From: a virus | Lineage: Duplodnaviria; Heunggongvirae; Uroviricota; Caudoviricetes | IMG/VR virus record: IMGVR_UViG_2778261005_000027 | Reading direction: 5' to 3' (one strand) | DNA: 11,708 nt | Shown: positions 1 to 11,708 of the stretch, in pieces | Layout of the letters: every line of letters begins with the position of its first letter | Position numbering within the stretch: position 1 is the stretch's first letter | Notes under the pieces: model-generated | Told to the model about the DNA's origin: nothing | Database searches by the model: none | The model's input: only the letters and a program-made list of their open reading frames with translations | Made by a program: the position numbers and the translations under genes

Positions 1-193
1 CCGCTCTTCGGTTACCCGGGATTCACCTTCGCCAGCCAGAAACCAGGTGTGACCAGTTTTATCAACGACGCCATTTCTTTTGAGTTCCCACAGCTCGTTG
101 ACAGCCTCTTCACGACTGATATCAAGTCGCGCAGCCAGTTCTACCGACGTGGCTTTTCCCATTGCTTTCAGTGCGTCAAATACAGTTTCCATT
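1..193 (-). CDS. Hypothetical winged-helix-like protein, N-terminal 64 codons only (gene continues beyond window start)
   Basis: On the minus strand an ATG at complement 191-193 follows a GGAGGA Shine-Dalgarno (complement of about 202-207). The frame stays open to position 1 and begins [51 protein letters not shown], which looks like a helix-turn-helix. It sits where I recall ydaW in Rac, but I cannot confirm identity. Confidence 0.55.
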
Positions 194-213
194 AAAACGT
201 CCTCCAACAAAAA

Positions 214-960
214 TTACTTCGCAATTCCTGGCTGACCAACATTCGGACGCCAGCTCTCCCAGTTAAAATTCACCCATCGCCCGCCGTTCATGGTCATGCG
301 ATCCATAATCCGCTCACCGAGCAATGTTTTCATGGCCTCATAGTTCAGGTTTGTCAGCATCCCCACGCTGCGCATCGACGCTGTCCGGCGATCAACAATC
401 TGATGCAGCACCACCTGCTCGTTTTTCGTCTCGCGCTGAATGCCAATTTCATCAAGAACCAGCAGATCCACTTCGCACAGCTCCCGCAAAAATTTTTCGC
501 CTGACTGCCCGTCGTCATAGCTGGCGTGCAGGGCGCTCATAACATCAGCCACGGTAACCACAATCACTGTCTGACCGTCTTTCAGCAGGCGATTCCCGAT
601 AGCTGCCGCTAAGTGATTCTTCCCGGTACCAGGTTTTCCGCTGAACGAAAAATTTGTACACCCGGTCATCAGTTCATCGGCGATGGATTTCGCCTGGCTT
701 AACGCGTATCGCTGGCCGTCGTTCTGCACCTGGTAATTCGCAAACGAGCATTTACGGTGCAACGGCTGGATGCCAGAGCGATTCAGAATTTTTTCCACCC
801 GCAACTGACGATTCAGACGGTTGATCTCCTCGCAACGTTTCTGGCCTTCAGTAAGTTGCCACTCACGCCACTCCGCAACCGTTCTGAATGGGGCGGTTAC
901 ATGTGGTGGGGTCAGTCTGCGGATACGCTCCAGAACGCCGCCTGTCGCAATATTTTTCAT
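214..960 (-). CDS. ydaV: DnaC-like replication protein / helicase loader (AAA+ ATPase), 248 aa
   Basis: The ORF has a Walker A motif (GKPGTGKNHLAAAIG) and a Walker B motif (LLVLDEIG), typical of DnaC / IstB-like AAA+ loaders. It lies 6 bp downstream of the ydaU stop, suggesting translational coupling. Confidence 0.9.
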   Translation of the reverse strand: MKNIATGGVLERIRRLTPPHVTAPFRTVAEWREWQLTEGQKRCEEINRLNRQLRVEKILNRSGIQPLHRKCSFANYQVQNDGQRYALSQAKSIADELMTGCTNFSFSGKPGTGKNHLAAAIGNRLLKDGQTVIVVTVADVMSALHASYDDGQSGEKFLRELCEVDLLVLDEIGIQRETKNEQVVLHQIVDRRTASMRSVGMLTNLNYEAMKTLLGERIMDRMTMNGGRWVNFNWESWRPNVGQPGIAK

Positions 961-966
961 GGTCTG

Positions 967-1755
967 TTACCCCCTGAAGCCTGGCGGGATCGCACTGTCC
1001 GGCAACGAGACGGTGTTAACCTGTCGGAGCAACGTCTCAGGCCGAACACCTTTCGGTACGAACAAGCCCTGGTATTCATTGGCGATGCTGTGTCGAATCA
1101 CCTGCTCAGGTGTAAAACCCTGCTGACGGAATTTTTCCAGTTCCCGTATCGCCCCGTTAGCGCCCTGCTCCGTTCGAATCGGTTTTCGCAATGCCTGCCT
1201 GAACTGAACCCACTCATGCCAGAGTGTTTCCGGCAACCAGTCAGGCAGCTCGATAGCCTCCGGCTCGAATTTTTTAGACGCTCGTTTTTGGCGAGGGGGA
1301 TTTAGGGGGAGATCAGTATTTATATCTTCCTCTTCCTCTTCCTCTGGTAACGCTTTTTGATCCGTTTGTGTAACGCTGCCAGCGTTACCTTTTCGTTTCA
1401 GTTCGCGTATTTTTGTAACTCGCTCGTTTGTAACCGCCCGTTTTTTAGAGCTTTTCCCGTTATGACGTTCAAAGTTAGGTAGAGAAAGCCCACCGTCATT
1501 TTCGACCAGCCATCCAACCTGAATTAACGCATCAGCAAAACCAGCCATAAAAGTGATGCGATCTATTGCACTTTTTGTAACGCCGCGAGCGTTACAATCT
1601 GCATTACCGTCTATCATTTGTTGATCCGCCCATGCCCAGAAGCGAATAACCTTCCCTAATGCGGCATCTGGATCAATATTCAGAATCTCAGCAAGCCTGA
1701 ATATTTCCGGCTTATCCGGCGTAATAACCTCGAGCTTTATCCAGTTTGAAGCCAT
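967..1755 (-). CDS. ydaU: Putative phage replication initiator (lambda O-like role), 262 aa, with acidic poly-Glu linker
   Basis: Long ORF directly upstream of the DnaC-like gene, preceded by an AGGTGA Shine-Dalgarno. It contains an EEEEEED linker encoded by a (TCTTCC)3 repeat and embedded palindromic repeats. My recollection of K-12 YdaU is 285 aa, so this allele may differ in length. Confidence 0.8.
   Translation of the reverse strand: MASNWIKLEVITPDKPEIFRLAEILNIDPDAALGKVIRFWAWADQQMIDGNADCNARGVTKSAIDRITFMAGFADALIQVGWLVENDGGLSLPNFERHNGKSSKKRAVTNERVTKIRELKRKGNAGSVTQTDQKALPEEEEEEDINTDLPLNPPRQKRASKKFEPEAIELPDWLPETLWHEWVQFRQALRKPIRTEQGANGAIRELEKFRQQGFTPEQVIRHSIANEYQGLFVPKGVRPETLLRQVNTVSLPDSAIPPGFRG
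1369..1389. repeat. Palindrome copy 1 (TGTAACGC-tgcca-GCGTTACc) inside ydaU, flanked by extra GTAAC half-sites at 1346-1353, 1414-1419 and 1428-1434
   Basis: Read directly from the sequence: 8-bp inverted arms separated by 5 bp, with 7 of 8 arm positions symmetric. Confidence 0.75.
1576..1596. repeat. Palindrome copy 2 (TGTAACGC-cgcga-GCGTTACA) inside ydaU
   Basis: Read directly from the sequence: perfect 8-bp inverted arms with a 5-bp spacer. Confidence 0.8.
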
Positions 1756-1767
1756 TTGTTTTCACCT

Positions 1768-1788
1768 TGTAACGCTCGCAGCGTTACA
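1768..1788. repeat. Palindrome copy 3 (TGTAACGC-tcgca-GCGTTACA), 13-33 bp upstream of the ydaU start codon
   Basis: Read directly from the sequence: perfect 8-bp inverted arms with a 5-bp spacer, lying in the ydaT-ydaU intergenic region next to the ydaU ribosome-binding site. Confidence 0.8.
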
Positions 1789-1832
1789 TTTAACTGATAC
1801 CGAACAAAACAATCCGGCACGATTAATTTCAA

Positions 1833-2255
1833 TCAATGCACTACGACAGAATCGCCGGGCGACCCACCACCGCTGAAATGTGCTTTCCGGTAAACGGCCT
1901 GGACTGCATCATCATGCGCATCAATTGCCGTACTCAACGCTTCCTGCGCCGCCAGTAATGCACGGCGTTCCAGGGTATCGAAGATGCAGAGTCGGTGACG
2001 CAGCTCGCGCGGAAGAATTGCCAGAACCGCAGGGATCAGTTTCTGAATTTTTTCCCTTTGCGCTTTCGTTTCACCTTTTAACCAACGGTGATAGATGTTC
2101 TGCTGATTATTCCAGTCCTTGCCTGGTACCAGGGGCAATTCGCCGCCTCCCTGGCGCAGATATTCTTCAGTAATTGCACTGGCTACCCATGCCTGCCCTT
2201 TTTCAGCTGCCAGGGCTAACAGCACTGATTCGATGTGCTCATGCCTGATTTTCAT
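1833..2255 (-). CDS. ydaT: Rac prophage YdaT-type protein (toxic / CII-like regulator), 140 aa
   Basis: The 140-aa ORF has an AGGAG Shine-Dalgarno 8 nt upstream of the ATG at complement 2253-2255. Length and position after the Cro-like gene match my recollection of K-12 YdaT. It overlaps the ydaS stop by 17 bp. Confidence 0.8.
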   Translation of the reverse strand: MKIRHEHIESVLLALAAEKGQAWVASAITEEYLRQGGGELPLVPGKDWNNQQNIYHRWLKGETKAQREKIQKLIPAVLAILPRELRHRLCIFDTLERRALLAAQEALSTAIDAHDDAVQAVYRKAHFSGGGSPGDSVVVH

Positions 2256-2514
2256 GAATCAACTCCTGTGTATTTTGTGTGTTAGCCTTACATCCAACAG
2301 GTAAACCGTCGGTTGGATTCGGGTAGATATCAGGCCGGAGTTCATGAGGTGTAACCTCGAAATTCGTTACTTCAGCAACACGTAATGCTTTTTCAGGGCT
2401 GAATCTTTCATAGCCCCCCAGCACTCGACTTACATGCACCTGAGATAAACCCGTTAGCTTCCCAAACTGTAGCTGGGTGATATGTTTCTCTTTTAAATAG
2501 TCTCTTAAGTTCAT
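2239..2514 (-). CDS. ydaS: Cro-like helix-turn-helix regulator, 91 aa from ATG (ORF track extends to a TTG at 2520)
   Basis: Helix-turn-helix segment ITQLQFGKLTGLSQVHVSRVLGG. An AGAAGG Shine-Dalgarno lies 6 nt before the ATG at complement 2512-2514. The gene is divergent from racR, the classic cro/cI-like arrangement. Confidence 0.8.
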   Translation of the reverse strand: MNLRDYLKEKHITQLQFGKLTGLSQVHVSRVLGGYERFSPEKALRVAEVTNFEVTPHELRPDIYPNPTDGLPVGCKANTQNTQELIHENQA

Positions 2515-2621
2515 AGCCAACCTTCTACGTTATGCCTCGAGCAAATATTAGCCCTACTAATTTTAAAGATCAATAGTCAGACTATCTTTGATAATATTGG
2601 TAAAACAAATAAACTCTATGT
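2515..2621. promoter_or_regulatory. Divergent racR / ydaS promoter-operator region with an imperfect palindrome ATAGTC-a-GACTAT at 2573-2585
   Basis: AT-rich intergenic region. A candidate ydaS promoter on the minus strand has -35 TTGATC (complement 2568-2573) and -10 TAATAT (complement 2545-2550), 17 bp apart. A candidate racR -10 (GATAAT) lies at 2590-2595. The palindrome sits between the two, as expected for a repressor operator. Confidence 0.5.
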
Positions 2622-3083
2622 ATGAAAAAAACACGCGAAGTGATTGCAACTCCAGAAGCGAGCAAGAATTTAAAAGCCGCATGGAATGCAAGAAAAAAAG
2701 AGCTGAAGCTGACTCAAGAGTTGGCGGCTGAGTTGTTGGGATTCGAATCTCAAGGCACCGTTAGCCAGTATCTGAACGGCAAGATACCGGTAAATACCGA
2801 CGCTGCGCTAAAATTTGCGGCTCTGTTAAAGGTAAAACCAGAGGACATTCGAGAAGACCTTAAAGACTTAATGAATTATGTAAGATCATCAGATACTTAT
2901 GATGATAGCTTTTCAGGCAAAGGATGGAGGCTGGTCAATGAAGAACAGGCAGAGTTACTTAACCTCTTCGAGATTCTACCTGCGTCAGAAAAAGCCAAAC
3001 TCCTTAACCAGCTACGTGGACTAAACAAGCTCTACGAGGAAGCCTTCGAGAACATGCTGGCACTAAAGAAACGTAACCAGTAG
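2622..3083 (+). CDS. racR: Prophage repressor (CI-like) with N-terminal helix-turn-helix, 153 aa
   Basis: Helix-turn-helix segment LTQELAAELLGFESQGTVSQYLNG. The gene is divergent from the Cro-like ydaS and followed by a bidirectional terminator. My recollection of K-12 RacR is 158 aa, so the start or allele may differ. Confidence 0.8.
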   Translation: MKKTREVIATPEASKNLKAAWNARKKELKLTQELAAELLGFESQGTVSQYLNGKIPVNTDAALKFAALLKVKPEDIREDLKDLMNYVRSSDTYDDSFSGKGWRLVNEEQAELLNLFEILPASEKAKLLNQLRGLNKLYEEAFENMLALKKRNQ

Positions 3084-3109
3084 CCACCGCTCACTACCCC
3101 ACCCACAAC

Positions 3110-3143
3110 AAAAAAAAACCGACGTCTTAGTCGGTTTTTTTTG
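3110..3143. terminator. Bidirectional rho-independent terminator after racR
   Basis: A9 tract, then stem CCGAC / GTCGG (3119-3123 and 3130-3134) with loop GTCTTA, then a T8 tract (3135-3142). The A-tract/stem/T-tract symmetry allows termination in both directions. Confidence 0.75.
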
Positions 3144-3199
3144 TGCCATAACTTCTGCAAATCAGCTGTATAACTAATATTTTTCCCTTGAAAAAACAT

Positions 3200-3268
3200 T
3201 TACATAGTTACAAAATCAAAAATATAATACGCCTTGCTGTTGACTTAAAATATACGTGTCACTAATAT
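3200..3268 (+). promoter_or_regulatory. Two tandem sigma70-like promoters for the early-left operon (pL analogue)
   Basis: P1 is TTACAT (3200-3205), 17 bp, TATAAT (3223-3228). P2 is TTGACT (3240-3245), 17 bp, TAATAT (3263-3268). Both lie downstream of the racR terminator and upstream of ydaG. Confidence 0.55.
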
Positions 3269-3335
3269 TTCTATCGAGAACAGCACGGCGCTGTAGGTTT
3301 TAGTTCCGCCACCCGGCGTTAAGGGGAGAGATAAA

Positions 3336-3470
3336 ATGGTGCATTACGAAGTAGTTCAGTATTTGATGGATTGTTGCGGTATCACTTACAGCCAAGCTGT
3401 ACAGGCTCTACGCAGCAACGACTGGGATCTCTGGCAGGCAGAAGCCGCTATATGCAGCAACAAGATGTGA
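3336..3470 (+). CDS. ydaG: Small Rac prophage protein, 44 aa (MVHYEVVQYLMDCCGITYSQAVQALRSNDWDLWQAEAAICSNKM)
   Basis: I translated this by hand; it is below the ORF-track length cut-off. An AAGGGGAGAG Shine-Dalgarno precedes the ATG at 3336. The 44-aa length and position match my recollection of K-12 YdaG. Confidence 0.75.
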   Translation: MVHYEVVQYLMDCCGITYSQAVQALRSNDWDLWQAEAAICSNKM

Positions 3471-3480
3471 GATTCGCAAA

Positions 3481-3636
3481 ATGCAAAAAATCGACCTCGG
3501 CAACAACGAATCCCTAGTGTGTGGCGTGTTCCCCAACCAGGATGGAACGTTCACCGCCATGACGTATACCAAAAGCAAAACGTTTAAAACCGAAGCTGGC
3601 GCACGTCGTTGGTTGGGAAGACATTCAGGTGAGTAA
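3481..3636 (+). CDS. ydaF: Small Rac prophage protein, 51 aa (MQKIDLGNNESLVCGVFPNQDGTFTAMTYTKSKTFKTEAGARRWLGRHSGE)
   Basis: I translated this by hand. The 51-aa length and position match my recollection of K-12 YdaF. Its TAA stop (3634-3636) lies 1 nt before the next ATG. Confidence 0.75.
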   Translation: MQKIDLGNNESLVCGVFPNQDGTFTAMTYTKSKTFKTEAGARRWLGRHSGE

Positions 3637-3637
3637 A

Positions 3638-4000
3638 ATGAACGAGACAGAATTAAAACACGTTATCGCTCTGCTTCTGGAGGATGCAAAGCGCCTCCAG
3701 CAGCTGGAACCAAATGCAGGCACTGAAGAACGAATTATTATGGCTAATAAAAGTCTACATTCTGCATATGATACAAATACAAAGCAAACAGATAAAAATA
3801 TTATTGTTTATGGGCACAGCGTTAACAGAGAATTTGCTTACTTTGTTCTGGAAAAATATCAACCTACATTTTGCCGGATAATAGAAGAACTAACATTAAA
3901 AGGCAAAGATAAAGAGTTTGTTGAAAATGCTGTGGCAACGGCAAGCGCAGCAGCCGTTGCCAGTATCAAATCAATGATTACTCTAGCGATTAACCAATAA
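3638..4000 (+). CDS. Hypothetical protein, 120 aa (ORF track gives 123 aa from GTG 3629); AT-rich cargo gene in the position sieB occupies in K-12 Rac
   Basis: A GGTGAG Shine-Dalgarno lies 4 nt before the ATG at 3638, consistent with coupling to ydaF. The gene is visibly more AT-rich than its flanks (by eye). I recognise no domain. The C-terminus AVATASAAAVASIKSMITLAI is moderately hydrophobic. Confidence 0.6.
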   Translation: MNETELKHVIALLLEDAKRLQQLEPNAGTEERIIMANKSLHSAYDTNTKQTDKNIIVYGHSVNREFAYFVLEKYQPTFCRIIEELTLKGKDKEFVENAVATASAAAVASIKSMITLAINQ

Positions 4001-4169
4001 ACCCAGGGGGGATATCACGCTGAGGCGGGTTAAGAAGCTCGGTAAACTCCGCTCTCAGGCGTTGAACTTCTGAAATAAAATCGGCTTCACTGCAATCCCA
4101 GCCTTTGGGGTGCTTAAGTCGCAAATATTCAAAAACTAACGAATCAATTTCATTCATATTGGATAGCAC
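3990..4169 (-). CDS. Hypothetical small protein, about 59 aa from GTG (55 aa from ATG at complement 4155-4157), ending DIPPGFIG like YdaU
   Basis: An AAGGAGA Shine-Dalgarno lies 6 nt upstream of the GTG at complement 4167-4169. An extended -10 promoter element (TGgTATACT) lies at complement 4203-4211. The C-terminal ...ELLNPPQRDIPPGFIG matches the YdaU C-terminus ...ETLLRQVNTVSLPDSAIPPGFRG using different codons. The longer 115-aa ORF-track version has no Shine-Dalgarno and would contain this promoter. Confidence 0.5.
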   Translation of the reverse strand: MLSNMNEIDSLVFEYLRLKHPKGWDCSEADFISEVQRLRAEFTELLNPPQRDIPPGFIG

Positions 4170-4354
4170 AATTATTCTCCTTACTGGTTGTGTGAGAACT
4201 CCAGTATACCACCGAGCCTGAAGTGGTAAAAAGACAGGCGCACAACACGAAGGCGCATTTCCGGTATCCATAAAGAGTCGGTCTTGTCTGTTAAATTTAA
4301 ATGGTGGGAGTGCGCCTCCGGTTGTAAATAACGACATTGCTGTGTCTAGTCTTT

Positions 4355-4398
4355 GGCGGCATCAGTTCTACTCCGTAGCTGCCCTGCCGCCCCTTTTT
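4355..4398 (+). terminator. Plus-strand rho-independent terminator: GC-rich compound hairpin followed by a T5 tract
   Basis: Outer stem GGCGGCA (4355-4361) pairs with TGCCGCC (4385-4391). Inner stems are CAG/CTG and CTAC/GTAG with loop TCC. A T-tract follows at 4394-4398. On the minus strand the hairpin is followed by AAAG, so it acts in the plus direction only. Confidence 0.6.
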
Positions 4399-4581
4399 AA
4401 AGTGAATTTTGTGATGCGGTGAATGCGGCTAAGCGCACGCGGAACAGTTAAAAAGCTATTGTCCTTCGTAGCAGAGTTATGGGTGAAATATCCGGCGTTA
4501 ATTGTTAACTGGTTAACGTCACCTGGAGGCACCAGGCACCGCATCAACAAAGTTCACTTCAGTGATGAAAGGTGAGAGAAA

Positions 4582-5433
4582 ATGTTGAATGTAGCTATTG
4601 AAAACCAGAACGGGTGGAATTATAGTGCACCTGCACCTCATAAAGCGGGTGCCGGGCGTGGAAACCCGATGATGACTACTGCGCATAACCGCGCTCAGGC
4701 GGTTTTTTTATGCGTAATGCACAGCCACATTCAGATTATGGTGGGGCGTGCAGGGCAGCCGAAAGGCTGGCCGGTTTCGGTAGTCACCGGTATTTCCACC
4801 CCTGTACGTCTCACCACCCTTATGGTCGTGGAAAGCCTTGGTGGTGAGTTATTTAAACTGACTATCGAGGCTGCCATCATGGCTACTATCCCTACCCTTT
4901 CTCACCCTGACGTAACCATCGAAAATGGTCGTGCTGCCACTACGTCTGTTGCAGTTGCAGAGTTTTTCCGCAAGCTGCATAAAAACGTCATTCAAAAAAT
5001 TGAAGCTCTGGAATGTTCCTCAGAATTCACTGAGCTTAATTTTAAGCCAAGTGAATACACCGACTCAACCGGGCGCAAACTCCCAATGTACCAAATCACC
5101 AAAAACGGCTTCGTTTTCCTGGTGATGGGTTTCACTGGCAAAAAAGCCGCTGCATTCAAAGAGGCCTACATCGCTGAGTTCGACCGCATGGAAGCAGAGC
5201 TACGCCAGAATAATACCACTCCCACAAACAAAATCATTCCGGGCGATGGGCGCACTCTGGTTGTTCGCTTCGACAAATTCGGCAACGTCGAATTCACTGA
5301 AACCGTTCCTGATGGCGCTCTCGTCTGTACCCTGGACACTTTCCGCCTTTATCTGGAGAAACAGGGCTGGACTCTTGTAAACCGAAGCGCAATTAAAAAT
5401 ATGACCGTCGAGCAGTTGCTGAGTATTAAATAG
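4582..5433 (+). CDS. Rha-family phage regulatory protein (longest ORF 283 aa; Rha-like domain begins near an alternative ATG at 4879, giving 184 aa)
   Basis: The segment TTSVAVAEFFRKLHKNVIQKIEAL ... YQITKNGFVFLVMGFTGKKAAAFKEAYIAEFDRME resembles the conserved Rha (Phage_pRha) N-terminal domain as I remember it. Both the ATG at 4582 (GGTGAG Shine-Dalgarno) and the ATG at 4879 (GAGG 8 nt upstream) are plausible starts. Confidence 0.6.
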   Translation: MLNVAIENQNGWNYSAPAPHKAGAGRGNPMMTTAHNRAQAVFLCVMHSHIQIMVGRAGQPKGWPVSVVTGISTPVRLTTLMVVESLGGELFKLTIEAAIMATIPTLSHPDVTIENGRAATTSVAVAEFFRKLHKNVIQKIEALECSSEFTELNFKPSEYTDSTGRKLPMYQITKNGFVFLVMGFTGKKAAAFKEAYIAEFDRMEAELRQNNTTPTNKIIPGDGRTLVVRFDKFGNVEFTETVPDGALVCTLDTFRLYLEKQGWTLVNRSAIKNMTVEQLLSIK

Positions 5434-5479
5434 TTTTCTGGAATTTTCTTAATACGAGAAATTTATTAAGGAGATAATT

Positions 5480-5701
5480 ATGATTGCTCATCACTTCGGA
5501 ACTGATGAAATACCACGTCAGTGTGTGACTCCTGGCGATTATGTTCTTCATGAAGGCCGGACATATATCGCCTCGGCAAACAATATTAAAAAGCGAAAAC
5601 TTTATATTCGTAGCCTGACTACAAAAACATGCATTACTGACTGCATGATTAAAGTCTTCCTCGGTCGTGATGGTTTACCTGTAAAGGCGGAGTCATGGTG
5701 A
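5480..5701 (+). CDS. kilR: Rac prophage killing protein KilR (cell-division inhibitor), 73 aa
   Basis: An AAGGAGA Shine-Dalgarno lies 5 nt before the ATG. The 73-aa length and sequence ([14 protein letters not shown]...) match my recollection of K-12 KilR. Confidence 0.85.
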
Positions 5702-5871
5702 TGACTAAGAAAATAAAATGTGCTTACCACCTTTGCAAAAAAGACGTTGAAGAAAGCAAAGCTATTGAAAGAATGCTTCACTTCATGCACGGGACTTTAT
5801 CAAAAGACGAACCGAGAAAATATTGCAGTGAAGCTTGTGCCGAAAAAGACCAGATGGCACACGAACTTTAA
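5701..5871 (+). CDS. ydaE: Small Cys-rich (zinc-ribbon-like) protein, 56 aa ([14 protein letters not shown]...YCSEACAEKDQMAHEL)
   Basis: I translated this by hand. Its ATG overlaps the kilR stop (TGATG). The 56-aa length and position match my recollection of K-12 YdaE. It has CxxxxC and CxxxC motifs. Confidence 0.75.
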   Translation: MTKKIKCAYHLCKKDVEESKAIERMLHFMHGTLSKDEPRKYCSEACAEKDQMAHEL

Positions 5872-5944
5872 TTAATTGACTATTCGAAACTGAATTTATG
5901 CCAGCAATGGCAGGGATTCGCTCAACCTTAATTAAGGAGAAAAA

Positions 5945-6220
5945 ATGATTACCAGTTATGAAGCCACTGTTGTAACTACCGATGACATTGTTCACGAGGT
6001 GAATCTGGAAGGAAAGCGCATTGGCTACGTAATTAAAACAGAAAATAAAGAAACCCCATTCACTGTGGTTGATATCGATGGTCCATCAGGCAACGTAAAA
6101 ACACTTGATGAAGGTGTCAAAAAAATGTGCCTGGTGCATATCGGAAAGAATCTGCCCGCAGAAAAAAAAGCCGAATTTCTGGCAACTCTAATTGCAATGA
6201 AATTAAAAGGTGAAATCTGA
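5945..6220 (+). CDS. racC: Rac prophage protein RacC, 91 aa
   Basis: A strong AAGGAGA Shine-Dalgarno precedes the ATG. The 91-aa length and position immediately upstream of recE match K-12 RacC. Confidence 0.8.
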   Translation: MITSYEATVVTTDDIVHEVNLEGKRIGYVIKTENKETPFTVVDIDGPSGNVKTLDEGVKKMCLVHIGKNLPAEKKAEFLATLIAMKLKGEI

Positions 6221-6225
6221 AAGAA

Positions 6226-6250
6226 ATAGCCTGCGTATGGCGCAGGCTAT
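6226..6250. other. Perfect 10-bp stem hairpin (ATAGCCTGCG-tatgg-CGCAGGCTAT) between racC and recE
   Basis: Read directly from the sequence. No T-tract follows on the plus strand; on the minus strand the hairpin is followed by TTCTTTC. This could be an attenuator, an RNA-processing site, or an antisense terminator. Confidence 0.5.
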
Positions 6251-6321
6251 GAACAGTGTGTATCCGGCAAGATCATTCACTGAACAAAACGAATTTTAAT
6301 CTGAGTTGAGGTTAAAAAACA

Positions 6322-8922
6322 ATGAGCACAAAACCACTCTTCCTGTTACGGAAAGCGAAAAAATCATCCGGTGAACCTGACGTCGTCCTGTGGGCAAGCA
6401 ACGATTTTGAATCGACCTGTGCCACTCTGGACTACCTGATCGTTAAGTCAGGTAAAAAACTGAGCAGCTATTTTAAAGCTGTTGCCACGAATTTTCCTGT
6501 CGTTAATGACCTGCCCGCTGAAGGTGAGATCGATTTTACCTGGAGTGAACGCTATCAACTCAGCAAAGACTCCATGACATGGGAACTAAAACCGGGAGCA
6601 GCACCAGACAACGCTCACTATCAAAGCAATACCAACGTCAACGGCGAAGACATGACTGAGATTGAGGAGAATATGCTACTCCCAATTTCTGGCCAGGAAC
6701 TGCCCATTCGTTGGCTTGCTCAACACGGCAGCGAAAAACCGGTAACGCACGTTTCACGCGACGGACTCCAGGCATTACACATTGCTCGGGCTGAAGAACT
6801 ACCGGCTGTTACTGCCCTGGCTGTTTCCCACAAAACCAGCCTGCTCGACCCGCTGGAAATTCGCGAACTCCACAAACTGGTTCGTGACACTGACAAAGTT
6901 TTCCCTAATCCTGGTAATTCAAACCTGGGACTGATAACTGCTTTTTTCGAAGCATACCTGAACGCTGACTACACCGATCGAGGACTGCTGACAAAAGAGT
7001 GGATGAAGGGTAATCGTGTTTCACACATCACTCGCACGGCTTCCGGTGCTAATGCTGGCGGCGGAAACCTCACCGATCGCGGCGAAGGTTTCGTACACGA
7101 TCTGACGTCACTGGCGCGCGACGTAGCCACTGGCGTACTGGCCCGTTCAATGGATCTGGACATCTATAACCTTCATCCGGCACACGCTAAACGCATTGAG
7201 GAAATTATCGCTGAAAATAAACCGCCCTTTTCTGTTTTCCGCGACAAATTCATCACCATGCCTGGCGGGCTGGATTATTCCCGCGCCATCGTGGTTGCGT
7301 CCGTAAAAGAAGCACCAATTGGGATCGAGGTCATCCCCGCGCACGTCACTGAATATCTGAACAAAGTACTGACTGAAACCGATCATGCCAACCCTGATCC
7401 GGAAATCGTGGATATTGCCTGCGGTCGCTCCTCTGCCCCAATGCCGCAGCGAGTAACAGAAGAAGGAAAACAGGATGATGAAGAAAAACCGCAACCATCT
7501 GGAACAACGGCAGTTGAACAGGGAGAGGCTGAAACAATGGAACCGGACGCAACTGAACATCATCAGGACACGCAGCCGCTGGATGCTCAGTCACAGGTAA
7601 ATTCTATTGATGCGAAATATCAGGAACTGCGGGCAGAACTCCATGAAGCCCGGAAAAACATTCCATCAAAAGATCCTGTCGATGCCGATAAATTGCTTGC
7701 TGCATCACGTGGTGAATTTGTTGACGGAATTAGCGACCCGAACGATCCGAAATGGGTAAAGGGGATCCAGACTCGCGATTGTGTGTACCAGAACCAGCCA
7801 GAAACGGAAAAAACCAGCCCGGATATGAATCAACCTGAGCCAGTAGTGCAACAGGAACCGGAAATAGCCTGCAATGCCTGCGGCCAGACTGGCGGGGATA
7901 ACTGCCCTGACTGTGGTGCGGTGATGGGCGACGCAACATACCAGGAAACATTCGATGAAGAGAGTCAGGTTGAAGCTAAGGAAAATGATCCGGAGGAAAT
8001 GGAAGGCGCTGAACATCCGCACAATGAGAATGCTGGCAGCGATCCGCATCGCGATTGCAGTGATGAAACTGGCGAAGTCGCAGATCCCGTAATCGTAGAA
8101 GACATAGAGCCAGGTATTTATTACGGAATTTCGAATGAGAATTACCACGCGGGTCCCGGTGTCAGTAAGTCTCAGCTCGATGACATTGCTGATACTCCGG
8201 CACTATATTTGTGGCGTAAAAATGCCCCCGTTGACACCACAAAGACAAAAACGCTCGATTTAGGAACCGCTTTCCACTGCCGGGTACTTGAACCGGAAGA
8301 ATTCAGTAACCGCTTTATCGTAGCACCTGAATTTAACCGCCGTACAAACGCCGGAAAAGAAGAAGAGAAAGCGTTTCTGATGGAATGCGCAAGCACAGGA
8401 AAAACAGTTATCACTGCGGAAGAAGGCCGGAAAATTGAACTCATGTATCAAAGCGTTATGGCTTTGCCGCTGGGGCAATGGCTTGTTGAAAGCGCCGGAC
8501 ACGCTGAATCATCAATTTACTGGGAAGATCCTGAAACAGGAATTTTGTGTCGGTGCCGTCCGGACAAAATTATCCCTGAATTTCACTGGATCATGGACGT
8601 GAAAACTACGGCGGATATTCAACGATTCAAAACCGCTTATTACGACTACCGCTATCACGTTCAGGATGCATTCTACAGTGACGGTTATGAAGCACAGTTT
8701 GGAGTGCAGCCAACTTTCGTTTTTCTGGTTGCCAGCACAACTATTGAATGCGGACGTTATCCGGTTGAAATTTTCATGATGGGCGAAGAAGCAAAACTGG
8801 CAGGTCAACAGGAATATCACCGCAATCTGCGAACCCTGTCTGACTGCCTGAATACCGATGAATGGCCAGCTATTAAGACATTATCACTGCCCCGCTGGGC
8901 TAAGGAATATGCAAATGACTAA
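6322..8922 (+). CDS. recE: Exodeoxyribonuclease VIII (RecE), 866 aa
   Basis: The 866-aa length matches K-12 RecE. The C-terminal nuclease region ([26 protein letters not shown] ... DVKTTADIQ) is recognisable. The central part is acidic and low-complexity and carries a CNACG...CPDCG motif. recE overlaps recT by 8 bp. Confidence 0.92.
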
Positions 8923-9724
8923 GCAACCACCAATCGCAAAAGCCGATCTGCAAAAAACTCAGGGAAACCGTGCACCAGCAGCAGTTAAAAATAGCGACGT
9001 GATTAGTTTTATTAACCAGCCATCAATGAAAGAGCAACTGGCAGCAGCTCTTCCACGCCATATGACGGCTGAACGTATGATCCGTATCGCCACCACAGAA
9101 ATTCGTAAAGTTCCGGCGTTAGGAAACTGTGACACTATGAGTTTTGTCAGTGCGATCGTACAGTGTTCACAGCTCGGACTTGAGCCAGGTAGCGCCCTCG
9201 GTCATGCATATTTACTGCCTTTTGGTAATAAAAACGAAAAGAGCGGTAAAAAGAACGTTCAGCTAATCATTGGCTATCGCGGCATGATTGATCTGGCTCG
9301 CCGTTCTGGTCAAATCGCCAGCCTGTCAGCCCGTGTTGTCCGTGAAGGTGACGAGTTTAGCTTCGAATTTGGCCTTGATGAAAAGTTAATACACCGCCCG
9401 GGAGAAAACGAAGATGCACCAGTGACCCACGTCTATGCTGTCGCAAGACTGAAAGACGGAGGGACTCAGTTTGAAGTTATGACGCGCAAACAGATTGAAC
9501 TGGTGCGCAGCCAGAGTAAGGCAGGTAATAACGGGCCGTGGGTAACTCACTGGGAAGAAATGGCAAAAAAAACGGCTATTCGTCGCCTGTTTAAATACCT
9601 GCCTGTCTCAATTGAAATCCAGCGTGCAGTATCAATGGATGAAAAGGAACCACTGACAATCGATCCGGCAGACTCCTCTGTATTAACCGGGGAATACAGT
9701 GTAATCGATAATTCAGAAGAATAA
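8915..9724 (+). CDS. recT: Recombination and annealing protein RecT (single-strand annealing), 269 aa
   Basis: The ATG at 8915 follows an AAGGAA Shine-Dalgarno and gives [35 protein letters not shown]..., 269 aa, matching K-12 RecT. The ORF-track start at 8858 is an upstream in-frame extension inside recE. Confidence 0.92.
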
Positions 9725-9768
9725 TTCAGCCAGGCGGTGTAATGCACCGCCAACGTGAGATAGTTTTT

Positions 9769-9975
9769 ATGACAAAAACTTTGAGATATGACGATGTTAA
9801 ACCATGTCCGTTTTGTGGTTGTCCATCAGTAACGGTGAAAGACATTTCATGATATTACCGGGCAAAATGCAACGGATGCGAATCCCGAACTGGCTATGGT
9901 GGAAGTGAAAAAGAAGCGCTCGAAAGATGGGATAAACGAACCACTGAAAATATTAATGGAGGCGTTCATGTATAA
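9769..9975 (+). pseudogene. ralR: ralR (lar, restriction-alleviation / type I toxin) reading frame interrupted by an in-frame TGA at 9850-9852
   Basis: The frame reads MTKTLRYDDVKPCPFCGCPSVTVKDIS-stop-YYRAKCNGCESRTGYGGSEKEALERWDKRTTENINGGVHV-stop. The stop separates the two CxxC halves of a zinc ribbon. Counting from the TTG at 9781 gives 64 codons, the length I recall for K-12 RalR, where I believe a Gly codon (GGA) occupies this position. Confidence 0.55.
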
Positions 9976-10156
9976 AATTACCGCTACAATTGAAAAGGAA
10001 GGTGGCACTCCTACTAACTGGACAAGATATTCAAAATCTAAACTAACGAAATCAGAATGCGAAAAAATGCTCTCAGGTAAAAAAGAAGCAGGCGTTTCCA
10101 GAGAGCAGAAAGTAAAACTGATAAATTTTAATTGCGAGAAACTTCAGTCCTCGTGA
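9968..10156 (+). CDS. ydaC: Small Rac prophage protein (ydaC-like), 62 aa from ATG 9968 (in-frame alternative starts at 9956 and 9896)
   Basis: A GGAGG Shine-Dalgarno lies 5 nt before the ATG at 9968. The gene sits between ralR and xisR as in K-12. I cannot match the exact length to K-12 YdaC. Confidence 0.65.
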   Translation: MYKITATIEKEGGTPTNWTRYSKSKLTKSECEKMLSGKKEAGVSREQKVKLINFNCEKLQSS

Positions 10157-10255
10157 ATTGCATTGTATTCAAATTAAAACTTCATAGCTGATTATTAATA
10201 ATCAACATCAGGCGTCAATTTCAGTCTAACATTGGCGCCTGCCAGAGGTGATGCG

Positions 10256-10471
10256 ATGGCACAAGTAATCTTTAATGAAGAGTGGATGGTTGAATACGGC
10301 CTGATGCTTCGCACTGGTCTGGGGGCCAGACAAATTGAAGCATACCGCCAGAACTGTTGGGTGGAGGGCTTCCACTTCAAACGAATATCTCCTTTAGGTA
10401 AGCCAGACAGCAAACGAGGGATTATCTGGTACAACTATCCAAAGATAAATCAGTTTATCAAAGACTCATGA
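10256..10471 (+). CDS. xisR: Prophage excisionase, 71 aa ([71 protein letters not shown])
   Basis: A GAGGTG Shine-Dalgarno lies 5 nt before the ATG at 10256. The 71-aa length matches K-12 XisR (YdaQ). Its stop is immediately followed by the intR start. The ORF-track start at 10232 is an upstream extension. Confidence 0.8.
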
Positions 10472-10472
10472 T

Positions 10473-11708
10473 ATGTCTAAATTACCAACAGGTGTCGAGA
10501 TTAGAGGTAGAAACATTCGCATCTGGTTCATGTTTCGAGGAAAACGATGTCGGGAAACATTAAAAGGCTGGGAGATTACAAACAGTAATATTAAAAAGGC
10601 CGGAAATTTAAGAGCGCTGATAGTTCATGAAATAAACTCCGGTGAATTTGAGTATTTAAGACGTTTTCCCCAGTCCAGCACTGGGGCAAAAATGGTGACA
10701 ACGAGAGTCATAAAAACGTTCGGGGAGCTTTGTGATATCTGGACAAAAATTAAAGAGACAGAGTTAACAACAAACACAATGAAGAAAACGAAATCACAAT
10801 TAAAAACACTCAGAATAATAATTTGTGAAAGTACCCCGATATCATATATTCGTTATAGCGATATCTTAAACTACCGGAATGAACTGCTGCATGGAGAAAC
10901 GCTTTACCTGGATAATCCAAGATCCAACAAAAAAGGAAGAACCGTGCGCACAGTTGATAACTATATCGCCCTGCTCTGTTCGCTGTTACGTTTTGCGTAT
11001 CAGTCGGGATTTATATCAACCAAACCATTTGAAGGAGTAAAAAAATTACAGCGAAACAGAATAAAGCCTGACCCGTTATCTAAAACAGAATTCAATGCAT
11101 TAATGGAAAGTGAAAAAGGACAGAGCCAAAACTTGTGGAAATTTGCCGTTTACTCCGGGCTTCGTCACGGGGAACTGGCAGCTCTGGCGTGGGAGGATGT
11201 GGATTTCGAGAAGGGAACTGTGAATGTCAGAAGAAACCTGACGATACTGGATATGTTCGGTCCCCCAAAAACAAATGCCGGGATCCGGACAGTAACATTA
11301 CTGCAGCCTGCTCTTGAAGCACTGAAGGAGCAATACAAACTGACCGGGCATCATCGCAAAAGCGAAATCACCTTTTATCATCGGGAGTACGGCAGAACCG
11401 AAAAGCAAAAACTGCATTTTGTTTTCATGCCCAGGGTGTGTAACGGAAAACAGAAACCTTATTACTCGGTAAGCAGTTTGGGGGCAAGGTGGAATGCAGC
11501 AGTAAAACGTGCTGGTATTCGCCGCCGTAATCCGTACCATACGCGGCATACTTTTGCCTGCTGGCTGTTGACGGCAGGAGCGAACCCGGCATTTATAGCC
11601 AGCCAGATGGGGCATGAAACTGCGCAGATGGTGTATGAAATTTACGGTATGTGGATTGATGATATGAACGACGAACAGGTAGCCATGTTGAATGCGCGGC
11701 TATCGTAG
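10473..11708 (+). CDS. intR: Tyrosine-family site-specific integrase, 411 aa
   Basis: The 411-aa length matches K-12 IntR. The C-terminal catalytic region carries an H-x-x-R motif (NPYHTRHTFACWLL) and a tyrosine near the end (MVYEIYGMW). The window ends at its stop codon. Confidence 0.9.
   Translation: MSKLPTGVEIRGRNIRIWFMFRGKRCRETLKGWEITNSNIKKAGNLRALIVHEINSGEFEYLRRFPQSSTGAKMVTTRVIKTFGELCDIWTKIKETELTTNTMKKTKSQLKTLRIIICESTPISYIRYSDILNYRNELLHGETLYLDNPRSNKKGRTVRTVDNYIALLCSLLRFAYQSGFISTKPFEGVKKLQRNRIKPDPLSKTEFNALMESEKGQSQNLWKFAVYSGLRHGELAALAWEDVDFEKGTVNVRRNLTILDMFGPPKTNAGIRTVTLLQPALEALKEQYKLTGHHRKSEITFYHREYGRTEKQKLHFVFMPRVCNGKQKPYYSVSSLGARWNAAVKRAGIRRRNPYHTRHTFACWLLTAGANPAFIASQMGHETAQMVYEIYGMWIDDMNDEQVAMLNARLS

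What the first reader, a model, noticed from the sequence alone, without database searches (positions are those of the whole stretch)
1346..1788. Three spaced copies of a 21-bp palindrome in and upstream of ydaU: candidate origin or iteron array
TGTAACGC-N5-GCGTTACA occurs at 1369-1389, 1576-1596 and 1768-1788, about 200 bp apart, and nowhere else in the window. Further GTAAC half-sites cluster at 1346-1353, 1414-1419 and 1428-1434. The densest cluster lies in the part of ydaU that encodes the acidic poly-Glu linker, which parallels lambda, where the origin iterons lie in the O gene segment encoding the interdomain linker. The third copy sits next to the ydaU ribosome-binding site and could also autoregulate the gene.
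Basis: partly seen in the sequence, partly recalled or inferred. Interest (0 to 1): 0.55.

Follow-up and report, generated by a model that had tools for sequence, protein, structure and literature searches.

The report
Prophage origin sites inside initiator gene
The three palindromes in and just upstream of this Rac-like prophage replication gene are real, are conserved at the DNA level from E. coli to Planctomycetes, and are most likely that protein's own binding sites marking the prophage replication origin, a lambda-like layout in a protein family nobody has characterised.

Summary
TGTAACGC-N5-GCGTTACA occurs at 1369-1389 (1 mismatch), 1576-1596 and 1768-1788, and nowhere else in the window; 0 of 200 shuffles give three matches.

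The gene (967-1755, minus strand) is only half a ydaU. Its C-terminal domain is 80% identical to K-12 YdaU. Its N-terminal domain is unrelated, has no Pfam match, and belongs to PHROG 2509 'replication initiation protein'.

In 74 homologous loci retrieved without reference to the palindrome, 69 keep a site at about +148 to +160 and most keep one at +337 to +412. They span Enterobacteria, Pseudomonas, Planctomycetes, Verrucomicrobia and Acidobacteria.

The second site is read in all three reading frames, and wobble positions inside the sites are fixed, so selection acts on the DNA.

Only the N-terminal domain co-occurs with the sites. Residue 113 of that domain covaries with base 3 of the half-site: V with A, K/Q with C, M with T.

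The second site is followed by a further half-site, a conserved polypurine tract (here the poly-Glu codons) and a short A+T-rich stretch. A helicase or helicase-loader gene lies downstream.

Best reading: a lambda-like origin inside the initiator gene, with dispersed auxiliary sites. Origin activity has not been tested.

The parts
1768..1788 (.). Site S0: exact palindrome TGTAACGC-TCGCA-GCGTTACA in the ydaT-initiator intergenic region. It starts 32 nt upstream of the ATG and directly abuts the Shine-Dalgarno sequence.
   Evidence: An upstream copy at -32 to -44 is present only in E. coli/Shigella, Yersinia, Serratia, Pantoea and Erwinia homologues. Its half-sites are invariant and its spacer variable among 59 close alleles.
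1576..1596 (.). Site S1: exact palindrome inside the N-terminal-domain codons (peptide CNARGVT, residues 54-60). This is the most widely conserved site of the family.
   Evidence: It is present at +148 to +160 in 69 of 74 independently retrieved homologues. Wobble positions are fixed. It encodes a low-confidence loop between helices in the model.
1601..1607 (.). Degenerate extra half-site GCATTAC (1 mismatch), 12 nt from the right half of S1. It was created by a 12-nt insertion (residues ADCN) specific to the E. coli/Yersinia/Serratia group.
   Evidence: sequence. The +160 versus +148 offset is seen, and the insertion in the alignment. Low confidence as a functional site.
1369..1389 (.). Site S2: palindrome with 1 mismatch, in the codons of the disordered linker (peptide GNAGSVT, residues 123-129). 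It is part of the proposed origin core.
   Evidence: In homologues S2 lies at +337 to +412 and is read in frame 1 (52 loci), frame 0 (15) or frame 2 (2). The linker is predicted disordered.
1347..1353 (.). Terminal half-site (GCGTTAC on the coding strand, encoding A-L-P). It lies 23 nt downstream of the S2 right half and is immediately followed by the polypurine tract.
   Evidence: GCGTTACC(A/T)AGAG... is conserved across phyla. It changes to GCGTGACC in loci whose palindromes are GTCACGC type.
1325..1345 (-). A 21-nt polypurine tract on the coding strand (GAGGAAGAGGAAGAGGAAGA; the poly-Glu codons). Proposed easily unwound or structural element of the origin.
   Evidence: In 70 diverse loci the longest purine run at +330 to +540 has a median of 18 nt, against 7 in background windows. 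A run of 15 nt or more occurs in 60% of loci against 1.7% of background windows. The coding strand is 71% purine at +30 to +60 from the S2 centre in 62 loci.
1309..1324 (.). Short A+T-rich stretch with a GATC (1311-1314) just beyond the polypurine tract. A second GATC lies at 1359-1362.
   Evidence: GC 0.375-0.40 at 1300-1359. A+T content is 19 points above the locus mean at +30 to +60 from S2 across 62 loci.
967..1755 (-). Replication initiator gene (262 aa). It has an N-terminal winged-helix-like domain plus a basic helix (residues 1-121), an acidic disordered linker, and a C-terminal domain shared with K-12 YdaU and O-like proteins.
1417..1419 (-). Codon of Val113 in the basic motif KKRAVTNERV. 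This is the predicted specificity residue that reads base pair 3 of each half-site.
   Evidence: V occurs with GTAAC sites (120/138), K or Q with GTCAC (33/33), M with GTTAC (11/11). The association recurs in about 13 and 4 separate clades.
214..960 (-). ydaV, a DnaC/IstB-like AAA+ helicase loader immediately downstream of the initiator gene.
   Evidence: PF01695 at 4e-19, Bac_DnaA ATPase at 2e-8. In distant loci the gene in the same position is a DnaC/IstB-like ATPase or a DnaB-family helicase.

Best explanation
The palindromes are the cognate double-stranded DNA binding sites of the protein in whose gene they lie, and together they form the replication origin of this Rac-like (Sp10-type) prophage.

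The protein is a two-domain initiator. Its N-terminal winged-helix-like domain plus a basic helix (residues ~11-121) would bind each GTAACGC-N5-GCGTTAC site as a dimer, with residue 113 reading base pair 3 of each half-site. Its C-terminal domain is shared with K-12 YdaU and lambda-O-like proteins and would recruit the DnaC-like loader YdaV and, through it, host DnaB.

The proposed origin core is S2 (1369-1389), the terminal half-site (1347-1353), the 21-nt polypurine tract (1325-1345) and the short A+T-rich stretch (1309-1324). It lies in the codons of the disordered acidic linker. Unwinding and helicase loading are proposed to occur there.

S1 (1576-1596) and the enterobacteria-specific S0 (1768-1788) lie about 200 bp and 400 bp away. 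They are proposed auxiliary sites that let bound dimers loop or wrap the DNA into a higher-order complex. S0 may also dampen read-through transcription into the gene.

Shown here in silico: DNA-level selection on the sites, exclusive linkage to the N-terminal domain, protein-DNA specificity covariation, the conserved polypurine/A+T element, and replication-gene context. Inferred only: dimer binding, looping, the place of unwinding, and origin activity itself.
For: 1. Non-random and local. Three sites occur against 0.04 expected, and 7 of the window's 8 half-sites lie here.

2. An unbiased comparative set. 76 genome loci from many phyla were retrieved with the N-terminal peptide pattern only. 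Of 74, 69 keep S1 and most keep S2. Only 5 off-target matches appear in about 350 kb.

3. The reverse search agrees. Of 120 viral contigs found by the bare palindrome, about 100 carry it inside a homologue of the N-terminal domain at 30-100% amino-acid identity.

4. Selection acts on the DNA. S2 is translated in three different frames (GNAxSVT, VTxxALP, SRSERD). Wobble bases are fixed at S1. Half-sites are invariant and spacers variable among close alleles.

5. The binder is the N-terminal domain. It is the only protein element that co-occurs with the sites: YdaV 10/75, C-terminal domain 5/75, YdaT 5/75, YdaS 4/75. K-12 Rac shares ydaT, ydaV and the C-terminal domain but has a DUF1376 N-terminal domain and different repeats.

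6. Specificity covariation. Residue 113 is V with GTAAC, K/Q with GTCAC and M with GTTAC. This recurs in multiple clades, including relatives only 15-23% diverged. The control variant GTGAC-GTCAC falls in a homologue in only 2 of 120 loci.

7. Origin-like anatomy. S2 is followed by a half-site, a (GAGAA)n-type polypurine tract and an A+T-rich stretch across phyla.

8. Replication context. PHROG 2509/678 annotations, a loader or DnaB helicase gene downstream, and a winged-helix-like fold.

9. Modular exchange. Exchange breakpoints lie at the linker, so the N-terminal domain and the sites move together. This matches what is described for lambdoid O/ori (own knowledge).
Against: - No experiment shows binding or origin activity for this allele, and none was found in the literature library.
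- The layout is unlike classical origins. There is one palindrome plus one or two half-sites at the core rather than four tandem iterons.
- The other sites are 184-350 bp away with only weak helical phasing (R about 0.3).
- The A+T-rich stretch in this window is short (about 15 bp), and GC content there is only moderately low.
- The purine/A+T bias could be a by-product of Glu/Lys codons in a linker.
- The basic helix holding residue 113 has low model confidence (pLDDT 30-40).
- Sequences in the covariation test are not phylogenetically independent, and the NJ tree on about 100 columns is noisy.
Confidence: 0.7

Rival explanations
1. The sites are operators for autoregulation only. The protein binds them to repress or roadblock transcription of its own gene, and the replication origin is elsewhere.
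For: S0 abuts the ribosome-binding site. S1 and S2 lie inside the transcribed gene. The protein has a winged-helix fold typical of repressors, with top structural matches to CRP, MarR, IclR and GntR regulators. Sites about 200 bp apart are typical of looping repressors.
Against: No sigma-70-like promoter lies near S0. S0 is absent outside the enterics, while S1 and S2 are universal. The conserved half-site, polypurine and A+T element after S2 has no obvious role in repression. The protein carries an O-like helicase-loader-recruiting domain and sits upstream of a loader or helicase gene. This reading is compatible with an additional regulatory role but not with regulation as the sole role.
Confidence: 0.13
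2. The palindromes act as hairpins in single-stranded nucleic acid. In mRNA they would control translation or stability. In ssDNA they would act as cruciforms or as priming or primosome-assembly signals. In this reading they are not duplex binding sites.
For: Each copy folds as an 8-9 bp hairpin of -7.6 to -9.4 kcal/mol, with z-scores of -3.5 to -4.8. Position 3/17 shows 7 compensated changes.
Against: Sequence is conserved, not pairing. Positions 2, 4, 5 and 6 are invariant. The outer pair is broken in 45 of 124 unique sites and the inner pair in 28 of 124, with no compensated changes at either pair (4 G-T wobble at the inner pair). Isolated half-sites (1347-1353) are conserved without a partner. 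Base 3 covaries with a protein residue. There is no Rfam match and no T-run after the hairpins on the sense strand.
Confidence: 0.05
3. Another factor binds the sites: the neighbouring regulators YdaT, YdaS or RacR, or a host protein.
For: ydaT and ydaS lie immediately upstream in the same operon.
Against: The YdaT box is TTGATT-N6-AATCAA (PMC11879457, PMC9986795) and is found separately at 2245-2262. YdaT, YdaS and RacR homologues accompany the sites in 5, 4 and 1 of 75 loci. K-12 Rac has all three regulators but no palindrome. A universal host factor would not explain the residue-113 covariation or the switch of site class between close relatives.
Confidence: 0.04
4. Coding by-product or chance. 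A repeated peptide motif (xNAxxVT) happens to be palindromic at the DNA level.
For: Copies 1 and 2 are in the same frame in this window and encode GNAGSVT and CNARGVT.
Against: Copy 3 is non-coding. S2 occurs in all three frames in homologues. Synonymous positions are fixed far beyond codon usage. 0 of 200 shuffles give three matches.
Confidence: 0.01

Closest known systems
Bacteriophage lambda ori-lambda within gene O (and the equivalent origins of lambdoid phages such as P22 gene 18, phi80 and Stx phages)
   Same: The origin lies inside the initiator gene, in the codons of the flexible linker between an N-terminal DNA-binding domain and a C-terminal domain that recruits the helicase loader. 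The binding sites have hyphenated dyad symmetry and are bound by initiator dimers. An adjacent A+T-rich, strand-asymmetric region is the unwinding site (description of ori-lambda in PMC6022878). The gene sits in the early rightward operon after cro- and cII-like genes. The N-terminal domain and ori are exchanged as one module (own knowledge; here).
   Different: Lambda has four tandem 18-19 bp iterons about 20 bp apart. Here there is one palindrome plus one half-site at the core, and further full sites about 200 and 400 bp upstream, one of them inside the DNA-binding-domain codons and one outside the gene. The N-terminal domain has no Pfam Phage_rep_O match. The site sequence is conserved across bacterial phyla, whereas lambdoid iterons differ between close phages. 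The partner is a DnaC/IstB-like ATPase or DnaB rather than a lambda-P-type protein.
oriJ / ydaU-ydaV replication module of the E. coli K-12 Rac prophage
   Same: Same genomic slot (racR-ydaS-ydaT-ydaU-ydaV). ydaT, ydaV and the C-terminal 124 residues of the initiator are shared, the latter at 80% identity. Rac is reported to have an active origin, oriJ (PMC3945230; Potrykus et al. 2000, cited in PMC11014345). The K-12 linker also carries repeats followed by an A+T/GATC-rich stretch.
   Different: The K-12 N-terminal domain is DUF1376 (PF07120, E 3e-26) and is unrelated in sequence. Its repeats are direct (C/G)AGRTGTTCAAAC-type, not GTAACGC palindromes. The window therefore carries a different origin specificity, and published oriJ work does not apply to it.
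Iteron-type plasmid origins (RepA/pi/RepE winged-helix initiators)
   Same: A winged-helix initiator binds repeated cognate sites next to an A+T-rich unwinding element. Inverted-repeat copies of the site near the rep promoter are used for autorepression by dimers, a possible analogy for S0 (own knowledge).
   Different: Plasmid iterons are tandem direct repeats bound by monomers. Here all full sites are palindromes, they are dispersed, and they lie within the coding sequence.

Membership tests
Lambda-type phage origin embedded in the initiator gene | Repeated, dyad-symmetric initiator binding sites located within the initiator's own coding sequence, in the interdomain-linker codons | tested here: met
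   S2 and the terminal half-site lie in codons of the predicted disordered linker, residues 96-159. This is conserved in most of 74 homologues.
Lambda-type phage origin embedded in the initiator gene | Tandem array of about four closely spaced iterons | tested here: not met
   Only one full palindrome plus one half-site sits at the core. The other full sites are 207 and 399 bp away. In 197 unique homologues the usual pattern is one S1 plus one S2, and a few have 2-4 sites at S2.
Lambda-type phage origin embedded in the initiator gene | Adjacent A+T-rich, strand-asymmetric region | tested here: met
   A+T content is 19 points above the locus mean and the coding strand is 71% purine at +30 to +60 from S2 in 62 loci. 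The median purine run is 18 nt against 7 in background. In this window the A+T part is short. Whether it unwinds was not testable.
Lambda-type phage origin embedded in the initiator gene | Sites are bound by the N-terminal domain of the encoded initiator | tested here: met
   In silico only: exclusive co-occurrence and covariation of residue 113 with base 3. Biochemical binding was not testable with these tools.
Lambda-type phage origin embedded in the initiator gene | Supports initiator-dependent replication (origin activity) | not testable with these tools
   No experimental data were found for this allele.
Lambda O protein family (Pfam Phage_rep_O) | N-terminal domain matches the Phage_rep_O profile | tested here: not met
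   No Pfam family matches even at E <= 10 for the N-terminal 140 aa. Only residues 77-236, mainly the linker and C-terminal domain, match PHROG 678 'replication initiation O-like'.
YdaU / DUF1376 family (the name used in the finding) | N-terminal DUF1376 (PF07120) domain | tested here: not met
   K-12 YdaU matches PF07120 at 3e-26 and the window protein does not. BLASTP aligns only residues 139-262.
PHROG 2509 'replication initiation protein' | Full-length profile match | tested here: met
   E 1.9e-89, residues 1-262 against profile positions 1-277 of 277. The name is an annotation, not a tested function.
YdaT (CII-like) operator | Inverted repeat TTGATT-N6-AATCAA | tested here: not met
   The sequence is different. 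A YdaT-box-like repeat lies separately at 2245-2262 over the ydaT start codon (PMC11879457).
Plasmid-type iteron origin | Tandem direct repeats of 17-22 bp | tested here: not met
   All full copies are palindromes and are dispersed. The direct-repeat families reported are the same palindromes.
Structured RNA or intrinsic terminator | Match to a known RNA family, or a hairpin followed by a T-run on the transcribed strand, with pairing conserved by compensatory change | tested here: not met
   Rfam gives no relevant match. The only terminator-like call is antisense, at 1370-1388. The outer pair is broken in 45 of 124 sites and the inner pair in 28 of 124, with no compensated changes at either (4 G-T wobble at the inner pair).

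The most novel reading that the evidence does not exclude
This is the type example of an uncharacterised initiator-origin module that spans bacterial phyla, with three unusual properties.

1. A nearly universal 7-N5-7 site is written into the initiator's own coding sequence at two fixed places, one of them inside the DNA-binding-domain codons. The protein and its site therefore constrain each other directly.

2. A one-residue recognition code (residue 113: V, K/Q or M reading base 3: A, C or T) has switched origin specificity repeatedly. It could be used to engineer orthogonal replicons.

3. The origin is bipartite, and in enterics tripartite, and is looped. Its unwinding element is a conserved (GAGAA)n polypurine tract rather than a classical A+T-rich 13-mer region.
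Probability: 0.35. Interest if true: 0.75.

Novelty: new variant of a known kind. Interest (0 to 1): 0.6.

Why it matters
- It assigns a concrete, testable origin and DNA-binding specificity to a replication module annotated as 'hypothetical protein'. About 640 of 5,426 complete E. coli genomes hold at least 80% of the 1.7-kb module query (window 900-2600), and prophages of many phyla carry homologues.
- It shows that the O157 Sp10-type Rac-like prophages carry a different origin specificity from K-12 Rac/oriJ. This matters for prophage induction, for cross-replication between co-resident prophages, and for interpreting 'ydaU' annotations.
- The residue-113/base-3 covariation gives a direct mutational test. 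It also offers a possible route to orthogonal origin-initiator pairs.
- The family is a clean natural example of one DNA segment under dual selection, as a protein-coding sequence and as that protein's own binding site, read in three frames.

Tried and rejected
- The search for related loci with the 15-sequence alignment A1 failed because no stretch was conserved enough. A closer 6-sequence alignment, A2, worked.
- The viral-contig run with A2 returned almost only close E. coli relatives. It was used only for the within-allele variation check.
The prediction was redone with A3.
- Literature searches for ydaU, oriJ, DUF1376 and the site sequence found no description of these sites. Sequence hits were primers.
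- The oriJ plasmid paper (PMID 10964622) is not held.
- A Pseudomonas Pf-5 paper mentioning iterons concerns an unrelated island oriV.
- YdaT as the binder was rejected after reading the YdaT papers and from the co-occurrence counts.
- A promoter at S0 was looked for and not found.
- Helical phasing of S1-S2 spacing was tested and is weak.
- The GTAAC pentamers at 1414-1419 and 1428-1434 were rejected as sites. They are codons of a conserved protein motif and are not kept in other lineages.
Full report
**What is in the window.** The window is a Rac-like prophage of E. coli O157:H7. It is 100% identical to strain 2571 and 95% identical to prophage Sp10 of strain Sakai. On the minus strand lie, in order:
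- ydaS (2239-2520, a Cro-like HTH protein)
- ydaT (1833-2255)
- a 262-aa gene (967-1755)
- ydaV (214-960, a DnaC/IstB-like AAA+ protein)

racR is divergent at 2622-3083.

TGTAACGC-N5-GCGTTACA matches only at 1369-1389 (one mismatch), 1576-1596 and 1768-1788, even when 3 mismatches are allowed. The expected count is 0.04, and no shuffle out of 200 reaches three. Seven of the eight exact GTAACGC half-sites in the window lie between 1347 and 1787, against 1.2 expected window-wide. I call the three copies S2, S1 and S0, in the order of their distance from the start codon. S0 is in the ydaT-gene spacer directly 5' of the Shine-Dalgarno sequence. S1 and S2 lie in the gene and encode CNARGVT and GNAGSVT.

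**The gene is only half a ydaU.** BLASTP against K-12 YdaU aligns residues 139-262 at 80% identity and nothing before that. K-12 YdaU has an N-terminal DUF1376 domain. The window protein has no Pfam match at all. It matches PHROG 2509 'replication initiation protein' end to end (E 2e-89), and its C-terminal half matches PHROG 678 'replication initiation O-like' and PHROG 6451. Database relatives include 376-aa proteins with the same N-terminal domain and a different C-terminus. The two halves are therefore exchangeable modules joined at the acidic linker.

**The sites are conserved far beyond E. coli.**
- A Klebsiella phage protein that is 51% identical keeps GTAACGC-N5-GCGTTAC at the same two in-gene positions.
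In about 100 of them the palindrome lies in a homologue of the N-terminal domain at 30-100% identity, often as two or three copies about 200 bp apart.
- To avoid ascertainment bias, I retrieved homologues from one-genome-per-species contigs using only the N-terminal peptide pattern MA[SG][DSN]WIK.... This gave 76 loci from Enterobacteria, Pseudomonas, Ralstonia, Planctomycetes, Verrucomicrobia/Akkermansia, Ignavibacteria, Acidobacteria and others.
- With up to 2 mismatches allowed, 69 of 74 have a site at +148 to +160 and most have one at +337 to +412. Only five stray matches appear in about 350 kb.
- The upstream copy S0 (-32 to -44) is confined to E. coli/Shigella, Yersinia, Serratia, Pantoea and Erwinia.

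**Selection acts on the DNA, not on a peptide.**
- S2 is read in frame 1 (GNAxSVT, 52 loci), frame 0 (VTxxALP, 15 loci) or frame 2 (SRSERD, 2 loci), all within uninterrupted reading frames.
- At S1 the synonymous positions are fixed. Gly is GGT 64/64 (background 21%), Asn is AAC 60/60 (68%), Ser is AGC 58/59 (26%) and Val is GTT 58/69 (27%). The P values are inflated by shared ancestry, but the effect is unambiguous.
- Among 59 distinct close alleles, the half-sites of S0 and S1 never vary, while their spacers and the neighbouring wobble positions do.
- The consensus is GTAACGC(T)NNN(A)GCGTTAC.

**Who binds.** Only the N-terminal domain travels with the sites. Homologues of YdaV, the C-terminal domain, YdaT, YdaS and RacR are present in 10, 5, 5, 4 and 1 of 75 loci. 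The published YdaT box is TTGATT-N6-AATCAA (PMC11879457, PMC9986795). A copy of that box lies separately over the ydaT start at 2245-2262. K-12 Rac has ydaS, ydaT, ydaV and the same C-terminal domain but lacks the palindrome. Its linker instead holds (C/G)AGRTGTTCAAAC-type direct repeats.

The strongest evidence is specificity covariation. Some loci carry symmetric variants of the site in both copies (GTCACGC...GCGTGAC). I scanned IMG/VR for the three symmetric base-3 variants:
- The C variant lies in the 5' 520 nt of a homologue in 39 of 120 contigs.
- The T variant does so in 32 of 115.
- The G variant does so in 2 of 120, which serves as a control for chance.

Over 197 distinct N-terminal domains, residue 113 (the last position of KKRAxTxxR-V) depends on the site class:
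- GTAAC sites: V in 120 of 138.
- GTCAC sites: K in 25 and Q in 8 of 33.
- GTTAC sites: M in 11 of 11.

I built a neighbour-joining tree from the rest of the domain. On it the C class falls into about 13 clades and the T class into 4, and every clade carries the matching residue. Proteins only 15-23% diverged can differ in both site class and residue. A DNA-level artefact would predict Val in all classes, because GTG and GTA also encode Val, so the covariation points to direct readout by the protein.

The AlphaFold model (mean pLDDT 66) shows the following:
- a confident helical domain with a beta-hairpin at residues 11-95
- the S1 peptide in a low-confidence loop at residues 49-60
- a basic helix at 107-121 and a disordered linker to about residue 159
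- a helical C-terminal domain

**Why an origin.** In lineage after lineage, S2 is followed on the coding strand by a further half-site and a stereotyped polypurine tract, then a short A+T-rich run: GCGTTACC(A/T)AGAGAAGAGAAGAGAAG.
- Across 62 loci, A+T is 19 points above the locus mean and purines make up 71% at +30 to +60 from S2.
- The longest purine run there has a median of 18 nt, against 7 in background windows. A run of 15 nt or more occurs in 60% of loci against 1.7% of background windows.
- The terminal half-site changes class together with the palindromes (locus L271).
- In this window these elements are 1347-1353, 1325-1345 (the poly-Glu codons) and 1309-1324, with GATC sites at 1311 and 1359.

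The gene downstream of the initiator is a DnaC/IstB-like ATPase or a DnaB-family helicase in Planctomycetes, Akkermansia, Pseudomonas, Ralstonia and others. This anatomy parallels ori-lambda, which has dyad-symmetric iterons bound by O dimers in the linker codons of O, followed by a high-A+T region that unwinds, with an N-terminal DNA-binding domain and a C-terminal P-binding domain (PMC6022878). No sigma-70-like promoter lies near S0. The gene is therefore probably read from the ydaS promoter, as lambda O is read from pR (the lambda comparison is own knowledge).

**What differs from the known kind.**
- The core holds one palindrome plus one half-site, with a degenerate extra half-site at S1, rather than four tandem iterons.
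- A second full site lies about 200 bp away inside the DNA-binding-domain codons. Enterics add a third site outside the gene.
- The S1-S2 distance ranges from 184 to 350 bp with weak helical phasing (R about 0.3). Any looping must therefore be tolerant of phase.
- The site is conserved across phyla, unlike the rapidly diverging iterons of lambdoid O genes.

The roles of S1 and S0 (looping, complex assembly or autoregulation) are inferred, not shown.

**Rivals.**
- An operators-only reading cannot explain the conserved polypurine/A+T element or the replication context. It may still hold for S0 in addition to an origin role.
- A hairpin reading is weak. The sequence is conserved rather than the pairing: the outer pair is broken in 45 and the inner pair in 28 of 124 unique sites, with no compensated changes at either pair. 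Lone half-sites are conserved, and there is no Rfam match. The hairpins do fold, as any palindrome would.
- Binding by YdaT, YdaS, RacR or a host factor is contradicted by distribution and by the covariation.

**Literature.** Rac of K-12 is reported to have an active origin, oriJ (PMC3945230; Potrykus et al. 2000, cited in PMC11014345). Recent work still lists ydaUVW as genes of undetermined function (PMC11014345). Nothing in the library describes DUF1376, this N-terminal domain or these palindromes. The oriJ plasmid paper could not be read. In any case it concerns the K-12 allele, whose N-terminal domain and repeats are different.

**Verdict.** I give about 0.7 confidence that this is the prophage's origin, built from the initiator's own binding sites. 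My confidence is higher, about 0.9, that these are DNA-level binding sites of the encoded N-terminal domain. It is a new variant of a known kind: a lambda-type origin inside the initiator gene, but with an uncharacterised initiator domain, a dispersed layout and a predicted one-residue recognition code. All functional steps remain to be tested at the bench.

Noticed in passing
window 2245-2262: Inverted repeat CTGATT-TTCATG-AATCAA (minus strand: TTGATT-CATGAA-AATCAG) with the ydaT ATG (2253-2255) in its spacer. It has the same place and near-identical sequence as the published YdaT box of K-12 Rac and CP-933P (PMC11879457, PMC9986795).
   Followed up: partly
L001 (E. coli K-12-type Rac) 1980-2290, minus strand: The K-12 ydaU allele carries five or more (C/G)AGRTGTTCAAAC-type direct repeats, three or four of them clustered in its linker codons. 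An A+T- and GATC-rich stretch follows. This is probably the core of oriJ. Homology with the window resumes just after it, at GATC(T/C)CCCCCTAAATCCCCC, so origin and N-terminal domain are swapped as one cassette.
   Followed up: partly
window 1417-1419 (codon 113) and homologues: Residue 113 of the initiator covaries with base 3 of the half-site (V/A, K or Q/C, M/T). Residue 51 (N/H/Y/D) is hard-wired to the same base by the genetic code, because S1 encodes it. The protein's own sequence therefore changes whenever the site class changes.
   Followed up: yes
window 1601-1607: Degenerate half-site GCATTAC, 12 nt from the right half of S1. It arises from a 12-nt insertion (residues ADCN) found only in the E. 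coli/Yersinia/Serratia group, where S1 sits at +160 instead of +148.
   Followed up: partly
window 1311-1314 and 1359-1362: Two GATC (Dam) sites flank the polypurine tract of the proposed origin core. K-12 Rac also has several GATC sites at the equivalent place. Methylation or SeqA control is possible.
   Followed up: no
window 1370-1388 plus 1389-1398, plus strand: S2 followed by CTTTTCGTTT scores as a terminator-like site on the strand antisense to the initiator gene. Probably incidental.
   Followed up: no
window 3108-3132: Strong hairpin flanked by A- and T-runs (AAAAAAAAACCGACGTCTTAGTCGGTTTTTTTT) just after racR. It looks like a bidirectional intrinsic terminator.
   Followed up: no
L443 1148-1303 (IMG/VR contig 3300038330_000035): Three GTGACGC-N5-GCGTCAC palindromes lie 47 and 90 bp apart, with no homologue of the N-terminal domain nearby. 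This is an unrelated repeated-palindrome element.
   Followed up: no
P0012-P0058: Many E. coli and Salmonella prophages encode 374-380-aa proteins with the same N-terminal domain (93-100% identity over the first 57% of the query, 86-87% in a few longer alignments) fused to a different, longer C-terminal region. This implies the same origin specificity coupled to another helicase-recruitment module.
   Followed up: no

What the first reader, a model, noticed from the sequence alone, without database searches (positions are those of the whole stretch)
3638..5433. Unrecognised three-gene cassette replaces sieB between ydaF and kilR
In K-12 Rac, as I recall it, the only gene between ydaF and kilR is the superinfection-exclusion gene sieB (162 aa, opposite strand). 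Here that slot is about 1.8 kb and holds an AT-rich 120-aa ORF, a convergent 55-59 aa ORF that mimics the C-terminal tail of the initiator YdaU, and a Rha-family regulator with a roughly 100-aa N-terminal extension. None is SieB-like, since none has multiple membrane-spanning segments. Exclusion and defence genes in lambdoid prophages tend to sit at this kind of early-operon position, so this is the most plausible place in the window for an undescribed exclusion, abortive-infection or replication-interference system.
Basis: partly seen in the sequence, partly recalled or inferred. Interest (0 to 1): 0.75.

Follow-up and report, generated by a model that had tools for sequence, protein, structure and literature searches.

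The report
Mosaic prophage slot, mostly known RNA modules
The 1.8-kb stretch that replaces sieB in this Rac-like E. coli O157:H7 prophage is three independent modules rather than one new three-gene cassette: two are known small-RNA systems, and only a rare pair of small convergent genes is still uncharacterised.

Summary
The ORFs exist as described, and K-12 Rac does carry sieB (plus the sRNA kilS) between ydaF and kilR. The interval is a mosaic, not a cassette.

1. **3613-4216, the true sieB replacement.** It is complete in 9 of 5426 complete E. coli genomes. It holds orf120 (+) and a convergent 59-aa gene (-) that is distantly YdiH-like. This pair recurs, with 3' ends overlapping, in 10 of 10 enterobacterial prophage loci examined. 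Both genes show coding-type substitution patterns. Neither has a fold, Pfam or PADLOC match.

2. **4208-4559, shared with K-12.** It carries a DicF-type sRNA, the kilS homologue.

3. **4560-5469, absent from K-12.** It is found at 80% coverage or more in 394 genomes. It is a P1 immI / Gifsy-1 isrK-type module: promoter, IsrK sRNA with terminator, C4 antisense RNA, and a Rha-family antirepressor that starts at ATG 4879.

The "100-aa N-terminal extension" is translated RNA genes. It shows no codon periodicity. The C4 loops co-vary with sites that cover the antirepressor's ribosome-binding site.

The YdaU-tail resemblance of the 59-aa protein is real. IPPGFxG is the flexible tail of DnaT and of several phage initiator families. 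A replication-decoy role is possible but untested.

The parts
3199..3228 (+). Candidate early-left (PL-like) sigma-70 promoter, TTTACA-18-TATAAT, upstream of ydaG/ydaF/orf120. Listed for context.
   Evidence: 11 of 12 consensus matches, the best site in 3050-5500.
3481..3636 (+). ydaF (DUF1391), the left flank of the slot, conserved with K-12.
   Evidence: Pfam PF07151, E 1e-28. Shared with K-12 over 3300-3620.
3638..4000 (+). orf120 (123 aa if started at GTG 3629). It is an early-left-operon protein. Residues 1-43 form an N-terminal helical module shared with many prophage genes. Residues about 55-120 form a C-terminal domain that always accompanies a convergent YdiH-like gene.
   Evidence: Full-length homologues at 46-65% identity in Salmonella and Enterobacter. 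Coding-type substitution pattern by codon position of 36/22/71 against L009. AF2 pLDDT 76, helical hairpin, beta-hairpin, helical hairpin. No PDB or BFVD fold match. PGAP annotates only 3638-3757, as a truncated pseudogene.
3990..4169 (-). orf59, a small helical-hairpin protein distantly related to YdiH (PF15930). Its flexible C-terminal tail NPPQRDIPPGFIG (last seven codons at 3993-4013) resembles the DnaT/YdaU tail. The 3' end overlaps orf120 by 11 nt.
   Evidence: GTG start with AAGGAG 7 nt upstream. Homologues in L007, L009, L010, L020-L022, L024, L026 and L027. Substitution pattern 18/8/31. AF2 pLDDT 83, helices 2-19 and 28-46, tail pLDDT about 64. Only 2 clusters in 5.8e9 proteins and 13 representatives in 1.84e9.
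4170..4230 (-). Promoter and 5'UTR of orf59: -35 TTTACC (4230-4225), extended -10 TGgTATACT (4211-4203), SD AAGGAG (4182-4177). This element accounts for the apparently conserved 'WYTGVLTQPVR' translation of the longer 115-aa ORF, which is rejected as a gene.
   Evidence: One search reports the site with TG. A 35-nt stretch, GTGGTATACTGGAGTTCTCACACAACCAGTAAGGA, is nearly invariant in four loci whose coding parts have diverged to 40-60% aa identity. K-12 shares only the -35 and spacer upstream of sieB.
4304..4398 (+). DicF-type sRNA, the homologue of K-12 Rac KilS. The Rfam DicF match lies at 4341-4392 and is followed by a T run.
   Evidence: RF00039, 55 bits against a gathering score of 48. 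The K-12 kilS region scores 39 bits. In alignment A3 the 5' part is KilS-like and the 3' hairpin is like Qin DicF. The segment 4208-4559 is 84% identical to K-12. KilS is described in PMC8175672.
4598..4626 (+). Promoter of the IsrK/C4/ant operon, TTGAAA-17-TATAGT. It lies inside the annotated 283-aa ORF.
   Evidence: 10 of 12 matches. The -10 ends 7 nt before the Rfam IsrK 5' end at 4633. Phage homology starts at 4630-4634.
4633..4709 (+). IsrK-like sRNA. It carries the a1 (4659-4664) and b1 (4673-4681) sites and a Rho-independent terminator (stem 4687-4704 plus T run).
   Evidence: RF01394, 63.5 bits against a gathering score of 50. Terminator found. Present above gathering score in 10 of 10 related loci.
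4734..4821 (+). C4-type antisense RNA with recognition elements b' (4775-4786) and a' (4793-4798). It overlaps the orf45-like leader AUG at 4738.
   Evidence: RF01695, 79.3 bits against a gathering score of 45. Its three stems are 100% paired in 11 sequences, with 7 pairs changed on both sides.
4829..4870 (+). Target sites a2 (4829-4834) and b2 (4859-4870). b2 includes the GAGG Shine-Dalgarno sequence (4867-4870) of the antirepressor gene.
   Evidence: Cognate C4-loop/target duplexes average -33.0 kcal/mol against -19.3 for non-cognate pairs, and the cognate pair is the best in 11 of 11 loci. SD plus ATG are invariant in the 10 Rha/Ant-linked loci of alignment A2; the ATG is also kept in P88.
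4879..5433 (+). Rha-family antirepressor (Ant/AnrP-like), 184 aa. This is the real coding part of the annotated 283-aa ORF.
   Evidence: TIGR02681 Rha domain at aa 10-111 of the 184-aa form. PF09669, E 4e-31. PHROG antirepressor families. Codon-position diversity 0.416/0.293/0.564.
4582..4878 (+). The 'N-terminal extension' of the annotated Rha ORF. It is not a protein domain: it is the promoter, IsrK, C4 and the a2/b2 sites read as codons. It carries the Pfam Phage_ASH hit.
   Evidence: Codon-position diversity is flat at 0.285/0.300/0.296. PF10554 covers aa 14-109, i.e. nt 4621-4908. The frame is broken in phage P88.

Best explanation
The interval between ydaF and kilR is a recombinational mosaic of three independent modules in the early-left operon of a Rac-like prophage.

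**Module A (about 3613-4216)** replaces K-12 sieB.
- orf120 is read from the early-left promoter.
- The 59-aa YdiH-like gene is read the other way from its own extended -10 promoter, so it is presumably made in the lysogen, as sieB is. That expression pattern is inferred.
- The two genes form a conserved convergent pair with overlapping 3' ends. My preferred reading, at low confidence, is that their products or transcripts antagonise each other.
- orf59 presents a flexible C-terminal peptide of the DnaT/phage-initiator type. It could interfere with assembly of DnaT-like initiators such as YdaU. This is also inferred.

**Module B (4208-4559)** is the DicF/KilS-type sRNA upstream of kilR. It is shared with K-12.

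**Module C (4560-5469)** is an immI-type switch.
- A promoter at 4598-4626 makes IsrK (4633-4709).
- Read-through transcripts carry the C4-type RNA (4734-4821).
- The C4 loops a' and b' pair with a2 and b2. This hides the ribosome-binding site of the Rha-family antirepressor, which starts at ATG 4879.
- IsrK carries decoy sites a1 and b1 that can titrate C4 and allow antirepressor translation. This follows what has been shown for P1 C4-icd-ant (my own knowledge) and for Gifsy-1 isrK-orf45-anrP (PMC4825925).
- The pairings and structures are shown here by sequence. The regulatory outcome and the repressor targeted are inferred from the homologous systems.
For: - **Breakpoints and independence of the modules:**
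- **K-12 content of the slot (sieB plus kilS):**
- **Module C.** Rfam hits above gathering score for IsrK and C4, repeated in 10 of 10 other loci with fixed spacing. The promoter ends 7 nt before the IsrK 5' end, and the terminator is present. C4 stems are 100% paired with compensatory changes; 0 of 500 shuffles reach the covariation score, and slid controls give 36-48% pairing against 92.7%. C4 loops, the IsrK sites and the sites over the ant SD co-vary as specificity sets, and the cognate duplex is best in 11 of 11 loci. GAGG-N8-ATG is invariant in the 10 Rha/Ant-linked loci. There is no codon periodicity upstream of ATG 4879 but clear periodicity downstream. The Rha domain starts at residue 10 of the 184-aa form. 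PMC4825925 describes the same locus type and notes an orf45-anrP fusion of 287 aa in S. dysenteriae.
- **Module B:** DicF 55 bits against 48, with homology to K-12 kilS.
- **Module A.** orf120 has full-length homologues. The pair co-occurs in 10 of 10 prophage loci. Both genes show coding substitution patterns. The promoter, UTR and SD are conserved. The tail motif is shared with DnaT and YdaU and with several initiator families. The tail codons of orf59 and YdaU differ at 5 of the 6 identical-residue codons, all at synonymous third positions, so the similarity is at peptide level.
Against: - No expression data were available for this strain. Promoters, terminators and RNA ends are predictions or homology transfers.
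- The antirepressor frame is open through the RNA module in 10 of 11 loci, and the leader AUG at 4738 is in frame with ATG 4879. A longer, orf45-fused product of 231 aa cannot be excluded.
- There is no icd-like gene and no IsrJ hit, so the module is a variant of both reference systems.
- For Module A there is no functional evidence at all: no fold, Pfam or PADLOC match.
- More distant YdiH-like members lack the IPPGF tail, including L010, whose own initiator has it. K-12 ydiH is a stand-alone chromosomal gene.
Confidence: 0.8

Rival explanations
1. The three ORFs form one undescribed three-gene exclusion, abortive-infection or replication-interference cassette that replaced sieB as a unit.
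For: All three ORFs lie between ydaF and kilR, where K-12 has sieB. Only 3 of 5426 genomes carry the exact combination.
Against: The interval is interrupted by a segment shared with K-12 (4208-4559) that carries the kilS/DicF sRNA. The Rha part occurs without orf59 (L002) and orf59 occurs without Rha (L005). The Rha part is a known IsrK/C4-antirepressor module, and its 'extension' is RNA.
Confidence: 0.04
2. The orf120/orf59 pair works only at the RNA level. Constitutive leftward transcription from the orf59 promoter collides with, or is antisense to, early-left transcripts. This would dampen leaky expression of the toxic downstream kilR in lysogens. The small protein itself would be incidental.
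For: The convergent arrangement with overlapping 3' ends (11-104 nt) is kept in all seven loci where the overlap was measured. No minus-strand terminator is predicted after orf59. The promoter and 5'UTR are the most conserved part of the module. K-12 sieB shares the upstream half of the same promoter region.
Against: orf59 and its homologues show clear purifying selection at the protein level, including the tail. The predicted fold is confident. The partner's protein sequence is also conserved.
Confidence: 0.12
3. The 283-aa ORF is a genuine two-domain protein, with an Ash-family N-terminal domain and a Rha domain, as annotated by PGAP and supported by Pfam PF10554 and PHROG 995.
For: Pfam Phage_ASH, E 7e-20, over aa 14-109; PHROG 995 aligns end to end. 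The frame is open through the region in 10 of 11 loci, with indels in multiples of three. PMC4825925 shows that the orf45 leader is translated in Salmonella.
Against: A promoter and a Rho-independent terminator lie inside the 'domain'. Homology in phages begins at the IsrK 5' end, not at ATG 4582. Codon-position diversity is flat. Amino-acid changes are radical exactly where the RNA pairing elements co-vary. The frame has stops in P88, where the downstream gene is different. In Gifsy-1, orf45 is out of frame with anrP.
Confidence: 0.07
4. orf120 and orf59 are ordinary early-operon accessory genes with no exclusion or replication role. The resemblance of the orf59 tail to the DnaT/YdaU tail is coincidental.
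For: There are no defence-model hits. The family includes a chromosomal stand-alone member, K-12 ydiH. The tail is absent from more distant members, even where the resident initiator has it.
Against: A seven-residue C-terminal match (six identical) is improbable by chance. The tail is kept as I/V-P-x-G-F-I/V in three genera despite synonymous divergence. The gene sits in sieB's place and orientation.
Confidence: 0.45

Closest known systems
Gifsy-1 isrK-orf45-anrP locus of Salmonella (Hershko-Shalev et al. 2016, PMC4825925)
   Same: Module C has the same order of elements: own promoter, 77-nt IsrK with a Rho-independent terminator, a structured leader beginning about +106, then an antirepressor-like gene. 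IsrK is complementary to the leader. The paper itself notes a fused 287-aa orf45-anrP reading frame in S. dysenteriae.
   Different: Here the module sits in the early-left operon of a Rac-like prophage between a DicF-type sRNA and kilR, not next to antQ. The leader frame is fused in frame with the antirepressor rather than ending in an AUGA overlap. No IsrJ match was found downstream. The pairing-element sequences differ, so this is a different specificity type.
Phage P1/P7 immI region (c4 antisense RNA, icd, ant). Rfam RF01695 and RF03163, clan CL00128.
   Same: The C4 covariance model matches full length. Two loop elements are complementary to one pair of sites upstream and one pair downstream. 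The downstream pair covers the ribosome-binding site of the gene that leads to antirepressor synthesis. The elements co-vary between phages as heteroimmunity-like specificity sets.
   Different: There is no icd gene. The blocked ribosome-binding site belongs directly to a Rha-family protein, not to P1 Ant1/2. The upstream sites lie in a separately terminated sRNA (IsrK).
DicF of prophage Qin, and KilS of K-12 Rac (PMC8175672)
   Same: The DicF-like sRNA in Module B holds the same position, in the early-left operon just upstream of the cell-division inhibitor gene (dicB or kilR). It matches the DicF model above the gathering score. The surrounding 350 bp are 84% identical to the K-12 kilS region.
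   Different: It is a hybrid. Its 5' part resembles KilS and its 3' hairpin resembles Qin DicF. The K-12 KilS region itself scores below the DicF gathering threshold.
SieB of Rac, lambda and P22 (superinfection exclusion)
   Same: orf59 has the same genomic position and strand as sieB in K-12 Rac. Its promoter shares the -35 and spacer sequence with the K-12 sieB upstream region.
   Different: There is no sequence similarity and no membrane segments. orf59 is 59 aa against 162 aa for SieB, and it is paired with a convergent partner gene.
YdiH family (Pfam PF15930, unknown function; E. coli K-12 ydiH)
   Same: Small proteins of about 60 aa with two predicted helices and conserved L..EF/Y.R...EF...V..LR..F..LL positions. 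Intermediate homologues in the same prophage position pass the Pfam threshold.
   Different: orf59 itself does not reach the Pfam model. It carries an IPPGFIG tail that most family members lack. K-12 ydiH is chromosomal and has no convergent partner.
DnaT C-terminal tail and DnaT-like phage initiators (YdaU/DUF1376 and others)
   Same: orf59 ends with the last seven residues I-P-P-G-F-x-G at the very C-terminus of a predicted flexible segment. DnaT has a flexible 20-residue tail with the same ending (PMC5778457).
   Different: orf59 has no DnaT three-helix-bundle domain, and no acidic N.[VI]S.PD stretch precedes the motif. The residue before the final Gly is Ile rather than Arg or Lys.

Membership tests
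C4 antisense RNA / P1 immI-type module (RF01695) | Full-length match to the covariance model above the gathering score | tested here: met
   79.3 bits against 45, model positions 1-87, at 4734-4821.
C4 antisense RNA / P1 immI-type module (RF01695) | Secondary structure supported by compensatory changes | tested here: met
   Helices 4-6 are 100% paired in 11 sequences, with 7 pairs changed on both sides. Slid controls give 36-48% pairing.
C4 antisense RNA / P1 immI-type module (RF01695) | Loop elements a' and b' complementary to upstream a1/b1 and downstream a2/b2 sites, the latter over a ribosome-binding site | tested here: met
   a1 4659-4664, b1 4673-4681, b' 4775-4786, a' 4793-4798, a2 4829-4834, b2 4859-4870 including SD GAGG. 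The cognate duplex is the best in 11 of 11 loci.
C4 antisense RNA / P1 immI-type module (RF01695) | An icd gene translationally coupled to ant lies downstream | tested here: not met
   The regulated start codon (4879) opens a Rha-family gene directly. An Icd-like gene follows the same element in another E. coli genome (H119).
C4 antisense RNA / P1 immI-type module (RF01695) | C4 released from the operon transcript by RNase P processing | not testable with these tools
   Requires RNA end mapping.
IsrK sRNA / isrK-orf45-anrP locus (RF01394) | Covariance-model match above the gathering score, with own promoter and Rho-independent terminator | tested here: met
   63.5 bits against 50 at 4633-4709. 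Promoter at 4598-4626 and terminator at 4687-4704 plus T run.
IsrK sRNA / isrK-orf45-anrP locus (RF01394) | Short leader ORF whose stop overlaps the antirepressor start (AUGA) | tested here: not met
   The leader AUG at 4738 is in frame with ATG 4879 and has no intervening stop. This is the same fused state that PMC4825925 reports for S. dysenteriae.
IsrK sRNA / isrK-orf45-anrP locus (RF01394) | Antirepressor-type gene downstream | tested here: met
   Rha domain PF09669 / TIGR02681, and PHROG antirepressor families. Antirepressor activity itself was not tested.
IsrK sRNA / isrK-orf45-anrP locus (RF01394) | IsrJ sRNA at the 3' end of the operon | tested here: not met
   No IsrJ match in the window at E <= 1.
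DicF sRNA (RF00039) | Covariance-model match above the gathering score, located upstream of a prophage division-inhibitor gene | tested here: met
   55 bits against 48 at 4341-4392. kilR lies downstream. The arrangement parallels ydfA-...-dicF-dicB in Qin.
DicF sRNA (RF00039) | Represses ftsZ and other targets by base pairing | not tested
   No target prediction was run.
SieB superinfection-exclusion protein | Sequence similarity to SieB, or multiple membrane segments | tested here: not met
   None of the three products has a SieB-related Pfam or PHROG hit. Both small proteins are predicted to be soluble and helical.
YdiH family (PF15930) | Match to the Pfam model above the gathering score | tested here: inconclusive
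   orf59 has no hit even at E <= 10. The positional homologue in L010 (35-40% identical) scores 30.8 bits against 27. A profile of orf59 and its relatives retrieves PF15930-annotated proteins at E 1e-19 to 1e-8.
Known anti-phage defence systems (PADLOC-DB 2.0) | Any component model matched | tested here: not met
   No hits at E <= 1 for orf120, orf59 or either form of the Rha protein.
DnaT-like primosome/initiator proteins | DnaT C-terminal three-helix-bundle domain followed by the N.[VI]S.PD..IPPGF[RK]G tail | tested here: not met
   orf59 has only the last seven residues of the motif, on a two-helix body. YdaU has the full domain and tail.

The most novel reading that the evidence does not exclude
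orf59 may be a lysogen-expressed decoy. It would be a two-helix scaffold presenting the C-terminal IPPGFxG docking peptide that DnaT and several phage replication-initiator families use. By competing for that peptide's binding site it could block primosome or initiator assembly of superinfecting (or resident) Rac-like phages. orf120, made from the early-left promoter, would be its conserved antagonist or partner. This would be a replication-targeted exclusion pair of a kind not yet described, sitting exactly where K-12 Rac carries sieB.
Probability: 0.12. Interest if true: 0.7.

Novelty: new member of a known kind. Interest (0 to 1): 0.35.

Why it matters
- **Annotation.** The widely used "Rha family phage regulatory protein" of about 283 aa, and the Pfam "Ash" domain on it, are here a promoter, an sRNA, a terminator and an antisense RNA read as codons. 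Anyone modelling prophage induction in O157:H7, or cloning this "regulator", would use the wrong start.
- **Prophage cross-talk.** The co-varying a/b elements define specificity types of an antirepressor switch. The switch is spread over Stx phages, Salmonella and Klebsiella phages and Rac-like prophages, which bears on cross-talk between co-resident prophages.
- **The sieB slot.** The ydaF-kil slot is a cargo hot spot, holding sieB, a GhoS-like gene, or the orf120/YdiH-like pair. This singles out one small, tractable gene pair for exclusion and replication assays.
- **The DnaT tail.** If the tail-decoy idea holds, it would also give a handle on the still unknown partner of the DnaT C-terminal tail.

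Tried and rejected
1. **The longer 115-aa version of the minus-strand ORF (to 4337).** Rejected. Its apparently conserved upstream translation is a near-invariant promoter/5'UTR/SD element, and it runs into the KilS/DicF segment.
2. **orf120 as a truncated pseudogene (the PGAP call).** Rejected. The frame continues to 120 aa, has full-length homologues and shows coding-type substitutions.
3. **orf120 N-terminus as YdfB or YdfC of Qin.** No resemblance.
4. **orf120 as a membrane protein.** Hand-calculated hydropathy of the Ala-rich C-terminal helix is borderline in the window copy. The homologues carry charged residues there, and AF2 packs it as a helical hairpin. This was not taken further.
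5. **Fold searches.** orf120 against PDB and BFVD, and orf59 against PDB, returned only generic helical hairpins with E > 0.07.
6. **orf59 in sequenced phages.** tblastn found no match. Two word-indexed protein searches found 2 and 5 proteins.
7. **PADLOC and NCBIfam.** Nothing for the pair.
8. **Literature on what the DnaT tail binds.** The 2026 preprimosome paper (PMC13377028) describes a hydrophobic PriA-DnaT CTD interface but its text does not name the tail residues. Other papers report only that the tail is flexible and contributes to cooperative ssDNA binding. The target of a putative decoy therefore stays open.
9. **Co-variation between YdiH-like tails and the resident initiator's tail.** Not found. 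All four initiators end in IP[PD]GFRG, while the L010 small protein has an unrelated tail.
10. **tRNA scan of the window.** None found.


Full report
**What the window is.** The window is the early region of a Rac-like prophage. It is 100% identical to E. coli O157:H7 strains 2571 and F6321. The gene order is ydaV, ydaU, ydaT and ydaS (all minus strand), then racR, a ydaG-like gene, ydaF, the interval in question, kilR, ydaE, racC, recE, recT, ralR/RalA, xis and intR.

K-12 Rac has the same order. Between ydaF and kilR it carries sieB on the opposite strand and the annotated sRNA kilS just upstream of kilR. The three ORFs exist at the stated coordinates.

**The interval is a mosaic.** BLAST against K-12 Rac and against the commonest non-K-12 variant gives clean breakpoints.
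- Window 3300-3620 (ydaG, ydaF) is shared with K-12.
- Window 4208-4559 is shared with K-12 at 84% identity and corresponds to the kilS region.
- Window 5470-5900 (kilR onward) is shared with K-12.
- K-12 has sieB where the window has 3621-4207.
- K-12 has nothing where the window has 4560-5469.

The common variant (L002) shares 4217-5900 with the window. It has only 81 bp in place of 3613-4216.

The frequencies of the two variable segments differ widely among 5426 complete E. coli genomes.
- The whole interval is present in 3 genomes.
- Segment 3613-4216 is present at 80% coverage or more in 9 genomes.
- Segment 4600-5433 is present at 80% coverage or more in 394 genomes, and matches in part in 941.

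In strain Z1323CEC0007, orf59 and the distal part of orf120 sit directly upstream of kil with no Rha gene. The two variable segments are therefore inherited independently. "Three-gene cassette" is not the right description.

**Module C, the Rha ORF and its "extension".** An Rfam scan of the window found the following matches.

| Rfam family | Window position (+ strand) | Score (bits) | Gathering score |
|---|---|---|---|
| IsrK | 4633-4709 | 63.5 | 50 |
| C4 antisense RNA | 4734-4821 | 79.3 | 45 |
| c4-a1b1 targets | 4620-4672 | 24.6 | 46.7 (below threshold) |

Several observations place these RNA genes inside the annotated ORF.
- A sigma-70-like promoter, TTGAAA-17-TATAGT, lies at 4598-4626. 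It ends 7 nt before the IsrK 5' end.
- A Rho-independent terminator lies at 4687-4704, followed by a T run.
- Both elements lie inside the annotated 283-aa ORF, which starts at 4582.
- Homology to sequenced phages begins at 4630-4634, not at the ORF start.
- The IsrK-C4 tandem, with constant spacing, was found above gathering score in all ten other loci tested. These include Stx1 and Stx2 phages, phiP27, a Salmonella phage, P88 and two E. coli prophages.

Alignment A2 of the eleven sequences supports a functional RNA switch.
- GAGGCTGCCAT-CATGGCTAC is invariant in the ten Rha/Ant-linked loci; the ATG is also kept in P88. This is a Shine-Dalgarno sequence plus the ATG at 4879.
- The C4 stems are 100% paired, with seven pairs changed on both sides. 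None of 500 shuffles reaches the covariation score. Sliding the 3' partners drops pairing from 92.7% to 36-48%.
- The variable blocks of the alignment are exactly the pairing elements.

In the window those elements are:

| Element | Position | Location |
|---|---|---|
| a1 | 4659-4664 | in IsrK |
| b1 | 4673-4681 | in IsrK |
| b' | 4775-4786 | C4 loop |
| a' | 4793-4798 | C4 single-stranded region |
| a2 | 4829-4834 | downstream of C4 |
| b2 | 4859-4870 | downstream of C4, includes the SD |

The elements change together from locus to locus.
- Cognate C4-loop/downstream duplexes average -33.0 kcal/mol, against -19.3 for non-cognate combinations. The cognate pair is the best in 11 of 11 loci.
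- For the IsrK sites the values are -26.4 against -15.8.

Diversity by codon position, read in the Rha frame, is flat upstream of ATG 4879 (0.285, 0.300, 0.296). Downstream it is typically coding (0.416, 0.293, 0.564). The Rha domain (TIGR02681) begins at residue 10 of the 184-aa protein started at 4879.

The Pfam Phage_ASH hit (E 7e-20) covers aa 14-109 of the long ORF. That stretch is the IsrK-C4-a2/b2 block.

This architecture is that of the Gifsy-1 isrK-orf45-anrP locus. There, IsrK acting in trans opens an inactive read-through transcript so that the antirepressor AnrP is translated. That paper reports a fused orf45-anrP frame of 287 aa in S. dysenteriae (PMC4825925). It is also the architecture of the P1 immI c4-icd-ant region (my own knowledge, plus the Rfam family).

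There is one caveat. The antirepressor frame is open through the RNA block in 10 of 11 loci, and the leader AUG at 4738 is in frame with 4879. A 231-aa leader-fused product is therefore possible. Initiation at 4582 is very unlikely to matter.

**Module B.** Rfam DicF matches 4341-4392 at 55 bits against a gathering score of 48. The K-12 kilS region gives the same family at 39 bits. In alignment A3 the window copy combines a KilS-like 5' part with a Qin-DicF-like 3' hairpin. KilS was found by RIL-seq and verified by Northern blot in the kilR 5' region (PMC8175672). This segment is ordinary Rac content.

**Module A, the real sieB replacement.** orf120 (ATG 3638; PGAP annotates only its first 40 codons, as a pseudogene) has full-length homologues.
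- They are 46-65% identical and come from Salmonella, Enterobacter and other enterobacterial prophages.
- In three loci whose neighbourhood was read (L007, L009, L010), the homologue is the first gene after the repressor gene in the early-left operon.
- Residues 1-43 are a module shared with many unrelated early genes.
- Residues about 55-120 form a separate conserved domain.
- AF2 gives a helical hairpin, a beta-hairpin and a second helical hairpin at pLDDT 76. No PDB or viral fold match was found.

orf59 has the following features.
- It starts at GTG 4169, with AAGGAG 7 nt upstream.
- It has an extended -10 promoter (TTTACC-16-TGgTATACT, 4230-4203).
- A 35-nt stretch covering the -10, the 5'UTR and the SD is nearly invariant in four loci whose coding parts have diverged to 40-60% aa identity. 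This explains the apparently conserved longer ORF.
- K-12 shares the -35 and spacer upstream of sieB and diverges at the -10. The right-hand recombination joint therefore lies inside this promoter.
- orf59 is very rare. There are 2 clusters in 5.8e9 proteins, 13 representatives in 1.84e9, and none in 50,697 phage records.

Positional homologues link orf59 to Pfam YdiH. The L010 copy scores 30.8 bits against a gathering score of 27.

In all ten prophage loci examined, a YdiH-like gene lies convergent to a gene encoding the orf120 C-terminal domain. The loci are the window, L007, L009, L010, L020, L021, L022, L024, L026 and L027. The 3' overlap, measured in seven of these loci, ranges from 11 to 104 nt. 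In four loci (L021, L022, L024, L026) the partner gene lacks the N-terminal module. Both genes show substitutions mostly at the third codon position. This conserved two-gene module is real, and I found no description of its function. PADLOC, Pfam and NCBIfam give nothing.

**The tail.** AF2 predicts orf59 as two helices (residues 2-19 and 28-46) followed by a flexible tail, NPPQRDIPPGFIG.
- The C-terminal domain of YdaU matches DnaT (PDB 2ru8, 9zbt). Both end in ...PDS.IPPGFRG.
- A scan of IMG/VR for IPPGFxG followed by a TAA stop returned 103 complete ORFs. Almost all are replication initiators, of at least four architectures, ending in N.[VI]S.PD..IPPGF[RK]G. The only small non-initiator protein among them was an orf59 copy.
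- The tail codons of orf59 and YdaU differ at five of the six identical-residue codons, all at synonymous third positions.
- The Enterobacter orthologue keeps EIPSGFVG despite DNA divergence.
- The resemblance is therefore at peptide level and is selected.
- The DnaT tail is a flexible 20-residue segment (PMC5778457). Removing residues 154-179 lowers ssDNA affinity and cooperativity (PMC4132743). I could not find its binding partner in the texts available.

Two points weaken a decoy model. More distant YdiH-like proteins have other tails, including L010, whose own initiator ends in IPPGFRG. K-12 ydiH is a stand-alone chromosomal gene.

**Verdict.** Two of the three modules are new members of described RNA-based systems, and the "N-terminal extension" is an annotation artefact. 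The remaining rare pair is an uncharacterised, conserved convergent module in the sieB slot. That slot also carries a GhoS-like gene plus DUF1883 in E24377A, and an IS2 insertion in another strain. A lysogen-expressed exclusion or replication-decoy role is the most interesting reading the data allow. I put it at about 0.12.

Noticed in passing
window 967-1755 (-), and IMG/VR loci L028-L147: The C-terminal peptide N.[VI]S.PD..IPPGF[RK]G of host DnaT is shared by YdaU and by at least four other phage replication-initiator architectures (clusters of 67, 29 and 2 ORFs, plus singletons). It looks like a portable docking motif whose partner is not stated in the papers I could read.
   Followed up: partly
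L003 2432-2543 (-), the K-12 kilS region; window about 4304-4345: The 5' part of KilS contains AUUGCUGUGUGUAGUC. This aligns with the conserved single-stranded region of the RprA model (28 bits, below threshold). KilS might share targets with RprA.
   Followed up: no
window 9974-10152 (-): RalA, the antitoxin sRNA of the RalR/RalA type I toxin-antitoxin system, matches full length at 218 bits against a gathering score of 170. It is antisense to the ralR-like ORF at 9896-10156.
   Followed up: no
window 4582-4908; Pfam PF10554: The Pfam 'Ash protein family' match coincides with the IsrK-C4-a2/b2 RNA block and shows no codon periodicity. The family may be built largely from translated RNA genes. 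PHROG 995 and PHROG 821 include the same stretch.
   Followed up: partly
L004 2669-3712 (E24377A), L005 1681-2909, L006 2651-3413: The slot after the DUF1391 gene holds different minus-strand cargo in different strains. E24377A has a GhoS-like antitoxin plus a DUF1883 protein. One strain has an IS2 insertion inside orf120. Another has about 760 bp with no annotation. A stub of the first 24-42 codons of the orf120 N-terminus remains beside the other cargo.
   Followed up: partly
window 4382-4565 (+): There is a sub-threshold match to the Salmonella sRNA candidate STnc100 (41 bits against 47, E 3e-6) directly after the DicF-like RNA. The K-12 Rac equivalent scores 28 bits. In related loci PGAP annotates an N-terminal dicB fragment in this region.
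   Followed up: no
window 3336-3470 (+): The 44-aa YdaG-like protein gives a UBA-like domain hit (PF14555, 24.1 bits against a cut-off of 21.8). That is unexpected for a prophage early protein.
   Followed up: no
L023 1435-1704 (-), K-12 ydiH: The chromosomal ydiH gene sits next to the sRNA rydB. Translation of its upstream region contains 'RWYT', as upstream of orf59. This hints at a related TGGTATAC -10 element and a prophage origin for ydiH.
   Followed up: no
H119, NZ_CP075697.1 5114605-5114637: The 33-nt b2/SD/ATG element of the antirepressor gene occurs at 100% identity in front of an Icd-like cell-division inhibitor gene in another E. coli genome. The same RNA switch therefore controls different payloads. 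In phage P88 it precedes a derepression-protein gene.
   Followed up: no

Follow-up and report, generated by a model that had tools for sequence, protein, structure and literature searches.

A rare small gene of Rac-like prophages with a predicted DnaT-type tail core

A small minus-strand ORF in the early region of a prophage ends in nearly the same residues as the replication initiator encoded in that region, and this locus raises the question of whether the ORF is a gene and, if it is, what the common C-terminus means. The window, i.e., the whole 11,708-nucleotide stretch of DNA that was analysed, is the early region of a Rac-like E. coli prophage, and between positions 3400 and 4700 it is 100% identical to O157:H7 strain 2571. 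Its minus strand carries ydaS, ydaT, the gene for the 262-aa initiator (967-1755) and the DnaC/IstB-like ydaV (214-960), and its plus strand the repressor, ydaG, ydaF, a 123-aa ORF, a Rha-type gene, kilR, ydaE, racC, recE, recT and the integrase. The features that concern us are the following.

214-960, minus strand: YdaV, DnaC/IstB-like AAA+ helicase loader (PF01695, E = 4e-19; phrog_50, E = 3e-84)
967-1755, minus strand: replication initiator/replisome organiser, 262 aa (phrog_2509, E = 1.9e-89; no Pfam match)
970-1026, minus strand: 19-residue DnaT-type tail module RQVNTVSLPDSAIPPGFRG, matching DnaT residues 161-179
3629-4000, plus strand: orf123 (123 aa), convergent conserved neighbour, its 3' end overlapping the small ORF by 11 nt
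3990-4169, minus strand: small ORF, 59 aa, GTG start (PGAP CDS WP_001502430.1, same coordinates)
3993-4016, minus strand: tail codons for D-I-P-P-G-F-I-G, with the core [IV]PxG[FW] common to DnaT and phage organisers
4177-4182, minus strand: Shine-Dalgarno sequence AAGGAG, 7 nt upstream of the GTG, read from the sequence
4203-4230, minus strand: predicted sigma-70-type promoter, TTTACC, 16 nt spacer, TG-n-TATACT (extended -10), from the sequence
4341-4392, plus strand: DicF-like sRNA (Rfam RF00039, 55 bits against a gathering score of 48)
4633-4709, 4734-4821 and 4620-4672, plus strand: RNA matches, given in the order isrK, C4 antisense RNA and a sub-threshold c4-a1b1 target element

The small ORF, whose translation is VLSNMNEIDSLVFEYLRLKHPKGWDCSEADFISEVQRLRAEFTELLNPPQRDIPPGFIG up to the stop codon, is a genuine gene. 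This is because it is called by PGAP, has a Shine-Dalgarno sequence and an extended -10 promoter, is under purifying selection and has a conserved leader and promoter. Its divergent relatives, at 53-57% identity, are found in L002, another Rac-like prophage, and in L004, a short metagenomic contig. Compared with these homologues, pN is about 0.31 and pS 0.74-0.86, and the frame is clearly indicated to be under purifying selection, with dN/dS well below 1 and synonymous sites saturated. In L002, the counterpart of the Shine-Dalgarno sequence is TAAGGA, 8 nt before a TTG start, and a non-ATG start is found in both. A 36-nt block, GGTGGTATACTGGAGTTCTCACACAACCAGTAAGGA, which spans the -10 element and the leader, is identical between window positions 4178-4213 (minus strand) and L002 positions 8066-8101. 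It is unchanged even though the coding sequences of the window and L002 are only ~53% identical at the protein level, and this identity suggests a regulatory constraint beyond the promoter. An ATG-started version of 115 aa (3990-4337) was considered and rejected, as its upstream part is the promoter plus the reverse complement of DicF and has frame-shifting indels in L002. The non-coding DNA upstream of the small-ORF promoter is conserved because the DicF-like sRNA is located there.

The gene is carried by 9 of 5,426 complete E. coli genomes, one copy each, and is absent from the sequenced phages of the annotated phage collection. An exhaustive HMMER search of 1.84 billion representatives gave three relatives only, and a word-indexed search gave two near-identical clusters. 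Since the family is tiny, the comparative support is thin. In every context examined, the small ORF has ydaF-orf123 on one side and kilR on the other, within a Rac-like prophage, and it is best explained as a rare accessory ('moron'-type) gene of such prophages. The corresponding slot of K-12 Rac is filled by sieB, which is flanked by kilR and ydaF, shares its strand with the replication genes and converges with ydaF; in the window it holds the convergent pair orf123 and small ORF. The small ORF matches sieB of K-12 Rac in position and orientation, and, like SieB of Rac, lambda and P22, it is convergent with early-left genes. However, only the slot is common to the two. Among Pfam and PHROG families no SieB homology of the small ORF was found, and SieB is an unrelated protein (K-12 sieB has 489 nt, ~162 codons). 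The arrangement of orf123 and the small ORF is kept in L002 and L004. In three divergent loci orf123 is full length and under purifying selection, with amino-acid identity of 53-62%, pS of 0.63-0.69 and pN of 0.23-0.33. It is always convergently paired with the small ORF; PGAP marks it merely as a 40-codon pseudogene fragment, and its PHROG matches, to families with no assigned function, are confined to the first ~47 residues.

The DicF-like sRNA belongs to the early-left operon, upstream of kilR, and lies on the other strand directly upstream of the small-ORF promoter. It is followed by a sub-threshold STnc100 match at 4382-4565. The isrK (63.5 bits) and C4 antisense RNA (79.3 bits) genes, and with them the sub-threshold c4-a1b1 target element, fall within the first ~80 codons of a 283-aa CDS (4582-5433, plus strand), which is named 'Rha family' by PGAP and has its Rha domain from residue 120. 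Its N-terminal 'Phage_ASH' Pfam match (residues 14-109) overlies the same DNA as these RNA genes, and either the start of the CDS is over-extended or the Ash family is partly the translation of an RNA locus. The isrK/C4 locus resembles a c4/ant immunity module of the P1 type that has been inserted in Rac. Opposite the ralR region there is, as in K-12 Rac, a full-length RalA antitoxin sRNA (218 bits, 9974-10152, minus strand).

The initial annotation of this DNA had pointed to an IPPGFxG tail common to the small ORF and the initiator, and this tail is seen in the translations: the small ORF ends ...NPPQRDIPPGFIG (DIPPGFIG) and the initiator ...LPDSAIPPGFRG (AIPPGFRG). It was equally correct in attributing the tail to conservation at the protein level, on the ground that different codons are used. 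The codons are ATC CCC CCT GGG TTT ATT GGT in the small ORF and ATC CCG CCA GGC TTC AGG GGG in the initiator, and since these seven differ at nearly every third position, no recent DNA duplication has taken place. No other pair of the 83 window ORFs with 40 aa or more has six of seven C-terminal residues identical, and the next best pair has four. With residue-shuffled ORFs, six of seven was reached in 0.25% of 2,000 trials (p ~0.0025, for any ORF pair in the window), and the chance of a C-terminal IPPGFxG is 2.5e-8 per ORF, with a window expectation of 2e-6. The tail match is real and biologically meaningful.

Only the tail is common to the small ORF and the initiator. The ORF had also been described as aligning loosely with the initiator further upstream, with a common ELL, and as a stand-alone copy of the initiator's C-terminal domain, and these proposals are not borne out. 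BLASTP between the two proteins gives E = 51, for an unrelated segment, and when the two families are compared by hhalign, the alignment is limited to 9 tail columns, D..IPxGF[IR], with a probability of 9.9%. Thus the pairwise and profile alignment that had been proposed as a check recovers the tail columns, of which D-IPPGF-x-G aligns, and nothing beyond them. Against the YdaU-type C-terminal domain (PxWL..LW.EWV.FR..L.KPI.T..G...), the small ORF has no similarity by BLASTP, and profile alignment gives the tail only. The predictions differ as well, with a hairpin for the small protein and a three-helix domain for the initiator's C-terminal domain.

For the small protein, AF2 with a four-sequence alignment predicts, at a mean pLDDT of 82, a confident hairpin of two helices (residues 7-19 and 28-46) and, at its C-terminus, a non-helical segment (pLDDT ~63). 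No relatives were found in Pfam, PHROG, NCBIfam, PADLOC or the PDB (sequence and fold), and PADLOC models gave zero families for the small ORF, orf123 and the initiator. The invariant positions of the family alignment are L16, R17, P21, G23, W24, C26, E28, F31, E34, R37-L38-R39, F42 and E44-L45-L46, and in the tail P54 and G56 are kept, within the core [IV]-P-x-G-[FW]. The residues that precede this core diverge in the family, with indels. The homologues end ...VVPDGFVSTL and ...TVPEGWITSLEE, and the motif of these two distant homologues (VPDGF, VPEGW) is not at the extreme C-terminus. The residue following the Phe is hydrophobic (I/V) in the small family, whereas it is R, K or T in the organisers.

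The key to the identity of the motif is its link to DnaT, which the initial annotation missed. The C-terminus of E. coli DnaT is a 19-residue tail (residues 161-179) with IPPGF-x-G at its extreme end. A search of PDB sequences with the initiator gave DnaT only (2RU8, 9ZBT chain D and 6AEP), and E. coli DnaT and the DnaT of 6AEP, which ends ...RDINSVSEPDNHIPPGFRG and which we take to be the K. pneumoniae protein, are the sole matches to the tail among PDB sequences. With the NCBIfam DnaT model, the initiator is matched at positions 161-179 only, and the match between a profile of the initiator's C-terminal domain and DnaT shrinks to the last ~30 residues. Thus the part common to the initiator and DnaT is essentially the 19-residue terminal module. 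No structural match was found between the initiator's C-terminal domain, which is predicted as a three-helix domain, and the three-helix bundle of DnaT. The module is kept in initiator homologues down to ~55% identity, the linker that precedes it varies, and IPxGF variants are tolerated where x is P, D, E, K, F, A or T. In one initiator homologue (P0080, 289 aa), the tail module is present as a tandem duplicate, ...PGPDKQIPAGFRGARQERDINQISEPDSTIPPGFRG, which shows that the motif can work internally, perhaps multivalently.

The name YdaU, used so far for the initiator, fits its C-terminal half, which is close to that of K-12 YdaU, with the final 19 residues identical; it does not fit the N-terminal domain, which is different and is not DUF1376. 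K-12 YdaU (L130, 9120-9977) has a DUF1376 N-terminal domain, with the C-terminal half and tail as in the window initiator. The window initiator is a domain chimera, in which the C-terminal half of K-12 YdaU is joined to a non-DUF1376 N-terminal domain (phrog_2509/9474), and this N-terminal type is also found in Salmonella phage SPN1S.

At the sequence level, the tail of the small ORF is shown to be the core of the DnaT tail. The likeness to E. coli DnaT is the IPPGF-x-G at the extreme C-terminus. Though the window initiator has the whole 19-residue module, the small ORF holds only ~8 of the 19 residues; when compared with the DnaT tail ...RDVN.VSEPD..IPPGFRG, the D-IPPGF-x-G core is there and the upstream half (RDVN.IS.PD) is missing. 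For the PF17948 three-helix ssDNA-binding domain of DnaT, the small ORF gave no Pfam match above noise (in a positive control, a DnaT sequence gave E = 3.7e-21). The N-terminal oligomerisation domain and the acidic PriB-binding linker of DnaT are also missing from the 59-residue ORF, which consists of hairpin and tail, and no NCBIfam DnaT model matched it. A homology search with the DnaT N-terminal domain gave fragments only. The small ORF matches no PHROG family, those of organisers included, whereas the adjacent initiator matches phrog_2509.

Literature searches gave no description of a DnaT-type tail motif or of its partner, and the literature on 'IPPGF' concerned only cathelicidin PR-39 and enamel peptides. 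When the last 18 residues of DnaT are deleted, trimers become dimers (Szymanski 2013, via PMC5314882), and this is the only tail effect reported in the literature searched. The preprimosome cryo-EM models of 2026 were built from DnaT residues 84-153, and the tail is unmodelled in 9ZBT and 9ZBU (PMC13377028). According to the authors, the handover from PriA-PriB-DnaT to DnaB-DnaC 'remains unknown', and they favour, speculatively, the N-terminal domain of DnaT, not the tail, as the recruiter of DnaB/DnaC (PMC13377028).

The same tail is found on many phage proteins. Three scans of viral contigs for IPPGFxG followed by a stop gave at least 323 ORFs, almost all of them organisers, and among the matches listed the tail is borne by at least six unrelated C-terminal architectures. 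A tblastn search of 50,697 phage records with the tail gave 49 records, all of Escherichia, Salmonella, Klebsiella, Shigella or Pantoea. Where annotated, the matches are replication, primosomal, DNA-binding or 'hypothetical' proteins, two have unexpected labels ('pyocin large subunit' and 'transcriptional regulator'), and two are host DnaT genes carried by Salmonella contigs. The annotated phage-record matches (n = 47) are on replication or DNA-binding proteins bar two evident mis-annotations. The enterobacterial organisers, which are labelled 'replication protein O', 'primosomal protein I' or 'DnaD-like helicase loader' (PHROGs 2509, 3729/1701, 678 and 6451), have the same tail on a variable body. 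They resemble the small ORF in prophage type and host range, but they are 260-400 aa long and have an N-terminal domain that binds the origin, whereas the small ORF has 59 aa and no organiser domain. L002 and L131, two prophages that carry the small ORF, have organisers of another type (phrog_3729/1701, 'DnaD-like helicase loader'), which end ...SEPDTEIPPGFRG and ...SEPDNEIPPGFRG. No co-variation of the small-ORF tail with that of the resident organiser was seen: in L002, it is VPDGF in the former and IPPGFRG in the latter. Other small tail-only proteins were represented by spurious ORFs only among the matches listed from the three viral-contig scans, e.g., an antisense ORF in L334.

The genes that follow the organisers differ. 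Among the matches listed from viral contigs, a DnaC-like gene comes after the window-type organiser in 23 of 23 cases, and it follows 4 of the 33 type-b and 7 of the 29 type-c organisers on contigs with enough downstream sequence. In SPN1S, Tritos and a Klebsiella phage, there is a tail-bearing organiser and no DnaC-like gene; a Ren-like gene directly follows the organiser, and there is no loader. On L129 and ~60 other viral contigs, where the organiser has no DnaC-like partner, the next gene encodes a Ren-like exclusion protein of 140 aa (phrog_142), again an exclusion-type gene beside the replication module. In its distribution, the tail is shown to behave as a portable module, independent of any phage loader, and the comparisons support its being a functional short linear motif that is connected with the initiation of replication.

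Since the tail is present on host DnaT and in phages that have no DnaC-like gene, its partner would be a host factor and not YdaV specifically. The initial annotation's choice of YdaV as the specific partner is therefore unlikely. We infer that the tail docks one host replication factor, and the leading candidate would be DnaB-DnaC, followed by DnaT itself and PriA/PriB. This is because DnaT and the organisers share the task of bringing DnaB-DnaC to single-stranded DNA, and nothing else. In addition, all finds of the motif were in phages and prophages of Enterobacterales hosts, as would be expected for this partner, since DnaC and DnaT are known to be similarly restricted to Enterobacterales.

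A competitive or exclusion role is the part of the earlier proposal that is left standing, and it is the most economical reading of the small ORF; the analogy drawn with lambda O and P holds only loosely. We suggest, tentatively and as a possible rather than an established function, that the small ORF is a tail mimic which modulates or blocks helicase recruitment by competition. The product would be a small helical hairpin protein that presents the DnaT-type tail core D-IPPGF-x-G as a docking peptide. The candidate dock is the DnaB-DnaC helicase-loader complex, which is recruited by DnaT and organisers alike. By occupying this site as a mimic, the small protein could damp or block the recruitment of the helicase by tail-bearing organisers, either those of a superinfecting relative or a leaky resident initiator. 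Upon induction, early-left transcription, running antisense through the small ORF, would switch the gene off. A gene that is on in the lysogen and off at induction classically has its own promoter and runs antisense to the early-left operon, and this arrangement is circumstantially in keeping with an exclusion role, or with replication that is licensed only at induction. A constitutive blocker of DnaT would be costly, as dnaT mutants are sick (PMC13377028), and the action of the small protein would thus be weak, conditional or selective.

Other readings of the common tail have to be weighed against competition. The resemblance could be coincidental or convergent, with a real small protein whose unrelated function lies in the hairpin. 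Only 6-8 residues are in common, chance ORFs ending in IPPGFxG do occur in very large collections (the spurious L334 antisense ORF ends DIPPGFIG), and the version in the distant homologues is degenerate and not C-terminal. We nevertheless consider coincidence somewhat unlikely, since the match occurs inside one 12-kb window, adjoining the replication module, with a motif that is otherwise confined to DnaT and organisers, and the core is kept while the family's flanks diverge and gain indels. Quite unlikely, in our view, is a tail that serves for self-association or as a tail-acceptor element, by which the small protein caps or poisons oligomers or filaments of DnaT or the organiser. DnaT function needs oligomerisation and filament formation, the deletion of its last 18 residues reduces trimers to dimers (Szymanski 2013, via PMC5314882), and the small ORF is always co-resident with a tail-bearing organiser. 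However, at least six unrelated C-terminal domains would each need an acceptor of their own, for which a single external partner is simpler, and co-residence is uninformative because most Rac-like prophages carry such organisers.

The small protein could instead be a positive adaptor, in which the hairpin binds a cargo or DNA structure, e.g., RecET intermediates, and the tail brings the helicase-loading machinery. This has the domain logic of an organiser, i.e., a variable targeting domain with a constant tail, and recE and recT are in the same prophage arm, but neither a DNA-binding fold nor a known interaction fold was detected in the 45-residue hairpin, and the small ORF is antisense to the recET operon, so that different expression times are expected. 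We regard such an adaptor as improbable. A C-terminal degron, making the initiators, DnaT and the small protein unstable, as for lambda O, would account for a conserved and poorly predicted C-terminal peptide, and phage initiators are classically short-lived. This is very improbable, given that the conserved module is 19 residues long and that C-terminal extensions (GFRGAKK, GFVSTL) and internal duplication are tolerated, which free C-terminal tags usually do not allow; to our knowledge, the tail is also unlike known ClpX or Lon C-terminal tags. Hardly credible, finally, is the titration of YdaV by a copy of the initiator's C-terminal domain. The tail is in common and ydaV is in the same prophage, but there is no likeness beyond the tail, the predicted folds differ, and the tail is widespread in the absence of a YdaV-like gene and present on host DnaT.

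For the favoured reading, competition by a tail mimic, the nearest functional precedent is ORF104 of Staphylococcus phage 77, a protein of 52 residues that inhibits the host helicase loader DnaI (PMC4887207). Both are very small phage proteins, and C-terminal residues of ORF104 help to bind a replication-loading factor; its gene is genetically linked to a phage-encoded loader homologue. It is a precedent only, since no homology is expected, ORF104 binds the AAA+ domain with no known mimicry of a host tail, and its activity is demonstrated whereas that of the small ORF is proposed.

The 19-residue tail is the one element that DnaT shares with many unrelated organisers, which do the same job and are often loader-less. 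Thus, this short peptide is a concrete candidate for the recruitment contact, and the small ORF is a natural 'tail-only' reagent for it. A bolder version, which we consider unlikely but worth stating, takes the ...PD..IPPGF[RK]G tail for the missing helicase-recruitment element, which would capture DnaB-DnaC for DnaT and the organisers, and the 59-residue protein for a natural tail decoy in superinfection exclusion or replication licensing. Even if there is no competition, the organiser tail module is still useful for annotation. If competition is true, the small ORF would give a prophage a new and very simple means of controlling or excluding the replication of its relatives, through motif mimicry directed at the replication-restart machinery.

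What the first reader, a model, noticed from the sequence alone, without database searches (positions are those of the whole stretch)
3638..4000. ORF of unknown function is compositionally distinct from the rest of the prophage
The 120-aa ORF tightly coupled to ydaF is visibly much more AT-rich than the surrounding roughly 50 percent GC sequence (judged by eye, not computed), with runs such as aataaaagtctacattctgcatatgatacaaatacaaagcaaacagataaaaatattattg. That suggests recent acquisition from a lower-GC donor, as is common for defence, anti-defence and other moron genes. The protein has a moderately hydrophobic alanine-rich C-terminal helix and no motif I recognise.
Basis: seen in the sequence. 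Interest (0 to 1): 0.45.

Follow-up and report, generated by a model that had tools for sequence, protein, structure and literature searches.

The report
Two-part prophage gene in swappable cassette
The AT-rich ORF is a real but uncharacterised early prophage gene: a widely conserved 40-residue head is fused to a rarer domain, and that domain travels as a small swappable cassette with an oppositely oriented partner gene in the slot where related phages carry the exclusion gene sieB.

Summary
The window is a Rac-like prophage, 100% identical to E. coli O157:H7 strain 2571.

**Observation.** The ORF (3638-4000, 120 aa, 1 nt after ydaF) has 37.7% GC against 46.3% for the window, and the lowest GC3 of any gene (0.30). 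Two caveats apply. The drop starts only at about codon 30, and ydaE, racC, ralR and part of int are nearly as AT-rich. Codon usage is not an outlier.

**What it is.**
- Residues 1-43 are the head of the e14 YmfJ family, under strong protein-level selection. About 190 proteins share it, with unrelated tails.
- Residues 53-120 are a separate beta-hairpin plus two-helix domain (pLDDT 90). It also occurs as stand-alone 72-130 aa proteins in enterobacterial prophages (phrog_23495, function unknown).
- DNA homology to 61 related loci stops at 3723-3728 and resumes at 4175-4180. The AT-rich stretch is therefore a roughly 450-bp exchangeable cassette.
- The cassette also holds a convergent 59-aa YdiH-like gene (3990-4169). 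It is driven by a conserved sieB-type promoter and SD (4177-4230).
- This gene pair recurs in 12 of 13 loci examined. A hairpin in the domain's Ala-rich helix codons follows the partner's stop and is a canonical terminator in several stand-alone relatives.

**Function.** Unknown. My best guess is the induction-phase half of a mutually exclusive lysogen/lytic pair. No low-GC donor is needed, and no known defence family matches.

The parts
3199..3228 (+). Candidate early-left (pL-like) promoter, TTTACA-18-TATAAT. It would drive ydaG-ydaF-ORF120 and the genes beyond.
   Evidence: Consensus scan, 11 of 12 matches. It lies between the racR-like repressor gene (2622-3083) and ydaG. No promoter-like site was found between here and ORF120.
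3481..3636 (+). ydaF (DUF1391). ORF120 is translationally coupled to it.
   Evidence: Pfam PF07151, E 9.6e-29. The stop is 1 nt before the ORF120 ATG.
3638..4000 (+). ORF120: an intact 120-aa coding sequence made of a YmfJ-type head, a linker and a phrog_23495-type domain.
   Evidence: Full-length homologues at 45-62% identity occur in Salmonella and Enterobacter. dN/dS is 0.12-0.20. The frame stays open in 11 of 20,000 shuffles. PGAP calls only 3638-3757 and marks it a pseudogene fragment.
3638..3766 (+). N-module (aa 1-43): the conserved helical hairpin of the YmfJ family.
   Evidence: phrog_30817, 12693, 2982 and 32391 match at E 6.6e-20 to 5.6e-12, all on residues 1-47. Identity to e14 YmfJ is confined to residues 1-43. 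Among 29 distinct DNA versions, 34 of 35 third codon positions vary, with pN/pS 0.17. AF2 gives helices 3-23 and 27-47.
3767..3793 (+). Hypervariable, disordered, polar linker (aa 44-52). This is the most AT-rich stretch.
   Evidence: pLDDT is below 50 for residues 46-52. The alignment columns here are rich in indels. 60-nt windows at 3730-3819 are 28-30% GC.
3794..3997 (+). C-module (aa 53-120): a beta-hairpin followed by two long helices.
   Evidence: The AF2 model has pLDDT 90 and pTM 0.70. A profile search found 29 relatives, mostly stand-alone proteins of 59-143 aa. 15 of the 25 sequences aligned in A4 (window C-module, 21 stand-alone relatives, three fused homologues) match phrog_23495. 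pN/pS is 0.21-0.26 upstream of the hairpin.
3729..4177 (.). Exchangeable cassette, 37.9% GC: ORF120 codons 31-120 plus the convergent small gene.
   Evidence: In blastn against 61 YmfJ-family loci, the left homology ends at 3723-3728 in 52 loci and the right homology starts at 4175-4180 in 54. Each tail class comes with its own convergent ORF.
3933..3962 (-). 10-bp GC-rich hairpin inside the codons of the Ala-rich helix, about 30 nt downstream of the partner gene's stop. It is a candidate 3'-end or terminator hairpin for the minus-strand transcript, but its U-tract is displaced (CAGCAUUUUC).
   Evidence: RNAfold on the 57-nt segment gives -20.6 kcal/mol, z -4.0. A hairpin sits at the same codon position in all 12 loci. 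In stand-alone relatives it reads ACCACCGC-UUCG-GCGGUGGU-UUUUU, and the terminator scan called it in L101.
3990..4169 (-). ORF(-): a 59-aa YdiH-like partner gene with a GTG start. It is convergent with ORF120 and overlaps it by 11 nt.
   Evidence: PGAP annotates this CDS. Orthologues exist in Salmonella (56% identity) and Enterobacter. dN/dS is 0.09-0.22 for the short frame and 0.57-0.77 for the upstream part of the longer 115-aa frame. hhalign to YdiH-positive partners gives probability 85%, E 6e-6.
4177..4247 (-). Conserved expression element of the slot: -35 TTTACC (4230-4225), extended -10 TGgTATACT (4211-4203) and SD AAGGAG (4182-4177).
   Evidence: The promoter scan found it. It is 91-93% identical in e14-type loci whose YmfJ head is only 73-77% identical. 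The same hexamers stand upstream of the partner gene in E. coli locus L111.

Best explanation
**Shown**
- ORF120 is a genuine gene of the repressor-controlled early-left operon of a Rac-like prophage.
- It is a fusion of two independent modules. The first is the YmfJ-family helical-hairpin head. The second is a small beta-hairpin plus two-helix domain that elsewhere exists as a stand-alone protein.
- The AT-rich part is not the whole gene. It is a roughly 450-bp cassette (3729-4177), recombined between two conserved anchors: the YmfJ head on the left and a sieB-type promoter and SD on the right.
- The cassette carries two convergent genes with overlapping 3' ends: the C-module and a 59-aa YdiH-like gene. 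This pair is conserved across genera and across genomic contexts.
- A hairpin written into the C-module's Ala-rich helix codons follows the partner's stop.

**Inferred mechanism**
- In the lysogen, the conserved minus-strand promoter expresses the YdiH-like protein, and its transcript ends at the hairpin.
- On induction, pL transcription runs through ydaG-ydaF-ORF120 and on, antisense, through the partner gene. This makes ORF120 protein and shuts the partner off. The arrangement is an excludon-type switch.
- The C-module probably binds or counteracts the partner protein or its effect, in the way a lytic-phase self-immunity factor answers a lysogen-expressed exclusion-type function. The YmfJ head probably contacts a conserved host component.
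- Neither protein has a catalytic motif, so both most likely act by binding.
For: **Modular anatomy**
- PHROG hits are confined to residues 1-47.
- About 190 proteins share the head with unrelated tails. Versions of 42-56 aa consisting of the head alone also exist.
- The C-module profile finds stand-alone proteins.

**Both modules and the partner are under purifying selection**
-.

**Cassette and slot**
- Junctions.
- The conserved promoter and SD are shared with e14 and phiES15, and the core of the element lies upstream of lambda sieB.
- K-12 Rac has sieB in this slot. In lambda, sieB is likewise convergent with the first pL gene.

**Pair conservation**
- The C-module gene has a convergent, 3'-overlapping YdiH-like gene in 12 of 13 loci examined. 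Nine of these, counting this window, lie in an immunity or early-left setting; three lie in a KPP10-like tail cluster.
- In every case the C-module gene runs with the lytic operon and the partner runs against it.

**Hairpin and terminator**
-.

**Expression logic, from the literature on equivalent loci**
- e14 ymfJ is induced late in the SOS response (log2FC 4-4.8) under CI-like control, and the protein was detected (PMC11002266).
- ymfI-ymfJ and sieB-ydaF are listed as convergent excludons from RNA-seq (PMC12288877).
Against: - Physical interaction between the C-module and the partner was not tested. Their co-occurrence could reflect linkage alone.
- In this window the hairpin lacks an adjacent U-tract, so termination there is uncertain.
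- The promoter is a consensus match, not a mapped start site. In lambda only the upstream core of the element is conserved, not the -10.
- Expression timing is inferred from e14 and K-12 Rac, not measured in this prophage.
- The fusion to the YmfJ head may be tolerated rather than functional, because stand-alone C-modules occupy the same position in other phages.
Confidence: 0.55

Rival explanations
1. ORF120 is a single foreign moron gene, recently acquired from a lower-GC donor, and acts on its own as a defence or anti-defence factor.
For: - GC and GC3 are low.
- The gene is rare in E. coli: 9 of 5,426 genomes.
- It lies in an accessory region where K-12 Rac has sieB.
- Early-left operons of lambdoid phages do carry anti-restriction genes such as ral.
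Against: - The first ~43 residues are a conserved lambdoid family with normal GC.
- The exchanged unit includes a second gene.
- All relatives are in enterobacterial prophages, at 36-53% GC.
- Codon usage is not an outlier.
- The ORF has no promoter or terminator of its own.
- There is no PADLOC hit.
Confidence: 0.12
2. The C-module and the YdiH-like gene form a toxin-antitoxin-like or abortive-infection pair. One product is harmful to the cell or to superinfecting phage, and the other is its antidote. Convergent antisense overlap tunes their ratio.
For: - The two small genes are strictly linked across contexts.
- Their 3' ends overlap, as in antisense-regulated pairs.
- The same slot elsewhere holds a weak GhoS-like match (E 2.8e-4) and SieB, which I recall as an abortive-infection protein (for its place in the slot).
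- IS2 disrupts the head of ORF120 in two genomes while the partner gene is kept.
Against: - Neither protein matches a toxin or antitoxin family.
- Neither is hydrophobic enough for a membrane toxin.
- The chromosomal ydiH of K-12 stands alone, with no C-module-like neighbour.
- Classical type II pairs are co-directional.
Confidence: 0.15
3. ORF120 is a non-functional chimera, as implied by the PGAP pseudogene call. A truncated ymfJ-like gene happens to read through into inserted DNA.
For: - PGAP annotates only 3638-3757, as 'incomplete, missing C-terminus'.
- The recombination junction lies inside the ORF.
- Many other YmfJ tails are short and look arbitrary.
Against: - The same head-plus-domain fusion is kept in E. 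coli, Salmonella and Enterobacter at 45-62% identity, with synonymous sites saturated and dN/dS 0.12-0.26.
- The C-module folds confidently and belongs to a family of stand-alone proteins.
- The chance of the frame staying open is about 5e-4.
Confidence: 0.05
4. The two genes are functionally unrelated neighbours. They travel together only because the partner's 3' end and terminator overlap the C-module gene. ORF120 has a role of its own in early lytic development, for example modulating a host factor through the YmfJ head.
For: - The YmfJ head occurs with many unrelated tails and cargo genes, and also alone. This implies a function independent of the cargo.
- Physical overlap is enough to explain co-inheritance.
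Against: - The pair persists through very deep divergence: 20-30% identity, three genomic contexts and overlaps from 4 to 185 nt. Recombination would then have had ample opportunity to separate unrelated genes.
- The orientation rule relative to lytic operons holds in every case.
Confidence: 0.13

Closest known systems
YmfJ / YmfI of the e14 prophage (E. coli K-12)
   Same: - ORF120 residues 1-43 are homologous to YmfJ residues 1-43.
- Both genes are among the first after the repressor gene in the early-left direction. ymfJ is the very first; ORF120 follows ydaG and ydaF.
- Both are followed by a convergent gene with an overlapping 3' end, driven by the same conserved promoter and SD element, 91% identical.
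   Different: - The C-terminal halves are unrelated.
- YmfI is unrelated to ORF(-).
- Here two small genes, ydaG and ydaF, precede the gene.
- YmfJ itself has no known function.
sieB locus of lambda, P22 and Rac (superinfection exclusion B)
   Same: - The position and orientation match. Each is a gene with its own promoter, convergent with the first pL genes.
- A conserved sequence upstream of lambda sieB (35 nt, 91%) and K-12 Rac homology from 4208 onward match the promoter flank here.
- sieB-ydaF is reported as an excludon.
   Different: - ORF(-) has 59 aa against 162-184 aa for SieB, and shows no sequence similarity to SieB in the Pfam scan.
- ORF(-) shows no hydrophobic segment.
- The sieB loci compared here, lambda and K-12 Rac, have no gene like the C-module opposite sieB.
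Pfam PF15930 YdiH (domain of unknown function) and chromosomal E. coli YdiH
   Same: - 7 of 13 partner proteins hit PF15930, best E 5.3e-7.
- The partner alignment matches K-12 YdiH with hhalign probability 96%, E 1.2e-9.
- The window protein aligns with the YdiH-positive group at probability 85%.
   Different: - The window protein itself does not reach the Pfam model at E <= 0.1.
- Chromosomal ydiH has no convergent C-module gene.
- The function of YdiH is unknown.
phrog_23495 (phage protein family, unknown function)
   Same: - 15 of the 25 sequences aligned in A4 match it, best E 2.1e-47.
- The predicted fold and the conserved G, P and AAKTTAEAVV-type positions are shared.
   Different: - The window's C-module alone does not hit the PHROG model at E <= 0.001.
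- Here it is fused to a YmfJ head rather than standing alone.
Excludons (convergent genes with overlapping transcripts and mutually exclusive expression)
   Same: - The two genes are convergent and their coding 3' ends overlap, leaving no intergenic room for separate terminators.
- The equivalent K-12 pairs are listed by ExcludonFinder.
   Different: Transcript overlap and mutual exclusion have not been measured for this pair.
LUZ24 gp4, a 46-residue phage protein solved as a helical hairpin (PDB 6yse)
   Same: It is a helical hairpin of about 45 residues in a phage protein, and Foldseek aligns it with the N-module (TM 0.73 on the target).
   Different: - The match is not significant (E 2.3, 14% identity).
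- Helical hairpins are a generic fold.
- From memory, gp4 is an early protein that inhibits an H-NS-type silencer. I did not test that, so it is only a lead for what the head might do.

Membership tests
YmfJ family (phrog_30817 / 12693 / 2982 / 32391) | Conserved N-terminal ~43-residue motif (ELKHVIALLLEDAKRLQQxEPNAGTEARI) | tested here: met
   The PHROG models match at E 6.6e-20 to 5.6e-12 on residues 1-47. BLASTP against e14 YmfJ gives E 6e-21, with near-identity in residues 1-33.
YmfJ family (phrog_30817 / 12693 / 2982 / 32391) | Position among the first genes of the repressor-controlled early-left operon, followed by a convergent gene | tested here: met
   Seen in the window, e14, Stx phage 75/02, phiES15, Salmonella L003 and Enterobacter L005.
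YmfJ family (phrog_30817 / 12693 / 2982 / 32391) | Similarity to YmfJ over its whole length (102 aa) | tested here: not met
   No meaningful similarity remains beyond residue ~43. Tails differ between family members in general.
phrog_23495-type domain (C-module) | Direct match of the window's residues 49-120 to the family model | tested here: not met
   No PHROG hit at E <= 0.001 for the window segment on its own.
phrog_23495-type domain (C-module) | Linkage through a profile built from its own full-length relatives | tested here: met
   The A3 profile finds stand-alone proteins at E 3.7e-17 to 1e-3. 15 of the 25 sequences aligned in A4 match phrog_23495. The secondary-structure pattern is shared.
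Pfam YdiH (PF15930), for the convergent ORF(-) | Match to the Pfam model | tested here: not met
   The window protein has no hit at E <= 0.1, while 7 of 13 related partners do hit.
Pfam YdiH (PF15930), for the convergent ORF(-) | Profile-profile similarity to YdiH-positive proteins | tested here: inconclusive
   hhalign of A6 against A7 gives probability 85%, E 6.3e-6. The combined alignment against K-12 YdiH gives probability 96.4%, but that alignment already contains YdiH-positive sequences.
SieB superinfection exclusion protein | Sequence similarity to SieB | tested here: not met
   Neither ORF120 nor ORF(-) gives a SieB family hit in Pfam, NCBIfam or PHROGs.
SieB superinfection exclusion protein | Genomic slot and promoter: convergent with the first pL genes, own promoter | tested here: met
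   K-12 Rac and lambda carry sieB in the same place and orientation. The upstream element is shared.
SieB superinfection exclusion protein | Aborts lytic growth of superinfecting phage | not testable with these tools
   This needs plating assays.
Moron (autonomous lysogenic-conversion cassette) | Own promoter and terminator; transcribed independently of the flanking operon | tested here: not met
   This holds for ORF120: no promoter-like site between 3270 and 3638, it is coupled to ydaF, and there is no terminator on the plus strand. The convergent ORF(-) does have a promoter and a downstream hairpin.
Known anti-phage defence systems (PADLOC-DB v2) | Match to any defence protein model | tested here: not met
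   ORF120, ORF(-) and the Rha-like gene all give no family at E <= 1. ydaG also gives none, and ydaF only a chance-level AbiEi hit, E 0.053.
Lambda CIII (FtsH inhibitor encoded just upstream of kil) | Sequence or profile similarity to CIII | tested here: not met
   hhalign of the N-module alignment against lambda CIII gives probability 0.3%, E 0.18. There is no PF02061 hit.

The most novel reading that the evidence does not exclude
The interval between the YmfJ head and the sieB-type promoter is a dedicated cargo slot of Rac-, e14- and lambda-type prophages, delimited by recombination anchors. On this reading, the C-module / YdiH-like pair is a new two-component system. A protein made in the lysogen excludes or aborts other phages, or otherwise modifies the host. 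Its cognate protein, made on induction, neutralises it. The switch is enforced by convergent transcription and by a terminator written into the coding sequence of the opposing gene.
Probability: 0.22. Interest if true: 0.68.

Novelty: new member of a known kind. Interest (0 to 1): 0.42.

Why it matters
As first stated, the finding is ordinary: an AT-rich accessory ORF in a prophage.

The sequence analysis adds three things.
- **A precise exchange site.** It defines a site in Rac- and e14-type prophages, with part of the right anchor also upstream of lambda sieB. The site is bounded by a protein-coding anchor and a promoter/SD anchor. Unrelated small cargo genes are swapped into it in frame. 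This gives a simple rule for harvesting candidate prophage-expressed genes from thousands of enterobacterial genomes.
- **An uncharacterised gene pair.** The convergent pair is conserved from E. coli to Yersinia and occurs in two kinds of phage module. One member is related to the orphan E. coli protein YdiH.
- **Dual coding.** The most conserved peptide motif of one gene is also, on the other strand, the terminator hairpin of its partner.

It also corrects an annotation. PGAP marks this intact gene as a pseudogene fragment.

If the pair turns out to be an exclusion and self-immunity switch, it would join sieB/esc as a model for how prophages disarm their own defences on induction.

Tried and rejected
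1. **N-module conserved as an RNA or DNA element (nut/boxA-boxB-like: CGCTCTG followed by a CTGGAGG...CCTCCAG hairpin).** Rejected. 34 of 35 third codon positions vary among 29 DNA versions and the amino acids are nearly invariant. Rfam finds nothing there.
2. **N-module as a lambda CIII analogue, because it sits just upstream of kil in several phages.** hhalign gives probability 0.3%. No support.
3. **The long 115-aa frame for the convergent gene.** Rejected in favour of the 59-aa GTG start. There is an AAGGAG SD 7 nt upstream, and the orthologues use TTG starts at the same spacing. dN/dS is 0.57-0.77 with low dS in the upstream part, which is the conserved promoter.
4. **The Ala-rich helix as a membrane anchor.** Its hydropathy is borderline here (1.49), and the equivalent helix in relatives carries K, E and D. 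Rejected.
6. **Known families.** Pfam, NCBIfam and PADLOC give nothing above noise for ORF120 or ORF(-).
7. **Phage collection.** Only 16 records carry the head and none carries the C-module. tblastn with two stand-alone relatives found nothing. One related-loci run failed and one returned nothing.
8. **Homologue search with ORF(-).** It gave only 2 near-identical hits, probably because such small genes are rarely called.
9. **Literature.** The ymfJ papers checked give only expression data, and nothing relevant to E. coli YdiH appeared among the listed hits. The e14 analysis paper (PMC331406) is not held.
10. **A low-GC donor.** No relative was found outside Enterobacterales.
11. **Known defence genes among other cargo in the slot.** There are only weak GhoS-like and Lar-like hits and one marginal PADLOC hit.
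Full report
**Setting**

The window is a Rac-like prophage. Positions 3300-4400 are 100% identical to E. coli O157:H7 strains 2571 and F6321.

With the plus strand as the early-left direction, the gene order is as follows:
- ydaV-, ydaU-, ydaT- and ydaS-like genes on the minus strand
- a racR-like repressor gene, 2622-3083
- ydaG, 3336-3470
- ydaF, 3481-3636
- the ORF in question, 3638-4000
- a convergent small gene, 3990-4169
- a Rha/Ash-type gene, 4582-5433
- kilR, ydaE, racC, recE, recT, a ralR pseudogene, xis and int

K-12 Rac has sieB on the opposite strand in place of the ORF, the small gene and the Rha-type gene.

**Checking the observation**

The ORF is real and is coupled to ydaF. The ydaF stop TAA is at 3634-3636, the ATG is at 3638, and GGTGAG lies upstream.

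| Measure | ORF120 | Comparison |
|---|---|---|
| GC | 37.7% | window 46.3%; left flank 49.0%; right flank 46.8% |
| GC3 | 0.298 | lowest of all genes in the window |
| 363-bp windows at least as AT-rich | 4.3% | - |

Three qualifications matter.
- Several other parts of the prophage are about as AT-rich: ydaE 38.4%, racC 39.5%, the ralR region 35-37.5% and the start of int about 37%.
- The drop begins inside the gene. 60-nt windows are 48-55% GC at 3640-3699 and 28-35% from 3730 to 3900.
- Codon usage scored against the other genes of the window is unremarkable: 0.776 within a range of 0.66-0.82, with 6.7% rare codons.

The open frame through the AT-rich part is not accidental. Only 11 of 20,000 shuffles of 3729-3997 stay open.

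**Two modules**

PHROG models match only residues 1-47 (four families of unknown function, E 6.6e-20 to 5.6e-12). A search of 5.8 billion proteins found 192 relatives.
- About 14 cover the full length. They come from Salmonella, Enterobacter and metagenomes, at 45-62% identity.
- The rest share only the first ~40 residues and then carry unrelated tails. Total lengths in the hit list range from 66 to 145 aa.
- Proteins of 42-56 aa that are little more than the head alone also exist.

A DNA search of complete E. coli genomes identified this head as the N-terminus of YmfJ of the e14 prophage. 507 of 5,426 genomes carry the first ~90 nt of the ORF. Only 9 carry at least 80% of it.

I considered that such strong conservation might reflect an RNA or DNA signal, since there is a boxA-like CGCTCTG and a 7-bp inverted repeat. 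The data reject this. Across 29 distinct DNA versions, 34 of 35 third codon positions vary while the peptide barely changes (pN/pS 0.17). So the head is a constrained peptide. AF2 predicts a helical hairpin, helices 3-23 and 27-47.

The alignment of full-length relatives shows three parts:
- the conserved head
- an indel-rich polar linker (pLDDT below 50 at residues 46-52), which is also the most AT-rich stretch
- a conserved C-terminal domain, residues 53-120

A profile of that domain, searched against 1.84 billion representative proteins, found 29 proteins. Most are stand-alone and 59-143 aa long. 15 of the 25 sequences aligned in A4 match phrog_23495, function unknown. Named members come from E. 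coli and Shigella (a 72-aa form on hundreds of contigs), Yersinia, Serratia, Klebsiella, Salmonella and Lelliottia.

The domain is under purifying selection.
- dN/dS is 0.12-0.17 over residues 53-120.
- pN/pS is 0.21-0.26 in the part that lies upstream of the hairpin described below.

The PGAP record calls only 3638-3757 and labels it a pseudogene 'missing C-terminus'. That is an annotation artefact of this modularity.

**The AT-rich stretch is an exchangeable cassette that contains a second gene**

I ran blastn of window 3200-4800 against 61 loci that carry the YmfJ head.
- Homology ends at 3723-3728 in 52 loci.
- Homology resumes at 4175-4180 in 54 loci.
- What lies between differs from locus to locus. 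It is usually 326-511 bp and occasionally 1.5-2.6 kb. Each tail class comes with its own convergent ORF.

Here the interval 3729-4177 is 37.9% GC.

The right anchor, 4178-4247, is 91-93% identical even in e14-type loci, where the head is only 73-77% identical. Read on the minus strand it is TTTACC, a 16-nt spacer, TGgTATACT, a short leader and AAGGAG. The cargo start codon follows about 7 nt later.

The core of the same element lies upstream of sieB in lambda (35 nt, 91%). K-12 Rac homology resumes at 4208. An E. coli locus with a stand-alone C-module has the identical hexamers.

In lambda, K-12 Rac and e14, the gene in this place (sieB, sieB and ymfI respectively) is convergent with the first pL genes. 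So this is the sieB slot, bounded by a coding anchor on one side and a promoter/SD anchor on the other.

The convergent gene here is best read as 59 aa from the GTG at 4169.
- The SD spacing fits.
- The Salmonella and Enterobacter orthologues start with TTG at the same spacing.
- dN/dS is 0.09-0.22 in the short frame. In the upstream part of the longer 115-aa frame it is 0.57-0.77 with low dS, and that part is the promoter.

**A conserved convergent pair**

The Salmonella and Enterobacter loci that carry the full-length ORF also carry an orthologue of the small gene, 53-63% identical, convergent and overlapping.

Stand-alone C-module genes have a convergent gene of about 60 aa overlapping their 3' end as well. 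This holds in three KPP10-like tail clusters, between the tube and tail-chaperone genes (L100, L101, L103). It also holds in six loci downstream of a CI-like repressor or upstream of kilR (L104, L105, L106, L108, L110, L111). One locus (L109) has an unrelated convergent gene.

Evidence that these partners form one family:
- Seven of the thirteen partners match Pfam YdiH, a domain of unknown function, best E 5.3e-7.
- The window's own protein does not match it directly. It aligns to the YdiH-positive group with hhalign probability 85%, E 6e-6.
- The family alignment matches chromosomal K-12 YdiH with probability 96%.

In all 12 loci the C-module gene runs with the surrounding lytic operon and the partner runs against it.

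**A hairpin written into the coding sequence**

The local GC bump in the Ala-rich helix (VATASAAAVAS) is a 10-bp inverted repeat at 3933-3962. It lies about 30 nt past the partner's stop on the minus strand. The 57-nt segment around it folds at -20.6 kcal/mol, z -4.0.

A hairpin occupies the same codon position in all 12 loci. In the stand-alone relatives the most conserved peptide motif, AAKTTAEAVV, is encoded by a sequence whose complement is ACCACCGC-UUCG-GCGGUGGU-UUUUU. That is a canonical intrinsic terminator for the partner gene, and the scan tool calls it in L101.

In the window, and in the Salmonella and Enterobacter copies, the stem is kept with different sequences. The U-tract, however, is displaced, so termination here is less certain.

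Consistent with a double constraint, pS is lower and pN/pS higher in this part of the gene (0.41-0.60, against 0.21-0.26 upstream).

**How it most likely works**

Shown:
- the modular anatomy
- the cassette and its two anchors
- selection on both proteins
- the conserved pairing and its orientation rule
- the hairpin

Inferred:
- In the lysogen, the minus-strand promoter expresses the YdiH-like protein.
- After repressor loss, transcription from the pL-like promoter (3199-3228) makes ORF120. Because there is no room for a plus-strand terminator, it continues antisense through the partner and silences it.

Published data on the equivalent K-12 loci fit this. e14 ymfJ is induced late in the SOS response under CI-like control, and the protein was detected (PMC11002266). 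ymfI-ymfJ and sieB-ydaF are listed as convergent excludons (PMC12288877).

Neither protein shows a catalytic motif or a membrane segment, so I expect both to act by binding.

My best guess, held at about 0.3, is that the C-module counteracts the partner or its effect during the prophage's own lytic growth. The extremely conserved head would then contact a conserved host component. A toxin-antitoxin-like reading and a 'linked but unrelated' reading remain open.

Horizontal exchange is supported, by the junctions, the rarity of the ORF and its location in an accessory slot.

A lower-GC donor is not supported.
- All relatives are in enterobacterial prophages.
- C-module genes range from 36 to 53% GC with their phages, and this copy is the lowest.
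- Codon usage is not deviant.
- Part of the AT-richness is explained by the polar linker.

The ORF is not an autonomous moron. The convergent gene is the one with its own promoter.

No known defence or anti-defence family matches. Other cargo in the same slot gives only weak GhoS-like and Lar-like hits.

**Verdict**

This is an intact, rare, modular early gene inside a cassette at the sieB slot. Its function is unknown. It is a new member of a known kind, a lambdoid accessory cassette or excludon. The architecture is tidy and testable, and it is of moderate interest.

Noticed in passing
window 4341-4392 (+): A DicF-type sRNA sits in the conserved stretch between the cassette and the Rha-like gene (Rfam RF00039, 55 bits, above the gathering score of 48). 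An STnc100 match at 4382-4565 is below its threshold.
   Followed up: no
window 4582-5433 (+), with 4620-4821: isrK (4633-4709), C4 antisense RNA (4734-4821) and a weak, sub-threshold c4 a1/b1 target-type match (4620-4672) all lie inside the 5' third of the annotated 283-aa 'Rha family' ORF. The Pfam Phage_ASH match (aa 14-109) covers the same DNA. This looks like a P1 immI-type c4-ant module. The real Rha/Ant protein may start further downstream, for example at MATIPT near 4879.
   Followed up: no
window 9974-10152 (-) and 9896-10156 (+): The RalA antitoxin sRNA is intact (218 bits). PGAP marks the ralR toxin gene in the identical record as a pseudogene with an internal stop.
   Followed up: no
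window 4208-4242; L099 (lambda) 1895-1929; L113 (K-12 ydiH upstream) about 2540-2580: The core of the slot's promoter element (GCCTGTCTTTT-ACCAC-TCAGGCTCGGTGGT) is 91% conserved upstream of lambda sieB, although lambda lacks the TATACT -10. The long frame upstream of chromosomal ydiH translates to RWYT, the same residues that CGGTGGTATACT encodes upstream of ORF(-) here; I did not read the ydiH DNA itself. The core contains two short inverted repeats with no covariation. It may be more than a promoter.
   Followed up: partly
[not shown]
   Followed up: partly
L001 6339-6458 = window 3638-3757: RefSeq/PGAP annotates only the first 40 codons and marks them a pseudogene 'missing C-terminus', although the 120-aa frame is intact and conserved.
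   Followed up: yes
loci L008, L024, L030, L007, L071/L098 (ymfI), L022, L027: Other cargo genes in the same slot include a group sharing a VRVEL...DY..LH..M...GF start, of which YmfI is one; one member hits GhoS at E 2.8e-4. There are also small Zn-ribbon proteins, one of which weakly hits Lar restriction alleviation (E 6.6e-4). None is a clear PADLOC family.
   Followed up: partly
L100, L101, L103 around 5000-5450: The same C-module / YdiH-like pair sits between the tail tube (KPP10_Orf10) and tail assembly chaperone genes of unrelated phages with about 54% GC. This is a classic moron position.
   Followed up: partly
window 3336-3470 (+): The 44-aa ydaG product matches the UBA-like domain family PF14555 just above its gathering score (24.1 against 21.8 bits, E 3e-5).
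   Followed up: no
window 3109-3142: An A-run, a CCGAC/GTCGG hairpin and a T-run follow the repressor gene. This reads as a bidirectional terminator between the repressor gene and the pL-like promoter. I saw it in the sequence; the consensus scan did not list it.
   Followed up: no

Follow-up and report, generated by a model that had tools for sequence, protein, structure and literature searches.

The ralR gene of the Rac-like prophage analysed here is, in our judgement with high confidence, a pseudogene that was inactivated by a nonsense change from GGA to TGA. The gene occupies positions 9769 to 9975 on the plus strand of the window, by which we mean the whole stretch of 11,708 nt that was analysed. 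When the gene was translated, the frame read MTKTLRYDDVKPCPFCGCPSVTVKDIS up to a premature TGA at 9850-9852 and then continued in the same frame as YYRAKCNGCESRTGYGGSEKEALERWDKRTTENINGGVHV (YYRAKCNGC...GGVHV) until the natural stop codon, a TAA at 9973-9975. The first CxxC pair (CPFC, then GC, in the motif CPFCGC) is located upstream of the premature TGA, and the second pair (CNGC) downstream of it. The translation thus confirmed the first-pass annotation, which had described two CxxC halves of a zinc ribbon that are split by this TGA within one frame. In all TGA-carrying records whose annotation was inspected, among them records that are 100% identical to the window, RefSeq lists ralR as a pseudogene with an 'internal stop'. 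A literature search for a published ralR pseudogene returned nothing specific.

Translation of Lar may start at two codons. The RefSeq annotation uses the TTG at 9781, which is homologous to the ATG of the K-12 gene, and the first-pass annotation had used the ATG at 9769, the sole in-frame ATG start in this lineage of ralR alleles. A literature search on the start-codon usage of Lar found nothing specific, and either coordinate is defensible. With the ATG at 9769, 27 residues are translated before the premature TGA, and with the TTG at 9781, 23 residues.

The family membership was tested with the premature stop read as glycine. The resulting protein scored 153.3 bits with the RalR equivalog model NF007260 of NCBIfam (cut-off 113), 50.8 bits with the Pfam model PF14354 (Lar_restr_allev, cut-off 28.6) and 51 bits with the Lar family model TIGR03655 (cut-off 39.6). 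It was 91% identical to the RalR of K-12. The truncated peptide, in contrast, fell below the cut-off of every family model that was run. It covered profile positions 1-23 of the 64 in NF007260 with 50 bits (cut-off 113) and positions 2-18 of the 58 in PF14354 with 23.9 bits (cut-off 28.6). The ralR of the window has no continuous ORF of some 64 aa with both CxxC pairs; its translation ends at 23-27 residues. Since all testable features of the family were present except for the intact ORF, the gene is a pseudogene of the known RalR/Lar family and does not have the status of a working member. When the Protein Data Bank was searched with the sequence of the read-through protein, no solved relative was found; the only matches, weak ones to the chitin-binding protein CbpD (E 0.004-0.03), were taken as chance.

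To trace the origin of the stop, we compared the codon at 9850-9852 with those of alleles that are annotated as intact. In K-12 MG1655 and in strain CH458, which is 99% identical over 501 nt, the aligned codon is GGA and encodes Gly24 in the K-12 numbering. The most informative allele was that of the E. coli strain SJ7 (NZ_CP044315.1), whose annotation gives an intact RalR of 64 aa (WP_096245389.1). Its 207 nt are identical to those of the window except for a G in place of the T at 9850, and its flanking genes and integration site are the same as those of the window prophage. Because the SJ7 allele differs at 9850 alone, the stop in the window is one G-to-T transversion that converted the glycine codon on an otherwise unchanged allele. 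The proposal of a GGA-to-TGA nonsense mutation was therefore borne out by all three intact alleles, and none of them, K-12 included, carried the TGA at this codon. The other ralR alleles that we inspected all encode the form of 64-68 aa, and intact versions of the gene are carried by about 1,880 other complete E. coli genomes and by a few Rac-like phages that have been sequenced.

A sequencing or assembly error, with a true GGA in the genome, had been offered as an alternative. The one-base difference from the intact SJ7 allele is of the kind that an error could make. However, a search of 5,426 complete E. coli genomes found the exact 45-mer with the TGA in 18, which were sequenced independently in several laboratories and countries, and the change is a substitution and not an indel in a homopolymer. 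In the segment from recT to intR, the compared carriers fell into two distinguishable haplotypes that are 10-11 SNPs apart, and the TGA is in both. In addition, the ralR pseudogene of OkiPb01680 carries a second change, from G to A at 9834. Two more Okinawa strains had one mismatch in the 207-nt search and yet matched the 45-mer, which excludes position 9834; this fits the same change at 9834. With the same TGA in 18 assemblies, on two haplotypes and in three genomes with an extra SNP in the pseudogene, the error can be dismissed for all practical purposes.

The carriers of the TGA came mostly from cattle, beef or human stool, and the records with inspected annotation were from the USA, Germany, Canada, Japan and Russia. 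The distribution fits one origin of the allele, which was then inherited or spread together with the prophage. The allele has persisted in strains of diverse kinds, most of them bovine or of the Shiga-toxin type. Neutral hitch-hiking with the prophage would account for this persistence, which is not a proof of selective neutrality. In the same set of genomes, a 501-nt query with ralR and the RalA/rcbA region matched 1,922 genomes and a query with ralR only matched 1,883. Only the rcbA/RalA part of the 501-nt query was matched by strain BS-01, and other independent events in which the toxin was lost and the antitoxin kept may exist.

RalR has been described as a non-specific DNase toxin of 64 aa that forms a type I toxin-antitoxin pair with the RNA RalA (Guo et al. 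2014, PMC4041452). In K-12, RalA together with Hfq blocks the translation of RalR (PMC4041452). We searched the window for the antitoxin and found a full-length RalA gene of 179 nt at 9974-10152 on the minus strand. The match to the Rfam model RF02694 covered the model positions 1-179 with 218.2 bits (gathering score 170, E 1.3e-52). The RalA gene is convergent with ralR, lies directly downstream of it and is antisense to the DUF1187/rcbA (ydaC) ORF, as in the published map, where RalA is antisense to rcbA/ydaC and downstream of ralR (PMC4041452). The 16-nt site in the ralR mRNA that pairs with RalA, defined as a repeat in the same study, is AAGTGAAAAAGAAGCG at 9903-9918 on the plus strand, and the complementary segment of RalA, RNA UGCUUCUUUUUUACCU, is at 10075-10090 on the minus strand and matches the repeat in PMC4041452. 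The complementarity of the two RNAs is therefore present in the window, with the target site now downstream of the premature stop. The site ends in a G, where K-12 has an A, and this gives a G-U wobble; the same G is found in the intact alleles of CH458 and SJ7. A 207-nt ralR query found one place only in the strains 2571 and F6321, in a search that is blind to more divergent paralogues of the Lar family. With no second close copy of ralR in these two strains, RalA would be an orphan antitoxin there.

RalA differs from its K-12 counterpart at 2 of 179 nt. Both differences are located in the 5-bp stem of the terminator (9974-10010, minus strand), where they produce a C-A mismatch. In the minimum-energy fold, which has -30.3 kcal/mol compared with -35.5 kcal/mol for K-12, the predicted hairpin of the terminator is gone. 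Since CH458 with its intact ralR has the same variant, the altered terminator is a trait of the lineage. The divergence from K-12 is uneven in this region, with 18 of 199 nt (9.0%) changed in ralR (9769-9967) and 0 of 153 nt between 10000 and 10152. Either the sRNA/rcbA region is strongly constrained, or there is a boundary of recombination where ralR ends. The best promoter-like site of the region was TTGACG-16-AATAAT (10/12) at 10191-10218 on the minus strand, upstream of the 5' end of RalA at 10152. There are 39 nt from the end of its second hexamer to the mapped 5' end, and directly next to the mapped end only a weak TACAAT was seen. RalA might arise by processing of a longer transcript.

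The first-pass annotation had pointed to the hairpin GGCGGTG-taatg-CACCGCC at 9733-9751 in the spacer between recT and ralR as a possible promoter or terminator element of RalA. The hairpin exists, has 8 bp, is stable and is identical in K-12. Its link to RalA was wrong, because Rfam and the published mapping place RalA at 9974-10152 on the minus strand. RalA is to be sought downstream of ralR and antisense to rcbA rather than in this spacer. A terminator scan of 9600-10300 called none, and the hairpin at 9733-9751 has no T-run on either strand. Just after it, an AU-rich hairpin (AGUUUUU-AUGAC-AAAAACU, 9762-9780) carries the ATG of 9769 in its loop. The 64 nt from 9722 to 9785 that contain both hairpins fold with -18.8 kcal/mol on the plus strand (z -3.2) and with -19.5 kcal/mol on the minus strand (z -4.35). 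The GC hairpin may be an element for mRNA processing or stability within the recET-ralR transcript, and the AU hairpin may affect the initiation of ralR translation.

We then considered whether the TGA is leaky or recoded, by readthrough with near-cognate tRNA-Trp or by insertion of selenocysteine, so that a little full-length RalR is made and the toxin is attenuated but not dead. Among the stop codons of E. coli, UGA is the leakiest, the frame downstream of the TGA is open and the same as in the intact SJ7 allele, and the target site of RalA is kept. The unchanged downstream frame is, however, explained by a recent mutation, since the 18 alleles are almost identical and give no sign of purifying selection. 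The base after the TGA is a T, and UGA-U is among the more efficient contexts for UGA termination in E. coli according to work on tetranucleotide stop signals; RF2 is more active in natural E. coli isolates than in K-12. For selenocysteine, a SECIS-like hairpin 3' of the UGA was sought in the 64 nt from 9847, and none was found when the fold was compared with shuffled sequences: the segment 9847-9910 folds with -12.0 kcal/mol, and the mean of the shuffles was -12.08 kcal/mol (z 0.03). The intact alleles have a glycine at this codon, neither cysteine nor selenocysteine, which also argues against recoding, and RefSeq files the gene as a pseudogene. We regard a leaky or recoded stop as very improbable, and equally so the production of a low level of RalR with Trp24, which nothing supports.

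Alternatively, the functional product could be shorter, either as an N-terminal peptide of 23-27 aa with a role of its own or as a C-terminal half that is translated separately. In principle, a small zinc-knuckle peptide can bind a partner, and nothing more specific spoke for this explanation. Between 9853 and 9975, no in-frame ATG, GTG or TTG was found, and an ATT at 9952 was the only near-start codon. Reinitiation after the stop was rejected on this ground, and for the same reason the C-terminal half is not made on its own. The N-terminal peptide has one CxxC pair only and scores under both family cut-offs, in a family where all the other alleles inspected encode the long form. A functional short product is thus extremely improbable, and the nonsense mutation remains the preferred explanation.

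The prophage around the pseudogene was characterised with the annotation of the O157:H7 strain F6321 as the reference for the whole window. The whole window is 100% identical to the E. coli O157:H7 strains 2571 and F6321, whereas 2013C-3264 matches only about 83% of it in 4 pieces and has shifted left-hand coordinates. The F6321 prophage is lambdoid, Rac-like and integrated adjoining ttcA. Of this prophage, the window comprises the kilR-recE-recT-ralR-DUF1187-xisR-intR arm, the immunity region and some of the genes of the replication cluster. RefSeq annotates recE, recT (8915-9724, upstream of ralR), DUF1187, xisR (10256-10471) and intR (10473-11708) as intact, all of the mapped genes being on the plus strand, and the window ends with the stop codon of intR, where the prophage adjoins ttcA. 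The intact state of the neighbours had been noted before and was confirmed by this annotation. The DUF1187/rcbA (ydaC) ORF encodes 62 aa at 9968-10156 on the plus strand, is a RefSeq CDS and scored 132 bits with PF06688 and 138.7 bits with NF007283; its ATG at 9968 overlaps the end of ralR.

To the left of the window, the F6321 prophage continues with genes for lysis, the head and the tail. It also has three tRNA genes, the type III effector genes espK, espN and nleL, the hokD toxin gene and a gene for a toxin of the Doc family. Its defects are a frameshifted portal gene and remnants of IS2. The prophage is therefore large and partly defective, and it is distinct from a remnant of the K-12 style. 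It had been suggested that the loss of the toxin fits the domestication of a cryptic prophage. The suggestion fits only loosely, because the head, tail, lysis and effector genes are those of a large prophage.

Elsewhere in the window, several small RNAs were matched by Rfam on the plus strand. DicF (4341-4392), isrK (4633-4709) and the C4 antisense RNA (4734-4821) scored above the gathering scores, and STnc100 (4382-4565) was slightly under its gathering score. Both isrK and C4 lie within an annotated CDS of the Rha family at 4582-5433. Residues 14-109 of this CDS match Phage_ASH of Pfam, and the Rha domain begins at residue 120. The 5' third of the CDS may be an RNA leader instead of coding, or both.

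What the premature stop does to the toxin can be judged from the K-12 protein. Changes at the RalR residues 14, 37, 39, 49, 51 and 52 reduce the toxicity, and purified RalR with the substitution K52Q does not cleave DNA (PMC4041452). Five of these six residues (37-52) are beyond the premature stop. Of the two CxxC knuckles in the four-cysteine Lar/RalR fold, the truncated product keeps the first only. The RalR toxin of the window is predicted to be null, and most likely is, because the second zinc knuckle and five of the six residues reported as needed are lost. The biochemical role of RalR as a DNase toxin rests on one study, and an earlier report described a restriction-alleviation protein (Lar). 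For the antitoxin, the consequence would be an orphan RNA, with RalA and its 16-nt target kept while the toxin is lost. Losing the toxin is harmless and losing the antitoxin alone is not, so a toxin-antitoxin pair is expected to decay in this direction. With respect to the downstream genes, ribosomes at the premature TGA halt 115 nt upstream of the ATG of DUF1187/rcbA. Speculatively, a translational coupling to DUF1187/rcbA, if there is any, would be lost, and a Rho-dependent polarity on xis and int in the same leftward operon is conceivable.

Since the RalR/RalA system is published and the TGA allele is already flagged in RefSeq, this is a known and ordinary pseudogene. Beyond the correct annotation it has little import, except as a clean natural example where the toxin was lost and the antitoxin RNA kept. 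SJ7, as the intact sister at a single step, offers a tidy isogenic comparison for the toxicity of RalR or the function of RalA in wild strains. It is also imaginable that the attenuation or loss of RalR was selected in the effector-carrying Rac-like prophages of cattle-associated E. coli of the Shiga-toxin type. A trace of readthrough might then keep a sub-toxic RalR(G24W) under the control of RalA, or RalA may have been kept for another target. We consider this scenario very doubtful and retain the loss of ralR by a simple nonsense mutation.

The known system that is closest to the window is the RalR/RalA pair of the Rac prophage in K-12. The order of the genes, recE-recT-ralR-rcbA/ydaC-xisR-intR adjoining ttcA, is the same in both, as are the relative position and strand of a full-length RalA and the 16-nt pairing region. 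In contrast to K-12, the toxin ORF of the window is cut at codon 24 by the TGA. The window also has a TTG where the K-12 ralR has its ATG, with an in-frame ATG four codons upstream, a G-U wobble in place of one A-U pair of the 16-nt target, a C-A mismatch in the terminator stem of RalA and an rcbA of 62 aa compared with 69 aa in K-12. The shorter rcbA ends at a TGA at 10154-10156 where K-12 has AGA, and the changed base is 2 nt upstream of the mapped 5' end of RalA, which is on the other strand. Because the differences in the start, the wobble, the terminator and the length of rcbA are common to CH458 with its intact ralR, they are traits of the lineage and not consequences of the stop. In the wider Lar family (PF14354, TIGR03655), the CxxC...CxxC pattern is shared by the family proteins and the read-through RalR, whereas the actual product of the window ends after the first CxxC.
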